Assembly: GCF_013004595.1 (NCBI RefSeq)
Contig: NZ_JABEMC010000005.1
Location: 1 to 64,000 of the forward strand
Source of the DNA: Brevibacterium luteolum
GTDB lineage: Bacteria > Actinomycetota > Actinomycetes > Actinomycetales > Brevibacteriaceae
Length of the DNA stretch: 64,000 nucleotides
Direction of reading: 5' to 3'
Made by a program: the position numbers and the translations under genes. Numbering within the stretch: the stretch's first letter is position 1; every line of letters starts with the position of its first letter. The notes below the pieces were generated by a model that made no database searches, was not told where the DNA came from, and saw nothing but the letters and a program-made list of their open reading frames with translations. Shown here in pieces: positions 1-64,000 of the stretch.

Positions 1-75
1 GCAGGCCAGCTTCTCGTTGACCATACGCACAGCACGGTCACGGACTTCTGCAGGGTACTTACTCGGTGCGGGCAT
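1..75 (-). CDS. IS3-family transposase OrfA, 5' end (partial)
   Basis: MPAPSKYPAEVRDRAVRMVNEKLAC matches the KYxxExRxRAVRMV N-terminus typical of IS3 OrfA HTH proteins. Confidence 0.85.
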   Translation of the reverse strand, partial: MPAPSKYPAEVRDRAVRMVNEKLAC

Positions 76-127
76 GTTCCTATCCTCTCGGTTAGATCAA
101 ACCCTCCACCAGACCCGGGGCGATCCA
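1..127 (-). mobile_element. Left end of an IS3-family (IS51/IS6110-like) insertion sequence, running off the window
   Basis: Minus strand begins TGGATCGCCCCGGGTCTGGTGGAG (TG start, resembles the IS6110-type IR TGAACCGCCCCGG), followed by an RBS and an OrfA-type transposase start; it interrupts a host gene at 127/128. Confidence 0.88.
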
Positions 128-473
128 GGATGATGCCGACGATGGCGGTCAGGCCGCTGGTGGCCAGGCCGACGAGCGACATGATGAGCGAGAGCAGCGC
201 CAGGGTGTTCTGCGGCGGGGTCTGCACGTAGCCGGGCTGGCCGTATGACTGCGGCGTGCCGTAGCCGGAGCTTCCGTAGGTGTCGCTGCCGTAGCCGGTG
301 CCTGCGTAGGTGTCGCTGCCGTAGCCGGCGCCTGCCGGCTGGTGGGCGTAGGGGTCGCCGGCAGCCGGGCTGCTGTACGGGGTGGGGGCGCCGCTGTAGC
401 CGCCGGCTTCTGGGGATCCGTAGCCGTAGGGATCGCTGCTGCCGGAGCTGTTGGGCTGGTACTGATGCGACAT
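128..473 (-). pseudogene. DUF4190-like membrane protein interrupted by the IS3 element
   Basis: MSHQYQPNSSG...(G/Y/P-rich)...PPQNTLALLSLIMSLVGLATSGLTAIVGII is cut at the IS end; the paralogue at 747-1094 continues ...GGIILGHMAKKQI. Contains a 30-bp period repeat (GYGSDTYA). Confidence 0.85.
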
Positions 474-695
474 CGCGCTCTCGCCTGGCCTTCTGTCATC
501 GGGGGTGGGTGGTGCCAGCCAGCCGGTGCACCGGGTGCGTGCGACTGCCTGTACCAGCCACGGTACCCCGCGTGCTGATGGGCCGACAACGCAGATCGGC
601 AGTTGTCACCGAATCGGCACACACCTGTCACGATTCCCTCCTCTGATGCGCTCGGTCTGGATGCCCTGCGCGCCGGCCGGCAGGTGCATGAGCCG

Positions 696-759
696 CGGTC
701 AGCAGGCCGGACGGTCAGCAGGCCAGACGGTCAGCAGCCCAGACGGTCAGTAGCCCAGC
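696..759. repeat. Tandem repeat, 4 x 16 bp (CGGTCAGCAGGCCRGA-like)
   Basis: Units at 696, 712, 728 and 744; the last overlaps the stop codon of the 747-1094 gene. Confidence 0.85.
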
Positions 760-1094
760 GCGAGGCCGCCGAAGAGGACGAAGAGGACGAGAAACCAGAA
801 CACGAAGTTAAGAACAATCAAGCCGACGATGACGTAGCCGACGACCAGACCCCAGGTGGCCAGGTGGACGCCGGTCTCACCGGAGCGCTTGATCTGTTTC
901 TTGGCCATGTGGCCGAGGATGATCCCGCCGATCGCGGTCAGACCGCCAGTGGCCAGGCCGACGATCGACAGGATAAGCGAGAGCAGCGCCAGGTTGTTCT
1001 GCTGCGGGACCTCGGCATAGGGGTAGGCGTAAGACTGCGGTGCGCTGTGACCTGGGCTGCCGTCGGAACTGCGGGGCTGGTACGGGTGCGGCAT
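747..1094 (-). CDS. DUF4190 domain membrane protein
   Basis: MPHPYQP... NNLALLSLILSIVG...GIILGHMAKKQIKRSGETGVHLATWGLVVGY; GGAGG RBS upstream. Confidence 0.85.
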   Translation of the reverse strand: MPHPYQPRSSDGSPGHSAPQSYAYPYAEVPQQNNLALLSLILSIVGLATGGLTAIGGIILGHMAKKQIKRSGETGVHLATWGLVVGYVIVGLIVLNFVFWFLVLFVLFGGLALGY

Positions 1095-1240
1095 CGCGGT
1101 CTCGCCTCCTTCTGCCGCTGGGAGCGGGGTGCGGCTGGCCGGCGCGGAGTCCGTGCGCCTGATCTCAGCGTAGCACTGCCTCGCGGTCTGCCGCGGTGAC
1201 AGCCGGGATCGGCCGCTGTCACCGCATCGGCGCACGCCGC

Positions 1241-1546
1241 TTATGAGCCGAGTGCGCTGAGGATGACGGCGATGATGAAGGCGGCCCACCCACCGGTGAT
1301 GATGAGCCCGAGGACGAATCCGGTGATCGCCGTCCCGAGGCCGCGCTGACCGGTCGCCGCGATCTGGATGAAGGCGATGATCCCGGTGATGAGCGCGATG
1401 AACGACGTCAGCCCGAGCGTGACGATCCCGGCGAGCGCCAGCCCCAGGGTCCACTTGGCCATGAGGTTGCGCGGCTCGCCGCGGTACCGCGCTGAGCTGC
1501 CGAAGGCCGGGAGGTCGTCGAAGATGTCGAGGATGTCGAAGATCAT
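1241..1546 (-). CDS. DUF4190 domain membrane protein
   Basis: NLMAKWTLGLALAG...GIIAFIQIAATGQRGLGTAITGFVLG; AAGGG RBS before MIFDILD. Confidence 0.75.
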   Translation of the reverse strand: MIFDILDIFDDLPAFGSSARYRGEPRNLMAKWTLGLALAGIVTLGLTSFIALITGIIAFIQIAATGQRGLGTAITGFVLGLIITGGWAAFIIAVILSALGS

Positions 1547-1725
1547 CGGGGTTCCCTTCCCGTCTCTGGCATGGCCGGGTGCCCTGCCGTCTGCCTCCAC
1601 AGTAGACCGCACCCGAGGCGGTGCTCCCCTTTCCATGTCACCGGCTGGGCACATGTGGTGCCCGCCTGGGCACAGGTCGGCCTGCCACACGAGCCCGCCG
1701 GGCTGACTCGCCTACACTGGGCGCT

Positions 1726-3363
1726 GTGAGCCACCCGACGACCACCTCCGCGGCTGCCCCCGGCAGCACCGCGTCTGAGCCTGCCGCTAAGCAGCCCGGC
1801 GCTGCCGCGCGGCTGCGCGACCGGCTGGCCGGCCTCGACCCGCGTGTCTGGACGTGGGGTGTGCCGCTGCTGCTCGGCGTCATCGCAGCGCTCATGCGCT
1901 TCTACCGCCTGGGTTTCCCTGGCCGGCTGATCTTCGATGAGACCTACTACGTCAAGGACGCCTATACGCTCAGCCAGGCCGGCTACGAAAAGGCCTGGCC
2001 CGATGAGCCGAACCCTGAGTTCGAGGCCGGCAATACGAGCATCATGCTCGACGAACCGTCCTATGTCGTCCATCCGCCCTTGGGCAAGTGGATCCTCAGT
2101 CTCGGCATCGACATGTTCGGGGCGGACTCCTCCTTCGGCTGGCGCTTCTCCGCCGCGCTTGTCGGCGCGCTCTCGGTCGCCGTGCTCACCTACTTCGCCA
2201 TCCGCCTCTTCCGCTCGGTGTGGATCGGCGGGCTGGCCGGGCTGCTCATGACCGTCGACGGTGAGCACTTCGTGCATTCGCGCACCGGCCTGCTCGACCT
2301 GTTCCTCATGTTCTTCGTGCTGCTGGCCTTCGGCTTCCTCGTCCTCGACCGGGAGCAGACCAACCGCCGGCTGCGCGACCGCCTCGCCCTCACGCCGCAT
2401 GGCAAACGCGCAGCGGCCCCGGCAGCCGACCCGTGGACCTACGGCCCGGCGCTGGGCTTCCGCGGCTGGCGGCTGGCCGCCGGCGTCGCGCTCGGCTGTG
2501 CGATGGGTGTCAAGTGGTCGGGCCTGTACGCCCTGGCCGTCTTCGGCATCGCCGTCGTCGCCTGGGACATCACCTCCCGCTACCGCGCCGGTGTGCGCCG
2601 CCCGGTCACCGGGATGCTCATCCGCGATTCGGTGCCGGCGTTCCTGCTCATGGTTCCGGTCGCCTTCGTCACCTATGTCGTGACCTGGTCGGGCTGGATC
2701 TTCACCTCCGGCGGCTGGGACCGGCAGTGGGCAGCGGAGAACCCCGGCTGGTGGGACTTCCTGCCCGACTGGATCCCCGGGCTCGCGCACTACCACGCGT
2801 CTGCCTACAAGTTCCATGTCGGGCTCTCCAGCGAGCACACCTATATGTCCAACCCATGGGGCTGGATCGTGCAGTGGCGGCCGACGTCGTTCTACTACGA
2901 GTCCTACGCCGCCGGTGAGCACGGGTGCATGGTCGAGAAGTGCTCGTCTGCGATCACCTCGGTCGGCAACCCGGTCATCTGGGGGGCGGCGCCGGTGGCG
3001 CTCATCGTCCTCATCCTCGCCTGGATCGTCCGCCGCGACTCCCGTGCCGGCTTCATCCTCGCCGGCTTCGCCGCCACCTGGCTGCCGTGGTTCCGCTACC
3101 AGGACCGCACGATCTTCACCTTCTACACCATCGTCATGGTCCCGTTTGTGTGCCTGGCGATCGCCTACTGCCTCGGCCTGCTCTGGGGCGACGCCACGGA
3201 CGCCGCTGAGCGCGGCCAGTCTCTGCTCGCACGCCGGCTGGCTGTCGCCGCGTTCGGGGCGGCGGCGATCCTCGTCTTCGCGTTCTTCTGGCCGGTGTAC
3301 ACCGGTGAGGTCATCCCCTACGACTCGTGGCGCCTGCGGATGTGGAACCCCAGCTGGATCTGA
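1726..3363 (+). CDS. pmt: Polyprenol-phosphate-mannose--protein O-mannosyltransferase
   Basis: LIFDETYYVKDA, VVHPPLGKW, GWRFS, SRTGLLD, VKWSG and HTYMSNPWGW motifs; GTG lies 7 nt after TACACT (-10), probably leaderless. Confidence 0.93.
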   Translation: MSHPTTTSAAAPGSTASEPAAKQPGAAARLRDRLAGLDPRVWTWGVPLLLGVIAALMRFYRLGFPGRLIFDETYYVKDAYTLSQAGYEKAWPDEPNPEFEAGNTSIMLDEPSYVVHPPLGKWILSLGIDMFGADSSFGWRFSAALVGALSVAVLTYFAIRLFRSVWIGGLAGLLMTVDGEHFVHSRTGLLDLFLMFFVLLAFGFLVLDREQTNRRLRDRLALTPHGKRAAAPAADPWTYGPALGFRGWRLAAGVALGCAMGVKWSGLYALAVFGIAVVAWDITSRYRAGVRRPVTGMLIRDSVPAFLLMVPVAFVTYVVTWSGWIFTSGGWDRQWAAENPGWWDFLPDWIPGLAHYHASAYKFHVGLSSEHTYMSNPWGWIVQWRPTSFYYESYAAGEHGCMVEKCSSAITSVGNPVIWGAAPVALIVLILAWIVRRDSRAGFILAGFAATWLPWFRYQDRTIFTFYTIVMVPFVCLAIAYCLGLLWGDATDAAERGQSLLARRLAVAAFGAAAILVFAFFWPVYTGEVIPYDSWRLRMWNPSWI

Positions 3364-3500
3364 TCGGCGCGGCCTGAATCGGCTGGCACACCCGGCCCAC
3401 CCGGAGCGTACTTCCCTTAAGTTGATGCCTCGTTCACCTCCGCGTCACACATGGGTCGCCTCTCAGTCATCCGCGATGGTCATGGTGGTTGCCTGTGACC

Positions 3501-4670
3501 ATGAACAACCAGACCAAGCGCACTGTCGCCATCATTCCCGCTCGCGGCGGGTCGAAGGGCATTCCGCTGAAGAACCTGCAGAAGGTTGCCGGCAAGACCC
3601 TGCTCGCCCGTGCGGTTGAGAGCGCCAGGGCCGCCAGCCGTATCGACACCGTCATCGTCTCCACCGACCATGACGGCATCGCCGAGGAGGCTCGGCGAGC
3701 CGGCGCCGAGGTGGTCCACCGTCCTGCTGACATCTCCGGTGACCAGGCGACCAGTGAGTCGGCCCTGCTCTACACGCTTGAGCAGCTGGCGGACAGCTAC
3801 GACATCACCGCCTTCATCCAGTGCACCTCGCCGTTCATCCACCCGGAGAACCTCGACCACGCTGTGGAGCGCGTGGCTCGCGATCAGGCTGATGTCGTCT
3901 TCTCCGCCGTCGAGGACTTCAGCTTCCTGTGGACGCTCGATGAGAAGGACAATGCCGTAGCTGTCGGCCACGATGCGGCCTTCCGCCCGCGCCGCCAGGA
4001 TCGCGCAGCGCACTACAACGAGACCGGCGCCTTCTACATCATGCGCACCTCGGGGCTTCAGAAGTACAAGCACCGCTTCTTCGGCCGCATCGAGATCGAA
4101 GAGGTGCCCGCCGAACACGCCCGCGAGATCGACTCGATGTCCGATCTGTCGCTGGCCCGCGCTGTGGCCTCCCAGCACGAGGCGATCAACGTCCTCGACG
4201 TCGACGCCCTTGTCACCGACTTCGACGGTGTGCACACCGACGACGCCTGCTACGTCGATGAGAACGGCGAGGAGACCGTCCGCGTCCACCGCGGCGACGG
4301 CCTCGGCATCAGCCGGCTCGTCAAGGCTGGCTTCCCCTTCCTCATCCTGTCGAAGGAGCAGAACCCCGTTGTCTCGCGCCGGGCCGAGAAGCTGCGCGTC
4401 GACATCGCCCAGGGCATCGACAACAAGGCCGAGGTCTTAAGCGAATGGATCACCGACAACGGCCTCGACCCGGCCCGCGTCGCCTATGTCGGCAACGACA
4501 TCAACGACATTGAGGCCTTCAGCGTCGTCGGCTGGCCGATCGCCGTCGCCGACGCCCACCCGCAGGTGCTCGCCGCCGCGCGCTCGATCCTCACCCGCCG
4601 CGGCGGGCAGGGCGCCGTGCGCGAGGTCTGCGACCTCATCGATCCCGAAAAGACCAGATCAGCTGCGTGA
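3501..4670 (+). CDS. neuA: Acylneuraminate (nonulosonate) cytidylyltransferase fused to a C-terminal KdsC/YrbI-type HAD phosphatase
   Basis: IPARGGSKGIPLKN, QCTSPF, ETGAFY, EIDS; then TDFDGVHTD and YVGNDINDI HAD motifs. Confidence 0.92.
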   Translation: MNNQTKRTVAIIPARGGSKGIPLKNLQKVAGKTLLARAVESARAASRIDTVIVSTDHDGIAEEARRAGAEVVHRPADISGDQATSESALLYTLEQLADSYDITAFIQCTSPFIHPENLDHAVERVARDQADVVFSAVEDFSFLWTLDEKDNAVAVGHDAAFRPRRQDRAAHYNETGAFYIMRTSGLQKYKHRFFGRIEIEEVPAEHAREIDSMSDLSLARAVASQHEAINVLDVDALVTDFDGVHTDDACYVDENGEETVRVHRGDGLGISRLVKAGFPFLILSKEQNPVVSRRAEKLRVDIAQGIDNKAEVLSEWITDNGLDPARVAYVGNDINDIEAFSVVGWPIAVADAHPQVLAAARSILTRRGGQGAVREVCDLIDPEKTRSAA

Positions 4671-4727
4671 CATCCACTCACGCCACCCCGTGCAACACCT
4701 CGCACCGAAACGATTGGAGTTCCCAGC

Positions 4728-5645
4728 ATGACTCAGAACGCTGATAACGCAGCACAGCCCTGCCCCTTCCGCCAGACCGCCGCGCCGGTGGCGATCGGCG
4801 AGCACCTCGTCGGCCCCGGCCAGCCGGTGTACGTCATCGGGGAGATCGGCATCAACCACAACGGCGATGTCGAGATCGCCAAGCAGCTCATGGATGTCGC
4901 AGCCGAGGCAGGCGCCCAGGCGGTGAAGTTCCAGAAGCGCAACCCCGATGTCGCCGTGCCGGAGGCACAGAAGTCGAAGATGCGTGAGACTCCGTGGGGC
5001 ACGATGACCTACATCGACTACAAGTACAAGGTCGAGTTCGAGAAGGACGAGTACACCGAGATCGACCGCTACGCCAAGGAGAAGGGCCTGCAGTGGTTCG
5101 CCTCGCCGTGGGACACCGATTCGGTCGATTTCCTGGAGAACGAGTTCGACTCGGTGACCTACAAGGTCGCCTCGGCCTCGCTGACCGACTTCGAACTGCT
5201 CAAGGCGATCGCAGCCACCGGCAAGCCGGTGCTGTGCTCCTCGGGCATGTCCGACTGGAAGATCCTCGATGAGGCCGTTGAGTGCTTCGACCGCGACAAA
5301 CTCGTCCTCATGCACTCGACTTCGACCTACCCGCTGCCGCCGGAGGAGACCAACCTGCTGGCGATCCCGGCGATGGCTGAGCGCTACGGCGTGCCGGTCG
5401 GCTACTCCGGTCATGAGACCGGCCTGCAGATCTCGCTGGCGGCTGTGGCTCTCGGTGCGGTGACCGTCGAGCGCCACATCACCATGGACCGCGCGATGTG
5501 GGGTTCGGACCAGGCCGCCTCGCTCGAACCTCACGGCTTCACCACCCTCGTGCGCGACATCCGCATCCTGGAAGAGGCCATGGGCGACGGCGTCAAGCGG
5601 ATCATGCCCGGCGAAGAGACGAAGATCTCCTCGCTGCGCAAGTGA
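4728..5645 (+). CDS. neuB: N-acetylneuraminate synthase family (nonulosonate-9-phosphate synthase), without C-terminal AFP/SAF domain
   Basis: EIGINHNGD, VKFQKR, GYSGHETG, ERHITMDRAMWGSDQAASLEP. Confidence 0.93.
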   Translation: MTQNADNAAQPCPFRQTAAPVAIGEHLVGPGQPVYVIGEIGINHNGDVEIAKQLMDVAAEAGAQAVKFQKRNPDVAVPEAQKSKMRETPWGTMTYIDYKYKVEFEKDEYTEIDRYAKEKGLQWFASPWDTDSVDFLENEFDSVTYKVASASLTDFELLKAIAATGKPVLCSSGMSDWKILDEAVECFDRDKLVLMHSTSTYPLPPEETNLLAIPAMAERYGVPVGYSGHETGLQISLAAVALGAVTVERHITMDRAMWGSDQAASLEPHGFTTLVRDIRILEEAMGDGVKRIMPGEETKISSLRK

Positions 5646-5734
5646 TGTCAGACTGCGGTCGGGGCAGCCTCACACGAGGCTGCCCCGGCCGCGGCATCTG
5701 CGCGCGTCCTCCGTCCGCCACCTGAAAGCAGAGC

Positions 5735-6718
5735 ATGCCCGATCCCACCCTGAGCGTCATCATCCCAGCTCACAATGCTGAGCCGTTCATCGCCGAGACT
5801 CTCCTGTCGCTGCGCTGCCAAGACCTGAGCCACGAGGAATTGGAGATCGTCGTCGTCAACGACGGCTCGGCCGACGCGACTGCCGAGATCGCGAGCGACG
5901 CCTGTCGCAGCGTCAAGCACTTCCAGCTCATCACCAATGAGCAGCCCAGCGGTGTCTCAGCAGCCCGGAACACCGGCCTGCGCGCCGCCGCCGGCGACTA
6001 CGTCACCTTCCTCGATGCTGACGACTGGTTCGCCAACCGGCACCTGCGGGTTCTGCTCGACGCGATCATCCGTCTCGGGGTCGACTTCGTACGCTGCGAC
6101 CAGATCCAGGCGATCGATAAGACCCGCCAGCTGCGCCGTGCCCCGGTCTTCCGCCGCAATGAGGCCCTGCGCACCCACGACTACATCGTCCACGGCTGGA
6201 CGCAGACGATGGTCGACTTTCCCAACACGAACACCGGCGTCTACGCACGCCGTCTCGCCGACAACGGCACCCTGTTCTTCGATGAGTCGCTTTACAGCGC
6301 CGAGGATCGCGAATGGAACTGGCGGCTCATGCTCGAAGCCGATTCCTTCGCCGTCATCGATGCGCCCGGTGCATACTACCGTCGCGGTGTCAGCGACTCT
6401 CTGACCGCGGTCTACAACGAAACGCAGCTGCATTTCATCCCCAGCTGTGCGAAGACGATCGCCCAGACCCGCCGCTATGACAATCCGGCCTTCACCCTCA
6501 AGGCTCTGCACAACCTGTTCGCATTGGCCGACATCCACCTCCAGCGACGCGCTGAGATGCCCCGCAATCTGTATCGCCGGCTCGTCGACGGCGTGGCTGA
6601 GGCGTCAGCGACTGCCACTGCTGATGAACTCGACGAGGTGATCCTCTCCTTCCGGCCTGAGCGCGTGCGCCGGCTGCGCCCGATCATGCGCCGGATGGAA
6701 GCGAAGGGAGAAGCATGA
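5735..6718 (+). CDS. Glycosyltransferase family 2
   Basis: SVIIPAHN, VNDGSAD, GVSAARNTG, FLDADD, AEDREW. Confidence 0.9.
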   Translation: MPDPTLSVIIPAHNAEPFIAETLLSLRCQDLSHEELEIVVVNDGSADATAEIASDACRSVKHFQLITNEQPSGVSAARNTGLRAAAGDYVTFLDADDWFANRHLRVLLDAIIRLGVDFVRCDQIQAIDKTRQLRRAPVFRRNEALRTHDYIVHGWTQTMVDFPNTNTGVYARRLADNGTLFFDESLYSAEDREWNWRLMLEADSFAVIDAPGAYYRRGVSDSLTAVYNETQLHFIPSCAKTIAQTRRYDNPAFTLKALHNLFALADIHLQRRAEMPRNLYRRLVDGVAEASATATADELDEVILSFRPERVRRLRPIMRRMEAKGEA

Positions 6719-8091
6719 AACAGGTCTTCGTCGTCTCCTCGTGGCTGCAGCTGCTGAGCATCAGCACGACCATCCGCAATGAGCGCATCGCCTCGGCTGA
6801 GGAGCGCGTGCTCATCGTCAGTGACACCCGCGCTGTCAACGAAGTCGGCGCATCGTTCGCCGAACAGCCGATTTCCGCTCCCCTGCTCGACGTCTTCGAC
6901 CGCGTCATCGACTACAATTCCTGGATCTGGCCGCAGCACCCGTCCCAGTGGTCGCCGCTGGTCAATGAGCAGCCGATGTGGTCGAAGGCCCTCTTACGTG
7001 CATGGGACCTGGCCGACTGCCATGTGCAGCTCTTCATTGAGTCCGTGCAGGGCAACCCGGCTCAGGCCCTCAGCTGCATCTTCACCGACGCCGAGATCTT
7101 CGTCCACTCCGATGGCCTCATGACCTACGGCCCCACCCGCAGCAACCTGCCGCCACAGCTATGGCAGCGCCTGAGCGGTCTGATCTACATGGACCTCGTA
7201 CCCGGCGTCGACCCGCTGCTTCTCTCAGAATTCGCCGGCCTCGACCGAATCGCTCTCGAGCCGGCCGAGCTGCGCACTGAGGTCGAACGCGTCGCCGCTG
7301 CTGTGGACACCTCCGAACTGCGCGTTCACCAGGACGCCTGCATGATCGTCGGCCAGTACCTAGCCGATGTCTCCCTCTTCACCCTGGAACAGGAGACCGA
7401 GCTGTACATGCAGATGATCGACCAGGCGATCTCCTCCGGCCACCGCCACATCTACCTCAAACCGCACCCTTCGGCCTCACAGTCGATCCAGAGCGCGCTG
7501 CAGCATCGCGCTCGCCTCCGCGGTGTGTCCTTCGATGTCGTACCGGCATACCTTCCCGTCGAGCTCGCGGCCCTCGTGCTCACACCCAACTCGATCTACA
7601 GCTGCTTCTCCACCGGGATGGTGACGGCCTGGCGGTTGTTCGGCATACCGGCGCGTGCCTTCGGCACCCGGGACGCCATGGAGGAGTTCCGCCCGTTTGA
7701 GAACTCCAACCGCATCCCGGTCACCATCTGCGACTACCTCTTCACCGACGGGACATCGGACAAGGAGCCCCTGCAGGAGGTCGTCAACGCGGTCAGCTAC
7801 TGCATGCGAGCACAGATCCTGCCGCACCTGCGCGGTTCGACGGCTGACTTTTTGCACCGCAGCCTGCCGCAGTACCGGCACTGCTTCAAGCGCCGCCGGC
7901 TGACGAAGCTGCGACTGCCTGGCAGCTTGCCGCCTCCCAACCGCGCCCAGCAGGTGCGCAGCCTCGGACGCCGAACGGCTCGCAGCGGACTCGAAGCGCT
8001 GCGCAACAGCGGTCAGCTCGCCCAGAGGACCGCTGATCTGCTCAGCAGTCAGGCCAAGCGCATCCGGCAGCGGGCAGGCGAACGGAAGTGA
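6715..8091 (+). CDS. Alpha-2,8-polysialyltransferase-family (nonulosonate transferase-like) protein
   Basis: SDGLMTYGPTR, LKPHPS (HP motif), SCFSTG, PFENSNRIPVTI; ATGA overlap within the neu operon. Confidence 0.75.
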   Translation: MKQVFVVSSWLQLLSISTTIRNERIASAEERVLIVSDTRAVNEVGASFAEQPISAPLLDVFDRVIDYNSWIWPQHPSQWSPLVNEQPMWSKALLRAWDLADCHVQLFIESVQGNPAQALSCIFTDAEIFVHSDGLMTYGPTRSNLPPQLWQRLSGLIYMDLVPGVDPLLLSEFAGLDRIALEPAELRTEVERVAAAVDTSELRVHQDACMIVGQYLADVSLFTLEQETELYMQMIDQAISSGHRHIYLKPHPSASQSIQSALQHRARLRGVSFDVVPAYLPVELAALVLTPNSIYSCFSTGMVTAWRLFGIPARAFGTRDAMEEFRPFENSNRIPVTICDYLFTDGTSDKEPLQEVVNAVSYCMRAQILPHLRGSTADFLHRSLPQYRHCFKRRRLTKLRLPGSLPPPNRAQQVRSLGRRTARSGLEALRNSGQLAQRTADLLSSQAKRIRQRAGERK

Positions 8092-10373
8092 CATCGGCCG
8101 ACCCCAACCCGGCAGCCAGCAGCTCGCCAGTCAGAAGAAGCTCTGCGAACATCTCGCACGCCTGGGTGGAATCGCCGTTGCAGCTCGTCTCGGCGGTCGA
8201 GGCACGACTGCCGGAAGAACAGCTGGAGATCCATGCGCGCATCGATGCAGAGGGCATGGACAGCTTTCTGCAGCGCTTCCGCAGCGAGTGGCTGCCTGCC
8301 GGCGTTACGATCGTCGCGATGGCCGAGATCGATCCGCAGATCTTCACCACCCGCAGCGGCCGGCTGCTCATCGGTGACCTGTGCTCCGGGCGCCTGCAGC
8401 GGGCCATGCTTGCCTCAGGACTGCAGCTGCGTCGGCCGGTGGTGGTCATTGATGACGGCTTCGCCACCCTGCATGCGGTGCGCGAACTCGTCAGCCGCCG
8501 GTCCCGACCGCTTGTGCGCCCGCGTCAGAAGACAAGCCGCTCCCGCCGGGCAGCCGCCTACGCCGTGGCTATGCTGCTGCGGGCAGTGATGCACGAGCGT
8601 CGGCTGTCGTGGACCACTGCCCTGCAGGTACCCGACGAGCTCATCATCTCCTTCACCGCAGCCGGCGGAACCGTGCGCCGGCACACCTTCGAGTACGTCC
8701 GCAGCCTGCCGGATGCCGGCAGCCGCGTACCCGAACGCATCATCATCGGTTCGGCGTTGGCCGCCGATGACCTCATCACCGCCGAAGCCTACTTCGACTG
8801 GCTGGCGGCGACCGTCGAGAGCCTGCAGCCCAGCGCCGAGGCCCCAGTGGCCTACTTCGCGCACCGCCGGGAGACCCCGGAGCTGCTCGCCCGAGTCGCC
8901 CAGCTGCCGCACGTCACCGTCCGGCATGCCCACCTGCCGGTCGAGATCCGCCTGACTACGGCCCCGGCCGGCGCACAGGTCCGCAGCCTGCCCACCTCGG
9001 CGGTGGCCAATCTGCCGGCCACGATGCAGGAACCGAACATCGCCGTCACCGCGATCCCGCCGTCCTGGTGGACCGGCACAGCACCTGACCGGCTGCGCCA
9101 GCAGCTGAATGCGGCCGCCGCAGCACCGGACACCGACGGCAGTGAGTACCGGATCGTGGCGATCGCCGACAGTGAGTCCTACCTCAAGTGGGCCGCCCGG
9201 GTGCTCGATTCCCTCGGCCCGGACATCGACGCGCAGCTGTGGGTCATCGACACTCCGATCCGTCCGACCGCCGGCCAGATCTCCCACGCTCTCGCCGGCT
9301 CCTCATGGGCAGGCACCCAGGTGCCGGTCGTCGAGCGCGCTGAGCTGCACGACCGGCTCGCCGCCGCCGGAACCGATGTGGTGCTCGCCGCGGCGACTGG
9401 CCCGGTCGTCCAGCAGATCGCGGCCACCGCTCACCGTCTGCCGCGGCGGCCCGGCCTGGCTACCGGACTGCCGGGCATCGGCTTGCCGGCCCGGCAGAAG
9501 GGCGTGCGGTACCGCCGCGACTGCGATCTGTTTCTCGCCCACTCCCACCACGAACGTGAGGCATACCGCGCTGCAGCCACCCGCGCCGGAGTGGCACTGG
9601 AGATCACCGTCGCCCGGCTGCCGTTGCTGACCAGCACCGATGTGCCCGAACCGGCCTTCGAGATGCAGGCTGACGGCACTGCCCCGGTGCCCACCCGGAT
9701 CGTCTTCGCCCCCCAGGCCAAAGTGCCCACTGAGCGTCAGGAGCGGATCGCGATCCTACAGGCGCTTGCCGCCTTCGCCCGCCGGCACCCTGATTCCGAG
9801 GCGATCGTCAAGGTCCGGTCGCTGCCCGGTGAGCAGGAGACCCATCATGAAGAGCACAGCTACCTCTCGCTCATTCAGGAACTCACTGCCTCAGGGGAGC
9901 TCGCAGCTGGAGAGCTGTCGATCGCAGTCGGGCCCATGGATGAGTTCCTCACCGCTGGCTCGGCTCTTGTGACGGTGTCGTCGACGGCCGCGCTCGAATC
10001 GATCGACCGCGGCCTGCAGACGCTCATCATCTCCGATTTCGGGGTTTCGGAAGATCTCCTCAATGCAGTCTTCGACGGTTCCGGGATTCTCGGCTCGCTG
10101 CAGGACCTGTCTGCCGGACGCATCGGCTTTCCCAACGCGACGTGGCTGCAGGAGAACTACTTCCACCCTCCCTCGGCGGAGGTCAACCGGGCGTTTCGGA
10201 TCCTTGCCGCACGGTCTCAGCAGTATCAGCTGCGGTCTCAGCCGTGGATCAAGCACATCAACAGCTGGCGAGCCGTGCGCGCCGAACTGCGCACTGCAGC
10301 GCCGCAGCCGGTCGTCGACGGCTACCGCTTCGCTGTGAAGCAGGTCAGAAGGCTCAGCCGTCGGCTGCGCTGA
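8088..10373 (+). CDS. Two-domain fusion: sialyltransferase-like N-terminal domain plus DUF6716-like putative glycosyltransferase
   Basis: N-half ESPLQL, IDDG, YFAHRRE, LPVE; Ala-rich linker; C-half ADSESYLKWAA, FAPQAKVP, VKVRSLPGEQETH, TVSSTAALES, ENYFHP. Confidence 0.7.
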   Translation: MTSADPNPAASSSPVRRSSANISHAWVESPLQLVSAVEARLPEEQLEIHARIDAEGMDSFLQRFRSEWLPAGVTIVAMAEIDPQIFTTRSGRLLIGDLCSGRLQRAMLASGLQLRRPVVVIDDGFATLHAVRELVSRRSRPLVRPRQKTSRSRRAAAYAVAMLLRAVMHERRLSWTTALQVPDELIISFTAAGGTVRRHTFEYVRSLPDAGSRVPERIIIGSALAADDLITAEAYFDWLAATVESLQPSAEAPVAYFAHRRETPELLARVAQLPHVTVRHAHLPVEIRLTTAPAGAQVRSLPTSAVANLPATMQEPNIAVTAIPPSWWTGTAPDRLRQQLNAAAAAPDTDGSEYRIVAIADSESYLKWAARVLDSLGPDIDAQLWVIDTPIRPTAGQISHALAGSSWAGTQVPVVERAELHDRLAAAGTDVVLAAATGPVVQQIAATAHRLPRRPGLATGLPGIGLPARQKGVRYRRDCDLFLAHSHHEREAYRAAATRAGVALEITVARLPLLTSTDVPEPAFEMQADGTAPVPTRIVFAPQAKVPTERQERIAILQALAAFARRHPDSEAIVKVRSLPGEQETHHEEHSYLSLIQELTASGELAAGELSIAVGPMDEFLTAGSALVTVSSTAALESIDRGLQTLIISDFGVSEDLLNAVFDGSGILGSLQDLSAGRIGFPNATWLQENYFHPPSAEVNRAFRILAARSQQYQLRSQPWIKHINSWRAVRAELRTAAPQPVVDGYRFAVKQVRRLSRRLR

Positions 10374-10380
10374 ACTTCGC

Positions 10381-10899
10381 TCAACGGCGGGAGGACGGGA
10401 GCTCGTCCTCGGCCAGCGAAACGACGACTTCGGCTTCTGTGATGTCCCTAAACACCCACGTGCGGTAGGCGTAGAAGCGGAAGATCATCGCCAGCGCGAT
10501 ACCGATGACATTGGTCGAGAGGTTGTAGCTGATGGGGTCTCGCAGCCCCAGGATGTACCACGTGAACCCCAGCGGGATGACCGCGATGACCATGCCGATG
10601 GCATTGACAACGGCGAACATGATGAAGCCGCGCACATTCGAGCCCGAATCGCGGTCACCGTAGGTCCAGAGCTTGTTGCCCAGCCACGCGACGATGACGG
10701 AGAGCACCGTCGAGATGATCTTGGCCTTGAGCGGGCTGCCGGGCATGAGCGCAGGCACACCCAAGAAGCCGTAGACGAGCAGATTCGAGACACCGACGTC
10801 GACGACGTAGGCGAATCCGCCGACCGACAGGAACCGCAACACCTCGACAGCAAGCGTCCGCCAGCGAGAGACGGGCACAGAGGTGGCGGGGAGCGGCAT
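10381..10899 (-). CDS. GtrA family protein
   Basis: LRFLSVGGFAYVVDVG, AWLGNKLWTY, FRFYAYRTWVF; ATG lies 7 nt after TATGAT. Confidence 0.88.
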   Translation of the reverse strand: MPLPATSVPVSRWRTLAVEVLRFLSVGGFAYVVDVGVSNLLVYGFLGVPALMPGSPLKAKIISTVLSVIVAWLGNKLWTYGDRDSGSNVRGFIMFAVVNAIGMVIAVIPLGFTWYILGLRDPISYNLSTNVIGIALAMIFRFYAYRTWVFRDITEAEVVVSLAEDELPSSRR

Positions 10900-10986
10900 G
10901 CGCACCATCATACGGCCCGAATATCCGCCTGTCGCCCGCACAGCCGCCGTTGAAGTGACATGTAGGTGAACGATGCCCAGGCACTG

Positions 10987-11002
10987 CGTGACGAGCTTCA
11001 CG
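10987..11002. promoter_or_regulatory. CRP/GlxR-like palindrome upstream of metN
   Basis: CGTGA-CGAGCT-TCACG. Confidence 0.45.
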
Positions 11003-11092
11003 TTATGTCAGCAGATGACGCTGCAGCACAGATGAAGGGAACCAGTGGGGCTAGCCTGACGTAGCCGAATCCCTGCAATCGAAGGAACCCCT

Positions 11093-12052
11093 GTGATCGA
11101 ACTGCGTGACCTGCGAAAGGAGTTCGCCGGTGTCACGGCACTCGACGGCATCAGCCTGTCAGTGCCGGCTGGCCAGATCCACGGCATCGTCGGCCGCTCC
11201 GGAGCCGGCAAGTCGACGCTCATCCGCTGCCTGACCGGGCTCGAACGCCCCACCTCGGGCACGGTGCGCATCGGTGACGTCGACATCACCAGCGCCCGCG
11301 GAGCTGCACTGCGCACCGCCCGTCGCACGATCGGAATGGTGTTCCAGCACGCGAACCTGCTCGATTCGCGCACCGCGCTGCGGAATGTCGAACATCCCCT
11401 GGAGATCGCCGGCGTCGGCCGGACTGAGCGCCGCCGCCGCGCTGCTGAGCTGCTGGAGCTCGTGGGCTTGGGCGATCGGTTGGACAACCATCCTGCGCAG
11501 CTCTCCGGCGGGCAGCAGCAGCGCGTCGGCATCGCACGAGCGCTCGCCGCCGAACCGCAGATCCTGCTGTGCGATGAGCCGACCTCAGCTCTTGACTCGC
11601 ACACCACCCGCCAGATCCTGGCACTCATCCGCTCCCTGCGTGACAGGCTCGGGATCACGGTGCTCATCATCACCCACGAGATGTCGGTCGTCCGGGAGGT
11701 CTGCGATTCGGTGACTCTGCTCGCCGACGGACAAATCGAGCACACCGGTTCGATCATCGACGTCATCGGCCAGGCCGACTCCCCGCTCAGCCGCGCACTC
11801 CTGCCGCTGCCGTCCAGCGGCAGAACGCACGGCACTGTCGTCGAAGCCCTCACCACCGGCATCAGCCTCGATGCCGCGCTCGAGGCGGTGCGCACCTCCG
11901 GAACGGAGGCGCACCTCGATGCAGGAACCGTCGAGACGATCGCCGGCACGCTCGTCGGACGGCTGCAGTTCACCGTCGGCGGGCAGGCCGCTGCCGACAC
12001 CCTCATCAGTGCGCTGGCCGCGCATGACATCCACGCGGAGGTCGCAGCATGA
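11093..12052 (+). CDS. metN: Methionine ABC transporter ATP-binding protein
   Basis: GRSGAGKS, LSGGQQQRV, LLCDEPTSALD, ITHEMSVV; C-terminal NIL-like domain. Confidence 0.92.
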   Translation: MIELRDLRKEFAGVTALDGISLSVPAGQIHGIVGRSGAGKSTLIRCLTGLERPTSGTVRIGDVDITSARGAALRTARRTIGMVFQHANLLDSRTALRNVEHPLEIAGVGRTERRRRAAELLELVGLGDRLDNHPAQLSGGQQQRVGIARALAAEPQILLCDEPTSALDSHTTRQILALIRSLRDRLGITVLIITHEMSVVREVCDSVTLLADGQIEHTGSIIDVIGQADSPLSRALLPLPSSGRTHGTVVEALTTGISLDAALEAVRTSGTEAHLDAGTVETIAGTLVGRLQFTVGGQAAADTLISALAAHDIHAEVAA

Positions 12053-12723
12053 ATGATGCCACCTGGTTCAACAACCCCGCCATCACCAGTGAGCTGCTGC
12101 CGGCTCTCGGTGAGACCCTGGCCATGACGGCGTGGGCGACGGTCATCTCCGTGGCACTCGGTCTGCCGCTGGGCATCTGGCTGTTCGTCACCACGCCGCA
12201 CTCTCTGGCACCGAACCGGACGGTGCACCAGGTCGTGTCGACGATCGTCGACATCGGCCGGTCGATTCCATTCATTGTGCTCATCGTCGCAATCATCCCG
12301 TTCACCCGGCTGCTCGTCGGCACCGCGCTCGGCTGGAAGGCCGCGGTCGTTGCGCTCACGCTCAGCGCGATCCCGTTCTATGCCCGGCTGGTCGAAAACG
12401 CCCTCCACGAGGTCTCGGCCGGCAAGATCGAGGCCGCGCAGATGATGGGCGCCAGCCGCCGGCAGATCATCGGTCAGGTTCTTGTGCGCGAAGCGCTTCC
12501 CGGGCTCATCGGTGCAGCCACGGTCACCGCCGTCGCGTTGGTGAACTACACCGCGATGGCCGGCGCTGTCGGCGGCGGCGGACTCGGAGACCTTGCGATC
12601 GCCTACGGCTACAACCGCTACCAGGGCGACGTCATGATCGCCTGCATCGTCCTGCTCGTCCTCGTCGTCGGCCTCATCCAGTTCACTGGTGACCGCCTCG
12701 CCCGGCTTGTCGATCACCGCTGA
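12049..12723 (+). CDS. metI: Methionine ABC transporter permease
   Basis: RSIPFIVL, EAAQMMGA, MAGAVGGGGLGDLAIAYGYNRY. Confidence 0.92.
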   Translation: MNDATWFNNPAITSELLPALGETLAMTAWATVISVALGLPLGIWLFVTTPHSLAPNRTVHQVVSTIVDIGRSIPFIVLIVAIIPFTRLLVGTALGWKAAVVALTLSAIPFYARLVENALHEVSAGKIEAAQMMGASRRQIIGQVLVREALPGLIGAATVTAVALVNYTAMAGAVGGGGLGDLAIAYGYNRYQGDVMIACIVLLVLVVGLIQFTGDRLARLVDHR

Positions 12724-12775
12724 AACATCCCATTCCGCTGTCCGCATTCGCGTGCAGCCCTTCTGAAGGAGAACC

Positions 12776-13618
12776 ATGAAACATCTGCCCACCCTCGCTC
12801 TCGCGGCCTCAACCGCACTCGCCCTCACCCTCACTGGCTGCGGTCTGTCCAAGAGCGAGACCGACGTCGGCGAGAAGAACGGCGAGGTCACCACGCTGAC
12901 GATCGGCACCTCGGTGACCCCGCACGGTGATATCTGGCGGTTCATCGACGAGAACCTCGCAGCCGACGCCGGGCTGGACATCGAGGTCAAGGAGTTCACT
13001 GACTACTCGCTGCCCAACCGGGCGCTGAGCGACGGCGAACTCGATGCCAACTACTTCCAGCACCTTCCGTACCTGGAGTCGGAGATCGAGGGGCAGGGCT
13101 ACGAACTGCACCACTTCACCCCGGGTGTGCACGTCGAGCCGTTCGCACTGTACTCGAAGAAGATCGACGACATCGCCGACCTGCCCGACGGCGCAAAGAT
13201 CGGCATCAACAACGACCCAGCCAACCAGGGCCGGGCGCTCAAGCTGCTGGCCGACAATGACCTCATCAGCCTCGGCGACGCCGACCCGATCACCGCCACC
13301 ATCCACGACGTCGCTGAGAATCCGAAGAATCTGCAGTTCATCGAAGCAGAAGCAGCGTCACTGGCCCGCACCCTCGACGACACCGACGCCTCGGTCATCA
13401 ACGGCAACAACGCCCTGGGCGCCGGTCTGTCATCGAAGAAGGACGGCATTCTCGTCGAGAGCCCGGCAGACAATCCGTATGCGAACATCCTCGTCGTGCG
13501 TGAGGGCACGCAGGATGATCCGGCGATCCAGAAGCTCCACGAACTCTCGCAGTCGCAGGAGGTCAAGGACTTCATCGAGGACACCTGGCCCGAAGGTGAG
13601 GTCATTCCAGCTGAGTAA
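12776..13618 (+). CDS. metQ: MetQ/NlpA family lipoprotein substrate-binding protein
   Basis: LTGC lipobox, DANYFQHLPYL, NDPANQGRALKLL, NPYANILVV. Confidence 0.92.
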   Translation: MKHLPTLALAASTALALTLTGCGLSKSETDVGEKNGEVTTLTIGTSVTPHGDIWRFIDENLAADAGLDIEVKEFTDYSLPNRALSDGELDANYFQHLPYLESEIEGQGYELHHFTPGVHVEPFALYSKKIDDIADLPDGAKIGINNDPANQGRALKLLADNDLISLGDADPITATIHDVAENPKNLQFIEAEAASLARTLDDTDASVINGNNALGAGLSSKKDGILVESPADNPYANILVVREGTQDDPAIQKLHELSQSQEVKDFIEDTWPEGEVIPAE

Positions 13619-13625
13619 CCCAGCG

Positions 13626-13684
13626 CAATGCTGGAGCACAGGCAGGGCTGTGGGAGTTCATCCCACGGCCCTGCTTCAGCATTG
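13626..13684. terminator. Bidirectional hairpin terminator between convergent metQ and fhs
   Basis: GCAGGGCTGTGGGA/TCCCACGGCCCTGC stem, with outer CAATGCTG/CAGCATTG arms. Confidence 0.75.
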
Positions 13685-13692
13685 AGGGCAGG

Positions 13693-15399
13693 TCAGAACA
13701 ACCCGGTGATGCGGCCGTCATCATCGACGTCGATGGTCAGTGCCGCCGGCTTCTTCGGCAGGCCGGGCATCGTCATGATGTCTCCGCAGACTGCGACGAC
13801 GAAACCGGCACCGGCGGACAATCGCACGTCACGGACTTCGAGGACGTGGCCCTCCGGTGCGCCGCGCAGGGCTGCGTCAGTGCTGAAGGAGTACTGCGTC
13901 TTGGCAATGCACACGGGAAGCTGTGCGTAGCCTTCCGCAGCGAACTGATCGAGCTTGCGCTTGACCGCCGGTGGGAACCGCACCTCGCCGGCCCGGTAGA
14001 TCCGAGTGGCGACGGTCTCGATCTTCTCCGCCAGGCTGGCGTCGGGCTCGTATGCGTACTGCGGGGCGGCCTCCTCGGGGTGCTGAGCAGCTGCCATCAC
14101 CGCACGCGCCAGCTCCACCGCGCCGGCCCCGCCCTCGGCCCAGTGCCGGGCTTCGACTGCGGTGACGCCTTCGGCGGCGAGGTCGTCGATGAGCGCGGAG
14201 ATCTCTGCGTCGGTATCAGATGGGAACCGGTTGATGCTCACAACTGCGGGAATACCGAAGACGCTGCGCAGGTTCTCCAGGTGGCGGCGCAGATTCGGCA
14301 GTCCGGCGCGCATCGCCTCGATGTTCTCGTCTTCGAGAGCGGTCTTGTCGACACCGCCGTGGTATTTCAGCGCCCGGACGGTCGCCACGACGACTGTGGC
14401 CGAGGGCCAGATTCCGGCTGCGCGGGCCTTGATGTCGAGGAACTTCTCAGCTCCCAAGTCAGCGCCGAAGCCGGCTTCTGTCACCGCCCACTGGCCGAAA
14501 GTCAGCGCGGCATCGGTGGCGAGCACTGAGTTGCAGCCGTGGGCGATGTTGGCGAACGGGCCACCGTGGACGAATGCCGGGGTGTGTTCGATGCTCTGGA
14601 CGAGGTTCGGGGCCAGCGCATTGCGCAGCAGCGCGGTCATCGCACCGGCCGCTCCCACATCGGCGACGGTCACTGGTTCCTTGTTGCGGGTGCGGGCGAG
14701 CACGATGCGTCCAAGGCGCTCCTTGAGGTCCTCAAGACTGGTCGCCAGGCAGAACACGGCCATCACCTCGCTGGCGACGACGATGTCGAAGGCGTCTTCG
14801 CGCGGGACGCCGCCGTTGTAGCCGCCGAGCCCGATGGCTGCGGCACGCAGGGCCCGGTCGTTGAGGTCGACGACGCGGCGGATGGTGATCCGGCGCGGGT
14901 CGATGTCGAGTTCGTTGCCGTGATGCATGTGGTTGTCGAGCATCGCGGCAGCGAGATTGTTGGCCAGGGCGATGGCTGCGAAGTCGCCGGTGAAGTGGAG
15001 GTTGATGTCTTCCATCGGCAGCACTTGCGCGTGTCCGCCGCCGGCAGCGCCGCCCTTCATGCCGAACACAGGGCCGAGGCTGGGCTCACGCAGGGCGAGA
15101 ACGGCCGGGTGCTTACCCGGCACCTCGGGCCAGGATTCGAGTCGGGCGACTTCGTTGATCGCATCGGCCAGGCCGATGCTCGTCGTGGTCTTGCCTTCAC
15201 CGGCAGGGGTCGGGCTCATGGCGGTGACGAGGATGAGGCGGCCGGGCTCGGCATCTTCTCTGTCCAGCACGGACAGGGGGATCTTGGCCTTGTCGTGACC
15301 GAAGGGGATGATGTCGGCTGCACTTAGTCCGACAGAGGCTGCGATGTCTCCGATCGGCTTGAGCTGTGCTTGGGAGGCGATTTCGAGGTCGGTGGACAT
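13693..15399 (-). CDS. fhs: Formate--tetrahydrofolate ligase
   Basis: TPAGEGKTT, REPSLGP, KGGAAGGG, HGGPFANIAHGCNS, TEAGFGADLGAEKF, IMTMPGLP. Confidence 0.96.
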   Translation of the reverse strand: MSTDLEIASQAQLKPIGDIAASVGLSAADIIPFGHDKAKIPLSVLDREDAEPGRLILVTAMSPTPAGEGKTTTSIGLADAINEVARLESWPEVPGKHPAVLALREPSLGPVFGMKGGAAGGGHAQVLPMEDINLHFTGDFAAIALANNLAAAMLDNHMHHGNELDIDPRRITIRRVVDLNDRALRAAAIGLGGYNGGVPREDAFDIVVASEVMAVFCLATSLEDLKERLGRIVLARTRNKEPVTVADVGAAGAMTALLRNALAPNLVQSIEHTPAFVHGGPFANIAHGCNSVLATDAALTFGQWAVTEAGFGADLGAEKFLDIKARAAGIWPSATVVVATVRALKYHGGVDKTALEDENIEAMRAGLPNLRRHLENLRSVFGIPAVVSINRFPSDTDAEISALIDDLAAEGVTAVEARHWAEGGAGAVELARAVMAAAQHPEEAAPQYAYEPDASLAEKIETVATRIYRAGEVRFPPAVKRKLDQFAAEGYAQLPVCIAKTQYSFSTDAALRGAPEGHVLEVRDVRLSAGAGFVVAVCGDIMTMPGLPKKPAALTIDVDDDGRITGLF

Positions 15400-15453
15400 G
15401 GGTTCAGTATGTCACGATGACCCGCTGACAGAACTGGTTTCGTGCGTTCTTCT

Positions 15454-16995
15454 TCAGCAGTCCTGATCGCCGTCTGCGACTGCTGGCTGAGGCTGCATCC
15501 ACTGCGGTTCGCTGAGCAGAAACCGGACTGCGGCGAACAGCGTCTGCTCCGTGCTTGGTGAGCACAGCACCCGCGGCTGCCCCGGCGACCCGGCATGACC
15601 GGGACCGAGCTTGAGATTGTGAATTCGCCGCTTGCCGAGCAGCGCCTGGTTCGCGGCATCCATCACCTGCGCATGGGTGGGCGGCTGTCCTGTAGCGCGG
15701 AGCTCCAGCGCGAGGCTGTCGACGATGTCGTGAACAGGAACGGAAACGGTGCCAGCAGTGAAGGCGCGCTCTCCGCCGGTGTGGCGACGGGCCTGCAGCT
15801 CAGCAGCGGTGCAGCTGAGCCGCACGAGCCCGGCGAATTCCGGTTTGGCGGCGCGGTCGATCCAGCGGAAGTAGCCGGTCACCACCGCCGAGGCGTCGAT
15901 GATCTCGCTTTCTTCGACGAGCGATTCTTCGCGCATCTCGCGCAGCATTCCGCTCAGCAGCAGTTCGGTCAGGGGGATCCGCAGCTTTCGTGCGCGTGCG
16001 CCTCTGCGCAGCAGCGAGGGTACCAGCAGCTGCCAGGGCCGGAAATCAGGATCAGCGTCAATGTGTTCCAGCGAGCCTGAACCGGATGCAGCGAGCGCAC
16101 TGGGGGCGACGGAGTTGCCGGCGGTCTGCTGGACGAAGATGAAATGGTCATCAGCGGTGACGGCCATGATCGAGATGCCGACGATGTTCGCAGCACCGGC
16201 GTTCTCCAGTGCGCGGATGTTGAAAGAACTGTCGAGCACGTATTCCTGCACCGGCGAGACCTCCGCGGCATCGGAGTCCGCGTGAGCCGGTGGGGTCAGG
16301 TCGCTGTCGTTGACCAGACCCCAGACCTCGTTCGAAGCCTCGCCGTCGAAGTACGTCACCGGGGTGACGTCGACGTTGCCGGATTCCAGTTGCGCCACCG
16401 TCGGTTCGGTTGACAGCCGCAGCAGGCGACCGTTGAAGCGCACAGGCAGCCGCACCCGGCGCGAGGTGTTGCGGTCGAAGCGCAGGGCCGCACCTGCGTG
16501 CTTTTCCAGAGTGGCCGGCATTTCGAAATCACGGGACATCAGACGGGCGAGCATTCTGTGCTGTACAGGTTCGGCCGCGTTCGCGTGATATGGCGACTGA
16601 CGCTGCAGCAGACGGTCGACAGCTTCATCCCACCAGAACTCGACAGGCACCGGGCCTGGCTGATTGGAGGATTCGGCGAGCCTGGGCTCGGCAGCCTTCC
16701 ACTGCACCGCTTGTTCCGGCTGCGCATGATGATCGCGGTGCCGGTAGGGACGAGTGCGCGGTCGGAAGCGCGTGGCATGCCATTTCGACCAGATCCGGCC
16801 GGCGTCGAAGATCAGCGCGAGCGCACCAGCGACCGCCCCGGCGATGAAGACCGGTCAGACCCACGCCTCCGCCAGCGCGACGATACCGGCAGTGAACATG
16901 AAGAGGGCCCACAGCAGACGCGTCTCCTGCGCGTAGACGAATCGGGCGTAGTCGAAATGCGACTGCAGATGGCGCCAGATCACAGCCGGCTTCAA
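15454..16995 (-). pseudogene. 2TM + NUDIX-like protein split by an in-frame TGA at 16855-16857
   Basis: Frame of ORF 15454-16707 extends upstream through two hydrophobic helices (LLWALFMFTAGIVALAEAWV*PVFIAGAVAGALALIFD); C-terminal GMLREMREES is NUDIX-box-like. Confidence 0.65.
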
Positions 16996-17316
16996 TTCCG
17001 GCCTGCCGCGCTTGTGCCGCGTTCCTGAGTCCGCTGCCTGTCAGTGTGCATGCTCCAGCTCTCTCCATCGTTCATCTCCAACCGTCTATCGATTCAACCC
17101 TACGGGAGCACAGCCGGGTTCCCACCCGGCCTGCAACCGGGTTCAAGGCGGAGCCCCGGGGCGTGGGTCACGTACGGTGGCGCGCGGCCTTCTAAGAAGC
17201 GGACGCCAGCCTTGCTATGATTCTGTGAGCGTTTCGACGTTCCACCTGCCCCTGCGACCGTCTAGCAGCTTGTTTGAGCGGGTGCGCTCACTCAGCTCAT
17301 GAAAGGGTTCTGCAGT

Positions 17317-18579
17317 ATGAAGGATTGGCTCAGGCAACAGGCAGCGGGAGTCCTGAAATCGCGAGCCTGGCAACGCACCCGCACATGGATCCGCGGTTAC
17401 CGGGCCCCCGCGGCCGGCCACGAGATCGACGACATCCTCGTCCCCGCCGAGGTCGTCGCGTATTTCGGTGACCACGCCGAAAAGATCTACCAGCTGGAGC
17501 AGTGGCTGCCAGTACTCGAAGAACTCGACAAGACCCACCGCGTTGTCCTCGTATTCCGGAAGCTCAATGCGCTTCGGGCTCTTAAGGGCAGGACAAAGCT
17601 GCAGAAGGTTTTCATCCGCCGTTTCGACGATCTCATCACCCTGTACTACGAAAACGCGTACGCTCTTGGTCTGTACGTGAACAACGGTGTGACGAACTTC
17701 CAGTCGCTGAGCTACCCACCGATGGTGCACGTTCATGTCAATCACGGAGAGTCTGACAAGATCAGCATGGTGTCCAATCAGGCGAAGGCCTATGACAAGG
17801 TGTTCGTCGCCGGCCAAGCTGCTGTCGAACGCCACCGGCGGGCGCTGATTGACTTCAACGAAGCGAACCTCGTTCGCGTCGGTCGCCCGCAGCTCGACAT
17901 TCCGCGCACCTCCAGTCTGCCGCCGACCTCCAAGCGCACCGTGCTGTACGCGCCGACGTGGGAAGGTGAGAACGACTCGAACAACTACACCTCGATCGAT
18001 GTCTACGGCCCGCAGATCGTGGAGGCGGTGCTAGCGCTGCCGAATGTGCGCCTCGTCTACAAGCCCCATCCGCGTGTGCAGGAAACGCAGAACTCGACGA
18101 TGGCTGAAGCCGATGCGCAGATCCGTGCGCTCATAGCCGATTCAAACGCCGCTGGCGGTGAACATCTCGTCGAAATGCAGGGCGACATCCTGGGCATGTT
18201 CGATGCCGTGTCACTGCTCATCACCGATATCTCCAGCGTCGGCCTCGACTTCCTATACCTGCACCCCGAGGTGCCGATCGTACTGACCGATCGCCGCACG
18301 GATCGTGCGACGCTCAATGCCGAGTCTCCGGTCTCTCAGGCAGCGCCAGTCATCGATGAATCGACGATCGGGCAAACGGTGCTGCTGCTCCAGGAGGCGA
18401 TCGAGCATGACAAGTTCGCTTCAGCGCGTGCGGAAATGCGCACGTTCTACTTCGGCGACGGTGAGCCGGGGTCATCGTCGCAGGCGTTCCTGTCAGCGAT
18501 CGACCAGCTCGTCAGCGACCGCCGCCACCAACTGCGCAACTACGACGTCGAGGGTAGCAACATGGAAGCTGCCGACTGA
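17317..18579 (+). CDS. CDP-glycerol glycerophosphotransferase (TagB/TagF) family protein
   Basis: NHGESDK, VLYAPTWEG, YKPHP, LITDISSV. Confidence 0.88.
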   Translation: MKDWLRQQAAGVLKSRAWQRTRTWIRGYRAPAAGHEIDDILVPAEVVAYFGDHAEKIYQLEQWLPVLEELDKTHRVVLVFRKLNALRALKGRTKLQKVFIRRFDDLITLYYENAYALGLYVNNGVTNFQSLSYPPMVHVHVNHGESDKISMVSNQAKAYDKVFVAGQAAVERHRRALIDFNEANLVRVGRPQLDIPRTSSLPPTSKRTVLYAPTWEGENDSNNYTSIDVYGPQIVEAVLALPNVRLVYKPHPRVQETQNSTMAEADAQIRALIADSNAAGGEHLVEMQGDILGMFDAVSLLITDISSVGLDFLYLHPEVPIVLTDRRTDRATLNAESPVSQAAPVIDESTIGQTVLLLQEAIEHDKFASARAEMRTFYFGDGEPGSSSQAFLSAIDQLVSDRRHQLRNYDVEGSNMEAAD

Positions 18580-18644
18580 TATATTGCGGCAGAATTTGAC
18601 TGCTCGATTCACTTCGAAACGATTTGAGACTGGACTGCTCAACC

Positions 18645-20528
18645 ATGTTGATTTCAAACTCTACAGCCTTCGCGCCGCTTCGCAGACACATTCAACAAGC
18701 TCGCGTCAAATTCCCCCGCATACAAATCGTAAGCCTCACTTGGAATATCCCTGAAAATTTCGGTGGACTCACAAACGTTCTGCTACGGCGCACGTCCCTA
18801 ATTGCCCAACTTGGTGGTTTCGATGTGCCAATCTTGACACTTGGCCCTCAGCCAGATGTGAAGGCCAAAGAGCGAGAACTTCGAGAGATTGGAATGATCG
18901 GGAAACGTGTCCACCTGCGCAACGTGTGGGTTGAAATCGCAGCGATGAATGATCGTCAGCTCGATCGACTAGCCATTTCAGGCTTACCGGTACCTCAGAG
19001 AACCCATCCTAGTCCGTCGCACATTGAAGATTCTGACGATAAATGCCGGCGGACGTCTTTCGACTCAACTGGCGCTACCCTGCGAATCGACCACCTGCGT
19101 GCGGACAATACTGTCGTCGTGCGGGACGAACGTAAGGATCCTAACGGGCACGGCGTTATTCTATATAATACTTCTGGAAAACCCCTTTGCAGGTGGGACC
19201 GAATTCGCGACCTGTACTTTGCGTGGATGGACGCGGCCATCGGTGACGAAGAAACATTCTTGATCAACGACTCGGCTTTTATTGGATCTTTTCTTGGACA
19301 TTACCAGCGCCCCCACGTTCGAAAAATTCAAGCGATTCACAGCGCACACCTCGAGCCAGATGCTCCGTCGCTCTATGGCCCCGTATTTGCGGCGAAGAAG
19401 GAGATCATTACTGATCATGCTCAGTTCGACGCCTTGACACTGCTCACTGAGCGTCAGTGCAGTGAACTCCGTAAAGCATTTCCGGCTGCAAATAATACTG
19501 TTGTAATTCCAAATTCGCGACGCGTGGCCAAATCCGGCACTCAAGATATGCGTCACCGAAACCCCGGGTCGGGTATTATCTTAGCAAGATTGTCAAGCGT
19601 AAAACGAATCGACATCGCAATAGATTCTCTGCGAATATTAAAAGAAGACCGAAAGACGACAACACCGACACTAGACATCTTCGGCACCGGGCCAGATTTG
19701 TCACTACTACAAAATTTAGTATCCAACCTGAACCTCAGCAACGACGTAAAATTTCGGGGCTACAGTCACGAGACTTCGAATCTTTTGAACCAAGCATCTT
19801 TCCTCGTACTCAGTAGCAAAAGCGAAGGGTTCGGCCTCGTACTCGTCGAAGCAATGGCTGCGGGGTGCGTTCCAATCGCTTTTGACATCCGATACGGGCC
19901 AAGCGACATCATCACTCACGGTGTCGATGGGTTCCTTGTGCCCGATGGAGACTCCAGTGCGCTTGCCGCAACGATAGCCGAGTTTCTCGAAATGAGCGAG
20001 AAGGACCGTCTCAAGATGAGGAATGCAGCAAGAGCGAATGCTCGGAGGTTTGGGGATGTCACCGTGACACAAATGTGGGCTGAACTCTGCCACCGGTTAA
20101 TCAAACGTCCTGTCCGTCCACTTGTAGCCGGGCGATTTGCCGAAGTATCGTTGATTCGACTGAGTTCTCAAGATTCATTTTCCGCAGTGATACTTTGCGG
20201 TAGGACTGCTGGTGGCTGGGCTTCAGCCGGTGCGGACACGTATCTGAGGGCTCGGACACGTAGCGGACTATATGGCTTTGAAGTACCAGTACGCTTGCAT
20301 GATGACGAAACTTTCGATGTCTCTATACCCTTGACTCATTTTGCTGCTCAAAGCCCAGAAGTATACGATTTCTGGCTCACCGTAGCTGGCGCCCAGCAAC
20401 ACCGACGAGTTTCCGTTGCGACAGGCGCTGAGATCATCCCCCCCTCCTCAACCAATTCGCAGGTTGGACGATTCTACAAAACGGACCAAGGCAACCTCAG
20501 CCTTGCTATCGAGCCGGCACGGCTCTGA
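18645..20528 (+). CDS. GT4 glycosyltransferase, poly(glycerol-phosphate) glucosyltransferase (TagE)-like; AT-rich
   Basis: GGLTNVLLRR, ARLSSVKRID, SKSEGFGLVLVEAMAAGC, DIRYGPSDIITHGVDG. Confidence 0.85.
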   Translation: MLISNSTAFAPLRRHIQQARVKFPRIQIVSLTWNIPENFGGLTNVLLRRTSLIAQLGGFDVPILTLGPQPDVKAKERELREIGMIGKRVHLRNVWVEIAAMNDRQLDRLAISGLPVPQRTHPSPSHIEDSDDKCRRTSFDSTGATLRIDHLRADNTVVVRDERKDPNGHGVILYNTSGKPLCRWDRIRDLYFAWMDAAIGDEETFLINDSAFIGSFLGHYQRPHVRKIQAIHSAHLEPDAPSLYGPVFAAKKEIITDHAQFDALTLLTERQCSELRKAFPAANNTVVIPNSRRVAKSGTQDMRHRNPGSGIILARLSSVKRIDIAIDSLRILKEDRKTTTPTLDIFGTGPDLSLLQNLVSNLNLSNDVKFRGYSHETSNLLNQASFLVLSSKSEGFGLVLVEAMAAGCVPIAFDIRYGPSDIITHGVDGFLVPDGDSSALAATIAEFLEMSEKDRLKMRNAARANARRFGDVTVTQMWAELCHRLIKRPVRPLVAGRFAEVSLIRLSSQDSFSAVILCGRTAGGWASAGADTYLRARTRSGLYGFEVPVRLHDDETFDVSIPLTHFAAQSPEVYDFWLTVAGAQQHRRVSVATGAEIIPPSSTNSQVGRFYKTDQGNLSLAIEPARL

Positions 20529-20534
20529 ATCCGA

Positions 20535-21986
20535 TCAGCGCCTCACTGCGTTCTTGATCTTCCGTGCCCAGGCCAGGATTTCACCAAGCCGACCGGTAGT
20601 CAGCTTGATGCTGATATTGCCCTGTGCTGTACAGTACGGATGCACGTTCCCGCGCGCCACCAGCGAAGCCTCGACTTCAGGCGCCGAAGCGACGCGGGCC
20701 CGCTGCACCAAATCCTTGCGCGGGTCGTCGTCATAACCCACTCGGCGGATGAGGTGAAGATCGACGACGCGTTCACTCGGAACCAGGAGTCTCCGCCAGC
20801 CCAACCGGAACTCTGCCGTGATGGTGTTGCTCTTTTTATCAGCGCCTCGGGTCAGCCGTACCGCCGGAAGCATGTAGCTCCAGTTCGAGCCGCGCTTTGA
20901 GACTTGCAGGACATGCGACTCGTCCACAGCGCCGCCAGAGAAGACCCGGGAACGGATCTGCAGCTCGGCACCGCGGGAGGTGAGTTGCCACCGCACAAGC
21001 GTGGGGGCAAGCTCAACAGCTGCGATCTGTGAACCAACGCGAATCGCCTCGATGTCGCCGGCTCTCACCCATTCGCTGCGACTGCGGAATGGCTCCTCAA
21101 GGGCGGCTTCCAGTTCGACGGGAATGAACTCCCGCTGGAACTGCTGATGCACCTCGATGAATCGCTTTGCGCGCTCCTGCTTAAGCCTGACGAACCGATC
21201 CGGTGCGTAGAACTTCAAACATTTGCGACGGTACAAATCGAGGATGATCCGGTCGGCTCGCTTAGGATCCGGATCGTAATCGCGAATGTTCCGGCTCACC
21301 TGAGCGATCGCCCAGGTGTACTCATCGGGATCGAGGTAGCGAGAGCTGATGTTCTGCCCGTCGTCGCGGGACCGGATCTGATAGTAGTCTGCGCCGGTGA
21401 CCACCGACACCCGCTGCGCTAGGAAATAGGCCCGCGAGAGCATGATGCCGTCTTCGAGCCTGACTTTCTCCTCGGGGAATCGCAGTCCGTGCTTGTCGAG
21501 GAACGTTCGACGGAAGAGCTTCATCGGGCCCAATGTCTTCAGCACGCTCGAAAGGTCCGCATCGATGCGCGTACGGGCATAGAGCTTGGGTTGCACCCAG
21601 CGGCCGTTAATCGACCCCATCTGCGGCAGCACGATATCGGAGGCGTGCGCATCAGCAAAGTCACACATCACGGTGAACGCACTGGGGTCGAACTTGTCAT
21701 CGGAGTCCGCGAAGAAAACATAGCGGCCGCGAGCCGCATTCAGAGCCCGGTTGCGCGGCTGGCCTGGCCACCCCCAGTTCTCCTGATGGATGACGTGCAG
21801 GTTGCTGTGGGTGGCGGCAAAGCGGTCGAGTTCGTCACCGCTACCGTCCGTTGAGCCGTCGTCAACGGCAATGACTTCGAACTCTGCGGCCGGCATCGTC
21901 TGTGAGAACACAGAATCGAGAAGCTCTGTGAGGTATGGCATCGAGTTGTAGACGGGGATGATGAGGGAGAGCCTTAGCTCGGTCAT
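20535..21986 (-). CDS. Glycosyltransferase family 2 (TarS/TarP-like N-terminus)
   Basis: IIPVYN, VDDGSTDGS, GWPGQPRN, FADSDD, RLEDG. Confidence 0.88.
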   Translation of the reverse strand: MTELRLSLIIPVYNSMPYLTELLDSVFSQTMPAAEFEVIAVDDGSTDGSGDELDRFAATHSNLHVIHQENWGWPGQPRNRALNAARGRYVFFADSDDKFDPSAFTVMCDFADAHASDIVLPQMGSINGRWVQPKLYARTRIDADLSSVLKTLGPMKLFRRTFLDKHGLRFPEEKVRLEDGIMLSRAYFLAQRVSVVTGADYYQIRSRDDGQNISSRYLDPDEYTWAIAQVSRNIRDYDPDPKRADRIILDLYRRKCLKFYAPDRFVRLKQERAKRFIEVHQQFQREFIPVELEAALEEPFRSRSEWVRAGDIEAIRVGSQIAAVELAPTLVRWQLTSRGAELQIRSRVFSGGAVDESHVLQVSKRGSNWSYMLPAVRLTRGADKKSNTITAEFRLGWRRLLVPSERVVDLHLIRRVGYDDDPRKDLVQRARVASAPEVEASLVARGNVHPYCTAQGNISIKLTTGRLGEILAWARKIKNAVRR

Positions 21987-22093
21987 TTCCACCCTTTCCG
22001 ATTCAGGTGTTTCTCCACACGAGAGCGGTTCTGGTGAGTGCTGAGCCGCACGAGCCGCGGGCCTCACACCCTTGCCCAAGTGAACCATCAGCT

Positions 22094-23167
22094 CTACACT
22101 ACTGGCGGTCGGCCGTAGCGGGCCATCCGCAGCAGCCCGCGAGTGGAGAGCTTTTCGTGATCTTCTTCAGGACCCCAGGGGTCATCGCGCCAACCATCGA
22201 TCCAGCCGCTGAACCAGGGTCGCAGCTGCTCGGGTTTGGTTGCCCAGCGCGTGGTCTGCATGAGCGTCCAGGACGCCACGTAGGCGAGGCTGAACGGCAG
22301 GGGCAAGTTGCGTCTGGCCAGCCACACGCGGTTGCGGGCGTTCATGTAGAAGTACTCTTCGTGCCGCCGCTGATCGATCACTGGGTGGGCGACCGAGACA
22401 TCGCCCATGTACCAGACCTGGTAGCCAGCATCCCAGATCCGCCAGGCCAGTTCGATGCCCTCATGGGCGTACCAGAACGGCGCTGGCCAGCCGCCACAAG
22501 CGTCGAAGGCCTTGCGCTGCAGGCACACCGCCCCCTCCCACACGGAGAAGACGTTCGAGGACTGCTCAGCGCTGCCCTTCTTCAGGCGCGGAATCCAGCG
22601 TTTGGGTGCCGGTGTGCCGGAGGGGTCCTCGACGCGCGGTTGGATGAGACCGATGCTGGGCTTGGTGCGCATGAGCTGCGCCATGCGCATGAGGGTCGTG
22701 TCGTCAGGCAGCCAGGCATCATCATCGAGGAAGAAGAGGAACTCCCCCTCGACATGCGGCACGCCCTCGTTGCGTCCGGCCGGAATGCCGATGTTGTTCG
22801 GAAGCGCCTGCGTCTTGACCTGCGCCGGCAGGCCAGATGGCTCCCAGCCGTTGCCCACGCAAATGATGTCGAGATCCACGCCGCGCTGAGCGAGCAGCGA
22901 ATCAATGCCGCGGCGCAGGTCATCCATCCTCTTACCCTGTGTAAGCACGACGACACCGAAGGAGTACAGACGCGACTTCTTCGCAGCAGCTTTCTCCTCC
23001 GCAGCCGAGGTGCCGGGCAGGTGGCCGTGGCGGGCGCGCACCGCACGTTCGAGTTTGCGGCGCTCCCGCGAGCTGTCACGCAGGGACCCGAGCTGCGGGG
23101 TGTCGAAGGCCCCCGTCGGGATCGGCCGAGTGGCGTCCTTGTGCGTATGGATGTGTTCGTGTGTCAT
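22094..23167 (-). CDS. Glycosyltransferase family 2
   Basis: NIGIPAGRNEG, FLDDDA, FWYAHEGIELAWR, ARNRVWLARRNLP. Confidence 0.88.
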   Translation of the reverse strand: MTHEHIHTHKDATRPIPTGAFDTPQLGSLRDSSRERRKLERAVRARHGHLPGTSAAEEKAAAKKSRLYSFGVVVLTQGKRMDDLRRGIDSLLAQRGVDLDIICVGNGWEPSGLPAQVKTQALPNNIGIPAGRNEGVPHVEGEFLFFLDDDAWLPDDTTLMRMAQLMRTKPSIGLIQPRVEDPSGTPAPKRWIPRLKKGSAEQSSNVFSVWEGAVCLQRKAFDACGGWPAPFWYAHEGIELAWRIWDAGYQVWYMGDVSVAHPVIDQRRHEEYFYMNARNRVWLARRNLPLPFSLAYVASWTLMQTTRWATKPEQLRPWFSGWIDGWRDDPWGPEEDHEKLSTRGLLRMARYGRPPVV

Positions 23168-23997
23168 GCCGACAATCTCCTTGAGGCCATGATCGCCAGG
23201 AAGTGCCCGACCACCGACAGCGCACACAGCGGCACTAGGAGGGTGATGAGCCAGCGCTCTCCAATGAGCTCTGGTCCGGCACTGGTTGAGGCGACGAGGG
23301 TGACGATCGCGGCGATGACGGCCAGGATCGACATCTCGACTGAGTGGTACAGGCGGTGAAAGGGAACGAAGCGGGCGACCAGTTTGAGGGTGGCGAGCAG
23401 ACCTGAGGGAATGGCGGTGGCCTGAGCGGTGTCCGGCAGCTTGCCGAGGCCGTTGAAGGCGCGGGCGACATGCACCATGTCGTTAAGAGCCTTGTTGAGA
23501 ATCACAAGGAACCCGAGGATCGCTCCGGCCAGCAGGTACGGGTATGAGCCCGCCGGGTCGTCGTGCAGGTTGGAGAACTCACCGACGGCACGGGCGCCCA
23601 GGGCGATCGCAACGAGTCCTTCGGTGGTGTAATGGCCGACTTTGTCGAGAAAGACGCCCGTGGCCCCCATCGTGCCGCGCCAGCGTGCGACCTCACCATC
23701 GCAGCAGTCCAGGTACATCTGCAGCTGCGAGAAGAACAGTGCCAGCAGCGGGCCGAGCAGCCCCGGAATCAGCAGCGAGGCTGCGATTAGCCAGCCGGAG
23801 AGGATCATGAGTCCGGTGACGCCGTTGGCGGTGATCGGGGTGCGGACGAGCAACACCGTCGTATAGATCGAGAAGTGGCGCAGGTACAGCTGTGCGGTCC
23901 AGTGCTCGGCGTTCTTCCGGGCACGCACCTCTGGAGGCTGCGCGATAGCGCGCAGCTCTTCGAGCGTCGGCCGCTGCGGCCGGACAGGACTGAGCAC
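23164..23997 (-). CDS. CDP-alcohol phosphatidyltransferase family protein
   Basis: DCCDGEVARWRG...GVFLDKVGH (DxxDGxxAR...GxxxD). Confidence 0.9.
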   Translation of the reverse strand: MLSPVRPQRPTLEELRAIAQPPEVRARKNAEHWTAQLYLRHFSIYTTVLLVRTPITANGVTGLMILSGWLIAASLLIPGLLGPLLALFFSQLQMYLDCCDGEVARWRGTMGATGVFLDKVGHYTTEGLVAIALGARAVGEFSNLHDDPAGSYPYLLAGAILGFLVILNKALNDMVHVARAFNGLGKLPDTAQATAIPSGLLATLKLVARFVPFHRLYHSVEMSILAVIAAIVTLVASTSAGPELIGERWLITLLVPLCALSVVGHFLAIMASRRLSA

Positions 23998-24083
23998 ATT
24001 CCCTCCAAGCTGATCGCGGCTGTCCAGATCGGTCTGACCGTTCAGTTTACCGTCAATTCACCGGAAGGACATGCAGGTACCGT

Positions 24084-25064
24084 TCAGCCCTGTGCCTGGC
24101 TGCCTTTTGCCTCGACAGCGGAGGTGATGATGTCGGTGAGGTCGTACTGCGCCTTCCATGCGAACTCGCGCCCGATCCGGTCGACATTGGCGATGAGCTG
24201 TGGTGGGTCACCAGCGCGACGTTCGCCCATGACGGGGGTGATCGGTCGGCCTAGGACGCGTGCCACTGTGTCGATCACCTCGCTGACGGAGGCGCCGGCA
24301 CCGGTGCCGACATTGAAGACGGACTCCGAAGTCGGGCCCTCACTGGCCGCGAGATAGTCGAGGGCATAAATATGAGCTTCGGCCAGATCGGCAACGTGGA
24401 CGTAGTCGCGGATGCACGTACCGTCCGGTGTGTCGTAGTCGTCTCCGAAGATCACCGGCGCCTCTCCACGGCCGATCCGGTCGAGAACGATCGGAACGAG
24501 GTTCATGATCGCTGTGTCGGCGAGATCCTCCCAGCCGGTGCCAGCGACGTTGAAGTAGCGCAGCTTTGCAGCCTTGAGGCCGGTGGCGGTCATGGCGTTG
24601 TCGATCATCCATTCGCCAATCAGCTTGGTCTGGCCGTACGGATTGATCGGCTTGCAGTCGATGTCCTCCGGCACCTGCTGCACGTCCGGCATACCGTATG
24701 TTGCTGCCGAGGATGAGAACACCATGGTTCCAACGCTGGATGCTTCCATCGCGGCGAGCAGATTCGCCAGCCCTCCGACGTTCTGTCGGTAGTACCAGAT
24801 GGGCTTCTCAACGGACTCTCCCACCTGCTTTTTTGCAGCAAAGTGGATAACGGAGTCGACTCCGTACTCAGTGATCACCTGCGCGAGCCGAGGTTCAGCA
24901 TCGGGCTCGGCAAGGTCGATCCGCTCCAACGGCGTGCTGCTGACGCGATTCTCGACTCCGGTGGACAGATCATCCACTACCACAACGCGGTCACCCCGCT
25001 GTTCCAACATGCGAACAACGTGGGAGCCAATGTACCCGGCGCCACCGGTCACCAGTACTGACAT
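24084..25064 (-). CDS. galE: UDP-glucose 4-epimerase
   Basis: GGAGYIGSH, FSSSAATYG, PYGQTK, LRYFN, PDGTCIRDYVHV. Confidence 0.95.
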   Translation of the reverse strand: MSVLVTGGAGYIGSHVVRMLEQRGDRVVVVDDLSTGVENRVSSTPLERIDLAEPDAEPRLAQVITEYGVDSVIHFAAKKQVGESVEKPIWYYRQNVGGLANLLAAMEASSVGTMVFSSSAATYGMPDVQQVPEDIDCKPINPYGQTKLIGEWMIDNAMTATGLKAAKLRYFNVAGTGWEDLADTAIMNLVPIVLDRIGRGEAPVIFGDDYDTPDGTCIRDYVHVADLAEAHIYALDYLAASEGPTSESVFNVGTGAGASVSEVIDTVARVLGRPITPVMGERRAGDPPQLIANVDRIGREFAWKAQYDLTDIITSAVEAKGSQAQG

Positions 25065-25146
25065 CGCCACTCCTCCATGCGCAACTTCGCTGACGCGGCC
25101 TTACACCGAATGATCGCACACACGGCGAACTTGGCGCTCTCCAGGC

Positions 25147-25533
25147 CTACGACGAGAGGTCGGACTTGATCTGCGTCGTTGAGATCTCAGGTGTGCGTGG
25201 CAAGTAGACGACCTCACAGTGCTCTTCGAGTTCGTCGAACTTCCCTTGCCAGTCGTCGCCCATGACGAATACGTCGATGTGATACCGCTGTACGTCGTCG
25301 GGTTTCTGCTCCCACGTTTCCTCTGGGATAACGAGGTCGACGTACCTGATCGCTTCGAGCATGCGCTTGCGATCTTCGTAGCTGAAGTACGACTTCTTTC
25401 CCTTGCCAGCATTGAACTCATCCGTCGAAAGCGCTACGACGAGGTAGTCGCCTTGTTCTTTGCACCGCTGCAGCAGGCGGATGTGGCCGTAGTGCAGCAG
25501 GTCGAACGTGCCGTAAGTGATGATGCGGCGCAT
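25147..25533 (-). CDS. tagD: Glycerol-3-phosphate cytidylyltransferase
   Basis: YGTFDLLHYGH, STDEFN, WEQK, MGDDW, RTPEISTT. Confidence 0.95.
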   Translation of the reverse strand: MRRIITYGTFDLLHYGHIRLLQRCKEQGDYLVVALSTDEFNAGKGKKSYFSYEDRKRMLEAIRYVDLVIPEETWEQKPDDVQRYHIDVFVMGDDWQGKFDELEEHCEVVYLPRTPEISTTQIKSDLSS

Positions 25534-25659
25534 TGGTGAAGTCTCCGTTGTTTGGAAGCGACGGTAACAGGGCCTCGCCGGGAAGCAGGCCGGGATCCGC
25601 ATAATGGTAACGGGTTAATTACACCTAGGTAAAATCTGTGCGAACGCCCCCGCGGGGGC

Positions 25660-26979
25660 CTACCGCCTTTTGCCTCTCACCTGGCTTGCACCAGTGCGTC
25701 CCGACCCACTGAGCTCACTTGTACTGCGTTCTCCGACGATTCGAATCGTCGCAGCTTCGAAGCGAAGCTGCTGCTGACCCGGTTCCGTGTTTCCGAGGTA
25801 GTGGGCCTGGGCATCGCGCACCGCACCGCTATCAGACGAACCCGCAGTTGCGATCACTAGGTCGACGATTTCACTCGGCTGACGCGCCTCACCCGCGGGC
25901 ACACGGTCGAAGAGCCCACCAGGCAGCACTTCTGCACCGGGATCATCCGGCCGGACGAGTACGAGCGGCTTGCCTGTCGAGAGCCAGTCGAAGGCCAATG
26001 CCGACATTTCGGCAAGGCATGCACCAGCTGCGTCGAACTGCCACCCCAGGTGAGCATCATCGTCGAGGTATCCGCGCGGATGCTCAATCACCAACTGTTT
26101 GACCGCAGCCAGCGCCTGTGCCGTTCCGACATCCATGACCCCGGTACGCGGGTGGGGGCGGAAGATCACCCGACAGCCGGCATCAAGCAGCCCGCGCACG
26201 ATTGCCGGGCCGTTGTGCTTGAGGGTGCCATACGCCATCGACGGGGAGTCACCCTCCCAGGTGGGGGCGTAGAACACGGTCAACCGTACGCTACCGCTCA
26301 CCTCCTGCCAGGCCTGCGGCGCCTGGCGCGGCGCGTCGAGCTGCGGGCGACCGATGTCGATCATGCGCGCTTCGCCGCCCTGCTCCCGGAATCCGACGAG
26401 CGTGTCTAAGAGGCGCTGGCGAGCGGCCTGGCCAGCGGTGAAGATGTAATCGTAGGCCTTGAGCTGATTGGAGATCATCGAGACCTTCTCGCTCTCCCCG
26501 TGACTCAGGTGCACATGCGCTGGCCGGGTGAAGCGCAGCGCCTGGAAATTCATCGTCGCTTGGTTGACGTAGAAGACGACACGCAGACTCGGCTGACCCA
26601 TAAAGGCTTCAAGGTCCTTGGCAAGCCGGCCGAAACGAACCGGAAGCTGGGTAGCCGGTGTGATGCTGCGGGCGTGCTCGGCACTGCGACAGAAGATCGC
26701 CAACGGGGCCTCACCGTGCCCTTCCTCGACAAGGCGCTCAGACAGCCTCTCAAACGGCACCAGCCATTCACGCAGCTGATAGAGGCTGGCCGCATCCCCG
26801 GCGAAATAGGCCGCAACGACGAAAGCGTCGTCCGGTTGCGGCGCATATGTCGGGGCAAGTCCGCGTTCGGCGAGACGACCGCGGACCAACGTCGCACTGG
26901 CGCGTGCGATCGACCGGCCACGATTGACAGCCTGGATGCCGACTCGACGCAACTGGTCGGAGCGTGTCGGGAAACTCAT
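25660..26979 (-). CDS. CDP-glycerol glycerophosphotransferase family protein (paralogue of 17317-18579)
   Basis: SHGESEK, IGRPQLD, FYAPTWEG, FRPHP; ATG lies 7 nt after TAGGGT. Confidence 0.85.
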   Translation of the reverse strand: MSFPTRSDQLRRVGIQAVNRGRSIARASATLVRGRLAERGLAPTYAPQPDDAFVVAAYFAGDAASLYQLREWLVPFERLSERLVEEGHGEAPLAIFCRSAEHARSITPATQLPVRFGRLAKDLEAFMGQPSLRVVFYVNQATMNFQALRFTRPAHVHLSHGESEKVSMISNQLKAYDYIFTAGQAARQRLLDTLVGFREQGGEARMIDIGRPQLDAPRQAPQAWQEVSGSVRLTVFYAPTWEGDSPSMAYGTLKHNGPAIVRGLLDAGCRVIFRPHPRTGVMDVGTAQALAAVKQLVIEHPRGYLDDDAHLGWQFDAAGACLAEMSALAFDWLSTGKPLVLVRPDDPGAEVLPGGLFDRVPAGEARQPSEIVDLVIATAGSSDSGAVRDAQAHYLGNTEPGQQQLRFEAATIRIVGERSTSELSGSGRTGASQVRGKRR

Positions 26980-27043
26980 GCCCATCACCCTAGCCTGCAT
27001 CCGTGCACAGCAACCGGGAATCGGCAGACCTGCACTGGTGTCA

Positions 27044-28027
27044 TCAGGTCAGCGCTATGCGGTCCTCCGATTCCCGCCACGCGACTTCGAGCCAGACCGA
27101 ACCGAGTGCTGCATCAGCGGTGCTGCCGGTGGTGAGCCGCGAGCGCAGCTGGACGGTTTCCTCAGAGGTGGCCATGGTTGCCCTGAGGAAGGAGCGCAGG
27201 ATCTCATCGTTTACGTCGCAGGCAGGAATGCGCAGCTGACGGTCGATGTCTGCGTTCGGGTGCCGGTCGAGGACCGCACCCATGTCGGGGAACCGGACTT
27301 CGAGGCGGTTGGCCAGGTCGCCGGCACACTGCAGGTTGTCAGCGCATGCCCGAGCGACTGCCTCGACCGGATCGTCGATGAGGGTCAGCAGCACGTCAGG
27401 CGGGAGGTCTGGGTTCGCGGCCAGCTGGGTGCGCAGCTCATCGGGTCCCCATCCGCAGATGACACGCGCGGCTTCCTTCGCCAGTCCGGGTTTGGCCGGG
27501 TCATCGGCACCATGACTCGACTTCTCCGGGAAGCGCCGAATGACATCCTCGTAGTGCCATTCGTAAAACTGGCTGCGCGGCACGTTGAGGTAGTCCTCTT
27601 CGCGCAGAATCCGCTCCCACACCTCGCCGACGGTATCGGTGGGGATCGGTTCGCCGGCCTTCTCTTTGCCCAAGACGACCGACTCGCGCACCCCGCAGGC
27701 ACGCTTCTGCCTGCGGGTGGCGATCAAGGAGCGCAGCGCGTAGGCGGGTTTGTCGATCCAGTCGGCGAACGGCGACTCGAAGTGGCGGATGATCGACATC
27801 GAGTTCCATCGACCTGTGCGCTCAGGGTCGACGGCGTTGATGACACAGTCCTGCACAGAGTCAAGGGTCAGCAGGATCTGGCGGAACTCCGGGTGGTTGT
27901 GGGACTCCCGGGCGAGCACGTATGCGATGTCCTGCGGTATCCGGCGCATGCCGGTCAGGTGTGCGATAGCCGCATCCCACTGCGCGTTCGACACGGCACT
28001 GCGCACCTCAGACCACTCGGCACTCAT
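27044..28027 (-). CDS. Hypothetical protein with a leucine-rich-variant/HEAT-like repeat
   Basis: Fills the gap between annotated genes; RTQLAANPDLPPDVLLTLIDDPVEAVARACADN resembles an LRV repeat. Confidence 0.6.
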   Translation of the reverse strand: MSAEWSEVRSAVSNAQWDAAIAHLTGMRRIPQDIAYVLARESHNHPEFRQILLTLDSVQDCVINAVDPERTGRWNSMSIIRHFESPFADWIDKPAYALRSLIATRRQKRACGVRESVVLGKEKAGEPIPTDTVGEVWERILREEDYLNVPRSQFYEWHYEDVIRRFPEKSSHGADDPAKPGLAKEAARVICGWGPDELRTQLAANPDLPPDVLLTLIDDPVEAVARACADNLQCAGDLANRLEVRFPDMGAVLDRHPNADIDRQLRIPACDVNDEILRSFLRATMATSEETVQLRSRLTTGSTADAALGSVWLEVAWRESEDRIALT

Positions 28028-28166
28028 AATCACCATTCAACCATGAGCAATTCAGGGAACACAGTGTGCCATGTCAGCCCTCACAGGTCTGTCCTGCCGG
28101 TAGTGTGAGGAGGTGAGGCCGTGCCAGGCAGGCACCGGTCATTGATCTGCAAGAGAGGACTACCTG

Positions 28167-29171
28167 ATGGAATTCCGTTACCTCGGCAACAGCGGACTCA
28201 AGATCTCCGAGATCACCTACGGCAACTGGCTCACCCACGGCTCCCAGGTTGAAAACGAGATCGCGACCAAGTGCGTGCATGCCGCACTCGACGCCGGCAT
28301 CACGAGCTTCGACACCGCAGACGTCTACGCCAATACCAAGGCCGAGTCGGTCCTCGGCGAAGCCCTCAAAGGCCAGCGCCGCGAGTCACTGGAGATCTTC
28401 ACCAAGGTCTACTGGCCCACCGGCCCGCGCGGGCACAACGACTGCGGCCTGTCGCGCAAACACATCATGGAATCGATCAACGGTTCGCTCTCCCGCCTGC
28501 AGACCGACTACGTCGACCTCTACCAAGCGCACCGCTACGACAACGAGACCCCACTCGAAGAGACGATGCAGGCGTTTGCCGATGTCGTCCGATCCGGCAA
28601 GGCCCTCTACATCGGTGTGAGCGAATGGACCGCTGAGCAGATCCGGGCCGCCCACGGGATGGCCACGGATCTCGGCATCCAGCTCATCTCCTCACAGCCG
28701 CAGTACAACATGCTCTGGCGGGTCATCGAACCCGAGGTGGTGCCGACCTGTCAGGAGCTGGGCATCTCCCAGATCGTGTGGTCGCCGATCGCCCAGGGCG
28801 TGCTGACCGGCAAGTACAAGCCCGGCCAGCCGCTGCCCGAAGGTTCGCGTGCCACCGATGAGTCCGGTGGCGCAAAGGCCGTGGCCGGACTGCTCGAGGA
28901 CGAGACCCTTGAAGCCGTTGCCAAGCTCGAGCCGATCGCCCAGGACCTGAACCTGACGATGGCACAGCTGGCGATCGCCTGGGTGCTGGCCAACGACAAC
29001 GTCGCTGCCGCACTCGTCGGCGCCTCACGCCCCGAGCAGATCACCTCGAACGCCGAGGCCGCCGGGGTCAAGCTCGATGCAGATGTGCTCACGAAGATCG
29101 ACGATGCCCTCGCAGGTGTCGTCAAGCGCGACCCGAAGCTCACCGTCTCCCCGGAGACCCGTCCCTGCTGA
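28167..29171 (+). CDS. Aldo/keto reductase (Kv-beta-like)
   Basis: LGNSGLKIS, FDTADVY, DLYQAHR, YIGVSEW, QPQYN, WSPIAQG. Confidence 0.94.
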   Translation: MEFRYLGNSGLKISEITYGNWLTHGSQVENEIATKCVHAALDAGITSFDTADVYANTKAESVLGEALKGQRRESLEIFTKVYWPTGPRGHNDCGLSRKHIMESINGSLSRLQTDYVDLYQAHRYDNETPLEETMQAFADVVRSGKALYIGVSEWTAEQIRAAHGMATDLGIQLISSQPQYNMLWRVIEPEVVPTCQELGISQIVWSPIAQGVLTGKYKPGQPLPEGSRATDESGGAKAVAGLLEDETLEAVAKLEPIAQDLNLTMAQLAIAWVLANDNVAAALVGASRPEQITSNAEAAGVKLDADVLTKIDDALAGVVKRDPKLTVSPETRPC

Positions 29172-29215
29172 GGCCTGCAGCCGGCGTCGGCTGAGACAAG
29201 CCGACAGAGACGCAT

Positions 29216-29247
29216 ACTGGGCGGTGCACTGCGGTGCACCGCCCAGT
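29216..29247 (+). terminator. Hairpin after the AKR gene
   Basis: Perfect 13-bp stem ACTGGGCGGTGCA/TGCACCGCCCAGT. Confidence 0.6.
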
Positions 29248-29249
29248 TC

Positions 29250-29299
29250 CATGCCCGGCCGCTGGGACCTGCGGCATGCCCGGCCGCTGGGACTTGTGG
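29250..29299. repeat. Tandem repeat, 2 x 25 bp
   Basis: CATGCCCGGCCGCTGGGACCTGCGG / CATGCCCGGCCGCTGGGACTTGTGG. Confidence 0.8.
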
Positions 29300-29324
29300 C
29301 GGACCTGCCACATACCGAGCACCC

Positions 29325-29624
29325 TTGACGCACCAGCCCGGGGTTGACTCGGTGGTGAGCCCTCCACCGCCGAGCCGATTGCAGGAGTCTGCTGTGTACT
29401 CACGCCCACCTCATCGGGACATCCCCCGAGACCTCTACGGCCTGCCTGCCACTCCCCCGGACACCCGCACCCCGAGTCCGGCTCCTGACCGGTCGAGCTT
29501 TTCACCAGCGGCCACGCTGCGCCGCTCGCGGGGCGCACGCACAGTGGTCATCGTCATGAGTGTCGTCATCGCAGCGGCCCTGCTCGCAGGACTCACGGCA
29601 GCTGTGCTGTCCGGTGGCGTCTGA
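29325..29624 (+). CDS. Small Pro-rich protein with a C-terminal transmembrane helix (start uncertain)
   Basis: Ends TVVIVMSVVIAAALLAGLTAAVLSGGV. Confidence 0.5.
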   Translation: MTHQPGVDSVVSPPPPSRLQESAVYSRPPHRDIPRDLYGLPATPPDTRTPSPAPDRSSFSPAATLRRSRGARTVVIVMSVVIAAALLAGLTAAVLSGGV

Positions 29625-29683
29625 CCAGGTGACGACTGTGGCAGATGCGATCTGGTCACGACTGTGACAGATATAATGCCGTC

Positions 29684-30454
29684 ATGACGGCTCTGCGCAT
29701 CACCTCGGAATTCATCGCCCGCTATGCCCCGCGCTATGTGATCACCGAGCTCGAAGACCGCCTGCTGACCAAGGACGCGAAGAAGGCACGCAAGAAGGAG
29801 CGGCTGAAGTACAAGTCGTTGCTGCGCTTTGCGGAGTGGAAGGCGGTTGCCGTTCTGCCGATGCTCACCAGCTACTCTGACAAGGCCACGCAGAAGGACA
29901 TCGAGTACCTGACCTTCCTGGCGCTGGAGGAGGACACCCCTGATCGCTGGCGGATTCCGATCCTGTCGATCATCGCCGGGGTCGGCAAGCCCTTCGCCAG
30001 TGCGATCCTCTCAGCGGTCTACCCCGCGGATTTCGCGCTCATGGACGCCCGCTCGGTCGGCGTGCTCTTCGATGCGGGCCTGTTGGAGTCGAAGAACACC
30101 GCCCGCGTGCCGTATGAAGACTACCTGGGTGTCGTGCGAATGATCGCCAGCGAAGCGAATGTCAGCCTGCACGAGGTCTACCGCGCCCTCTACGCATACG
30201 CCGAACTCGGCGAACTGGCCGCCGAAGACACTGCGGCGACGGTTGAGGGCACCGAGTCAGCCACGGCGAAGCCTTCCACGACCAAGACTGCCGAGACCAC
30301 GCCTGCCACGGCGAAGAAGACGACTGCGCAGAAGAGCACCACCACGAAGGCTGCGCCGAAGAAGGCCGCTACCAAGAAGGCCACCGGCAAGAAGTCGACA
30401 GCCACGAAGACGACGGCGAAGAAGTCGACTGCGCAGAAGTCGAACAGGAATTGA
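29684..30454 (+). CDS. Helix-hairpin-helix (DNA glycosylase-like) domain protein with a histone-H1-like Lys/Ala/Thr tail
   Basis: IAGVGKPFASAILSAVYPADFALMDARS; tail KKTTAQKSTTTKAAPKKAATKKATGKK; TATAAT at 29672-29677, 6 nt before ATG. Confidence 0.7.
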   Translation: MTALRITSEFIARYAPRYVITELEDRLLTKDAKKARKKERLKYKSLLRFAEWKAVAVLPMLTSYSDKATQKDIEYLTFLALEEDTPDRWRIPILSIIAGVGKPFASAILSAVYPADFALMDARSVGVLFDAGLLESKNTARVPYEDYLGVVRMIASEANVSLHEVYRALYAYAELGELAAEDTAATVEGTESATAKPSTTKTAETTPATAKKTTAQKSTTTKAAPKKAATKKATGKKSTATKTTAKKSTAQKSNRN

Positions 30455-30462
30455 GCCGCAGG

Positions 30463-30507
30463 CAGTGCCACGCAGCCGGATCTGTTTCGGCCGGCTGCGC
30501 GGCACTG
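30463..30507. terminator. Hairpin between convergent genes
   Basis: CAGTGCCACGCAGCCGG/CCGGCTGCGCGGCACTG. Confidence 0.65.
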
Positions 30508-30526
30508 TCAGGTCATCACAGCGCTG

Positions 30527-30991
30527 TCAGCGCGGCTGTGCCGGTGTGCTCGTGCCCTCGGCCAGCCAGTCGGGCAGGTTGGGGATGACGCACTCGCGAG
30601 TCAGGGAGGCGAACCGGCGCTCGGCGGTGTCGGCTGGCAGGTCATCGAAGGAGAACCAGGCAGCCTCGGCGATCTCCTCGTACACCGCAGGAGCGGAGAC
30701 ATTCAGACCAGCGGGCAGACCGCGGTAGGCGAAGACTGTGCCCGTGACCGCATGCCCGGCCTCATTGGCAGCCGCCGCGGTCCACGTGCCGAGCTCAACG
30801 AGCCGGTCATCGGCAAGCTCAAGATGCAGCTCCTCGGCGACTTCGCGGATGATCGCGTGCCGAGCGCACTCACCAGGTTCGGGCTTGCCGCCAGGCAGCA
30901 TGAACGCCTGGGTGCCGGACTTGCGGACCATGAGCAGCTCACGGTGCTCAGGGTGGCGGATGACGAGGGCGGAGACGCGGATCTCAGGCAT
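30527..30991 (-). CDS. NUDIX hydrolase
   Basis: PGGKPEPGECARHAIIREVAEEL Nudix box. Confidence 0.9.
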   Translation of the reverse strand: MPEIRVSALVIRHPEHRELLMVRKSGTQAFMLPGGKPEPGECARHAIIREVAEELHLELADDRLVELGTWTAAAANEAGHAVTGTVFAYRGLPAGLNVSAPAVYEEIAEAAWFSFDDLPADTAERRFASLTRECVIPNLPDWLAEGTSTPAQPR

Positions 30992-31035
30992 GAGGGCACT
31001 CTAACAACGCACGCCAGCCACCGCCTCGGGGGCGG

Positions 31036-32439
31036 TCACAGACTGATGATGAGCAGGGTCGCCCCGAGCACGACGCCGGCGCCGAGCAGGGTCAAGGTGG
31101 TGTAGCCGATGATGTCGCGCATCTTCAGCCCGGCGATCGCAAGCACCGGCAGGGCCCAGAAGGGCTGGATCATGTTCGTCCACTGGTCTCCGTAGGACAC
31201 CGCCATGATCGCCACTGTCGGGTCGACGCCGAGCTGGTCGGCGGCATCGAGCATGATCGGGCCCTGCACGGCGAACTGGCCGCCGCCGGAGGGGACGAAG
31301 AAGTTGACCAGGCCGGCGGCGAGGAAGGCGAGCAGGCCGAAGGTCGTCGGGTTGGCGATCGAGACGAGTGCGGTGGAGAAGACGACGATGAGGCCGGTGG
31401 CCTTCATCATGCCGAGGATGCCGGCGTAGAGCGGGAACTGCAGCAGGATCTCGCCGACGTTGGCGGCGGCCTCCTTCGTCAGGTGGATGAGTTCGAAGGG
31501 GCTGCGCACGAGCAGGAAGATGAGCGCCAGGAACGACCAGTTGACGATGTCGAGGGTCAGCGAGCCGCCCTGGACGAAGTGGACGACGAGGTAGCCGGCC
31601 AGTGCGAGGCCGGTGATGAGGGTGAGGATGCGTGAGGCGTCGATCCGGTCAGCCGGTGTCACGACGTCTTCGCCGGCGGGGTCGTAGGCCTCGGATTCGA
31701 CGTGGGCGGGCAGTTCGACGACCGGGTCGTTCTTCCGCGGGGCGGCCAGAGCGAACAGGGCGGCGCAGACGATGATGACGGCGGCGGCTGCGGCGATGTT
31801 CCAGCCGGCGAAGATCGTCTGGGAGACCGGGATGAGCTGGCCGCCTAAGGATTCGGCGAGGAAGGAGTCCGGGGTGGCTGCGGTCAGCGGACCTGAAGCG
31901 GAGTAGCCCATGTGCCACACGACCATGCCGGAGTAGCCGGCAGCCACGAGCAGCGGGAAGTGGACCTTCATCTGCCTGCCGCGAGCCTGAATGGCGATCT
32001 CGCGGGCGAGCAGTGCGCCGACGACCAGACCGAGTCCCCAGGTGATGAGAGAGGCGACGCTGGCGACGATGAAGACGAAGACGTAGGCCATGAGCGGGCT
32101 CTGCGGCACGGCGGCTAGCGCGGAGAGGCCCTTCCGGACGGGTCCGGTGTTGGCCAGGATGTGGCCGAGCAGCAGGATGAGCGCCATCTGGGTCATGAAC
32201 TCCAGCAGCCCGGCCAGGCCCTCTCCCCAACCGGTGAGCACGTCGACGGGGCGGGCATCGGTGAGGATGAACGCAAGTATCGCGACGATGAGGGTGAGCA
32301 GGATGGCGAAGACCAGCGATGACGGCACCCAGCGCTCGAGGAAGTGATTCAGCGGTCGCATGAGCCCGCGTGAAGCCTGCGCGTTCGACTGCGCTTCCTG
32401 GGTTTCCGGGGTGGTCGGGGGCGGAGTGTGACTAGCCAT
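31036..32439 (-). CDS. atoE: Short-chain fatty acid transporter (AtoE/TIGR00366 family)
   Basis: FMTQMALIL, QFPLYAGI, NFFVPSGGGQF, GDQWTNMIQPFWALP. Confidence 0.9.
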   Translation of the reverse strand: MASHTPPPTTPETQEAQSNAQASRGLMRPLNHFLERWVPSSLVFAILLTLIVAILAFILTDARPVDVLTGWGEGLAGLLEFMTQMALILLLGHILANTGPVRKGLSALAAVPQSPLMAYVFVFIVASVASLITWGLGLVVGALLAREIAIQARGRQMKVHFPLLVAAGYSGMVVWHMGYSASGPLTAATPDSFLAESLGGQLIPVSQTIFAGWNIAAAAAVIIVCAALFALAAPRKNDPVVELPAHVESEAYDPAGEDVVTPADRIDASRILTLITGLALAGYLVVHFVQGGSLTLDIVNWSFLALIFLLVRSPFELIHLTKEAAANVGEILLQFPLYAGILGMMKATGLIVVFSTALVSIANPTTFGLLAFLAAGLVNFFVPSGGGQFAVQGPIMLDAADQLGVDPTVAIMAVSYGDQWTNMIQPFWALPVLAIAGLKMRDIIGYTTLTLLGAGVVLGATLLIISL

Positions 32440-32730
32440 GAGGTGTGGGCCTTTCTCGTCGTTGAGTTCCGGTTGTGGTGACCGGTGGTCGCGGTCGGAT
32501 GTGCTCGCACCATGCTACGGGCGATGATGCCCCGGCTCTGAGGCGGGGTTCCGGGTGCTGCCTTCAGGGCAGAGACCTGGCCCGGCACCCCGGTCGGCCG
32601 GCTATCGGACGAAGTGCCGCAGATCTCGGCCAATTCACCGAATATTCAGGAAACCTGGTTGTCACCCGATGCCACTCAGGTTACTCTCAGAGAGAATTGA
32701 TATTTTTCTGACCTTCGAAGGGACAGCCTC

Positions 32731-34143
32731 ATGAAGCGCACATCTCTCCGCCGCCTGGCTGCCGGCGCCTCCGCCGCCGCGCTCGTCAGCGCTGGTGCGC
32801 TCTTCGGCTCCTCGGCCGCATTTGCGCAGCCGACGCCAGAAGAGACACAGGCTGCCACCGAGCCGGCGGCGCAGCCGGCTGACAGCGGTCAGAAGTCTGA
32901 GGAAGAGAAGCACGACGACTCGGCCGAGAAGCAGGCCGAGACGGAGACTGAAGAACAGCAGAAGCCTGCCTCTGCGAAGACCAAGGAGCTTTCGAAGACC
33001 GACGAGCCGGCTGAAGACGATGGCGACGACGATGCCCCGGCGTTCGACCCGCAGGTGAGCTCGGCTCCGGATGAGATCACCGCCGCAGACCTCACCGACC
33101 CGGACAAGGGCATCAGCATCACAGCCTCAAACCTCCAGGCCGGAGACGTTGTCACCGACAACCTCACCAACAAGCCGAATACCGCTGACGGTGACAAGCT
33201 GACGACCAGCGTCTACTACACGGGCGATGCGAGCGACTTGAAGGTCGGCGACACAGTGAACTTCACCGTTACCGTCGCTCGTGAGGGCGAAGAGTCGAAG
33301 ACCTTCGACTTCACCGTCACGATCATCGGTGAAGACGACGGCGACGATGAGGCCCCGGCGTTCGACCCGCAGGTGAGCTCGGCTCCGGATGAGATCACCG
33401 CTGCAGACCTCGCCGACCCGGACAAGGGCATCAGCATCACAGCCTCGAACCTCCAGCCCGGAGACGTTGTCACCGACAACCTCACCAACAAGCCGAATAC
33501 CGCTGACGGTGACAAGCTGACGGCCAGCGTCTACTACGAGGGCGACCCGAGCGACTTCGAGGTGGGCCAGAAGGTGGGCTTCACCGTTACCGTCTCCCGC
33601 GAGGGCGAAGAGTCGAAGACCTTCGACTTCACCGTCACGATCATCGGTGAAGACGACGGCGACGACGAGACCATGGAGCCGGAGCTGAAGATCTCACCGC
33701 AGAAGATCAGCGTCACCGACTTCCGCAATGAGAACAAGGGTGTCCAGCTCACCGTCACGAACTGCTACCCCGGTGAGGCAGCAGCGTTCATCATCGAACA
33801 TGAGAACGGCGAGCTGAGCTACGAAGTCGACGCCGACACCAACGACGACGGCACCGCCGTCATCGAGCATATCCACGGCACGGGCAACGCACCCGACTCC
33901 GCTTACACAGGCACCTACACCGTCACCGTCATCTGCGGCGATGGCGAGAGCGACGGAACGTTCTCCGTCCACGCCGATGACAACGGCAAGGGCGGCGGTG
34001 ACTCTGACAAGGGCCGTGACCGCGACCGCAACGAGCTGCCGCGCACCGGCTCAGACCTGACAGCACTCTACGGTGCAGCCAGCCTGCTGGCCGTCGGAGC
34101 TGCAGCCATGGTGGTCAGCCGTCGCAAGAGCACCAAGCAGTGA
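32731..34143 (+). CDS. Sortase-anchored (LPXTG) acidic surface protein with duplicated 106-aa beta-rich domains
   Basis: Signal peptide ending AFA, LPRTG, hydrophobic helix, RRK tail. Confidence 0.9.
   Translation: MKRTSLRRLAAGASAAALVSAGALFGSSAAFAQPTPEETQAATEPAAQPADSGQKSEEEKHDDSAEKQAETETEEQQKPASAKTKELSKTDEPAEDDGDDDAPAFDPQVSSAPDEITAADLTDPDKGISITASNLQAGDVVTDNLTNKPNTADGDKLTTSVYYTGDASDLKVGDTVNFTVTVAREGEESKTFDFTVTIIGEDDGDDEAPAFDPQVSSAPDEITAADLADPDKGISITASNLQPGDVVTDNLTNKPNTADGDKLTASVYYEGDPSDFEVGQKVGFTVTVSREGEESKTFDFTVTIIGEDDGDDETMEPELKISPQKISVTDFRNENKGVQLTVTNCYPGEAAAFIIEHENGELSYEVDADTNDDGTAVIEHIHGTGNAPDSAYTGTYTVTVICGDGESDGTFSVHADDNGKGGGDSDKGRDRDRNELPRTGSDLTALYGAASLLAVGAAAMVVSRRKSTKQ
33013..33669 (+). 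repeat. Intragenic tandem duplication with a 318-bp period
   Basis: GAAGACGAYGGCGACGA recurs at 33013, 33331 and 33649; the units are near-identical apart from a short variable block. Confidence 0.92.
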
Positions 34144-34169
34144 TGACCGACGGCTGAGAAGCTGACATT

Positions 34170-34206
34170 CTGTGGTCCGCTGGGGGATTCTCCCGGCGGG
34201 CCACAG
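34170..34206 (+). terminator. Hairpin after the LPXTG gene
   Basis: CTGTGGTCCGCTGGG/CCCGGCGGGCCACAG. Confidence 0.65.
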
Positions 34207-34323
34207 TCATGTCTGCGCACAGGTGCGACTGTGCAGGGTCGGCCGCCGGCACCGCAGTCGTCACCGTCACCCGGCACGCGAAGAGACAATGAGAGCTCAG
34301 ACGGCACGCTGATCGCACGTGCC

Positions 34324-34361
34324 AAAAGAGTCGGCCCGCCGGGCGAACCCGGCGGGCCGAC
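34324..34361 (-). terminator. Intrinsic terminator of the SSADH gene
   Basis: Perfect 14-bp stem GTCGGCCCGCCGGG/CCCGGCGGGCCGAC, minus-strand TTCG loop, followed by TCTTTT. Confidence 0.8.
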
Positions 34362-34374
34362 ATATGCTCTGAGA

Positions 34375-35751
34375 TCAGCTGTTCTTGTAGTACAGCTGCT
34401 TGTTGCAGAACTCGTCCATCGCCAGCGGGCCGAGCTCACGGCCGACACCGGAGCGCTTGACGCCGCCGAAGGGCAGGTACTCCCGGGACTGCTCAGGTCC
34501 GTTGACGAAGACCATGCCGGCCTGCAGCTGGTCGGCGACCTTCTCCGCCCGGCTCATATCCGAGCTGAACACGGCCGAGCCGAGACCGAACGGGGTGTCG
34601 TTGGCCAGCTCGACGGCTTCCTCGTCGGAGGAGACGCGGAAGATCATGAATGCCGGGCCGAAGAGCTCCTCGTAGTAGCCGCGCTTGCCCTTCTGCACAT
34701 CGGTGAGCACGACTGGCTCGACGAAGGAGCCCTTTCCTTCATAGGCCTTGCCACCGGCCAGCAGGGTCGCACCGTCAGCCACCGTCGCCTCGACCTGCTC
34801 CATGAACCGCTCCTGCGCTGCCTTCGACGACAGCGGGCTCAGTTGTGAGTCCTCGGCCAGCGGGTCAGCCGGGGTGAACTTCTTGGCCGACTCGGTGATC
34901 TTCTCGACGAATTCGTCGTAGATGTCGTCCATGACGATCATGCGCTTGGGCGAGTTGCAGGCCTGGCCGGTGTTGCCCATGCGAGCCTGGAACAGCGTCT
35001 TGGCGGTCGCGGCGACATCCTCGGAGTCGAGCACGACGTACGGGTCCGAGCCGCCGAGTTCGAGGACCACCTTCTTGAGGTTCTTGCCCGCCTCGGCGGC
35101 CACAGCCGAACCGGCGCGCTCCGAACCGGTCAGGGACACGCCCTGGTTGCGCGGGTCGGGCAGGATGATGTCAGCGACCTGCTCGTTGGTGGCGTAGACG
35201 TTGATGTAGGCGTCGGCCGGCAGGCCGGCCTCGGCGAAGATCTCCTCCATCACCTGTGCCGAGCGCGGGCACTGCGGGGCGTGCTTGAGGATGATCGTGT
35301 TGCCCAATGCCAGGTTCGGGGCGGCGAAGCGAGCGACCTGGTAGTACGGGAAGTTCCACGGCATGATGCCCAGCAGCGAGCCGACCGGCTTGCGCAGCAG
35401 ATAGGCCTCGCCGTCCTTGGGTCCCTTGAGCTTCTCCTCGGAGATGAACTCGGCGGCGTTGTCGGCGAAGTACTGGTAGATCATGCTCGACAGTGCGACT
35501 TCGCCCTTGCCCTCCGGGATGGCTTTGCCCATCTCGAGCTTGATGATCTCGGCAAGCTCCTCAGCGCGATCCGAATAGATCTTAGCGACCTTCGACAGGA
35601 TTGTCGTGCGCTCCTCCACTGGGGTGGTGGACCAGGTGGCGTAGGCGTTGTGCGAGCGGGCGAGCGCATCGGTGATCTGCTCATCGGTGGCGGTCGGGAA
35701 CTCCTCGACGACCTCACCGGTGGCGGGATTGACGACTGCATACTGCGACAT
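34375..35751 (-). CDS. NAD-dependent succinate-semialdehyde dehydrogenase (Sad/GabD1 type)
   Basis: IMPWNFPYYQ, LTGSERAG, LELGGSDP, GQACN, EELFGP, PFGGVKRSG. Confidence 0.9.
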   Translation of the reverse strand: MSQYAVVNPATGEVVEEFPTATDEQITDALARSHNAYATWSTTPVEERTTILSKVAKIYSDRAEELAEIIKLEMGKAIPEGKGEVALSSMIYQYFADNAAEFISEEKLKGPKDGEAYLLRKPVGSLLGIMPWNFPYYQVARFAAPNLALGNTIILKHAPQCPRSAQVMEEIFAEAGLPADAYINVYATNEQVADIILPDPRNQGVSLTGSERAGSAVAAEAGKNLKKVVLELGGSDPYVVLDSEDVAATAKTLFQARMGNTGQACNSPKRMIVMDDIYDEFVEKITESAKKFTPADPLAEDSQLSPLSSKAAQERFMEQVEATVADGATLLAGGKAYEGKGSFVEPVVLTDVQKGKRGYYEELFGPAFMIFRVSSDEEAVELANDTPFGLGSAVFSSDMSRAEKVADQLQAGMVFVNGPEQSREYLPFGGVKRSGVGRELGPLAMDEFCNKQLYYKNS

Positions 35752-35922
35752 CTGTGATTCCTTTCACTCGACCGTCGCGGACCGCGTACCTAAGGCTGCG
35801 ACGGTGCAGGCCGGCCTGTGCACCGGCGGTTGATGCCCACGCTAGTCGCCGCTGGGCCTGCTGTTCAACCGGCGTAGACTGGCGCTGAGACCCCGTCCCG
35901 CCACCTGTTGAGAGGACCGATC

Positions 35923-36288
35923 GTGACCGCTGAGAGGCACAGCATCGAAGAACTCGCCGCCCGCTACTACGCCACTGTCGACTCCGGTGATGCCGATGCG
36001 ACATCGGCGCTGTTCGCCCCCGACGCCAGCTATGACCGGCCGGGCTACCCGACGATGGTCGGGAAGGCGATCACCGACTTCTACCACGGTGAGCGGATCA
36101 TCGTCTCAGGCCAGCACACCATCACCGAGGTGCTGGTGTCCGGCCAGCAGGCTGCTGTGCAGGGATCGTTCGCCGGCACGCTCAAGGACGGTTCGGAGGC
36201 CAGCGAGCGGTTCGCCGACTTCCTCACCTTCGACGATGCCGGGCTCATCACGAACCGGACGACGTACTTCTACCGCGCGGCAGTCTGA
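35923..36288 (+). CDS. SnoaL-like / NTF2 family protein
   Basis: YYATVDSGD...LFAPDASYDRPGY...FADFLTF. Confidence 0.82.
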   Translation: MTAERHSIEELAARYYATVDSGDADATSALFAPDASYDRPGYPTMVGKAITDFYHGERIIVSGQHTITEVLVSGQQAAVQGSFAGTLKDGSEASERFADFLTFDDAGLITNRTTYFYRAAV

Positions 36289-37169
36289 GTCAGGCCGCGC
36301 AGGCGCAGGATGCCCTCCTGCATGTGGTCGCGTTCGGCCGTGAGCGCCTCGGCTGACGGGTAGGCCCGCTCAACCTGCTCGAAGACCGGTTCCATGCCTT
36401 CGGCCGACATATCCGGTTCGGCCACGTCGATCTGCGCGAACGACGGGCCGATGTGCTCCATGAGACCGCGGAACCCGGCTTCTCCCCCACCCAGGTGCAG
36501 GCCGCCGAACAGTCCGACGGCAGCCCAGCGCATGCCCAGTGCGTTCTTCAGCACCGTGTCGACATCTTCGGCACTGGCGATGCCGGCTTCGACGATGTGG
36601 GTGGCCTCGCGCAGCAGGGCGTTCTGCAGACGGTTGCCGACGAAACCGGGGGCTTCCTTCTCGAGCACGACCGGCACACGGCCCAAGGTGACGAGGAACT
36701 CGCGGAGGGCAGCCACCACCTCGGGCGCGGTGCGCTCACCGGGGACGACCTCGACCAGGGGCATGACGTGCGGCGGGTTGTACGGGTGGCTGATGAGGAT
36801 GCGGGCGGCTGCCTCGTCGGACAGACGCGCAGCGATCTTCGTCGGCAGCAGCGCGGAGGACGATGAGGCAAGCACACAGTCAGCCGGGGCGGCGTCGACG
36901 AGGTCAGCGAACATCTGGATTTTCGCTTCGAGGTTCTCCGGCCCGGACTCCTGCACCAGGTCAGCGCCGCCCACCGCCTCGGTCAGGCACTGGCAGACCT
37001 CGATCGGTGCCTCGGTCTCAGCGGCCAGCCTCTCGGCGACCGTGTCGAGATCCGGGCGGGGATCGAACAGGCGCACGCGGTGCCCGCGGGAGGCGAACAG
37101 CCTAGCCCAGGACAGGCCGATCGTGCCGGCGCCGATGATGGCGGCAGTCAACGGGGTCTCGGTGAGCAT
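36270..37169 (-). CDS. 3-hydroxyacyl-CoA dehydrogenase family (lambda-crystallin / carnitine dehydrogenase-like)
   Basis: GAGTIG, QESGPE, SSSSAL, HPYNPP, GFVGNRLQ. Confidence 0.88.
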   Translation of the reverse strand: MLTETPLTAAIIGAGTIGLSWARLFASRGHRVRLFDPRPDLDTVAERLAAETEAPIEVCQCLTEAVGGADLVQESGPENLEAKIQMFADLVDAAPADCVLASSSSALLPTKIAARLSDEAAARILISHPYNPPHVMPLVEVVPGERTAPEVVAALREFLVTLGRVPVVLEKEAPGFVGNRLQNALLREATHIVEAGIASAEDVDTVLKNALGMRWAAVGLFGGLHLGGGEAGFRGLMEHIGPSFAQIDVAEPDMSAEGMEPVFEQVERAYPSAEALTAERDHMQEGILRLRGLTQTAAR

Positions 37170-37270
37170 ATGGGCAAACGTACACCGCCGCCTGCCACAT
37201 TTCGACCCCGCCCGGCTCGCGGGACGGCCAGCACCCTGGCGGTAGTGCGCTGGCGTGGAATAATAAATCT

Positions 37271-38113
37271 ATGAGCAACGAGAACATCATCGCCGGAGCC
37301 GAGGAACAGCTCGCCCAGGCGCAGGAGTCAGCCGGTGTCGTCATGCGCTGCCTGCACACCGCCGCTGAGGCGGCCGAGGCCTCGCTGCTGCTCGATGAGG
37401 TGTGGAACGTCGGCAGAGCCGGCACCACCCAGCTCGAGCCCGGGCTCATCGTGGCGCTGGCCCATGCCGGCAACTACGTCGCCGGGGCCTTCGATGTTGA
37501 GGACGACTCGCTCATCGGCGTGACGATCGGGTTCTTCGGCCAGCCGCTGGGCAAGATGATGCACTCCCATATCGCCGGTGTGCGCCACGAACAGGTGGGC
37601 CGCGGCACCGGTGCAGCGATGAAGCTGCACCAGCGGCTGTGGTGCCTCAACCACGGGATCAAACAGATGACGTGGACGTTCGATCCGCTCATCGCCCGCA
37701 ACGCCTACTTCAATTTCAGCCGGCTCGGCGTCAATGCGCTGGACTATTACGAGGACTTCTACGGCCAGATGCGCGACGGCGTCAACGAGGGCCAGGCCTC
37801 AGACCGGATGCTCGTGTCCTGGCGGCTCGACCTGCCAAAGCGCCCGCCGCTGCCGGAGGCGCTGGAGAGCGCTGAGCCGGTCTTCGCACTCGACACCGTC
37901 GACGGTGAGCCGCGGCTGAGCGACGTGCCGCGCGAATGCGAGGTCGTCGGAGTGCGGATCCCCAGCGACATCGAATCGCTGCGCGGGGTCGACCCGGAGC
38001 TGGCGACCCGCTGGCGGATGGCGCTGCGCGACACGTTCACCGGCCTGATGGAAGACGGATGGGAGATCGTCACCTGCCGCCGCGACGGGGTGTACCTGCT
38101 GACGCACCCGTGA
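37271..38113 (+). CDS. GNAT acyltransferase (type usually linked to OSBS/N-succinylamino-acid racemase operons)
   Basis: HSHIAGV, GRGTG, WTFDPLIARNAYFN, FYGQMRDGVN, SDRMLVSW. Confidence 0.8.
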   Translation: MSNENIIAGAEEQLAQAQESAGVVMRCLHTAAEAAEASLLLDEVWNVGRAGTTQLEPGLIVALAHAGNYVAGAFDVEDDSLIGVTIGFFGQPLGKMMHSHIAGVRHEQVGRGTGAAMKLHQRLWCLNHGIKQMTWTFDPLIARNAYFNFSRLGVNALDYYEDFYGQMRDGVNEGQASDRMLVSWRLDLPKRPPLPEALESAEPVFALDTVDGEPRLSDVPRECEVVGVRIPSDIESLRGVDPELATRWRMALRDTFTGLMEDGWEIVTCRRDGVYLLTHP

Positions 38114-38250
38114 CGGGTGAGCTGGCGCAGCCAGTCTGCGAGCCTGCGATCTGCGCGCCTGTGCTTCCGGGCAGAAGTCCGGTCACAAAGTGACGGTCCC
38201 GGGTACGGATCAGGGGCAATATTCGACCAGTCTTTGGGCCGAGAAGAGTG

Positions 38251-38302
38251 AGAGGAGCCATCCTCCCGATTCCTGATTGGGTATCGGAAGGATGGCTTCT
38301 CT
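38251..38302. terminator. Long hairpin between convergent genes
   Basis: AGAGGAGCCATCC.../...GGATGGCTTCTCT. Confidence 0.6.
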
Positions 38303-38312
38303 GTGTCTGGGG

Positions 38313-39938
38313 TCAGTCCTGCTGCTGGTGCTGACTGCGCAGCAGCTTCTTGTCCAGCTTGCCCACTGAGGTGCGCGGCAGCTCCTCGCAGAAGACGACG
38401 TCATCGGGCAGCTGCCACTTGGCGAACCGGTCGGCGAGGACGGCGAGGATGCTGTCCTTCGTCACACCGTCCTCGCGGGCGACGACATAGGCGACTGGGC
38501 GCTCATCCCACTTGGGGTCGGGCACCGCGATGACCGCGGCCTCGGCGACCTGCGGGTGATCGAGCAGCGCATTCTCCATGTCGATCGAGGAGATCCACTC
38601 ACCACCGGACTTGATGACGTCCTTGAGGCGGTCGGTGAGCTTGAGGTAGCCCTGCTCGGTCAGCAGTCCGGCGTCTCCGGAGCGCCACCAGCCGTCCGTG
38701 AACCTCTCGGCGCTGTCGTCGAGGTTGTGGTAGCTGCTCGTGATCCAGGGTCCGCGGAAGAGGACCTCGCCCTGTTCACCGGCCGGCACCTCGGCTCCGG
38801 CCGGGTCGACGATCTTGACGTCGATGCCGGTGACCGGCACACCTTGGTAGCGCTGCAAATCCCACACCTCGTCCTCGCTGAGCTCCATACCGGGCTTGAG
38901 ATGCCAGTTGACGGTCACCAGCGGCGTCGTCTCCGTCGCACCGTAGGCGTGGATGACCTTGACGCCGGTGAGGTCGGTCAGACCCTTGAGCAGCGCCAGG
39001 GGCGGTTCGCTGGCACCGGAGACCACCCGGGTGCTGGAGAGGTCCGGCGGGGTGTCGAGGGCCTTGAAATGCTCGAACAGCGGAGTCAGCAGGGCCGGTG
39101 CTGCGTTGGCGACGGTGACACCGAAACGGGTGAACCCTTCGGCCACCGGGGTGATATCCGCAGCAGCGAAGCGGCCCGGCAGCACGACTCCGGCGCCGGC
39201 GGCCAGCGCAGTCTGGGGGAAGCCCCAGGAGATGACGTGGAACATCGGCGTGATCGGCATGACGACGTCGGTGTAGTCGACCTGAAGGGCAGCCAGTGAG
39301 GCCATCGTGTGCAGATACATGCCGCGGTGGGAGTAGAACACCCCCTTGGGCTTGCCGGTCGTGCCGGTGGTGTAGCCGGCATAGGCGGCGGTGTTCTCGT
39401 CGATGACCTGCCAGTCGTAGTCGGTGGGCTTGCCGGAGATGAGCTCCTCATAGGAGTACACGTTCTCCAGGCTCGTCTCGATCTGATCCAGCGGCTTGTC
39501 CGTGAGCACCACCCAGCCCTTGACGTAGGTCGATGGGGCGAACGCCTCGGCCAGCGGCAGCAGCGATTCGTCGACGAAGACCCAGTCGGTCTGCGAATGG
39601 TTGACGACATAGGCGAGGTCGGGGACCGCCAGGCGCAGATTCAGCTGCAGCATCGTCGCCGCCACGCACGGCACACCGAAGTACAGCTCGAAGTGGCGGC
39701 GGGAGTTCCAGTCCATGACCCCGACGGTGCTGCCGGCACCGATCCCGAGCTCATCAAGGGCGTGGGCGAGCTGGCTGATGCGGGCGTACTCTTCGCCGTA
39801 GTCCGACTGGTGCCACTGACCGGCCAGATCGCGGTAGGTCACCGGTGCATCGGAGAACGTCCGGTTGGCATGCCGGAGGAAGGTAGTGAGGTTGAGCTGG
39901 TAGTCATCGCCCATGGTCGAGCGGTTGCCGGTGAGCAT
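38313..39938 (-). CDS. Fatty-acid--CoA ligase (AMP-binding family)
   Basis: YTTGTTGKPKG, YGATET, SGD, DRLKDVIKSGGEWISS, PRTSVGK. Confidence 0.92.
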   Translation of the reverse strand: MLTGNRSTMGDDYQLNLTTFLRHANRTFSDAPVTYRDLAGQWHQSDYGEEYARISQLAHALDELGIGAGSTVGVMDWNSRRHFELYFGVPCVAATMLQLNLRLAVPDLAYVVNHSQTDWVFVDESLLPLAEAFAPSTYVKGWVVLTDKPLDQIETSLENVYSYEELISGKPTDYDWQVIDENTAAYAGYTTGTTGKPKGVFYSHRGMYLHTMASLAALQVDYTDVVMPITPMFHVISWGFPQTALAAGAGVVLPGRFAAADITPVAEGFTRFGVTVANAAPALLTPLFEHFKALDTPPDLSSTRVVSGASEPPLALLKGLTDLTGVKVIHAYGATETTPLVTVNWHLKPGMELSEDEVWDLQRYQGVPVTGIDVKIVDPAGAEVPAGEQGEVLFRGPWITSSYHNLDDSAERFTDGWWRSGDAGLLTEQGYLKLTDRLKDVIKSGGEWISSIDMENALLDHPQVAEAAVIAVPDPKWDERPVAYVVAREDGVTKDSILAVLADRFAKWQLPDDVVFCEELPRTSVGKLDKKLLRSQHQQQD

Positions 39939-39990
39939 GAGGGTGTGCCTTTCATGTCATGCGAGTGGTGCGGGTGCAGCGGCTGAAACG

Positions 39991-40755
39991 TCAGGAGCCG
40001 CGGAATTCCGGGGTGCGCTTGGCGAGGAACGCCGTGACGCCTTCGGCGGCATCGGCGGAGTCCTTGAGCATGTCCTGGCCGGTGGCCTCGCGGTTCAGGG
40101 CTGCGTCGAGTTCGTGCAGGGTTGCCTGGTTGATCGCCCATTCGGTCTCGCCGAGTGCCAGGGTGGGGCCGGCGGCGAGCTGGGAGGCGATCTCCTGTGC
40201 CCGGGTGAGGTACGCCTCGGGTGCGGTGACCTCGGTGGCCAGGCCCCAGTCGTAGGCCCGGGCGGCGTGGACCTTCTCGCCGGTCAGGGCCATGCGCAGG
40301 GCACGGTGGCGGCCGGCGGAGGCGGCGACGAGTGCGGTCGAGCCGCCGTCGGGCATGAGGCCGATGCGGGTGAAGGCGAGCATGAGGTAGGACTTCTCGC
40401 TCATGATGACGTAGTCACAGATGAGCGCGAACGAGCAGCCGACACCGGCGGCCGGGCCGGAGACGGCGGCGACGGTGGGCACGCGCAGGTCGCGGATCTT
40501 GCCGATCGCCTCGTTGATGACGTCGAGGCCGACGCCCTTGAGCTCGCCGTCGGTCATCGCTGAGACGTCAGCTCCGGAGCAGAAGGCGCGTGCATCGCCG
40601 GTGAGGATGACGGCCCGGGCCTCTTCAGCGGCGCGGTCGAGGGCTTCATTCAGCGCGATGACGGTGTCGCGGGTGAGCGCGTTGAGCGCCTGTGGGCGGT
40701 TGATGCGGATTGTCATGACGCCGGCGTCGAGGGTGACGTCGAGCTCCTCAGCCAT
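39991..40755 (-). CDS. Enoyl-CoA hydratase/isomerase family protein
   Basis: NRPQALNAL, AFCSGAD, GPAAGVG, IGLMPDGG, AEGVTAFLAKRTP. Confidence 0.9.
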   Translation of the reverse strand: MAEELDVTLDAGVMTIRINRPQALNALTRDTVIALNEALDRAAEEARAVILTGDARAFCSGADVSAMTDGELKGVGLDVINEAIGKIRDLRVPTVAAVSGPAAGVGCSFALICDYVIMSEKSYLMLAFTRIGLMPDGGSTALVAASAGRHRALRMALTGEKVHAARAYDWGLATEVTAPEAYLTRAQEIASQLAAGPTLALGETEWAINQATLHELDAALNREATGQDMLKDSADAAEGVTAFLAKRTPEFRGS

Positions 40756-41725
40756 GGGTGTCCTCCTGAATGTCGAGAATGACTTTGCCGATCACCGAGC
40801 GGTTCTCCAGTTCGGTGATCGCCGCAGCGGCCTGGTCGAGGCTGAAGCGGGCGTGGATGTGGGGGTTGAGCTGGCCGTTTGCGAGGTATTCGCGCAGGTG
40901 GGCCCACTGCTTCTGGGCCATGAGCGGGTCGGACGGCAGGGCTGCGCCCCAGCCGACACCGGCGACGGAGATGTTGTTGAGCAGCAGCCGGTTGACCTTG
41001 ACTTCCGGGATCGAGCCTGCGGTGAAGCCGAGCACGAGCAGTGTGCCGAAGCGGGCCAGACACCGCAGGGAGTCGGTGAAGCGGTCCCCGCCGACCGGGT
41101 CGACGACGACGTCGACGCCGCGCGGGGCGACGTCCTTGACGGCGTCTTTGAAGCCGTCGGCGCCCACGACGTGCTGGGCGCCGAGTTCGGTGACCATCGC
41201 AGCCTTCTCATCACTGGAGACCACCGCGATGACCTCAGCCCCCATGGCCAGGGCGATCTGCACGCAGGCCGAGCCGAGGCCGCCGGCCGCACCGTGGATG
41301 AGGACGCGCTGACCCGGCTGGAGGTTCCCGCGGGTGCGCAGGGCGAAGTCGGCGGTCAGGACGTTCATCGGCATCCCCGCCGCAGCCTTCAAGGAGACCT
41401 CCTCAGGCAGGGGCAGAACCATCGCCTCGGGTGCGGTGGCGAATTGGGCGAAGGCCCCGTTCGGGATGATCGCAGCGACCCGGTCACCGGGGGCGAAGCG
41501 GGAGGAACGGGATTCGACGACGGTGCCGGCGAGTTCGGACCCGAGGATGAAGGGCGGTTCGTGCTTCGTCTGGTACTGCCCGTATGTCTGGAGCAGCTCG
41601 GGGAAGGTAACCCCGGCGCAGGCGACCTCGATGAGGACTTCGCCCTCGGTCGGGGACGGTGCGGGTGCGTCCTGCAGCTCGACTGCGCCCGGGCCGTCGA
41701 GGCGGGTGACGTGGATGGCCTTCAT
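40748..41725 (-). CDS. NADPH:quinone oxidoreductase family (MDR)
   Basis: GQYQ, LGSELAG, HGAAGGLG, DPVGG, VNRLLLNN. Confidence 0.9.
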   Translation of the reverse strand: MKAIHVTRLDGPGAVELQDAPAPSPTEGEVLIEVACAGVTFPELLQTYGQYQTKHEPPFILGSELAGTVVESRSSRFAPGDRVAAIIPNGAFAQFATAPEAMVLPLPEEVSLKAAAGMPMNVLTADFALRTRGNLQPGQRVLIHGAAGGLGSACVQIALAMGAEVIAVVSSDEKAAMVTELGAQHVVGADGFKDAVKDVAPRGVDVVVDPVGGDRFTDSLRCLARFGTLLVLGFTAGSIPEVKVNRLLLNNISVAGVGWGAALPSDPLMAQKQWAHLREYLANGQLNPHIHARFSLDQAAAAITELENRSVIGKVILDIQEDTHG

Positions 41726-41807
41726 ACTCTCCCTTTTCGCCGTGAGACTGTGCCGGCAGGGCGTGTGCGCCCTTGCCACGGTCGATGCCGGCAGCTAGAT
41801 TGAATCC

Positions 41808-41827
41808 GGTATCGAACGATTGTTCAG
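41808..41827. promoter_or_regulatory. Putative repressor operator in the divergent qor/thioesterase promoter
   Basis: CGAACGATTGTTCAG is palindrome-like; its reverse complement CTGAACAATCGTT matches the site at 43938. Confidence 0.6.
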
Positions 41828-41891
41828 CAGACTACTGGCTTGATCTGTCTCACACAAGAAGAGACGGGACGCAAAGCCTGCGAGGAGTGAG

Positions 41892-42533
41892 ATGAACCGT
41901 CACCGTCAGTCCCACGTCACCCCCTATATCGCCCACACAGCGGAGCTGACCCGCGAGCTCATCGACGTGCTCGTGGCCACCGGTGACGAGGCGGCTGTGG
42001 CCGCACGGGTCGGGGAGCTGGCCGGGCAGCTTCAGGCACTGGCCGCCGATCCGTCGCAGGCGGCACCGTCGCACGGCGCCCGAGAGTCCTATCTGCCCAA
42101 CGACCGCAGCCCGGTGACCTCGCTGCGCAACCCGATCGCCCCGCCGATGGAGCTCAGCTATTCAGACGGCCGCGCCGAGGGCACCGTGACGCTGAGCGCA
42201 CCCTATGAGGGCCCACCGCAGCGAGCGCACGGCGGGGTCGTGGCGATGCTGCTCGATCACGTCATGGGAGCTGCCGCCAACACTGATGCCCCGCCGCCGG
42301 CGCTGACCCGGATGCTGTCGATCGACTACTTCGACGGCACCCCGCTCGGCACCGAGGTCACTGTCGTCGCCTGGGTCGACCAGGTTGAGGGCCGCAAGAA
42401 GCACATGGTCGGCGAGATCCGGCACGATGGCAAGGTGTGCGCGCGCTCGACCGGGCTGTGGATCGACCTGCCGGCCGAGGTGTACGAGAAGGCCTTCGCC
42501 GAGGCCGGACTCGCCCCGGAATCATTCGCCTGA
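41892..42533 (+). CDS. PaaI family thioesterase
   Basis: NPIAPP, YEGPP..AHGGVVAMLLDHVMG hotdog motif; GAGGAG RBS. Confidence 0.88.
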   Translation: MNRHRQSHVTPYIAHTAELTRELIDVLVATGDEAAVAARVGELAGQLQALAADPSQAAPSHGARESYLPNDRSPVTSLRNPIAPPMELSYSDGRAEGTVTLSAPYEGPPQRAHGGVVAMLLDHVMGAAANTDAPPPALTRMLSIDYFDGTPLGTEVTVVAWVDQVEGRKKHMVGEIRHDGKVCARSTGLWIDLPAEVYEKAFAEAGLAPESFA

Positions 42534-42542
42534 CCACCACAG

Positions 42543-42598
42543 TGTGACCCCGGTCGCAGAGGCCGGTTAGCGGCTGGCTACAGTTGAGCTCGGTCACA
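42543..42598. promoter_or_regulatory. Two CRP/GlxR-like boxes upstream of the thiolase
   Basis: TGTGA-CCCCGG-TCGCA (42543-42558) and GTTGA-GCTCGG-TCACA (42583-42598). Confidence 0.55.
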
Positions 42599-42627
42599 CT
42601 CACTGCACCGCCGACGAAGGAGCCCAC

Positions 42628-43770
42628 ATGAACGACGCAGTCATCGTCGCCGCCCGCCGCACCCCGACCGGTAAGCGCGAAGGCGTGCTCTCCGGCATCC
42701 ACCCCGCTGACCTTTCGGCCGTCGTGATCGAGGACCTCGTGACGACCACCGGCATCGACCCGGTCGTCATCGACGATGTCATCTGGGGCAATGTCACTCA
42801 GGCCGGCGAACAGACCGGTGACATCGCCCGCACCGCAGCCCTGTCAGCCGGCCTGCCGGAGTCGGTGCCCGGCGTCACAGTGGACCGCCAGTGCGGCTCG
42901 TCACAGCAGTCGGTGCACTTCGCCGCCGCCGGACTCATCGCCGGCCACTACGACGCCGTCATCGCCGGTGGCGTCGAGTCGATGTCGCGCAACCCGATGG
43001 GCTCCTCGCTCATGGGCAAGAGCCCCTACGGCGAGCGCTTCCTCGCCCGCTACGACGGTGTGTTCCCCAACCAGGGGATCGGCGCAGAGATGATCGCCGA
43101 GCAGTGGGGTTTCGACCGCACGCAGCTCGATGAGTTCGCCATCGAATCCCACGAACGCGCAGCCGCAGCCACTGATGCCGGTGCCTTCGAATCGCAGATC
43201 GTGCCGGTCGAGACCGAGCACGGCACCATCACCGCTGATGAGGGCATCCGCCGCGGAGGCACCGTCGAGGGCCTGGCGAAGCTCAAGACCGTCTTCCGCG
43301 AAGACGGTGTCATCACCGCCGGCAACGCCTCCCAGATCTCCGACGGCGCAGCAGCCCTGCTCATGATGACCTCGGAGAAGGCCCGCGAGCTCGGGCTCAC
43401 GCCGATCGCCCGCGTGCACACCGCGGTGCTGGCTGGAACTGATCCGGTCATCATGCTCACCGGCCCGATCCCAGCGACCCAGAAGGCGCTCAGACGCTCG
43501 GGGCTGTCGATGTCGGACATCGGCGTCTTCGAAGTCAACGAGGCCTTCGCCTCGGTGCCGCTGGCCTGGGCCAAGGACCTCGAGGCAGACACGAAGCTCA
43601 TGAACCCCAACGGCGGTGCGATCGCGCTGGGCCACCCGCTCGGCGGCTCGGGCGCGCGCCTCATGACGACGATGGTCCACCACATGGCCGACAAGGGCAT
43701 CAGGTACGGCCTGCAGACGATGTGCGAAGGCGGCGGCCAGGCCAACGCCACCATTCTCGAACTCCTCTGA
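42628..43770 (+). CDS. Acetyl-CoA C-acyltransferase (thiolase)
   Basis: DRQCGSSQQ, NASQISDGA, NEAFA, GGAIALGHPLG, TMCEGGG. Confidence 0.95.
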   Translation: MNDAVIVAARRTPTGKREGVLSGIHPADLSAVVIEDLVTTTGIDPVVIDDVIWGNVTQAGEQTGDIARTAALSAGLPESVPGVTVDRQCGSSQQSVHFAAAGLIAGHYDAVIAGGVESMSRNPMGSSLMGKSPYGERFLARYDGVFPNQGIGAEMIAEQWGFDRTQLDEFAIESHERAAAATDAGAFESQIVPVETEHGTITADEGIRRGGTVEGLAKLKTVFREDGVITAGNASQISDGAAALLMMTSEKARELGLTPIARVHTAVLAGTDPVIMLTGPIPATQKALRRSGLSMSDIGVFEVNEAFASVPLAWAKDLEADTKLMNPNGGAIALGHPLGGSGARLMTTMVHHMADKGIRYGLQTMCEGGGQANATILELL

Positions 43771-43926
43771 CACCACGCCCGAGGCACAGCTGGAAACCCA
43801 GCCACCGCCTCGGGCGCGGCACCGTCACCGGTACGGCCGGGGCAGCAGGACTGCCCCGGCCGCTGCCGTCTCATCAAGCCTGCGGCGGCCACCTGTCTCG
43901 ACTGTGTCACAGGTCATAGAAAGTTC

Positions 43927-43961
43927 TTGAAAACTGGCTGAACAATCATTAACTTGATACC
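43927..43961 (+). promoter_or_regulatory. TRAP operon promoter with an operator in the spacer
   Basis: TTGAAA-17 nt-TAACTT; the spacer holds CTGAACAATCATT; CRP-like TGTGT-N6-TCATA just upstream (43903-43918). Confidence 0.55.
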
Positions 43962-44036
43962 AGCGTCAACTTCAGCTGACGCCGCGGCGCCCGCAGCAGC
44001 GGGCGACGAACCGTGAGACGAACCGAGGTGACACTG

Positions 44037-44573
44037 GTGTCCAGGCTCAACGCGCTGCTCGACAGATCCCTGTCGGTCCTGACCGCGATCGCCGTCGTGC
44101 TCATGATGGCCCACATCGTCATCCACGCACTGTCGCGGTTCCTCTTCAACGCCCCGATCTTCGGCACCAACGAGATCGTCGCTTTCTGGTACCTGCCCTT
44201 CGTCGCACTCCTCGGGATCCCGGCCGCACAGCTGCAGAAGGAGCACATCACTGTCTCCCTCCTCTCAGATCGGCTCGCCCCGCTGCCGCAGGCGATCACG
44301 AAGATCTTCGGTTACGCCCTCGGCGCGCTTGTCAGCGTCGGGTTCGCGTGGTTCGGGCTCAAGGAGGCGCTCAAGCGCATGGACATGGGCGCGACTGCCG
44401 GGGTCACCGACATCATCGCCTGGCCGGTGTACTTCCTCGTCCCGGTCGTGTTCGCCATGCTCGCCGCACTGTTCGTCGTCGACATCATCATCACCGCCCG
44501 CACCCGCAATCCCGAGGTCAATCCGCTCACCGGTGAGACGGCCGAACGGGACATCGAAGAGACCATCATCTGA
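44037..44573 (+). CDS. dctQ: TRAP transporter small permease
   Basis: Four TM helices, PIFGTNEI, HITVSLL; GAGGTG RBS. Confidence 0.85.
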   Translation: MSRLNALLDRSLSVLTAIAVVLMMAHIVIHALSRFLFNAPIFGTNEIVAFWYLPFVALLGIPAAQLQKEHITVSLLSDRLAPLPQAITKIFGYALGALVSVGFAWFGLKEALKRMDMGATAGVTDIIAWPVYFLVPVVFAMLAALFVVDIIITARTRNPEVNPLTGETAERDIEETII

Positions 44574-44581
44574 GGCAGGCC

Positions 44582-46096
44582 ATGACCATCTCCCCCGCTC
44601 AGCTGCTGCCCGCCGACAAGAAGGCCGAGGCGCGTGCCGCCCACGCAGCCCGCACCGGCCGCGGCAGCTGGCTGACTCTCGGCATCGGCCTGGCGCTCTT
44701 CGCCGGCTGCCTCGCCGGACTGTTCACCAGCCCCACCCCGCAGATCGCCGGCATGTGGTGCATTGCGATGATGCTCATCCTGCTCTTCCTCGCCGTGCCT
44801 GCTGCGATCGCGCTCGCGGCGCCCAGCCTTATCGGCGTCTATGCGCTCTCCGGCATCCCAGCCACCGTCAACATCCTCTCGACCTCGCCGTTCCATTCGG
44901 TCTCGCAGTGGTCGTACTCGGTGCTGCCGATGTTCATCTTCATGGGCATGTTGCTGACCCAGTCGGGGCTGACGTCGAAGATCTACCGGGCTGCCGATCA
45001 CTGGTTCTCGTGGCTGCCCGGCGGCATCGGCATCGGCACGACCGCCGCCGGTGCAGGCCTGTCCTCGGTATCCGGCTCGACGATCGGCATGACATATGCG
45101 CTTGGCCGGGCCGGCATCCCGGAGATGCTGCGTGCCGGCTATGACCGGCGGGTGGCCGTGGGCACCGTCATCGTCGCCGGTCTGCCCGGCAACCTCATCC
45201 CGCCTTCGATCCTGCTCGTCGTCTACGCCGGCATCGCCTCGGTGCCGGTCGGCCCGCAGCTCATCGCCGGCACCCTGCCGGGCATCCTGCTGGCGGTCAC
45301 CTTCGCCGTCTTCATCTTCCTCCTCGGGCTCTTCGCCCCGGCTCTGGTGGGCAAGGGCACAGCCACCGGCACCGAGGCGGTGGCCTCGACCTGGCGGGAC
45401 CGGTTCCGTTCCCTTGGTGACATCTGGGGCTTCCCACTCATCCTCATCGTGCTCTTCGGCGGCATGTTCTCCGGTGCCTTCACCCCGACCGAGGCCGGTG
45501 CGGCCGCCGCATTCGCAGCCCTGCTGCTGTGCCTGCTCTACACCCGCCGCGACAAGCCGCTCGCCCGCGTGTCGCAGGCTGCGATCTCGACTGTGAGTGC
45601 GACCGCTGCGATCTTCTTCATCATGATCGGCGCAGAAATGCTGACCAAGCTGCTGGCCATCACCGGCCTGGCGCCGATGATCACCGGGTTCATCACCGAC
45701 CTCGGGCTCTCGCGCATCAGCTTCCTGCTCGTGCTCGTGGTCGTCTACCTCATCATGGGCATGTTCTTCGACACCCTGTCGATGATGCTGCTGACGATCC
45801 CGATCCTGCTGCCGACCCTCGACGCGATGGACGTCTCGGCGCTGTGGTTCGGGGTCTTCGTCGTCCTGCTGGGCGAACTCGGCATGATCACCCCGCCGGT
45901 GGGCATCCTCTCCTACATCGTGCACAACATCACGAAGGCACCGGAGGTCAACCTCGGGCACACGATCACCCTCAAGGACGTGTTCACCGCCCTGCTGTGG
46001 TTCCTGCCCATCGCCGTGCTGTTCCTCGCCCTCATGATCCTCTTCCCGGAGATGGCGACCTGGCTGCCGGCGCAGATGAACCCAGCCGGCGGCTGA
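44582..46096 (+). CDS. dctM: TRAP transporter large permease
   Basis: LPMFIFMG, SGST, LIPPS, FTPTEAG, GMITPPVG. Confidence 0.92.
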   Translation: MTISPAQLLPADKKAEARAAHAARTGRGSWLTLGIGLALFAGCLAGLFTSPTPQIAGMWCIAMMLILLFLAVPAAIALAAPSLIGVYALSGIPATVNILSTSPFHSVSQWSYSVLPMFIFMGMLLTQSGLTSKIYRAADHWFSWLPGGIGIGTTAAGAGLSSVSGSTIGMTYALGRAGIPEMLRAGYDRRVAVGTVIVAGLPGNLIPPSILLVVYAGIASVPVGPQLIAGTLPGILLAVTFAVFIFLLGLFAPALVGKGTATGTEAVASTWRDRFRSLGDIWGFPLILIVLFGGMFSGAFTPTEAGAAAAFAALLLCLLYTRRDKPLARVSQAAISTVSATAAIFFIMIGAEMLTKLLAITGLAPMITGFITDLGLSRISFLLVLVVVYLIMGMFFDTLSMMLLTIPILLPTLDAMDVSALWFGVFVVLLGELGMITPPVGILSYIVHNITKAPEVNLGHTITLKDVFTALLWFLPIAVLFLALMILFPEMATWLPAQMNPAGG

Positions 46097-46224
46097 CGAT
46101 GACTTCCCGGCCCAACCGTTCGGTCTGCTGCCACCCGGCGCCAGACCCCGACCCACACCGCCGGCAGCGTTGCCGGCACAGCCTGCCGGGGCTTGACCCG
46201 GCGCAGCAAGAGAAGGAGACTCTC

Positions 46225-47514
46225 GTGACAACCCACCTGATGAAGACGCGGCGGGCGCAGACCACTGGTGCCCTGGCTGCCGGCGCCGCGCTCACACTGG
46301 CCCTCAGCGCCTGCGCCGGCAGCGCCGGCGGGGGCGGCGGAGGCGAAGGCGGCGGTGACGGCTTCGCGTACGGCGCCGACCAGTCCGAGGTCGATGAGCT
46401 CATCAAGGATCTCGACCCGGTCACCATCAAGTACCAGCCCTCGTCGGCCAGCGCGCAGTCGGTCATGGCCCCGACAGGCACCGTGTTCAAGGAGCTCGTC
46501 GAGGAGCGCTCCGGCGGCAAGATCACTGTCGACATCGTGTGGGGTCAGGCGATCGCCTCCTACGCTGAGGTGCATGACGCCCTGGCCGACGGCCGTGTAG
46601 ACGTGGCCTATACGCTGCCGGGCTACTTCCCCGATGAGTTCCCGGTCATCGATGCGATCGGCACCGCGATGGCCGACCAGCCGGCCTCGCCGTTCTCCGG
46701 CGAGCTCGTGACCAACGCCGTCGGCAGCGACATCGCCTGGCAGATCCCGGAGGCGATCGAGGAATACGAGTCCAAGGGCCTCGTTCCGCTCACGCCGTTC
46801 GCCGCCTCGGGCGGGTACTACAACGTGTGCGCAGAGCCGACCTCTTCTGCCGATGACTGGAAGGGACGCCAGATCCGCATCGCCTCGCAGGCCCAGGCTG
46901 CGCAGGTGACGAAGCTCGGCGGCTCACCGGTCTCGCTGCCGTACCCGGAGACCTATGAGGCGCTGCAGCGCGGCACCGTCGACTGCACGCTCGGCCAGCT
47001 CGTGCCCTCAGCCGAGTCCGGCATCTTCGATGTCGCACCGAACCTCGGCTACACCACCGACCACTCCTTCTCGCGTACAGCCGGCGCCTACCTGGCCGGC
47101 CAGACGTTCACGGAGCTTCCGCTGGCCTACCAGCAGATCATCTTCGACTCGAATGCCCTGGCCGCCTCCGGCGGCATGAAGGCCGTCATCGACGGCAACG
47201 CCGATGCCATCAGCCAGGCGAAGGCGGCCGGTGGTGAGGTCGAGCCGTTCGACGATGATGTGCAGGACAACGTCGGCGAGTACTCCCAGGAGCTCATCAA
47301 GCAGGCCGTCACCGACGGCAAGCTGAGCCAGGAGAACGTCAACGCGATCGCCGAGGCGACTAAGCGCCAGCAGCGCGCGATCGAGGACCTCGGCTACGTC
47401 GACGACGGTGAGACCGGTGACTTCGACGAGTGGTACGACAAGGACACCGACTACACCGAGTTCGCCAAGCACAACTACGAAAACGGCAGGGCGATGGAGC
47501 ACCGCCCGAGCTGA
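46225..47514 (+). CDS. dctP: TRAP substrate-binding lipoprotein, copy 1
   Basis: AAGGAG RBS before GTG, LSAC lipobox, ALADGRVD, KGRQIR, ETYEALQRGTVD. Confidence 0.88.
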   Translation: MTTHLMKTRRAQTTGALAAGAALTLALSACAGSAGGGGGGEGGGDGFAYGADQSEVDELIKDLDPVTIKYQPSSASAQSVMAPTGTVFKELVEERSGGKITVDIVWGQAIASYAEVHDALADGRVDVAYTLPGYFPDEFPVIDAIGTAMADQPASPFSGELVTNAVGSDIAWQIPEAIEEYESKGLVPLTPFAASGGYYNVCAEPTSSADDWKGRQIRIASQAQAAQVTKLGGSPVSLPYPETYEALQRGTVDCTLGQLVPSAESGIFDVAPNLGYTTDHSFSRTAGAYLAGQTFTELPLAYQQIIFDSNALAASGGMKAVIDGNADAISQAKAAGGEVEPFDDDVQDNVGEYSQELIKQAVTDGKLSQENVNAIAEATKRQQRAIEDLGYVDDGETGDFDEWYDKDTDYTEFAKHNYENGRAMEHRPS

Positions 47515-47523
47515 CCGGCACGT

Positions 47524-47581
47524 CGCCTGGGCGGCACAGCGCCTGGGCGGCACAGCGCCTGGGCGGCTCAGTGCCTGGGCG
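47524..47581. repeat. Tandem repeat, ~3.6 x 16 bp (CGCCTGGGCGGCACAG)
   Basis: Units at 47524, 47540, 47556 and a partial unit at 47572. Confidence 0.85.
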
Positions 47582-47615
47582 CTGAACAGCTGACCGGCAC
47601 GCACGCGCAGCGGTA

Positions 47616-47631
47616 TGTGAGGACTCTCATA
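47616..47631. promoter_or_regulatory. CRP/GlxR-like box upstream of the second dctP
   Basis: TGTGA-GGACTC-TCATA. Confidence 0.55.
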
Positions 47632-47667
47632 GACCGCTGCGCGTGCGCTGTCCATAAGATGTTTGAC

Positions 47668-48966
47668 ATGACACGACTGCCTGCCTCCGGATCATCACCC
47701 CGCCCGGCGCTCACTCGCCGCCTGCTCGCCACCGCGGCCGCCTCGGCGGCGGTCATGCTGGCCGGATGTGCAGGGTCGGCCGGCGGCCAGTCGACGAACA
47801 GTGCGGGCGCCGGCGGCGGCTTCGACTACGGTGCCGAACAGGCCGACGTCGATGCGGCACTGGCTGACCTGGACCCGGTGACGATCACCTACCAGCCGAC
47901 GGCTGCCAGCGAGAAGTCCGTCATGGCACCCGGCGGCACGGTGCTGGCCGAGGAGATCGAGAAGCGCTCCGGCGGCAAGATCAGCGTCGACATCGTGTGG
48001 GGGCAGGCGATCGCCGGCTACACCGAAGTCCACGATGCGCTCGCCGACGGGCGCGTCGACCTGGCCTTCACGCTGCCGGCCTACGACCCGGCCGAGTTCC
48101 CCGCCTTCGATGCGATGAGCACCTCGCTTGCGCTGCTGCCGACCTCGCCGTATGCCGGTGAGCTCGTCGCCAATGCCGCCGGTGCCGAGGTGGCGTGGGG
48201 CTCCGATGCGCTGGTCGAGGAGTTCGAGGAGCAGGGGCTGAGCCCGCTCATCCCGCTCATCGCCTCCGGCGGGTACTACACGATCTGCACCGACCCGCTG
48301 GAGACTGCTGAGGACTTCGACGGCCGGCAGATCCGGATCGGATCCTCGGCCCAGTCCGAGCAGATCCAGAACCTCGGTGCGACTCCGGTGTCGCTGCCGT
48401 TCCCGGAGACCTATGAGGCGCTGCAGCGCAACACCATCGACTGCGACCTCGGCCAGCTCATCCCGGCCGCCGAATCCGGGATGTTCGACGTCGCCAAGCA
48501 CATCGCCTACCCGACCGAGCACAGCTTCTCCCGCTCCCCTGGGGCGTATATGGCAGGCAAGACCTACCGTGAGCTGCCGCTTGCCTATCAGCAGGTCATC
48601 TACGATGCGATGATCGCCGCCTTCGACGGGCAGATGCAGGTCTCCGTAGGCGGCAATGCGGTGGCAGTCGGGGCGGTCAAGGATGCCGGCGGGACCATCA
48701 CCGAGTTCCCGTCCGAGGTGCAGAAGGCACTCGGGGACCAGACGCAGGAGATGAGCCGTGAAGCCGGTGAGCAGGCCGGGCACGACAGCCTCGCCGATGA
48801 CATGGCAGCCGCCGGTGAGAAATGGGGCACGCGCATCGAAGAGCTCGGCTTCACCGACGGCGGCGGAGTTGAAGACCTCGATGAGTGGTACGACGACGGC
48901 ACCGACTACCGGAAGTTCGGCACCGCCGTGTTCGAGGAGGTCTTCACCGAGCACCGGCCGGGGTGA
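47668..48966 (+). CDS. dctP: TRAP substrate-binding lipoprotein, copy 2
   Basis: LAGC lipobox; colinear with copy 1 (SGGKISVDIVWGQAIA, VHDALADGRVD, EHRPG). Confidence 0.88.
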   Translation: MTRLPASGSSPRPALTRRLLATAAASAAVMLAGCAGSAGGQSTNSAGAGGGFDYGAEQADVDAALADLDPVTITYQPTAASEKSVMAPGGTVLAEEIEKRSGGKISVDIVWGQAIAGYTEVHDALADGRVDLAFTLPAYDPAEFPAFDAMSTSLALLPTSPYAGELVANAAGAEVAWGSDALVEEFEEQGLSPLIPLIASGGYYTICTDPLETAEDFDGRQIRIGSSAQSEQIQNLGATPVSLPFPETYEALQRNTIDCDLGQLIPAAESGMFDVAKHIAYPTEHSFSRSPGAYMAGKTYRELPLAYQQVIYDAMIAAFDGQMQVSVGGNAVAVGAVKDAGGTITEFPSEVQKALGDQTQEMSREAGEQAGHDSLADDMAAAGEKWGTRIEELGFTDGGGVEDLDEWYDDGTDYRKFGTAVFEEVFTEHRPG

Positions 48967-49146
48967 GGCCTGCAGATGCCAGCCGCACCATGTCCGCTGC
49001 GCCGGAGTCCCGCAGGGCTCTGAGCGCGGTTCTTCCCATCCTGGTGCGCGGTTCGGATTCTCTCGGGAGAAGGTCGGCTCGTCGGCGAGCTGACCACCTG
49101 CCCTCAAGCACGCGGTAACGCGCTGTCCACAACTGTGGGGGTCAGG

Positions 49147-49175
49147 TTGACTGGCTCAGCCTACCGAAGCATAAT
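49147..49175 (+). promoter_or_regulatory. Near-consensus sigma-70/SigA promoter
   Basis: TTGACT (49147-49152), 17-nt spacer, CATAAT (49170-49175). Confidence 0.75.
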
Positions 49176-49181
49176 CTTGCT

Positions 49182-49222
49182 ATAGCTCCTCGCCGTCCTC
49201 CGGGACTGGCGAGGCTTTTTCT
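49182..49222 (+). ncRNA. Candidate ~40-nt leader RNA / intrinsic terminator between the promoter and the NYN RBS
   Basis: CCTCGCC-GTCC-TCCG-GGAC-T-GGCGAGG followed by CTTTTTC; it sits between the -10 and the GAGGAGG RBS. Confidence 0.55.
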
Positions 49223-49233
49223 TAGAGGAGGCA

Positions 49234-49899
49234 ATGGTGCCGGAACTTCTGCGAGCCGTCGTTGTGGTCGATTATCAGAACGTTCACCTGACTGGGCATG
49301 GTGTGTTCGCGCCCGGTGAGCCGAAACACAAGAGCTTGATCGATCCCGGTCGATTCGGACGCAAGCTGATCCAGGTCCGCAATTCGAAACAGCGTCATTC
49401 GAAATACCACGCAGACTTGAGCAGGGTCGTTGTCTACCGCGGTCTGCCTATCCCCGAACATGACCCGGATGATTATGCGCGCAATCAAGCTCAGAAGGCT
49501 GAGTGGATGAAGGATCCCTTGGTCGAAGTAAATTACCGTCCGCTGAAGTACCAAGTGCTCCGTGACCGAGACGGACGCCCTGCATCTGACTCAAACGGCC
49601 GGCAGATAGTAACGAGCAAGCAGGAGAAGGGTATTGATGTCCTATGCGCTTTGGCACTCGTCCGCGAGGCAATGATGGAGGGTGTTGACCTTGTGATCCT
49701 GGCCTCGCAGGACACCGATCTAGCCCCTGCACTGGAGGAGGCACACTCCGTAGGCGGCGCAAAGATTGAGACGGTCTCCTGGTACGAACCGAAGAACTAT
49801 CGGAGCCGCGAAATCCGCTCTTCCGCAGTCCGGTTGTGGAACACACGTCTGTCGGAATCAGACTTTCGGGCGTGTCTCGATACACGGTCCTACGCCTGA
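49234..49899 (+). CDS. NYN domain (PIN-like) ribonuclease
   Basis: VVVDYQNV, KQEKGIDV, LASQDTDLAPAL acidic motifs intact; codon usage is AT-richer than the flanks. Confidence 0.88.
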   Translation: MVPELLRAVVVVDYQNVHLTGHGVFAPGEPKHKSLIDPGRFGRKLIQVRNSKQRHSKYHADLSRVVVYRGLPIPEHDPDDYARNQAQKAEWMKDPLVEVNYRPLKYQVLRDRDGRPASDSNGRQIVTSKQEKGIDVLCALALVREAMMEGVDLVILASQDTDLAPALEEAHSVGGAKIETVSWYEPKNYRSREIRSSAVRLWNTRLSESDFRACLDTRSYA

Positions 49900-49923
49900 G
49901 CTTCCCATCGATTCGGTAGTTGC

Positions 49924-50853
49924 TCACTCCTCGTGGATGAGCGCGAGGAAGTCCGCAGCCGCCCCGCGCAGCCTGTGACCCTTCGCCCACAGCGCGTGCA
50001 GCTGCCGGTCGAGCCTGACGTCGTCGGCCACCGGAATCTCGACGAGGCTGCCGGTGCGAAGCTCCGACTCGACGGCCAGCCGTGAGATCGCCGCCGGGGC
50101 CAGCCCGGCGAGTGCCGCGACCTTGACGGCGGCATTCGACGGAAACGCCGCAGCCACCTGCACTCCCCCGGCCGCCGCCAGTGCCGCGTCGATGACGCCG
50201 CGGGTGCCTGAGCCCTCCTCCCGGACCACGAGCGGACGCGCCGCCAGTACGGTGGCGGACACGACCTCGGGACCGGCCCACTGCGCCGCGATGGCGGGGG
50301 TTGCGACGATGACCAGCGCGTCAGTGCCGATGAGACGCGCGGTGAGGTCCTCGGGCACCTCAGCCGATTCGATCAGCCCGATGTCGCAGCTGCCCTCGCG
50401 GACCGTGGCGCACACGGCTGCCGTATTGCCGATGCTCATGCCGACATCGGCGTTGGGGTGGGCGGCGCGGAAGCGCTCGAGCCAGCGCGGCAGCAGATGT
50501 TCGGCGATCGTCATCGATGCACTCACCCGCACGCGCGCGCCGACTTCGCGGCGCAGCGCGGCCATCCCGGAGAGCAGGTGGTCGTAGCCGGTCATGATCT
50601 CTGCGGCCCAGGCGGCGAGCGCCTGGCCCTGCGGGGTGAGCTTGGTGCCGCGCGGGCTGCGGTTGAGCAGCGGGATGCCGGATTCGCGTTCGAAGGCGCG
50701 CAGCATCCGCGAGGCGTTGGGCTGGGCGAGGTCGAGGGCCCGGGCGGCCTGCCCGATCGAGGTGGTGTGCCGATCGAGCTCGACGAGCAGGGCCAGCACC
50801 TGCGGGTCCGGCAGGCGGCCAGCTGGCGGGCGCACATCATTCGGCGAGGTCAT
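49924..50853 (-). CDS. LysR family regulator (YeiE/CysL-like)
   Basis: SIGQAARALDLAQPNAS HTH, ASMTIAEHLLP, REEGSGTR; divergent from the YeiH gene. Confidence 0.92.
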   Translation of the reverse strand: MTSPNDVRPPAGRLPDPQVLALLVELDRHTTSIGQAARALDLAQPNASRMLRAFERESGIPLLNRSPRGTKLTPQGQALAAWAAEIMTGYDHLLSGMAALRREVGARVRVSASMTIAEHLLPRWLERFRAAHPNADVGMSIGNTAAVCATVREGSCDIGLIESAEVPEDLTARLIGTDALVIVATPAIAAQWAGPEVVSATVLAARPLVVREEGSGTRGVIDAALAAAGGVQVAAAFPSNAAVKVAALAGLAPAAISRLAVESELRTGSLVEIPVADDVRLDRQLHALWAKGHRLRGAAADFLALIHEE

Positions 50854-50880
50854 GGCCCTCAGTGTGCACCCGAAGCCCGG

Positions 50881-50899
50881 TCATATCAAGTTCATATGA
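50881..50899. promoter_or_regulatory. LysR-type T-N11-A box
   Basis: TCATAT-CAAGTTC-ATATGA inverted repeat between lysR and the YeiH gene. Confidence 0.7.
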
Positions 50900-50956
50900 G
50901 AGTGAGACGGAACTGGGGTCTACTGCCAGCTCTCCTGCCTCCCCAGAGTGGAGGGC

Positions 50957-52078
50957 ATGGCAGAGAACAACGACTCGGCGGCGACCCGGGCAGGCGCGAC
51001 CGCCGCCCCGGCACGCCAATCCCAGACCAGCCCGGCCGCCCCGCACAGGCCGGGCCACAGGCTCACCGACCACCGCCTCGGGAAGTTCCTCCCCGGGCTT
51101 GCCGTGTGCGCCGCGGCCACGCCGATGGCGATGGGGATCGCGCACTTCGTGCCGCTGGCCTCCGCGCTGCTCATCGCGATCATCCTCGGCATCGTGCTGC
51201 GCAACGTGATGGGCGAGCTGCCGGGATCGTGGGCTGCGGGCATGCAGTTCTCCGCGAAGAAGATCCTGCGTCTGGGCATCATCCTGCTCGGCGCGCAGCT
51301 GGTGCTCGGTGACATTGTGTCGCTGGGCTGGAAGATGATCCTCGTCGTCATCGCCGTTGTCGCCATCGGCATGCTCGGCACGTTCGGGCTCGGCCGCGCG
51401 CTCGGCATGGGCCGCGATCTGTCACTGCTCATCGGCTGCGGCTTCTCGATCTGCGGTGCCGCCGCGATCGCCGGCGTCGAGTCGACGGTGCGCGCCCGCA
51501 AGGAGGACGTCGCTGCCGCGATCGCCCTCGTCGTGCTCTTCGGCACCCTCATGATCGCCGCCGTCCCGCTCATTGCCGGCCTGCTGGGCCTGGGTGAGGA
51601 GACCGCCGGCATGTGGGCCGGTGCCTCGACCCATGAGGTCGCCCAGGTTGTGGCGATCGGCGGGATCATCGGGCCCGAGGCGCTCAAGGTCGCCGTTGTC
51701 GTCAAGCTCGCCCGGGTGCTCATGCTCGCCCCGATCGTCGCAGTCCTTGCGCTCTCGGTGCGCCGCTCCTCGGCTTCGGCCCTCACTCCGGGCCCGGACT
51801 CCGAGGTCAAGGCCGCCCGCCCGCCGCTGGTGCCGCTGTTCATCATCGGCTTCCTCGCCATGGCGATCATCCGCACGCTCGGCTGGCTGCCCGACTGGGC
51901 CGTCACCGCCGCTGGCATCGGCCAGACGATCGCGCTGACCGCGGCGATGTTCGCCCTCGGCTCCGGCGTGCACATCAAATCTCTCATCAAGCTCGGCTTC
52001 ATGCCGGTGCTGCTGGCCACCCTGTCGACGCTCATCGTCGCCGGTGTCGCAGGCCTCGGCATCTGGCTGGCCGCCTGA
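50957..52078 (+). CDS. YeiH family (putative sulfate/sulfite exporter) membrane protein
   Basis: LRLGIILLG, GFSICGAAAIAG, WAGASTHEVAQVVA, VKLARV. Confidence 0.9.
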   Translation: MAENNDSAATRAGATAAPARQSQTSPAAPHRPGHRLTDHRLGKFLPGLAVCAAATPMAMGIAHFVPLASALLIAIILGIVLRNVMGELPGSWAAGMQFSAKKILRLGIILLGAQLVLGDIVSLGWKMILVVIAVVAIGMLGTFGLGRALGMGRDLSLLIGCGFSICGAAAIAGVESTVRARKEDVAAAIALVVLFGTLMIAAVPLIAGLLGLGEETAGMWAGASTHEVAQVVAIGGIIGPEALKVAVVVKLARVLMLAPIVAVLALSVRRSSASALTPGPDSEVKAARPPLVPLFIIGFLAMAIIRTLGWLPDWAVTAAGIGQTIALTAAMFALGSGVHIKSLIKLGFMPVLLATLSTLIVAGVAGLGIWLAA

Positions 52079-52102
52079 GACCGCTCATCCAGTGCCGCTC
52101 AT

Positions 52103-52140
52103 CCAGTGAGACCCCGGGCGCATGTCCGCGGTCTCACTGG
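52103..52140. terminator. Hairpin between convergent genes, preceded by a 14-bp direct repeat
   Basis: CCAGTGAGACC/GGTCTCACTGG; CCGCTCATCCAGTG x2 at 52081-52108. Confidence 0.6.
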
Positions 52141-52159
52141 CGTCTGGCGAGCCTGCGGC

Positions 52160-53542
52160 TCAGCGGCGGGTGCCGGCCGGCTGGCGCGGCCTGCACACCG
52201 CCCGGGACGCCCTGCGAGCGTAGAGGGCTGCGCGCAGGCCGATGAGCACAGTCGCCAGCAGCACGAATGAGGCCGAGAGATTGATCCACAGGAATCCGCC
52301 GAGGCCGAGCACCGTGCCGGCAGTGGCGGCCATGAGCGCGCCGCCGAGGTTCATCGCCGAATCCGAGGCGCCCTGCAGGGTCAGCTTCGCCCGCGCCGGC
52401 ACACTGGCGCTCAGCAGCGCCGAACCGCCGATGAGCGTCATCGACCACGACACCCCGAGCAGGAACAGCGCGGTCGTCAGCAGCGGCATCGAGGAGACAT
52501 CCCGCAGCGCATCGAGGACACCGAGGATGATGGTGATGAAGAAGCTGATGATGCCGGCGATGATGACGGTGAACGGGCCGTACCGGTCGGCCATCCACCC
52601 GAACAGCGGAGACAGCCCGTACATGCCGGCGATGTGGATGCTGATGACGAGCCCGACCTCGCCCAGGTGGAAGCCGTGGTGGTCCATATGCAGCGGTGTC
52701 ATGACCATGACGTTGGTCATCATCATCTGCCCGGCGACGATCGTGATGATGGCGAACAGCGGGACCGGCCGGGCGGCGACGAACCGCAGTGCGTCGATGA
52801 GACCCAGCCGCGACCCGTCGGCCGGGTGCCGGTCATCGGCGGTCTCCCTCGCCTCGGGTGCGGCGGCCTCCGGGCCCGAGGCGGTGGTCCCCGGGCCCGA
52901 GGCGGTGGTCTCCGCTGCCGAGTCAGGTTCCGTTCCGGCAGCGGTCGGCAGCTGACTGGCCACGCGGCCGGGCAGCAGGCCCGTGCACGCGACGGCCAGG
53001 GCGAAGCAGACCATCGAGATGGCATACGGTCCGGCAAGCGGGTTGAGGCCGACCTGCTCTCCGAGCCGGGCACCAGGGGCGGTGAAGTTGGGCCCGAGCA
53101 CCGAGCCGACCGTCGTAGCCCACACGACCAGCGACATCGCCCTCGCCGCGCGGGCAGGGTCGGCCAGATCGACGGCGGCGTAGCGGGCCTGCAGGCCAGC
53201 GGCGGTGGCGGAACCGCACATGAGCATGCCCGCCAGGAACAGCGGCAGCCAGGCGATGATGACGCCGGCGAGCACGACGATCGTGCCGACAGCGCCGATG
53301 CCGAAGCCCAGTGAGAGTGCGAAGCGGCGCCCGCGCGCTGCGGCGAGGGTGGCCAGCGGGTAGGAGATGAGCCCGGCGCCGAGGATGACGGCCATCTGCG
53401 CGAACCCGGCCATCTCGGTGCGTCCGGTGATCTGCTCGGCCAGCAGCCCGCCGACGGCGTATCCGGAGGCGATGCCGGCGCCGGCGAAGAGCTGGGCCCC
53501 CATGAGCGTGAGCTGGCTGCGGACCCGCGGTGAGACCGGCAT
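52160..53542 (-). CDS. MFS transporter
   Basis: About 12 TM helices, GRRFAL, QARYAAVD, VMVMTPLHM, HIAGMY. Confidence 0.9.
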   Translation of the reverse strand: MPVSPRVRSQLTLMGAQLFAGAGIASGYAVGGLLAEQITGRTEMAGFAQMAVILGAGLISYPLATLAAARGRRFALSLGFGIGAVGTIVVLAGVIIAWLPLFLAGMLMCGSATAAGLQARYAAVDLADPARAARAMSLVVWATTVGSVLGPNFTAPGARLGEQVGLNPLAGPYAISMVCFALAVACTGLLPGRVASQLPTAAGTEPDSAAETTASGPGTTASGPEAAAPEARETADDRHPADGSRLGLIDALRFVAARPVPLFAIITIVAGQMMMTNVMVMTPLHMDHHGFHLGEVGLVISIHIAGMYGLSPLFGWMADRYGPFTVIIAGIISFFITIILGVLDALRDVSSMPLLTTALFLLGVSWSMTLIGGSALLSASVPARAKLTLQGASDSAMNLGGALMAATAGTVLGLGGFLWINLSASFVLLATVLIGLRAALYARRASRAVCRPRQPAGTRR

Positions 53543-53693
53543 GCACACGACCTTTCAGATGCTGGACGGCAGGCGGTGCCGCCGAGATTCCAGCGGATTC
53601 GCGCAGCGCTGAGCGGATCCGCCCGATGCCCTCCATCTTGGCATAGGGCCCTGCCACCAGTCGGGACGTGTCAGATCCGGTCTCGGCACAGTC

Positions 53694-54134
53694 TCACCGC
53701 GGGGCTTTGAGGACCTTCATGGTGATGTGGGAACTGACCCGTTCGACGCCGGAGATGCCGGTGAGCACCTGGGAGATGAAGTGTTCGGCGGCCTCCAAGT
53801 CCTTGACGGCGATGCGCACGAGGTAGTCGGGGTTGCCGAACATGCGGCGCAGTTCGATGACCTCATCGCAGTCGATGAGCTCGCCTTCGAAGGTCTCGGC
53901 GATCTGCTTGGTCTTCGTGCCCATGTCGACGTGGACGATGACCTCACACGCCCGCTCGATCGCCGCCGGGTCGATGCGGGCGTGATAGCCGGTGATGATG
54001 CCCTCGGCTTCGAGCCGTCGGACCCGGCGCAGGCACGGTGAGGGGGTGAGACCGACGCGGTCGGCCAGTTCGGTGTTGTTCAGCCGCCCGTCCAGAGCCA
54101 GGTGGTCGATGATAGCGCGATCGATGGTATCCAT
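53694..54134 (-). CDS. Lrp/AsnC family regulator
   Basis: MDTIDRAII...DGR.NNTELADRVGLTPSPCLRRVRRLE. Confidence 0.93.
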   Translation of the reverse strand: MDTIDRAIIDHLALDGRLNNTELADRVGLTPSPCLRRVRRLEAEGIITGYHARIDPAAIERACEVIVHVDMGTKTKQIAETFEGELIDCDEVIELRRMFGNPDYLVRIAVKDLEAAEHFISQVLTGISGVERVSSHITMKVLKAPR

Positions 54135-54205
54135 GAGTGAATCATGCCAAGATTCTCTGCTGAAGGGCAATAGTGGCAATCGCGTGCCAGGCGATTTCTC
54201 CTACC

Positions 54206-55252
54206 ATGAGCCTCATGGTCCACTCCCCTGCACAGCACACGCTGACGCCTGCTTCCCGCCTGCCTGTCTCACCTGCCACGGCGGTCGGTGAGCGCACCGA
54301 CTGGGCCGGTGTCGCCTCGGTCGCTGCTGGTGCTGCCACCTGGGGAGTCGGTGCCGGTGTCGCCGGCTTCATCTTCGCGATCTCGACGATGTCGGCTGCC
54401 ACCGTGACGTTCTGGCGGTTCCTCGCCGCCGGCATCATCCTCGCCCTTGCCTATGAGGCCCGCCGCGTCTTCTCACCTGAGCGCCACGGCGGTGAGCCGA
54501 GCCTGCTGACGATCATGCACCGGCACGGCTTCGCCCTCATCATCATCGGCTCGGCACTCGCCGCCGCCCAGTCGCTCATGTACGCCTCGGTCGCCTCACT
54601 CGGCGCCGGCCTCGGCACGATCGTGCCCCTGGCTGTGAGCCCGGTGGCGATGGCAGTGCTGTCGATGCCGCTGCTGGGCACCCGCCTCAACCTCGCCGGC
54701 TGGCTCACGATGATTCCGCCGCTGGTCGCCATGGCCTGTGTCGTCGGGCTGACGAACGGGGCGACCGCCGCCGAGGTGTCGGTCATCGGCGTGTGCCTGG
54801 CGGTCACCGCCGCGGGTGCGCATGCGCTCATGACGATCTCCTCGAAGCGCCTGTCGACCGGCGGCACCTCGGTGTTCGGCACGACGACGCTGACGTTCCT
54901 CATCGCCTCAACCGCCCTTGCCCCGTTTGCTGCCGCCAACGGCTTCCTCGGCCACACGGACCGGCCGTGGGCGGTCATCGGCTGCCTGGCCGTGCTCGCG
55001 ATCTTCGCCTCGGCGGTCGCCTATCCCCTGTTCTTCACCGGGGTCAAGCGCATCGCCGCGCCGGTGGCGGCGATCGTCATGCTCGTCCAGCTCATCGTCG
55101 CGACCCTCATGGGCACGATCGTGCTCGGCGAGCCGATGCCGGCTGCCGCGTGGCTGGCCCTGGCCGCACTCATCGCCGGCATCACCCTCCACACGCTTGT
55201 GGCCCGCAGCCTGCCGCTGAGCACTCGCCGCGAACGCGTTGCGATGGGCTGA
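54206..55252 (+). CDS. DMT/EamA family transporter
   Basis: Two EamA halves (ATWG, FWRF, AVAYPLFFTG); divergent from the Lrp gene. Confidence 0.85.
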   Translation: MSLMVHSPAQHTLTPASRLPVSPATAVGERTDWAGVASVAAGAATWGVGAGVAGFIFAISTMSAATVTFWRFLAAGIILALAYEARRVFSPERHGGEPSLLTIMHRHGFALIIIGSALAAAQSLMYASVASLGAGLGTIVPLAVSPVAMAVLSMPLLGTRLNLAGWLTMIPPLVAMACVVGLTNGATAAEVSVIGVCLAVTAAGAHALMTISSKRLSTGGTSVFGTTTLTFLIASTALAPFAAANGFLGHTDRPWAVIGCLAVLAIFASAVAYPLFFTGVKRIAAPVAAIVMLVQLIVATLMGTIVLGEPMPAAAWLALAALIAGITLHTLVARSLPLSTRRERVAMG

Positions 55253-55263
55253 GGCTGCATCGA

Positions 55264-56049
55264 CTACGGGCTGGCGATAGAGGCGGTTAACAGCTCCGCA
55301 CATCTGTAACGGTCGAAGCCAGTGGGAAGGTCAGAATTGTCGGCCGTTCGCAGCAAATAGCGCGTGAGGCGTTCGCTCACACGCGCCGCATCGAGTCGAT
55401 ATCCGCGCGGCGGGCCGTCATCGAGCGACCATGTCACGGATGGGTGCTCTTCGCGTATCTCCAGAAGTAGGGCCAGATCACTCAGGTCAGCGTCGCTTCT
55501 GCGGCTGCTCCAGCTCAGCAGTTTGAGGATCACGGCTGTTTCGACATCAGGAATTTTCGTCCGATAGAGCAATGTCTGACCTCCGCTGAGCCGTACGTCT
55601 ACCTCCGTGTCGATCGCTGGAGCGCTCAGAGCAAACGTCAGTTCAGGAAGGGCGTCGACGAGTCCGACTCCTGGCACGTTTCGAGTACTCAGGCCAGGGT
55701 TCGGGCTGAGTGAGGGCAGAAGGACGTTGATCTCCAGCTGCTGTCCACGGCCAGTGTGCTTGACAAGCTGATTCGCTCGCAGATTCTCAAAACCGCGCCG
55801 GCGCAGCTGAGTGACGAGAGAACCGACGGCTTCTACTGTCCCGACGGTTGCATCGGCGTCTCGCGTCACCCGCATGCTGCGATGCGTGACCGGATAGTGG
55901 GCCAGCAGCAATCGCACCATGAAGCCGCCGATCAGTCGGTAGTCGATGTCTGACTCAGCTGCACTGTCGAGTTCGCTCTGGGCCAGGAAGCCGAGATCTT
56001 CCGCTGGCCCGGCAGACTCCACAGAAACGCGCCGCACATTCTCAGGCAT
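55264..56049 (-). CDS. Nucleotidyltransferase, AbiEii/MenT-like type IV toxin candidate
   Basis: YRLIGGFMV, RVTRDADA (GG plus RxTxDxD), VILKLLSW..R...DLSDL. Confidence 0.75.
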   Translation of the reverse strand: MPENVRRVSVESAGPAEDLGFLAQSELDSAAESDIDYRLIGGFMVRLLLAHYPVTHRSMRVTRDADATVGTVEAVGSLVTQLRRRGFENLRANQLVKHTGRGQQLEINVLLPSLSPNPGLSTRNVPGVGLVDALPELTFALSAPAIDTEVDVRLSGGQTLLYRTKIPDVETAVILKLLSWSSRRSDADLSDLALLLEIREEHPSVTWSLDDGPPRGYRLDAARVSERLTRYLLRTADNSDLPTGFDRYRCAELLTASIASP

Positions 56050-57010
56050 CGACACCGACTTCCTTCGACAAACACATGCGAGCAAGGTGTTCGGCAGCAG
56101 CGGTCACCCGGGAGCTGCCGGCTGCACGCAGGTCGGAATAGATGAGAGGCCAGTCAACGGTCGACAGCTTTCCATCGGCATGCGCATCGAAGGCTCGCAC
56201 CGCCCATACCGTCGGGTCACGCGGGATTCGTATGCGAAGCGTCGCCGCCTCTAACGGCACTGGCACGAAGCGCAGCCCAGAAAGGTCTATCGGAGCAGAC
56301 ACGTAGATCAAGCCAACCTGCGAAACCGCGTACGGCGCCCGGGCCTCGGCTGCAACCTCACCGCTGATGAGCGGTCTGACACTCTGCCGGATCGCCTCGC
56401 CGTACGCTTCATCAACCTGGGTTGCGACTGCTTGCGGACTTCGCCATCCGAACTCGTGGGCGCCGTCGTCCCGATACTCTTCCATCCATTTTGCGAGCAG
56501 TGTGCTCCTGTCACGAACGGAGTATCCCGATTCACCGCGGTCACAATCGATCTGTGTCAAGGCCAGTGAGACAGCCTGCTGGGTCACTCCGAGCACGTCG
56601 GAGAGCTCGCGCTGGGAAACAGGCTCGCTGGTGGCGAGCAGACTTCGCATCACCGCCCACCTCACCCATGGCAGCGGGCCCCGCCGCGGCCGTTTGGTAT
56701 AACTGCGCGCTCCAGCCCGGGTTTGGCAGATCTCACGCCCGTTCAGGATCAAACGTCGAGGAGTCTCAGTGAGCAGATCGATCTCGCCGTGCCGCGCCCG
56801 ATCGACTACGCCTGCAGTCGCTGACCGTCCCGCGTAGAGAGTACGTAGCCCAGAACCGGTGGCCCGAAGCGTATGCGCTGTCACTCGCTCCTGGGCAGCC
56901 CACGGGTTCACCTCTACGGGTCGACCATCGGCAGGCGTCAGCCTCCAGGTCCCTGAGGTTCCAGGATCAACGCGCACATCGAGATCACGGAGCAGCTCAG
57001 AGATGTCCAT
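56042..57010 (-). CDS. AbiEi-like antitoxin / transcriptional regulator (wHTH plus AbiEi-type C-terminal domain)
   Basis: SQRELSDVLGVTQQAVSLAL HTH, LLAKWMEEY, LISGEVAA, VDWPLIYSDL...AAEHL; overlaps the NTase start. Confidence 0.72.
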   Translation of the reverse strand: MDISELLRDLDVRVDPGTSGTWRLTPADGRPVEVNPWAAQERVTAHTLRATGSGLRTLYAGRSATAGVVDRARHGEIDLLTETPRRLILNGREICQTRAGARSYTKRPRRGPLPWVRWAVMRSLLATSEPVSQRELSDVLGVTQQAVSLALTQIDCDRGESGYSVRDRSTLLAKWMEEYRDDGAHEFGWRSPQAVATQVDEAYGEAIRQSVRPLISGEVAAEARAPYAVSQVGLIYVSAPIDLSGLRFVPVPLEAATLRIRIPRDPTVWAVRAFDAHADGKLSTVDWPLIYSDLRAAGSSRVTAAAEHLARMCLSKEVGVDA

Positions 57011-57021
57011 ACCTGCCCCCT

Positions 57022-57058
57022 TACAAGAGTAATCCTATAAAACGATTCTACTCTTGTA
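57022..57058. promoter_or_regulatory. Inverted-repeat operator over the AbiE-like promoter
   Basis: TACAAGAGTA (57022-57031) / TACTCTTGTA (57049-57058), AT-rich, overlapping TAGAAT/TAGGAT on the minus strand. Confidence 0.75.
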
Positions 57059-57085
57059 GACCGTGGTCACGCATCTCGGCGGCTC

Positions 57086-57634
57086 CTACCGCAGCCGCTT
57101 CTCCAGGATCGCGAACTCCAGATCGTCGCGTTTGGGGATCCCGAAGCGCTCGTCCCCGTAGGGAAACGGCTCAATCTCACCGGTATTGGCGTAGCCGCGG
57201 CGCTCGTAGTAGGCGATGAGCTCGGTGCGCTGTCGGATGACGCTCATCCGGATCCGGGCGGCATCCCAGTTCTCCTTGACCCACGCCTCGGCCCAGGCCA
57301 TGAGCTTCGAACCGGTGCCGGTGCCCTGCGCGGCCGGAGCGACGGCGAACATGCCGAGGTAGGCACACGCGTCATCCCGCTCAACGAGCTGCACGGTCGC
57401 CAGCGGCGTCCCATCAGGTGAGCGCACGAGGAACACGACAGTGCGGGGTTCGGCCAGCGTCTCGGCAGCCAGCTGCGGATCGAGGCGCTGCCCGTCGAGC
57501 AGATCGGCCTCGGTCGTCCAGCCCGCCCGCGAGGCGTTCCCGCGGTAGGCGGATTCGATGAGGGCGACCCAGTCGGGAATGTCAGCCTCACCCACCTGCG
57601 CGGGTGCGAAGGCCTCCCCTGCCGGTGTCGTCAC
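57086..57634 (-). CDS. GNAT N-acetyltransferase
   Basis: SAYRG...GWTTEADLLDGQR, QGTGTG, YYERRGY; GTGA overlap with the upstream gene. Confidence 0.88.
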   Translation of the reverse strand: MTTPAGEAFAPAQVGEADIPDWVALIESAYRGNASRAGWTTEADLLDGQRLDPQLAAETLAEPRTVVFLVRSPDGTPLATVQLVERDDACAYLGMFAVAPAAQGTGTGSKLMAWAEAWVKENWDAARIRMSVIRQRTELIAYYERRGYANTGEIEPFPYGDERFGIPKRDDLEFAILEKRLR

Positions 57635-58578
57635 CGTTCGAGCGCCTCGTACACGGCTGAGGCGATCGCCAGATCCTCCCACGACATGCCGGAGGTCTTG
57701 AACACCACCGGCTTGTCCGGGTCGAGAATCTCGGTGCCCTTGCACACGACGTCGCGGAAGGTCACGACGTCGTCGATCGTCAGCTCGTTCTCCGCGATCG
57801 CCAGCACGAGGTCGCCGCATTCGGCCTCGGCGGTGTGCTTCGCTTCGACGATGACGGTGCCGCGGCCGAGCAGCTCAGCCGGCAGCTCACGGCAGTCCGG
57901 GGAATGGGAGCCGATCGCCACGACGATCGCGTCCTTGCGGATGCTCGCGGCATTGAACAGCGGCTCGGAGGCCGAGGTCGCGGTGATGATGAGATCGCAG
58001 TCGTGCAGCGCCTGCTCGGCGCCTTCGCTGCCGGAGAGGATCGGCGAGCCGCTCAGCCCGCGGTCCTCAAGCCCGGCGAGCACCTCATCGGCACGCTCGA
58101 GGCTTTTGACGCCGACCTTGACGTCGTGGATCTTCGTCACCGCCGCAGTCGCATCAATGTGCGGTAGGGCCTGCGGACCTACGCCGTAGAGGGCCAGGCG
58201 CACCCCGTCGGGGAACCGCCGTTCGATGACGTCCTTGACGCCGGCCAGCGAGACGGCCGGGGTGCGGATGTTCGTGATCGCGATCCCGTCGAGGTAGGCC
58301 AGCGTCGTGTGGTTGTAGGAGTCGAGCAGCAGGTAGCTGCCCTGGATGCGCGGATGCCCGTCATCAGGGTTGTCCGGGGTGACGGTCAGGGCCTTGAACC
58401 CGCAGTAGCGGCCGAGCTCGGCGGGCATGAAGAGGAACTCACCGCGGCTGAGCTCAGCGGAGACACGAGCGGAGTCATCAGCAGGGTCGAAGTCACCGGT
58501 GAGCGCATTGCGCAGCGCCTCGATCGCCTTTCCGTAATCCATGTGGGCAAGAATCGTGTCACCGTCGATGATCTTCAT
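57631..58578 (-). CDS. Ornithine cyclodeaminase / mu-crystallin family protein
   Basis: FLFMPA, TNIRTPAVS, GVGPQA, AIGSHSP, FKTSGMSWED. Confidence 0.9.
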   Translation of the reverse strand: MKIIDGDTILAHMDYGKAIEALRNALTGDFDPADDSARVSAELSRGEFLFMPAELGRYCGFKALTVTPDNPDDGHPRIQGSYLLLDSYNHTTLAYLDGIAITNIRTPAVSLAGVKDVIERRFPDGVRLALYGVGPQALPHIDATAAVTKIHDVKVGVKSLERADEVLAGLEDRGLSGSPILSGSEGAEQALHDCDLIITATSASEPLFNAASIRKDAIVVAIGSHSPDCRELPAELLGRGTVIVEAKHTAEAECGDLVLAIAENELTIDDVVTFRDVVCKGTEILDPDKPVVFKTSGMSWEDLAIASAVYEALER

Positions 58579-58747
58579 GGGTCCTCCCGGGTTGGGCCTG
58601 CGGCGGTTTCCCACCAGCCTAGCGGGCGGATCGCCGCGCGTCCGGGCCGCTCGCATGACGGGAGTAGAGTCGGTCGTGAGGACGCTGCCGTTCCCGAGGT
58701 GGTCGAGACTCCCAGCCGGCCGCCGGCAGGTCGATGAAAGGACGCAC

Positions 58748-59062
58748 ATGGACATCACCGTCGACTCCCAGACCTTCTCCTTGGCCCACGACGCCGAGGC
58801 CAGCCGCTACACCATCAGCCATGACGGCGAGCAGATCGGGTTCGCCGACTACCACCAGTCCGGCGAGGCCGGTGCCGGTGGCATCCGCGACTTCGACCAC
58901 ACCGTCGTCTCCCCTGAATGGGGCGGCCGCGGGCTGGCCGGCGCGCTCGTCGACTATGCGCTGACCGACACCGTCGATGCCGGCTTCCGGATCAGCCCGA
59001 CCTGCTCCTACGTCGAGCACTACGTCGGCAAGCACCCGCAGTGGCAGGACCACCTCGCCTGA
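58748..59062 (+). CDS. Small GNAT (YjdJ-like) acetyltransferase
   Basis: FDHTVVSPEWGGRGLAG, PTCSYV. Confidence 0.88.
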   Translation: MDITVDSQTFSLAHDAEASRYTISHDGEQIGFADYHQSGEAGAGGIRDFDHTVVSPEWGGRGLAGALVDYALTDTVDAGFRISPTCSYVEHYVGKHPQWQDHLA

Positions 59063-59212
59063 TTCCCCGCCCCAGCTGACCGGCTTCTGTGCTGGTCAGC
59101 ACTGCGGAGTCTCATGTGCGCTCGGCTCGGCTTCACAATGTGCGGCCGCGGTCTAGACTGGCAGCGGAACCCCGCAGTTTCAGACGAACTCTCGTTTCTC
59201 AAGGAGGCGAAC

Positions 59213-60670
59213 ATGGACATCCAGCCCATTCTGGACAAGGTCAACACCGGTCTCTTCATCAACGGCGAATGGCGCGAGGCCGAAGGCGGCAAGACCATCG
59301 ACGTGGAGAACCCGGCCACCGGTGAGGTCATCGCGACTGTCGCCGACGGTTCGGCAGCCGATGCCGAGGAGGCGATCCGCGTCGCCGGTGAGAAGCAGGC
59401 CGAATGGGCTGCCGTGCCCCCGCGTGAGCGCGGCGAGATCCTGCGCAGGGCCTATGAGCTGCTCATCGAGCGCCAGGAGGACATCGCCACGGTGATGACC
59501 GCCGAGATGGGCAAGGGCATCGCCGAGTCCCGCGGCGAGGTCGCCTACGGTGCTGAGTTCTTCCGCTGGTTCGCCGAGGAGGCCGTGCGCGTCTCCGGCA
59601 ACTTCATGCAGTCCACTGATGGCAAGAACCGCATTATGGTCTCCCGTGAGCCGGTCGGCCCGTCGGTGCTCGTGACCCCGTGGAACTTCCCGCTGGCGAT
59701 GGGCACCCGCAAGATCGGCCCGGCGATCGCGGCCGGCTGCACGATGGTGTTCAAGCCTGCGAAGCTCACCCCGCTGACCTCGCTCATGCTCGTCGACGTG
59801 CTCAATGACGCCGGCCTGCCCGCCGGTGTGCTCAATGTCGTCACCTCGAACTCCGCTCGCCGGGTTGTGACCCCGTGGATGGAGTCGAACATCGCCCGCA
59901 AGGTCACCTTCACCGGTTCGACCGAGGTCGGTGTCGGACTGCTGGAGCAGGCCGCGCAGAACGTCATGAAGTCCTCGATGGAGCTCGGCGGCAACGCCCC
60001 GTTCGTCGTGTGCGAGGACGCTGACCTCGACAAGGCCGTCGAAGGTGCGCTGCTGGCCAAGATGCGCAACATCGGCGAGGCCTGCACGGCTGCCAACCGC
60101 TTCTTCGTCCACTCCTCGCTGGCCGATGAGTTCGCGCAGCGCATGGCCGATGAGATGGGCAAGATGACCGTCGGCAACGGCCTGGATGAGAACAACAAGA
60201 TCGGCCCGCTCGTCGAGGAGAAGGCTCGCGACAAGGTCGCCAGCCTCGTCGACGACGCTGTCGAGAAGGGCGCGAAGGTCCTCACCGGCGGCAAGAAGGT
60301 CGACGGACCTGGCTACTTCTACGAGCCGACCGTGCTGACGAACGTCTCGGAGGACTCCGAGATCCGCAAGGAGGAGATCTTCGGGCCCGTCGCTGCGATC
60401 TTCACCTTCGACACCGATGAAGAGGCCGTCGAGATGGCCAACGAGACCGACTTCGGTCTCTCCGGCTACCTCTTCACCGAGAACCTCGCTCGCGGCATGA
60501 AGCTCTCCGAGCAGCTCGAATGCGGCATGATCGGCCTCAACACCGGTCTCGTGTCGAACCCGGGCGCGCCGTTCGGCGGAGTCAAGCACTCCGGTCTCGG
60601 CCGTGAGGGCGGACAGGTCGGCATCGACGAGTTCCTCGAGGTCAAGTACGTCACGACCCCGCGCAGCTGA
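59213..60670 (+). CDS. gabD: NAD(P)-dependent succinate-semialdehyde dehydrogenase
   Basis: EFFRWFAEEA, TPWNFP, MELGGNAPF, KMRNIGEACT, EEIFGP; AAGGAGG RBS. Confidence 0.9.
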   Translation: MDIQPILDKVNTGLFINGEWREAEGGKTIDVENPATGEVIATVADGSAADAEEAIRVAGEKQAEWAAVPPRERGEILRRAYELLIERQEDIATVMTAEMGKGIAESRGEVAYGAEFFRWFAEEAVRVSGNFMQSTDGKNRIMVSREPVGPSVLVTPWNFPLAMGTRKIGPAIAAGCTMVFKPAKLTPLTSLMLVDVLNDAGLPAGVLNVVTSNSARRVVTPWMESNIARKVTFTGSTEVGVGLLEQAAQNVMKSSMELGGNAPFVVCEDADLDKAVEGALLAKMRNIGEACTAANRFFVHSSLADEFAQRMADEMGKMTVGNGLDENNKIGPLVEEKARDKVASLVDDAVEKGAKVLTGGKKVDGPGYFYEPTVLTNVSEDSEIRKEEIFGPVAAIFTFDTDEEAVEMANETDFGLSGYLFTENLARGMKLSEQLECGMIGLNTGLVSNPGAPFGGVKHSGLGREGGQVGIDEFLEVKYVTTPRS

Positions 60671-60707
60671 TGTGAACTCCGGCTGAGCTCAGCCGGCACA
60701 TCGCCGC

Positions 60708-60739
60708 GAAGGCCCCGAACCGATCGGTTCGGGGCCTTC
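60708..60739. terminator. Bidirectional hairpin terminator
   Basis: Perfect palindrome GAAGGCCCCGAACCGATCGGTTCGGGGCCTTC. Confidence 0.75.
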
Positions 60740-60755
60740 AGCGTTGGCGGGTGGT

Positions 60756-62564
60756 TCAGGCGCGGCGGCGGGCGAGCACGTCGTCGATGCTCGCGACCCC
60801 GGCGCCGGAATCTGTGCCGGTGGCCTTGAAGCGGATCGCGGTGCGGCCGTGGGACAGTGGGCCGGACTCGGCGTCCTCGTCACGTGCTGCGTCCTGAAGC
60901 TCGGGGCGGTAGCCGAGCTCGGCGGCGAACATCTCGGCCAGCGATTCCTTCGACTGCGGTTCGAGGGTGAACGAGGTGGCATCGGCGACGACCGGCTCAG
61001 GCTGATCGCGTTCGACGACTGGGGCGTCGACGTAGGTCGGCTTCGGCAGCGGGCTGGGCTTCCAGCCGGTGGCCTGCAGACGCTGAGCGAAGGGATCCGT
61101 GCCCACGGTCTCTGCCCGCTCGTCCTTGTCCTCAGCATCAGCCTCGGTCTCCGCATCAGCCTCGGCGGTCTCTGCAGTGTCCTTCGCTGGCTTCGGGCCG
61201 AAGCTCAGCGACAGGGCGGCCTCAGTGGTGCGGGAGACGATGACGGTCGTGTCGTTCTCCGCGTTCGAGTCCGCATCGTCCTCAGCAGCGTCAGTGACCT
61301 GGTCCTCGACCGACTCGTCAGCCGGGGACTCGGCGTCGGCGGCCTCGACCTGTGCCGGTGTTGGAGCCGGCTCTGCGGGCGCCTCGGCGGCGGTGTCGTC
61401 TGCGGTCGTCTTCTCGGCAGCCGGGGTCTCGTCGATGTCGAGGATGTGGCGCGGGAAGCGGCGGGCCTGCGAGCTGGCCGGCACCTCAGCCGGCTGGCGG
61501 GGTTCAGAGCTGTCGAGCACCTCGGCGGCATGGGCGCGGCGGGCGGAGACGACCTCAGCGGTGCGGCGCTGCTGGGCAGGATGCTCAGCCGGGCGCTGCT
61601 GACCGCGTGCAGGTTCGTAGCTGCGTGCCGTGCGTGCGGCCGGTGCGGTCGCCTCGCGGCGCAGGGTGCGCACGCGCTTGTTGAGTGAGCCGACGAGGAC
61701 GACGGAGCCGGCGGCGATGACTGCCGTCAGCAGGGGCACCGCCCAGGGCACGACGCTGAAGGCGGCGAGCACGGCGGTGACGAGGGTGGCCGCGAGCATG
61801 CCGAGGAACACGACGGAGACCATCGGGATGATCGAGCGGATGCCAGCGATCTTCTCTGCGGTCTGCCCGTCGATCTCCGGAGCCGGCCGGCGGGCCGAGT
61901 GGGCGCTGCCTGCTTGCGGTGCACCGCCTCGGGCGCGGTGGCTGCCGGTTCCCGCGCCGGGGGCAGCGGGACGGCGGGGGCCGGTCGCTGCCTGCGTGCG
62001 GGCAGTGTCGAGGTGACGACGCAGGTGAGCCGGCATGGCAGCCGGGCGGCTGCGGTGCGTCGGGGAAGGTCCGGCATCGGGTGTGTTCGTCATCATCGCA
62101 TCCAGGTGGTTGTCGGGGCGGCGGTCGCGCAGCGTCGCCGTCTGCGCGGCGGTGTGCAGCTGGGTCAGAGTGTGGGTCTCACCGGCGGCCAGCGGCAGCT
62201 CGATGTACTCGGCCTCCGCAGTGTCGGCTTCGGCTTCTGCGGCGGTGTCCTCGGCTCCGCCGTCGATGACGGACAGGGCCGGGGCGGGGCGGCGCAGGCT
62301 CAGCTGCGCAGGTTCGGTCACGACCTCGACACCGGGTGGCGGGGCGTAGCGGGAGGCGGGGGTGGAGGCGGCGAAGAGCTCCGGGCGGGCAGGCTCCTCA
62401 GCACACGGCTCGGCAGCCGCCGGGCGCTGGCAGATCTCCGCGGTTTCGGGCACCTCGCTGAGCTCGCGCTGTGCCACTGCGCGGTCCGTTCGCCGCAGGA
62501 TTGCCGGCAACGTGAACGCGAAGAGCACGACGAGTGCGATGAGAACCGTGATGCTTGCCTCCAC
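60756..62564 (-). CDS. SepX/GlpR-like divisome membrane protein
   Basis: N-terminal TM, long disordered regions, central TM pair, WKPSPLPKPTYV and C-terminal IDDVLARRRA; lies after rimJ as in other actinobacteria. Confidence 0.7.
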   Translation of the reverse strand: MEASITVLIALVVLFAFTLPAILRRTDRAVAQRELSEVPETAEICQRPAAAEPCAEEPARPELFAASTPASRYAPPPGVEVVTEPAQLSLRRPAPALSVIDGGAEDTAAEAEADTAEAEYIELPLAAGETHTLTQLHTAAQTATLRDRRPDNHLDAMMTNTPDAGPSPTHRSRPAAMPAHLRRHLDTARTQAATGPRRPAAPGAGTGSHRARGGAPQAGSAHSARRPAPEIDGQTAEKIAGIRSIIPMVSVVFLGMLAATLVTAVLAAFSVVPWAVPLLTAVIAAGSVVLVGSLNKRVRTLRREATAPAARTARSYEPARGQQRPAEHPAQQRRTAEVVSARRAHAAEVLDSSEPRQPAEVPASSQARRFPRHILDIDETPAAEKTTADDTAAEAPAEPAPTPAQVEAADAESPADESVEDQVTDAAEDDADSNAENDTTVIVSRTTEAALSLSFGPKPAKDTAETAEADAETEADAEDKDERAETVGTDPFAQRLQATGWKPSPLPKPTYVDAPVVERDQPEPVVADATSFTLEPQSKESLAEMFAAELGYRPELQDAARDEDAESGPLSHGRTAIRFKATGTDSGAGVASIDDVLARRRA

Positions 62565-62631
62565 ACCACAACTGTATGGCCGCAGCGACTGTCACGATCG
62601 GATCACGGAGGGTGTGTCGAGAAACTGCTCT

Positions 62632-63240
62632 TCAGGTGCCCGGCTGGTGGTCGGAGCGGTTGCGCTGCCAGTAGTCGAGCAGGCCGAAGGGGACGTCCTC
62701 GCGCAGCAGCGCGAAGCTCAGATGGTCAGCCCAGGCGCCGTCGATGTGCATATAGCGTTCGCGGCGTCCTTCATAGCGGAAGCCGAGCTTTTCGACCACG
62801 CGCAGGCTGGCGGTGTTCTCCGGGCGGATGTTGATCTCCATCCGGTGCAGCCCAAGCGCGGTGAAGCAGTAATCGGTGGCCAGCGCCACGGCGGTCGGGG
62901 TGTGGCCGCGGCCTGCGAGCTGCTCGTCGATCCAGTAGCCGAGCTGGGCGGTCATGAGCGAGCTCCACTGGAACCCGGAGACGGTGAGCTGGCCGTGCAG
63001 CCGGCCGCCGATGTCGATGACGAAGGGCAGCAACCGGCCGGTCTTCGCCTGCCGATTCAGCAGCCGGCGCAGGTGGTGGAAGTCGGCAGGTTCGCCGCCG
63101 CGCGGGTCGGTGGCCTCCCATGGGGTCAGCCAGGCGCGGTTGCGGGCGCGCACCTCGGCGTAGTCCTTGGCATCGCGGCGAGTGAGGGGGCGCAGCAGCA
63201 CCTCGCCCTCGCGCAGTTCAACCGGCCAGTAGGAGCTCAC
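62632..63240 (-). CDS. rimJ: RimJ-like N-acetyltransferase
   Basis: NRAWLTPWEAT, LGYWID, LHRMEINIRPEN, HIDGAWADH. Confidence 0.85.
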   Translation of the reverse strand: MSSYWPVELREGEVLLRPLTRRDAKDYAEVRARNRAWLTPWEATDPRGGEPADFHHLRRLLNRQAKTGRLLPFVIDIGGRLHGQLTVSGFQWSSLMTAQLGYWIDEQLAGRGHTPTAVALATDYCFTALGLHRMEINIRPENTASLRVVEKLGFRYEGRRERYMHIDGAWADHLSFALLREDVPFGLLDYWQRNRSDHQPGT

Positions 63241-63866
63241 GGACGCTGCGGATCGCTGTCAGGGGTGCGGTTGAGCGGGACGACCTTCGGGCGCAGGTCA
63301 TGGACGACGGCTCCGGTGCCGGTGTCATCGCCGCCTGCTTCCTCGTCGTCGTCGCTCAGTTCGTCGAGCACATCGAGGATGATCGCCCCGACCTCCTGGA
63401 TGGCCGCCTGCACGCCGGTGACGTCATCGGGCAGGGTGAGCACGAGGGTGTCGCCGATCCAGCCGCAGGCCGGGGACTCGAAAACCGACCGGGAGTACCC
63501 GGCATCGAGCTGGGCGCGGCGGATCGACTGGGCCAGTCCCGGCACCGAGTGGTCGAGCGCCTCACCGACATCGGTGGCGAGGTCCTCACCGAGGCCGACA
63601 CCGAGCCGGCCGACGATGACGACGAGCCGGGCCCGGGCATCAGGACCGCCGAGGCCGGCGAGCCGCTCGTGCAGCGCCTCGCCCACCTCGGCGGCGCTGG
63701 TCTTGACGTCGAAACCGTACTCATCGAGCATCGTCTCCGCCGCCTCGGCAGCGGCTGTCACCTTCCGGCCCGCCAAGGGGCGGGACCGGCCGGCAGCGAT
63801 GACGAGCGCGCCGTAGGTCTCGGCGGCCTGGGACCCGCCGGCAGCGCTGCCGAACAGTCCGGTCAT
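63237..63866 (-). CDS. Degenerate MogA/MoaB-like molybdopterin-binding domain protein
   Basis: LVVIVGRLGVGLGED, VPGLAQSIR, LVLTLP in place of the canonical TTGGTG and NLPGSP; syntenic position. Confidence 0.6.
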   Translation of the reverse strand: MTGLFGSAAGGSQAAETYGALVIAAGRSRPLAGRKVTAAAEAAETMLDEYGFDVKTSAAEVGEALHERLAGLGGPDARARLVVIVGRLGVGLGEDLATDVGEALDHSVPGLAQSIRRAQLDAGYSRSVFESPACGWIGDTLVLTLPDDVTGVQAAIQEVGAIILDVLDELSDDDEEAGGDDTGTGAVVHDLRPKVVPLNRTPDSDPQRP

Positions 63867-63874
63867 CAGATCGC

Positions 63875-64000
63875 TCAGCTGTCGAGGCCGGCGACGTATT
63901 CGCGCAGCCAGCCGTTGAGTTCGTCTCCGAGGTCGTCGCGGCGCCCGGCGAGCGTGATGACGGCCTTGAGGTAGCTGATCTTGTCGCCGGTGTCGTAGCG
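63875..64000 (-). CDS. galU: UTP--glucose-1-phosphate uridylyltransferase, 3' end (partial)
   Basis: RYDTGDKISYLKAVITLAGRRDDLGDELNGWLREY. Confidence 0.85.
   Translation of the reverse strand, partial: RYDTGDKISYLKAVITLAGRRDDLGDELNGWLREYVAGLDS

Follow-up and report, generated by a model that had tools for sequence, protein, structure and literature searches.

A gene for an NYN-type ribonuclease stands alone behind a promoter and a short hairpin in the genome of Brevibacterium luteolum, and this arrangement raises the question whether the hairpin is an RNA that restrains the nuclease. The DNA analysed here (the window) is a stretch of 64,000 nucleotides, contig NZ_JABEMC010000005.1, positions 1 to 64,000. 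A sequence-only reading of it had proposed that the promoter first yields a terminated hairpin RNA of ~40 nt, and that this RNA and the nuclease form a toxin-antitoxin or defence module that resembles type III systems.

The cassette and its NYN protein

The elements of the cassette are as follows.

49147..49152, forward strand: −35 box TTGACT, from a promoter scan; a TTG block lies at equal distance in 58 non-redundant homologue loci
49170..49175, forward strand: −10 box CATAAT, from the same scan, with a 17-nt spacer from TTGACT
~49182-49184, forward strand: predicted transcription start, placed from the −10 box
49183..49187, forward strand: unpaired, conserved 5′ prefix TAGCT (consensus T-W-R-Y-T; 86% modal conservation)
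49188..49214, forward strand: candidate antitoxin RNA core, from folding and covariation; 11-bp stem with a variable apical loop at 49199-49202 and an invariant bulged U at 49207
49215..49223, forward strand: U-tract of an intrinsic terminator that is probably leaky, where the predicted RNA of ~40 nt ends, from sequence
49225..49231, forward strand: ribosome-binding site GAGGAGG, able to pair with the U-tract in read-through mRNA, from sequence and folding
49234..49899, forward strand: open reading frame of 221 amino acids (666 bp) for an NYN (LabA/DUF88-type, PIN-like) ribonuclease, from ORF, Pfam and fold

The features that the sequence-only reading had described hold up. TTGACT-N17-CATAAT is the best consensus site of the two promoter-like sites in 4 kb (shuffle mean 0.5). 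The stem is formed by the arms 49188-49198 and 49203-49214 with a TCCG loop at 49199-49202 and a bulged T at 49207, it is followed by the tail CTTTTTCTT at 49215-49223, and it folds with −21.2 kcal/mol (z = −3.89), such that none of 200 shuffles is as stable. No terminator is called at the hairpin by a simple terminator scanner, probably because of the bulge. The ribosome-binding site and the 221-residue protein with its intact acidic motifs are confirmed by the reading frame, the fold and residue conservation. The cassette is AT-richer than its neighbours, with a GC content of 0.56 versus 0.65-0.73 in the flanks, and the genes on either side of it encode the unrelated DctP and LysR according to Pfam. 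The claimed lack of a protein antitoxin gene also stands, since no partner gene is conserved across the homologue loci. Thus the layout of promoter, RNA gene, terminator and RNase gene without a protein antitoxin is present, as a layout of sequence. No RNA run covers half of the stretch; of four that were examined, two read as raw reads give 0 reads, and two read as contigs give short pieces in which the RNA ends are not visible. Upstream of the promoter, 35 nt (49079-49113) recur in a public contig whose flanks differ on either side, and they may be a small repeat at the border of the cassette. At a distance of 5.4 kb from the cassette, a two-gene pair (55264-57010, reverse strand, GC about 0.6) encodes a 322-residue protein that matches AbiEi_2 at the cut-off (E 3e-4) and a 273-residue partner without a Pfam match; by sequence, the two genes resemble type IV toxin-antitoxin systems of the AbiE kind.

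The protein matches the Pfam family NYN (PF01936) with E 8.8e-5 and 23.5 bits, slightly below the cut-off of 24.2, while PF01936 is matched in some homologues and the Atlas clusters are assigned to NYN at 0.94-0.95. The NYN fold is present, because the AlphaFold model (pLDDT 94.8) superimposes on 2QIP with a Z score of 15.0 (rmsd 3.5, 159 residues aligned) and on the NYN domain of MARF1 with a Z score of 11.9, and the next match reaches only 8.0. D13, N16, E131, D135, D160 and D162 are intact, and the acidic metal-binding residues among them are conserved in 82 aligned sequences (D13 in 87%, E131 in 96%, D135 in 100%, D160 in 95% and D162 in 95%). Basic and aromatic residues, R49, R69, W91, R102, Y106, K132 and W183, are conserved as well, and their conservation makes them candidates for RNA contacts. 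The model and the alignment indicate a β-hairpin insert around residues 105-130 in the actinobacterial NYN clade. Fused forms are not found among longer proteins at E 1e-10, which is weak evidence. The start codon is ATG or GTG at 76 of 86 homologue loci; with such ordinary starts, strongly damped translation is not evident, which counts against a toxin-antitoxin reading. Four loci (L016, L019, L024 and L037) have no in-frame ATG, GTG or TTG between the hairpin and the first conserved strand, and ATC occupies the expected start position in three of them.

The hairpin at NYN loci and in bacterial genomes

Homologue loci were collected from the protein side: the best 80 of 162 genome loci, 12 loci from a sample of 400 genomes of the class and three viral loci. 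Two of them are cut off upstream, which leaves 93; among these, two repeat other entries and many are related to one another. The motif lies beside the NYN gene at all 93 loci, although the protein identity falls from 59% to 32%, and at 92 of them it is a leader located ~20 nt 5′ of the start codon. The exception (L086/L192) has the hairpin ~105 nt further upstream, past a second promoter-like site. The consensus of the motif is T-W-R-Y-T, CCCCRCC-GTCC, a loop, GGAY-T-GGYGGGG and a U-tract. Conservation at 58 non-redundant tetraloop loci amounts to 96% in the stem arms, 86% in the prefix and 40% in the promoter spacer, and at the same loci it reaches 84, 91 and 61% at codon positions 1, 2 and 3 near the N-terminus of the protein. 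A −10-like hexamer is located 7-8 nt 5′ of the prefix at 64 of 71 tetraloop loci; this fixed distance suggests that the RNA starts at the motif. The eight nucleotides past the stem contain 4-7 U residues at all 86 homologue loci, and 5-6 at 63 of those.

The alignment upstream of the NYN homologues, which had been suggested as a check, reveals a hairpin that is both conserved and covarying. In 50 distinct tetraloop sequences, which were picked by pattern so that their selection favours pairing, 99.8% of the cells are paired; none of 500 shuffles reaches this value and slid controls reach at most 63%. Six of the eleven pairs show two-sided, compensatory changes, and G-U wobbles are tolerated. 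At one pair, A-U and G-C are exchanged 10 times on the protein tree, which is a quick one built without careful search, and at least five of these changes are forced by well-supported branches. The bulged U is invariant and the apex varies in length. Such constancy of the lower stem, the bulge and the prefix, next to an apex that is free to vary, would be the pattern of a protein-binding site. No Rfam family is found for the leader in the window, where a scan to E 10 yields only a chance match to sR30 inside the ORF, and at gathering level none is found for the hairpin at 60 motif loci. A candidate RNA placed 3′ of the gene (L218) was rejected, because a leader copy is also present. Judged from these alignments, the hairpin appears to be a real conserved RNA motif, apparently uncatalogued and evolutionarily bound to the actinobacterial NYN clade.

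NYN homologues occur in 12 plasmid records, and nine of the 10 that were checked have the motif. The tenth, a plasmid of Mycolicibacterium aubagnense (L412), has no motif within 1.5 kb of an NYN homologue whose catalytic motifs look intact, and this counts against the toxin-antitoxin reading. R1, a covariance model of the hairpin motif, gives no significant match at any of four distant NYN genes on plasmids of Methylobacterium, Rhizobium, Acidovorax and Leptospira, so that the motif seems limited to the actinobacterial clade. The distant NYN gene on the Leptospira weilii plasmid (L410:1390-1490) is preceded by a TTGACA-17-TATAAA promoter and then by two hairpins of unrelated sequence just 5′ of the start codon; other NYN clades may therefore have RNAs of their own.

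R1 has a single significant match in the genome of B. luteolum itself (64.6 bits). The exact pattern is found at 22 sites in 19 of 400 genomes of the class, mostly once or twice per genome. By reading, 16 of these sites are linked to an NYN gene, which is full-length at seven and frameshifted, interrupted or a remnant at nine, and six are without NYN. With stricter filters, R1 matches 15 of 150 genomes of the phylum and none of the other 135 (the tally includes the unpublished G518); of nine strong matches that were read, six lie 5′ of NYN (one of them broken), two are divergent from NYN and one is a plain terminator. Among the 115 metagenome matches listed, 74 have NYN downstream, 13 match the phage contexts described below, two follow tRNAs and 26 are of other kinds, including orphans made up of promoter and hairpin, loci of phage-like appearance and three that probably match by chance. 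The distribution of the NYN clade is patchy: it is found in 10 of 400 genomes of the class at E 1e-20, and no DNA match to the cassette is found in 24 congeners.

The RNA and the NYN gene are not always on the same strand. They are divergent in L355 and L356, each with its own expression signals, and convergent in L239, which represent about two or three independent events. Because the RNA is kept beside the gene and yet outside its mRNA, these loci argue for action in trans and against a pure attenuator.

The neighbourhood of the NYN gene is not conserved, since 76 upstream flanks fall into 62 clusters and 74 downstream flanks into 61. Known defence genes are detected by PADLOC within 3 kb at six of 26 loci, and restriction-modification genes and integrases by Pfam at two and three of 27 other loci respectively, as raw counts (L032 belongs to both the Pfam and the PADLOC set). 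Defence genes are thus occasional neighbours, a modest association that was counted against the toxin-antitoxin defence reading. In pairs of related loci (L105/L181/L297 versus L219, L229 versus L041, and L230 versus L325), the promoter and hairpin are nearly unchanged and the NYN gene has been lost, and the sequences break off near the start codon in L105/L181/L297, L229 and L230; L105 adjoins a 3′ fragment of tmRNA, as at an integration site. An orphan hairpin in genome G038 (L197) lies ~100 nt 5′ of a 150-residue ORF, which by eye we take to resemble Panacea/SocA antitoxins.

The hairpin in phages without an NYN gene

A new observation is that the hairpin occurs alone, without NYN, in many actinophages. 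Three patterns give 89, 29 and 6 matches in IMG/VR, 124 in all, in 32 flank clusters. Two of these contexts are NYN-linked and 30 have no NYN gene in flanks of 300-1500 nt; two clusters hold 77 of the 124 matches, and some of the contigs may derive from prophages or from hosts. Control patterns, compared with the 89 matches, give one match without the bulge, none with a permuted stem and four, from one lineage, with a non-U bulge; all five are without prefix and U-tract, and the bulge-less one is judged to be a chance match. The prefix, four bases of which lie outside the search pattern, is present in 23 of the 30 NYN-free contexts, with ~1.4 expected.

Cultured phages contain the hairpin as well. 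R1 scores of 31-55 bits are obtained for Microbacterium phages Hortus1 and Footloose, Clavibacter phage CN1A, Gordonia phages Holliday and GAL1, and Mycobacterium phages Krypton555, Myrna and prophiGD102-1, and OlinDD, Tandem, Alleb, Finnry, Phabba and Birdsong are matched by blastn only. Other blastn matches were rejected: Arthrobacter phage Tank has no model match, Gordonia phage Pupper has a partial one of 20 bits, and those that fall within coding regions of Streptomyces, Ralstonia and enteric phages cover half the length. Each of the 10 phage genomes that were searched whole has exactly one copy. No PF01936 protein is found in any of five of these genomes, and two NYN queries find no match among the 50,697 phage records of INPHARED.

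The location of the phage copies follows certain habits. tRNA genes are found in the flank of eight of the 30 NYN-free viral contexts, as a raw count, and the nearest tRNAs listed at phage motif sites are all on the strand of the motif. The motif starts at most 2 nt from a tRNA 3′ end in L104, L208 (Hortus1), L269 and L323, and ends 5 nt 5′ of tRNA-Phe in L401; in Myrna it is located within a run of 28 tRNAs, with only CTTT separating it from tRNA-Thr. A tRNA call across the hairpin of L383 is an artefact. Copies with only three U residues are located inside tRNA arrays, and in such places the hairpin is a poor terminator. Processing of the tRNAs would release it as an RNA with defined ends. 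The adjacency to tRNAs may also merely reflect a strong promoter. In Krypton555 and L314, the hairpin flanks a Ro60-type gene and a cluster of tRNA-like RNAs. These RNAs (L209:2690-3040 in Krypton555) are unannotated, have the T-arm before the D-arm and end in the hairpin or are followed by it. They escape detection by Rfam at gathering level, and we take them to be Y-RNA-like by architecture.

The two large viral clusters are one family of freshwater phages, in which whiB, a marker of actinophages, is found in four of five. In phages of the first kind, the motif lies between genes for 132 and 103 residues in the terminase-portal interval, and in those of the second kind it lies 5′ of a glycosyltransferase gene; an earlier assignment of the gene 5′ of the hairpin as a capsid gene is wrong. 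The 132-residue gene is present in five of five phages of the second kind (63-72% identity), where it is followed by unrelated hairpins; another look for the site-1 gene in site-2 phages gave none of five, on partial contigs. The unrelated hairpins in sister phages suggest that the site at the 132-residue gene needs just some hairpin, and that the motif is installed at alternative sites, once per genome. In L099 (1529-1560) and its relatives, a −10-like box, TATAAT or TACAAT, stands right after the U-tract and 6-7 nt from the ATG of the glycosyltransferase, suggesting from the sequence that the transcript of this gene may be leaderless. Two Nanopelagicaceae loci (L058 and L061) contain both NYN and the hairpin, so that the likely hosts of the freshwater phages have the system.

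A proposed RNA antitoxin with phage decoys, and other readings

The reading that we favour, and that we regard as probable to a fair degree on sequence grounds, is a type III-like RNA-protein toxin-antitoxin defence system with an NYN toxin, which phages counter with RNA decoys. The layout of the cassette, as observed, suggests that the promoter would yield mostly the ~40-nt terminated hairpin RNA and little read-through NYN mRNA. The conservation of the motif, together with the loci that keep the RNA outside the mRNA, points to an RNA that would bind NYN through the lower stem, the bulged U and the 5′ prefix and thereby keep it inactive. ToxIN is activated by loss of the antitoxin RNA, once an infection has shut down transcription in the host or drained the pool of this RNA. 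By analogy, infection would free NYN in the same way, and the freed enzyme would cut cellular and phage RNA, possibly tRNA, so that the cell is arrested. The single copy in actinophages, carried on abundant transcripts such as tRNA arrays, Ro/Y-RNA clusters and late-operon spacers, would then be a decoy that keeps NYN off. Copies in phages without NYN are as predicted for a defence system with an RNA antidote, and their placement in tRNA arrays hints at tRNA as the target of NYN. This placement also fits the proposal, made in the available part of PMC10264068, that phage tRNAs counter host tRNases.

Two further points count against this toxin-antitoxin reading with decoys. A near-invariant antidote that phages can copy should face diversifying pressure; it may be near-invariant as a mimic of the NYN substrate. 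The hairpin is also equally usable as a plain terminator at most host loci and many phage sites.

As regards the type III-like module proposed from the sequence alone, the layout, the conserved and covarying hairpin, the absence of a conserved partner gene, the patchy distribution and the opposite-strand loci speak for it, whereas membership in ToxIN or AbiF is not upheld in view of the toxin fold and the RNA type, and the motif-free locus L412 also speaks against the claim. Like this cassette, ToxIN, CptIN and TenpIN consist of an RNA gene, a terminator and an endoribonuclease gene. Type III antitoxins fold as pseudoknots and their toxins have a fold different from NYN. The protein studied here is NYN, not ToxN, CptN or TenpN, by Pfam, PADLOC and fold, and at the loci that were read a single bulged hairpin of ~40 nt lies between the −10 box and the ribosome-binding site, whereas type III antitoxins are tandem repeats according to the available part of PMC8860590. 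AbiF/AbiD-F (RF03085; RCd22 of C. difficile) is similar, as far as the accessible text goes, in that one promoter serves a short structured RNA ending in a terminator and a rarely read-through RNase gene. However, the toxin is HEPN there and PIN-like NYN here, and the hosts differ. The window protein has no Abi_2 or HEPN match by Pfam, PADLOC or fold, and RF03085 has no match in the window. Thus the NYN fold, the single hairpin and the absence of RF03085 place the system outside both ToxIN and AbiF. The available part of 10.1101/2025.04.15.648962 describes the RNA of RCd22-AbiF as acting in cis and in trans, with a motif of 36-37 nt that neutralises, and it does not mention stand-alone phage copies such as those found here. 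Phage counter-defence by RNA mimicry is described for pseudo-ToxI of PhiTE (PMC3594212, in part); escape mutants gain these mimics through the expansion of a repeat, whereas near-exact copies are a standing feature of many unrelated phages here.

On the side of the protein, NYN.COG1432 (LabA/DUF88, PF01936; 2QIP) shares the fold and the four acidic active-site residues, and the available part of PMC5499597 gives its function as unknown and does not mention an RNA partner; the present clade differs by the β-hairpin insert at ~105-130 and the linked RNA. HEC-09, an NYN defence candidate in PADLOC, has an NYN domain and gives a partial HMM match (residues 125-198, E 1e-6), but differs by an N-terminal HTH-like part, and the accessible text of 10.1101/2024.01.29.577857 describes no RNA for it. 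The same text reports no protection by HEC-09, the one NYN defence candidate encountered for which a test is reported, and this result counts against a defence role. The DUF3800-I, drum and skipping-rope motifs involve another protein and other RNAs, and NYN is not mentioned in the available main text on them. A full-text literature search, which reaches only a minority of subscription papers and leaves out the supplementary files of two motif catalogues, finds no paper on NYN with an RNA antitoxin or on the phage hairpin.

The strongest alternative is feedback in cis: NYN would bind or cut its own leader hairpin and thereby set termination or mRNA decay, toxicity would be unnecessary, and the phage copies would be sponges or substrates. 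Ribonuclease genes with autoregulatory leaders exist, the hairpin is a leader ~20 nt from the start codon at 92 of the 93 loci, and conservation at the level of sequence suits a protein-binding site under either model. We consider this alternative unlikely, because L355 and L356 (divergent) and L239 (convergent) keep the RNA outside the mRNA, and because a phage would gain little by sponging a harmless enzyme of a few percent of hosts.

It is quite improbable that the hairpin primarily serves phages as a regulatory element, which is read through or to which a factor of the phage binds, and that the host NYN behind a copy of it is a trap switched on by infection. Many phages have the motif, often between genes of like orientation, and NYN is placed behind it as behind a conditional terminator; however, unrelated hairpins take the same site in sister phages, the 30 phage context clusters are mutually unrelated so that a shared phage factor is not evident, and read-through is impossible at the opposite-strand host loci. 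Even less credit is given to a third party, an unknown actinobacterial protein that binds the hairpin, for example to stabilise RNA 3′ ends, and is used by NYN cassettes and phages alike, with NYN itself not binding. Such a protein would account for the near-invariant sequence and for the placement at the ends of phage tRNA arrays, but core-gene copies are not found (R1 has no match in 135 of 150 phylum genomes with the stricter filters and one in the own genome), and eight of the nine strong R1 matches read are NYN-linked. A mobile palindrome of the REP, PATE or MITE kind, or merely a favoured strong terminator, is the least probable and is largely refuted: the motif resembles REP and IS200/IS605 ends, which have a short 5′ prefix plus a bulged palindrome, its site varies within one phage family and it has a U-tract 3′ of the stem, yet many copies per genome are not encountered (one in the own genome, 1-2 in the 19 genomes and one in 10 of 10 phages), the spacing of 7-8 nt from the −10 box is fixed, the bulge-less form, a better terminator, is nearly absent (one chance match versus 89), and copies with only three U residues occur inside tRNA arrays.

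We see about an even chance that these loci belong to a new class of defence systems with RNA antitoxins, which is spread through Actinomycetota and uses an NYN toxin of the PIN fold. In that case, phages would have acquired the nearly universal 40-nt antidote on many occasions, and the normal processing of tRNAs would cut it out of phage tRNA arrays, where it acts as a permanent RNA-based counter to the defence. If this is true, NYN would be the third toxin fold among RNA-antitoxin systems, one clade of the large, uncharacterised LabA/DUF88 family would gain a function, RNA decoys would be a common and naturally fixed phage counter-defence beyond laboratory escape, and phage tRNA clusters would have an added reason to exist. 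The proposal is directly testable, with a 666-bp gene, a 40-nt RNA and hairpin phages already in culture, namely Myrna and Krypton555 (M. smegmatis), Holliday (Gordonia terrae) and Hortus1 (Microbacterium). Further RNA-controlled defence systems could be found by looking in phages for orphan copies of RNA motifs that are linked to a protein elsewhere, and phages may collect several such RNAs, like the hairpin and the DUF3800-IX RNA. An intergenic cluster of an IMG/VR phage contig (L166:1330-1640, G590) contains two identical TGTGGTATAATG promoter-like sites, one 5′ of an NYN-type hairpin and the other 5′ of a DUF3800-IX RNA (41.4 bits), and no DUF3800 gene is found in this 57%-complete contig; here the phage has possibly gathered orphan RNAs whose protein partners are encoded elsewhere.
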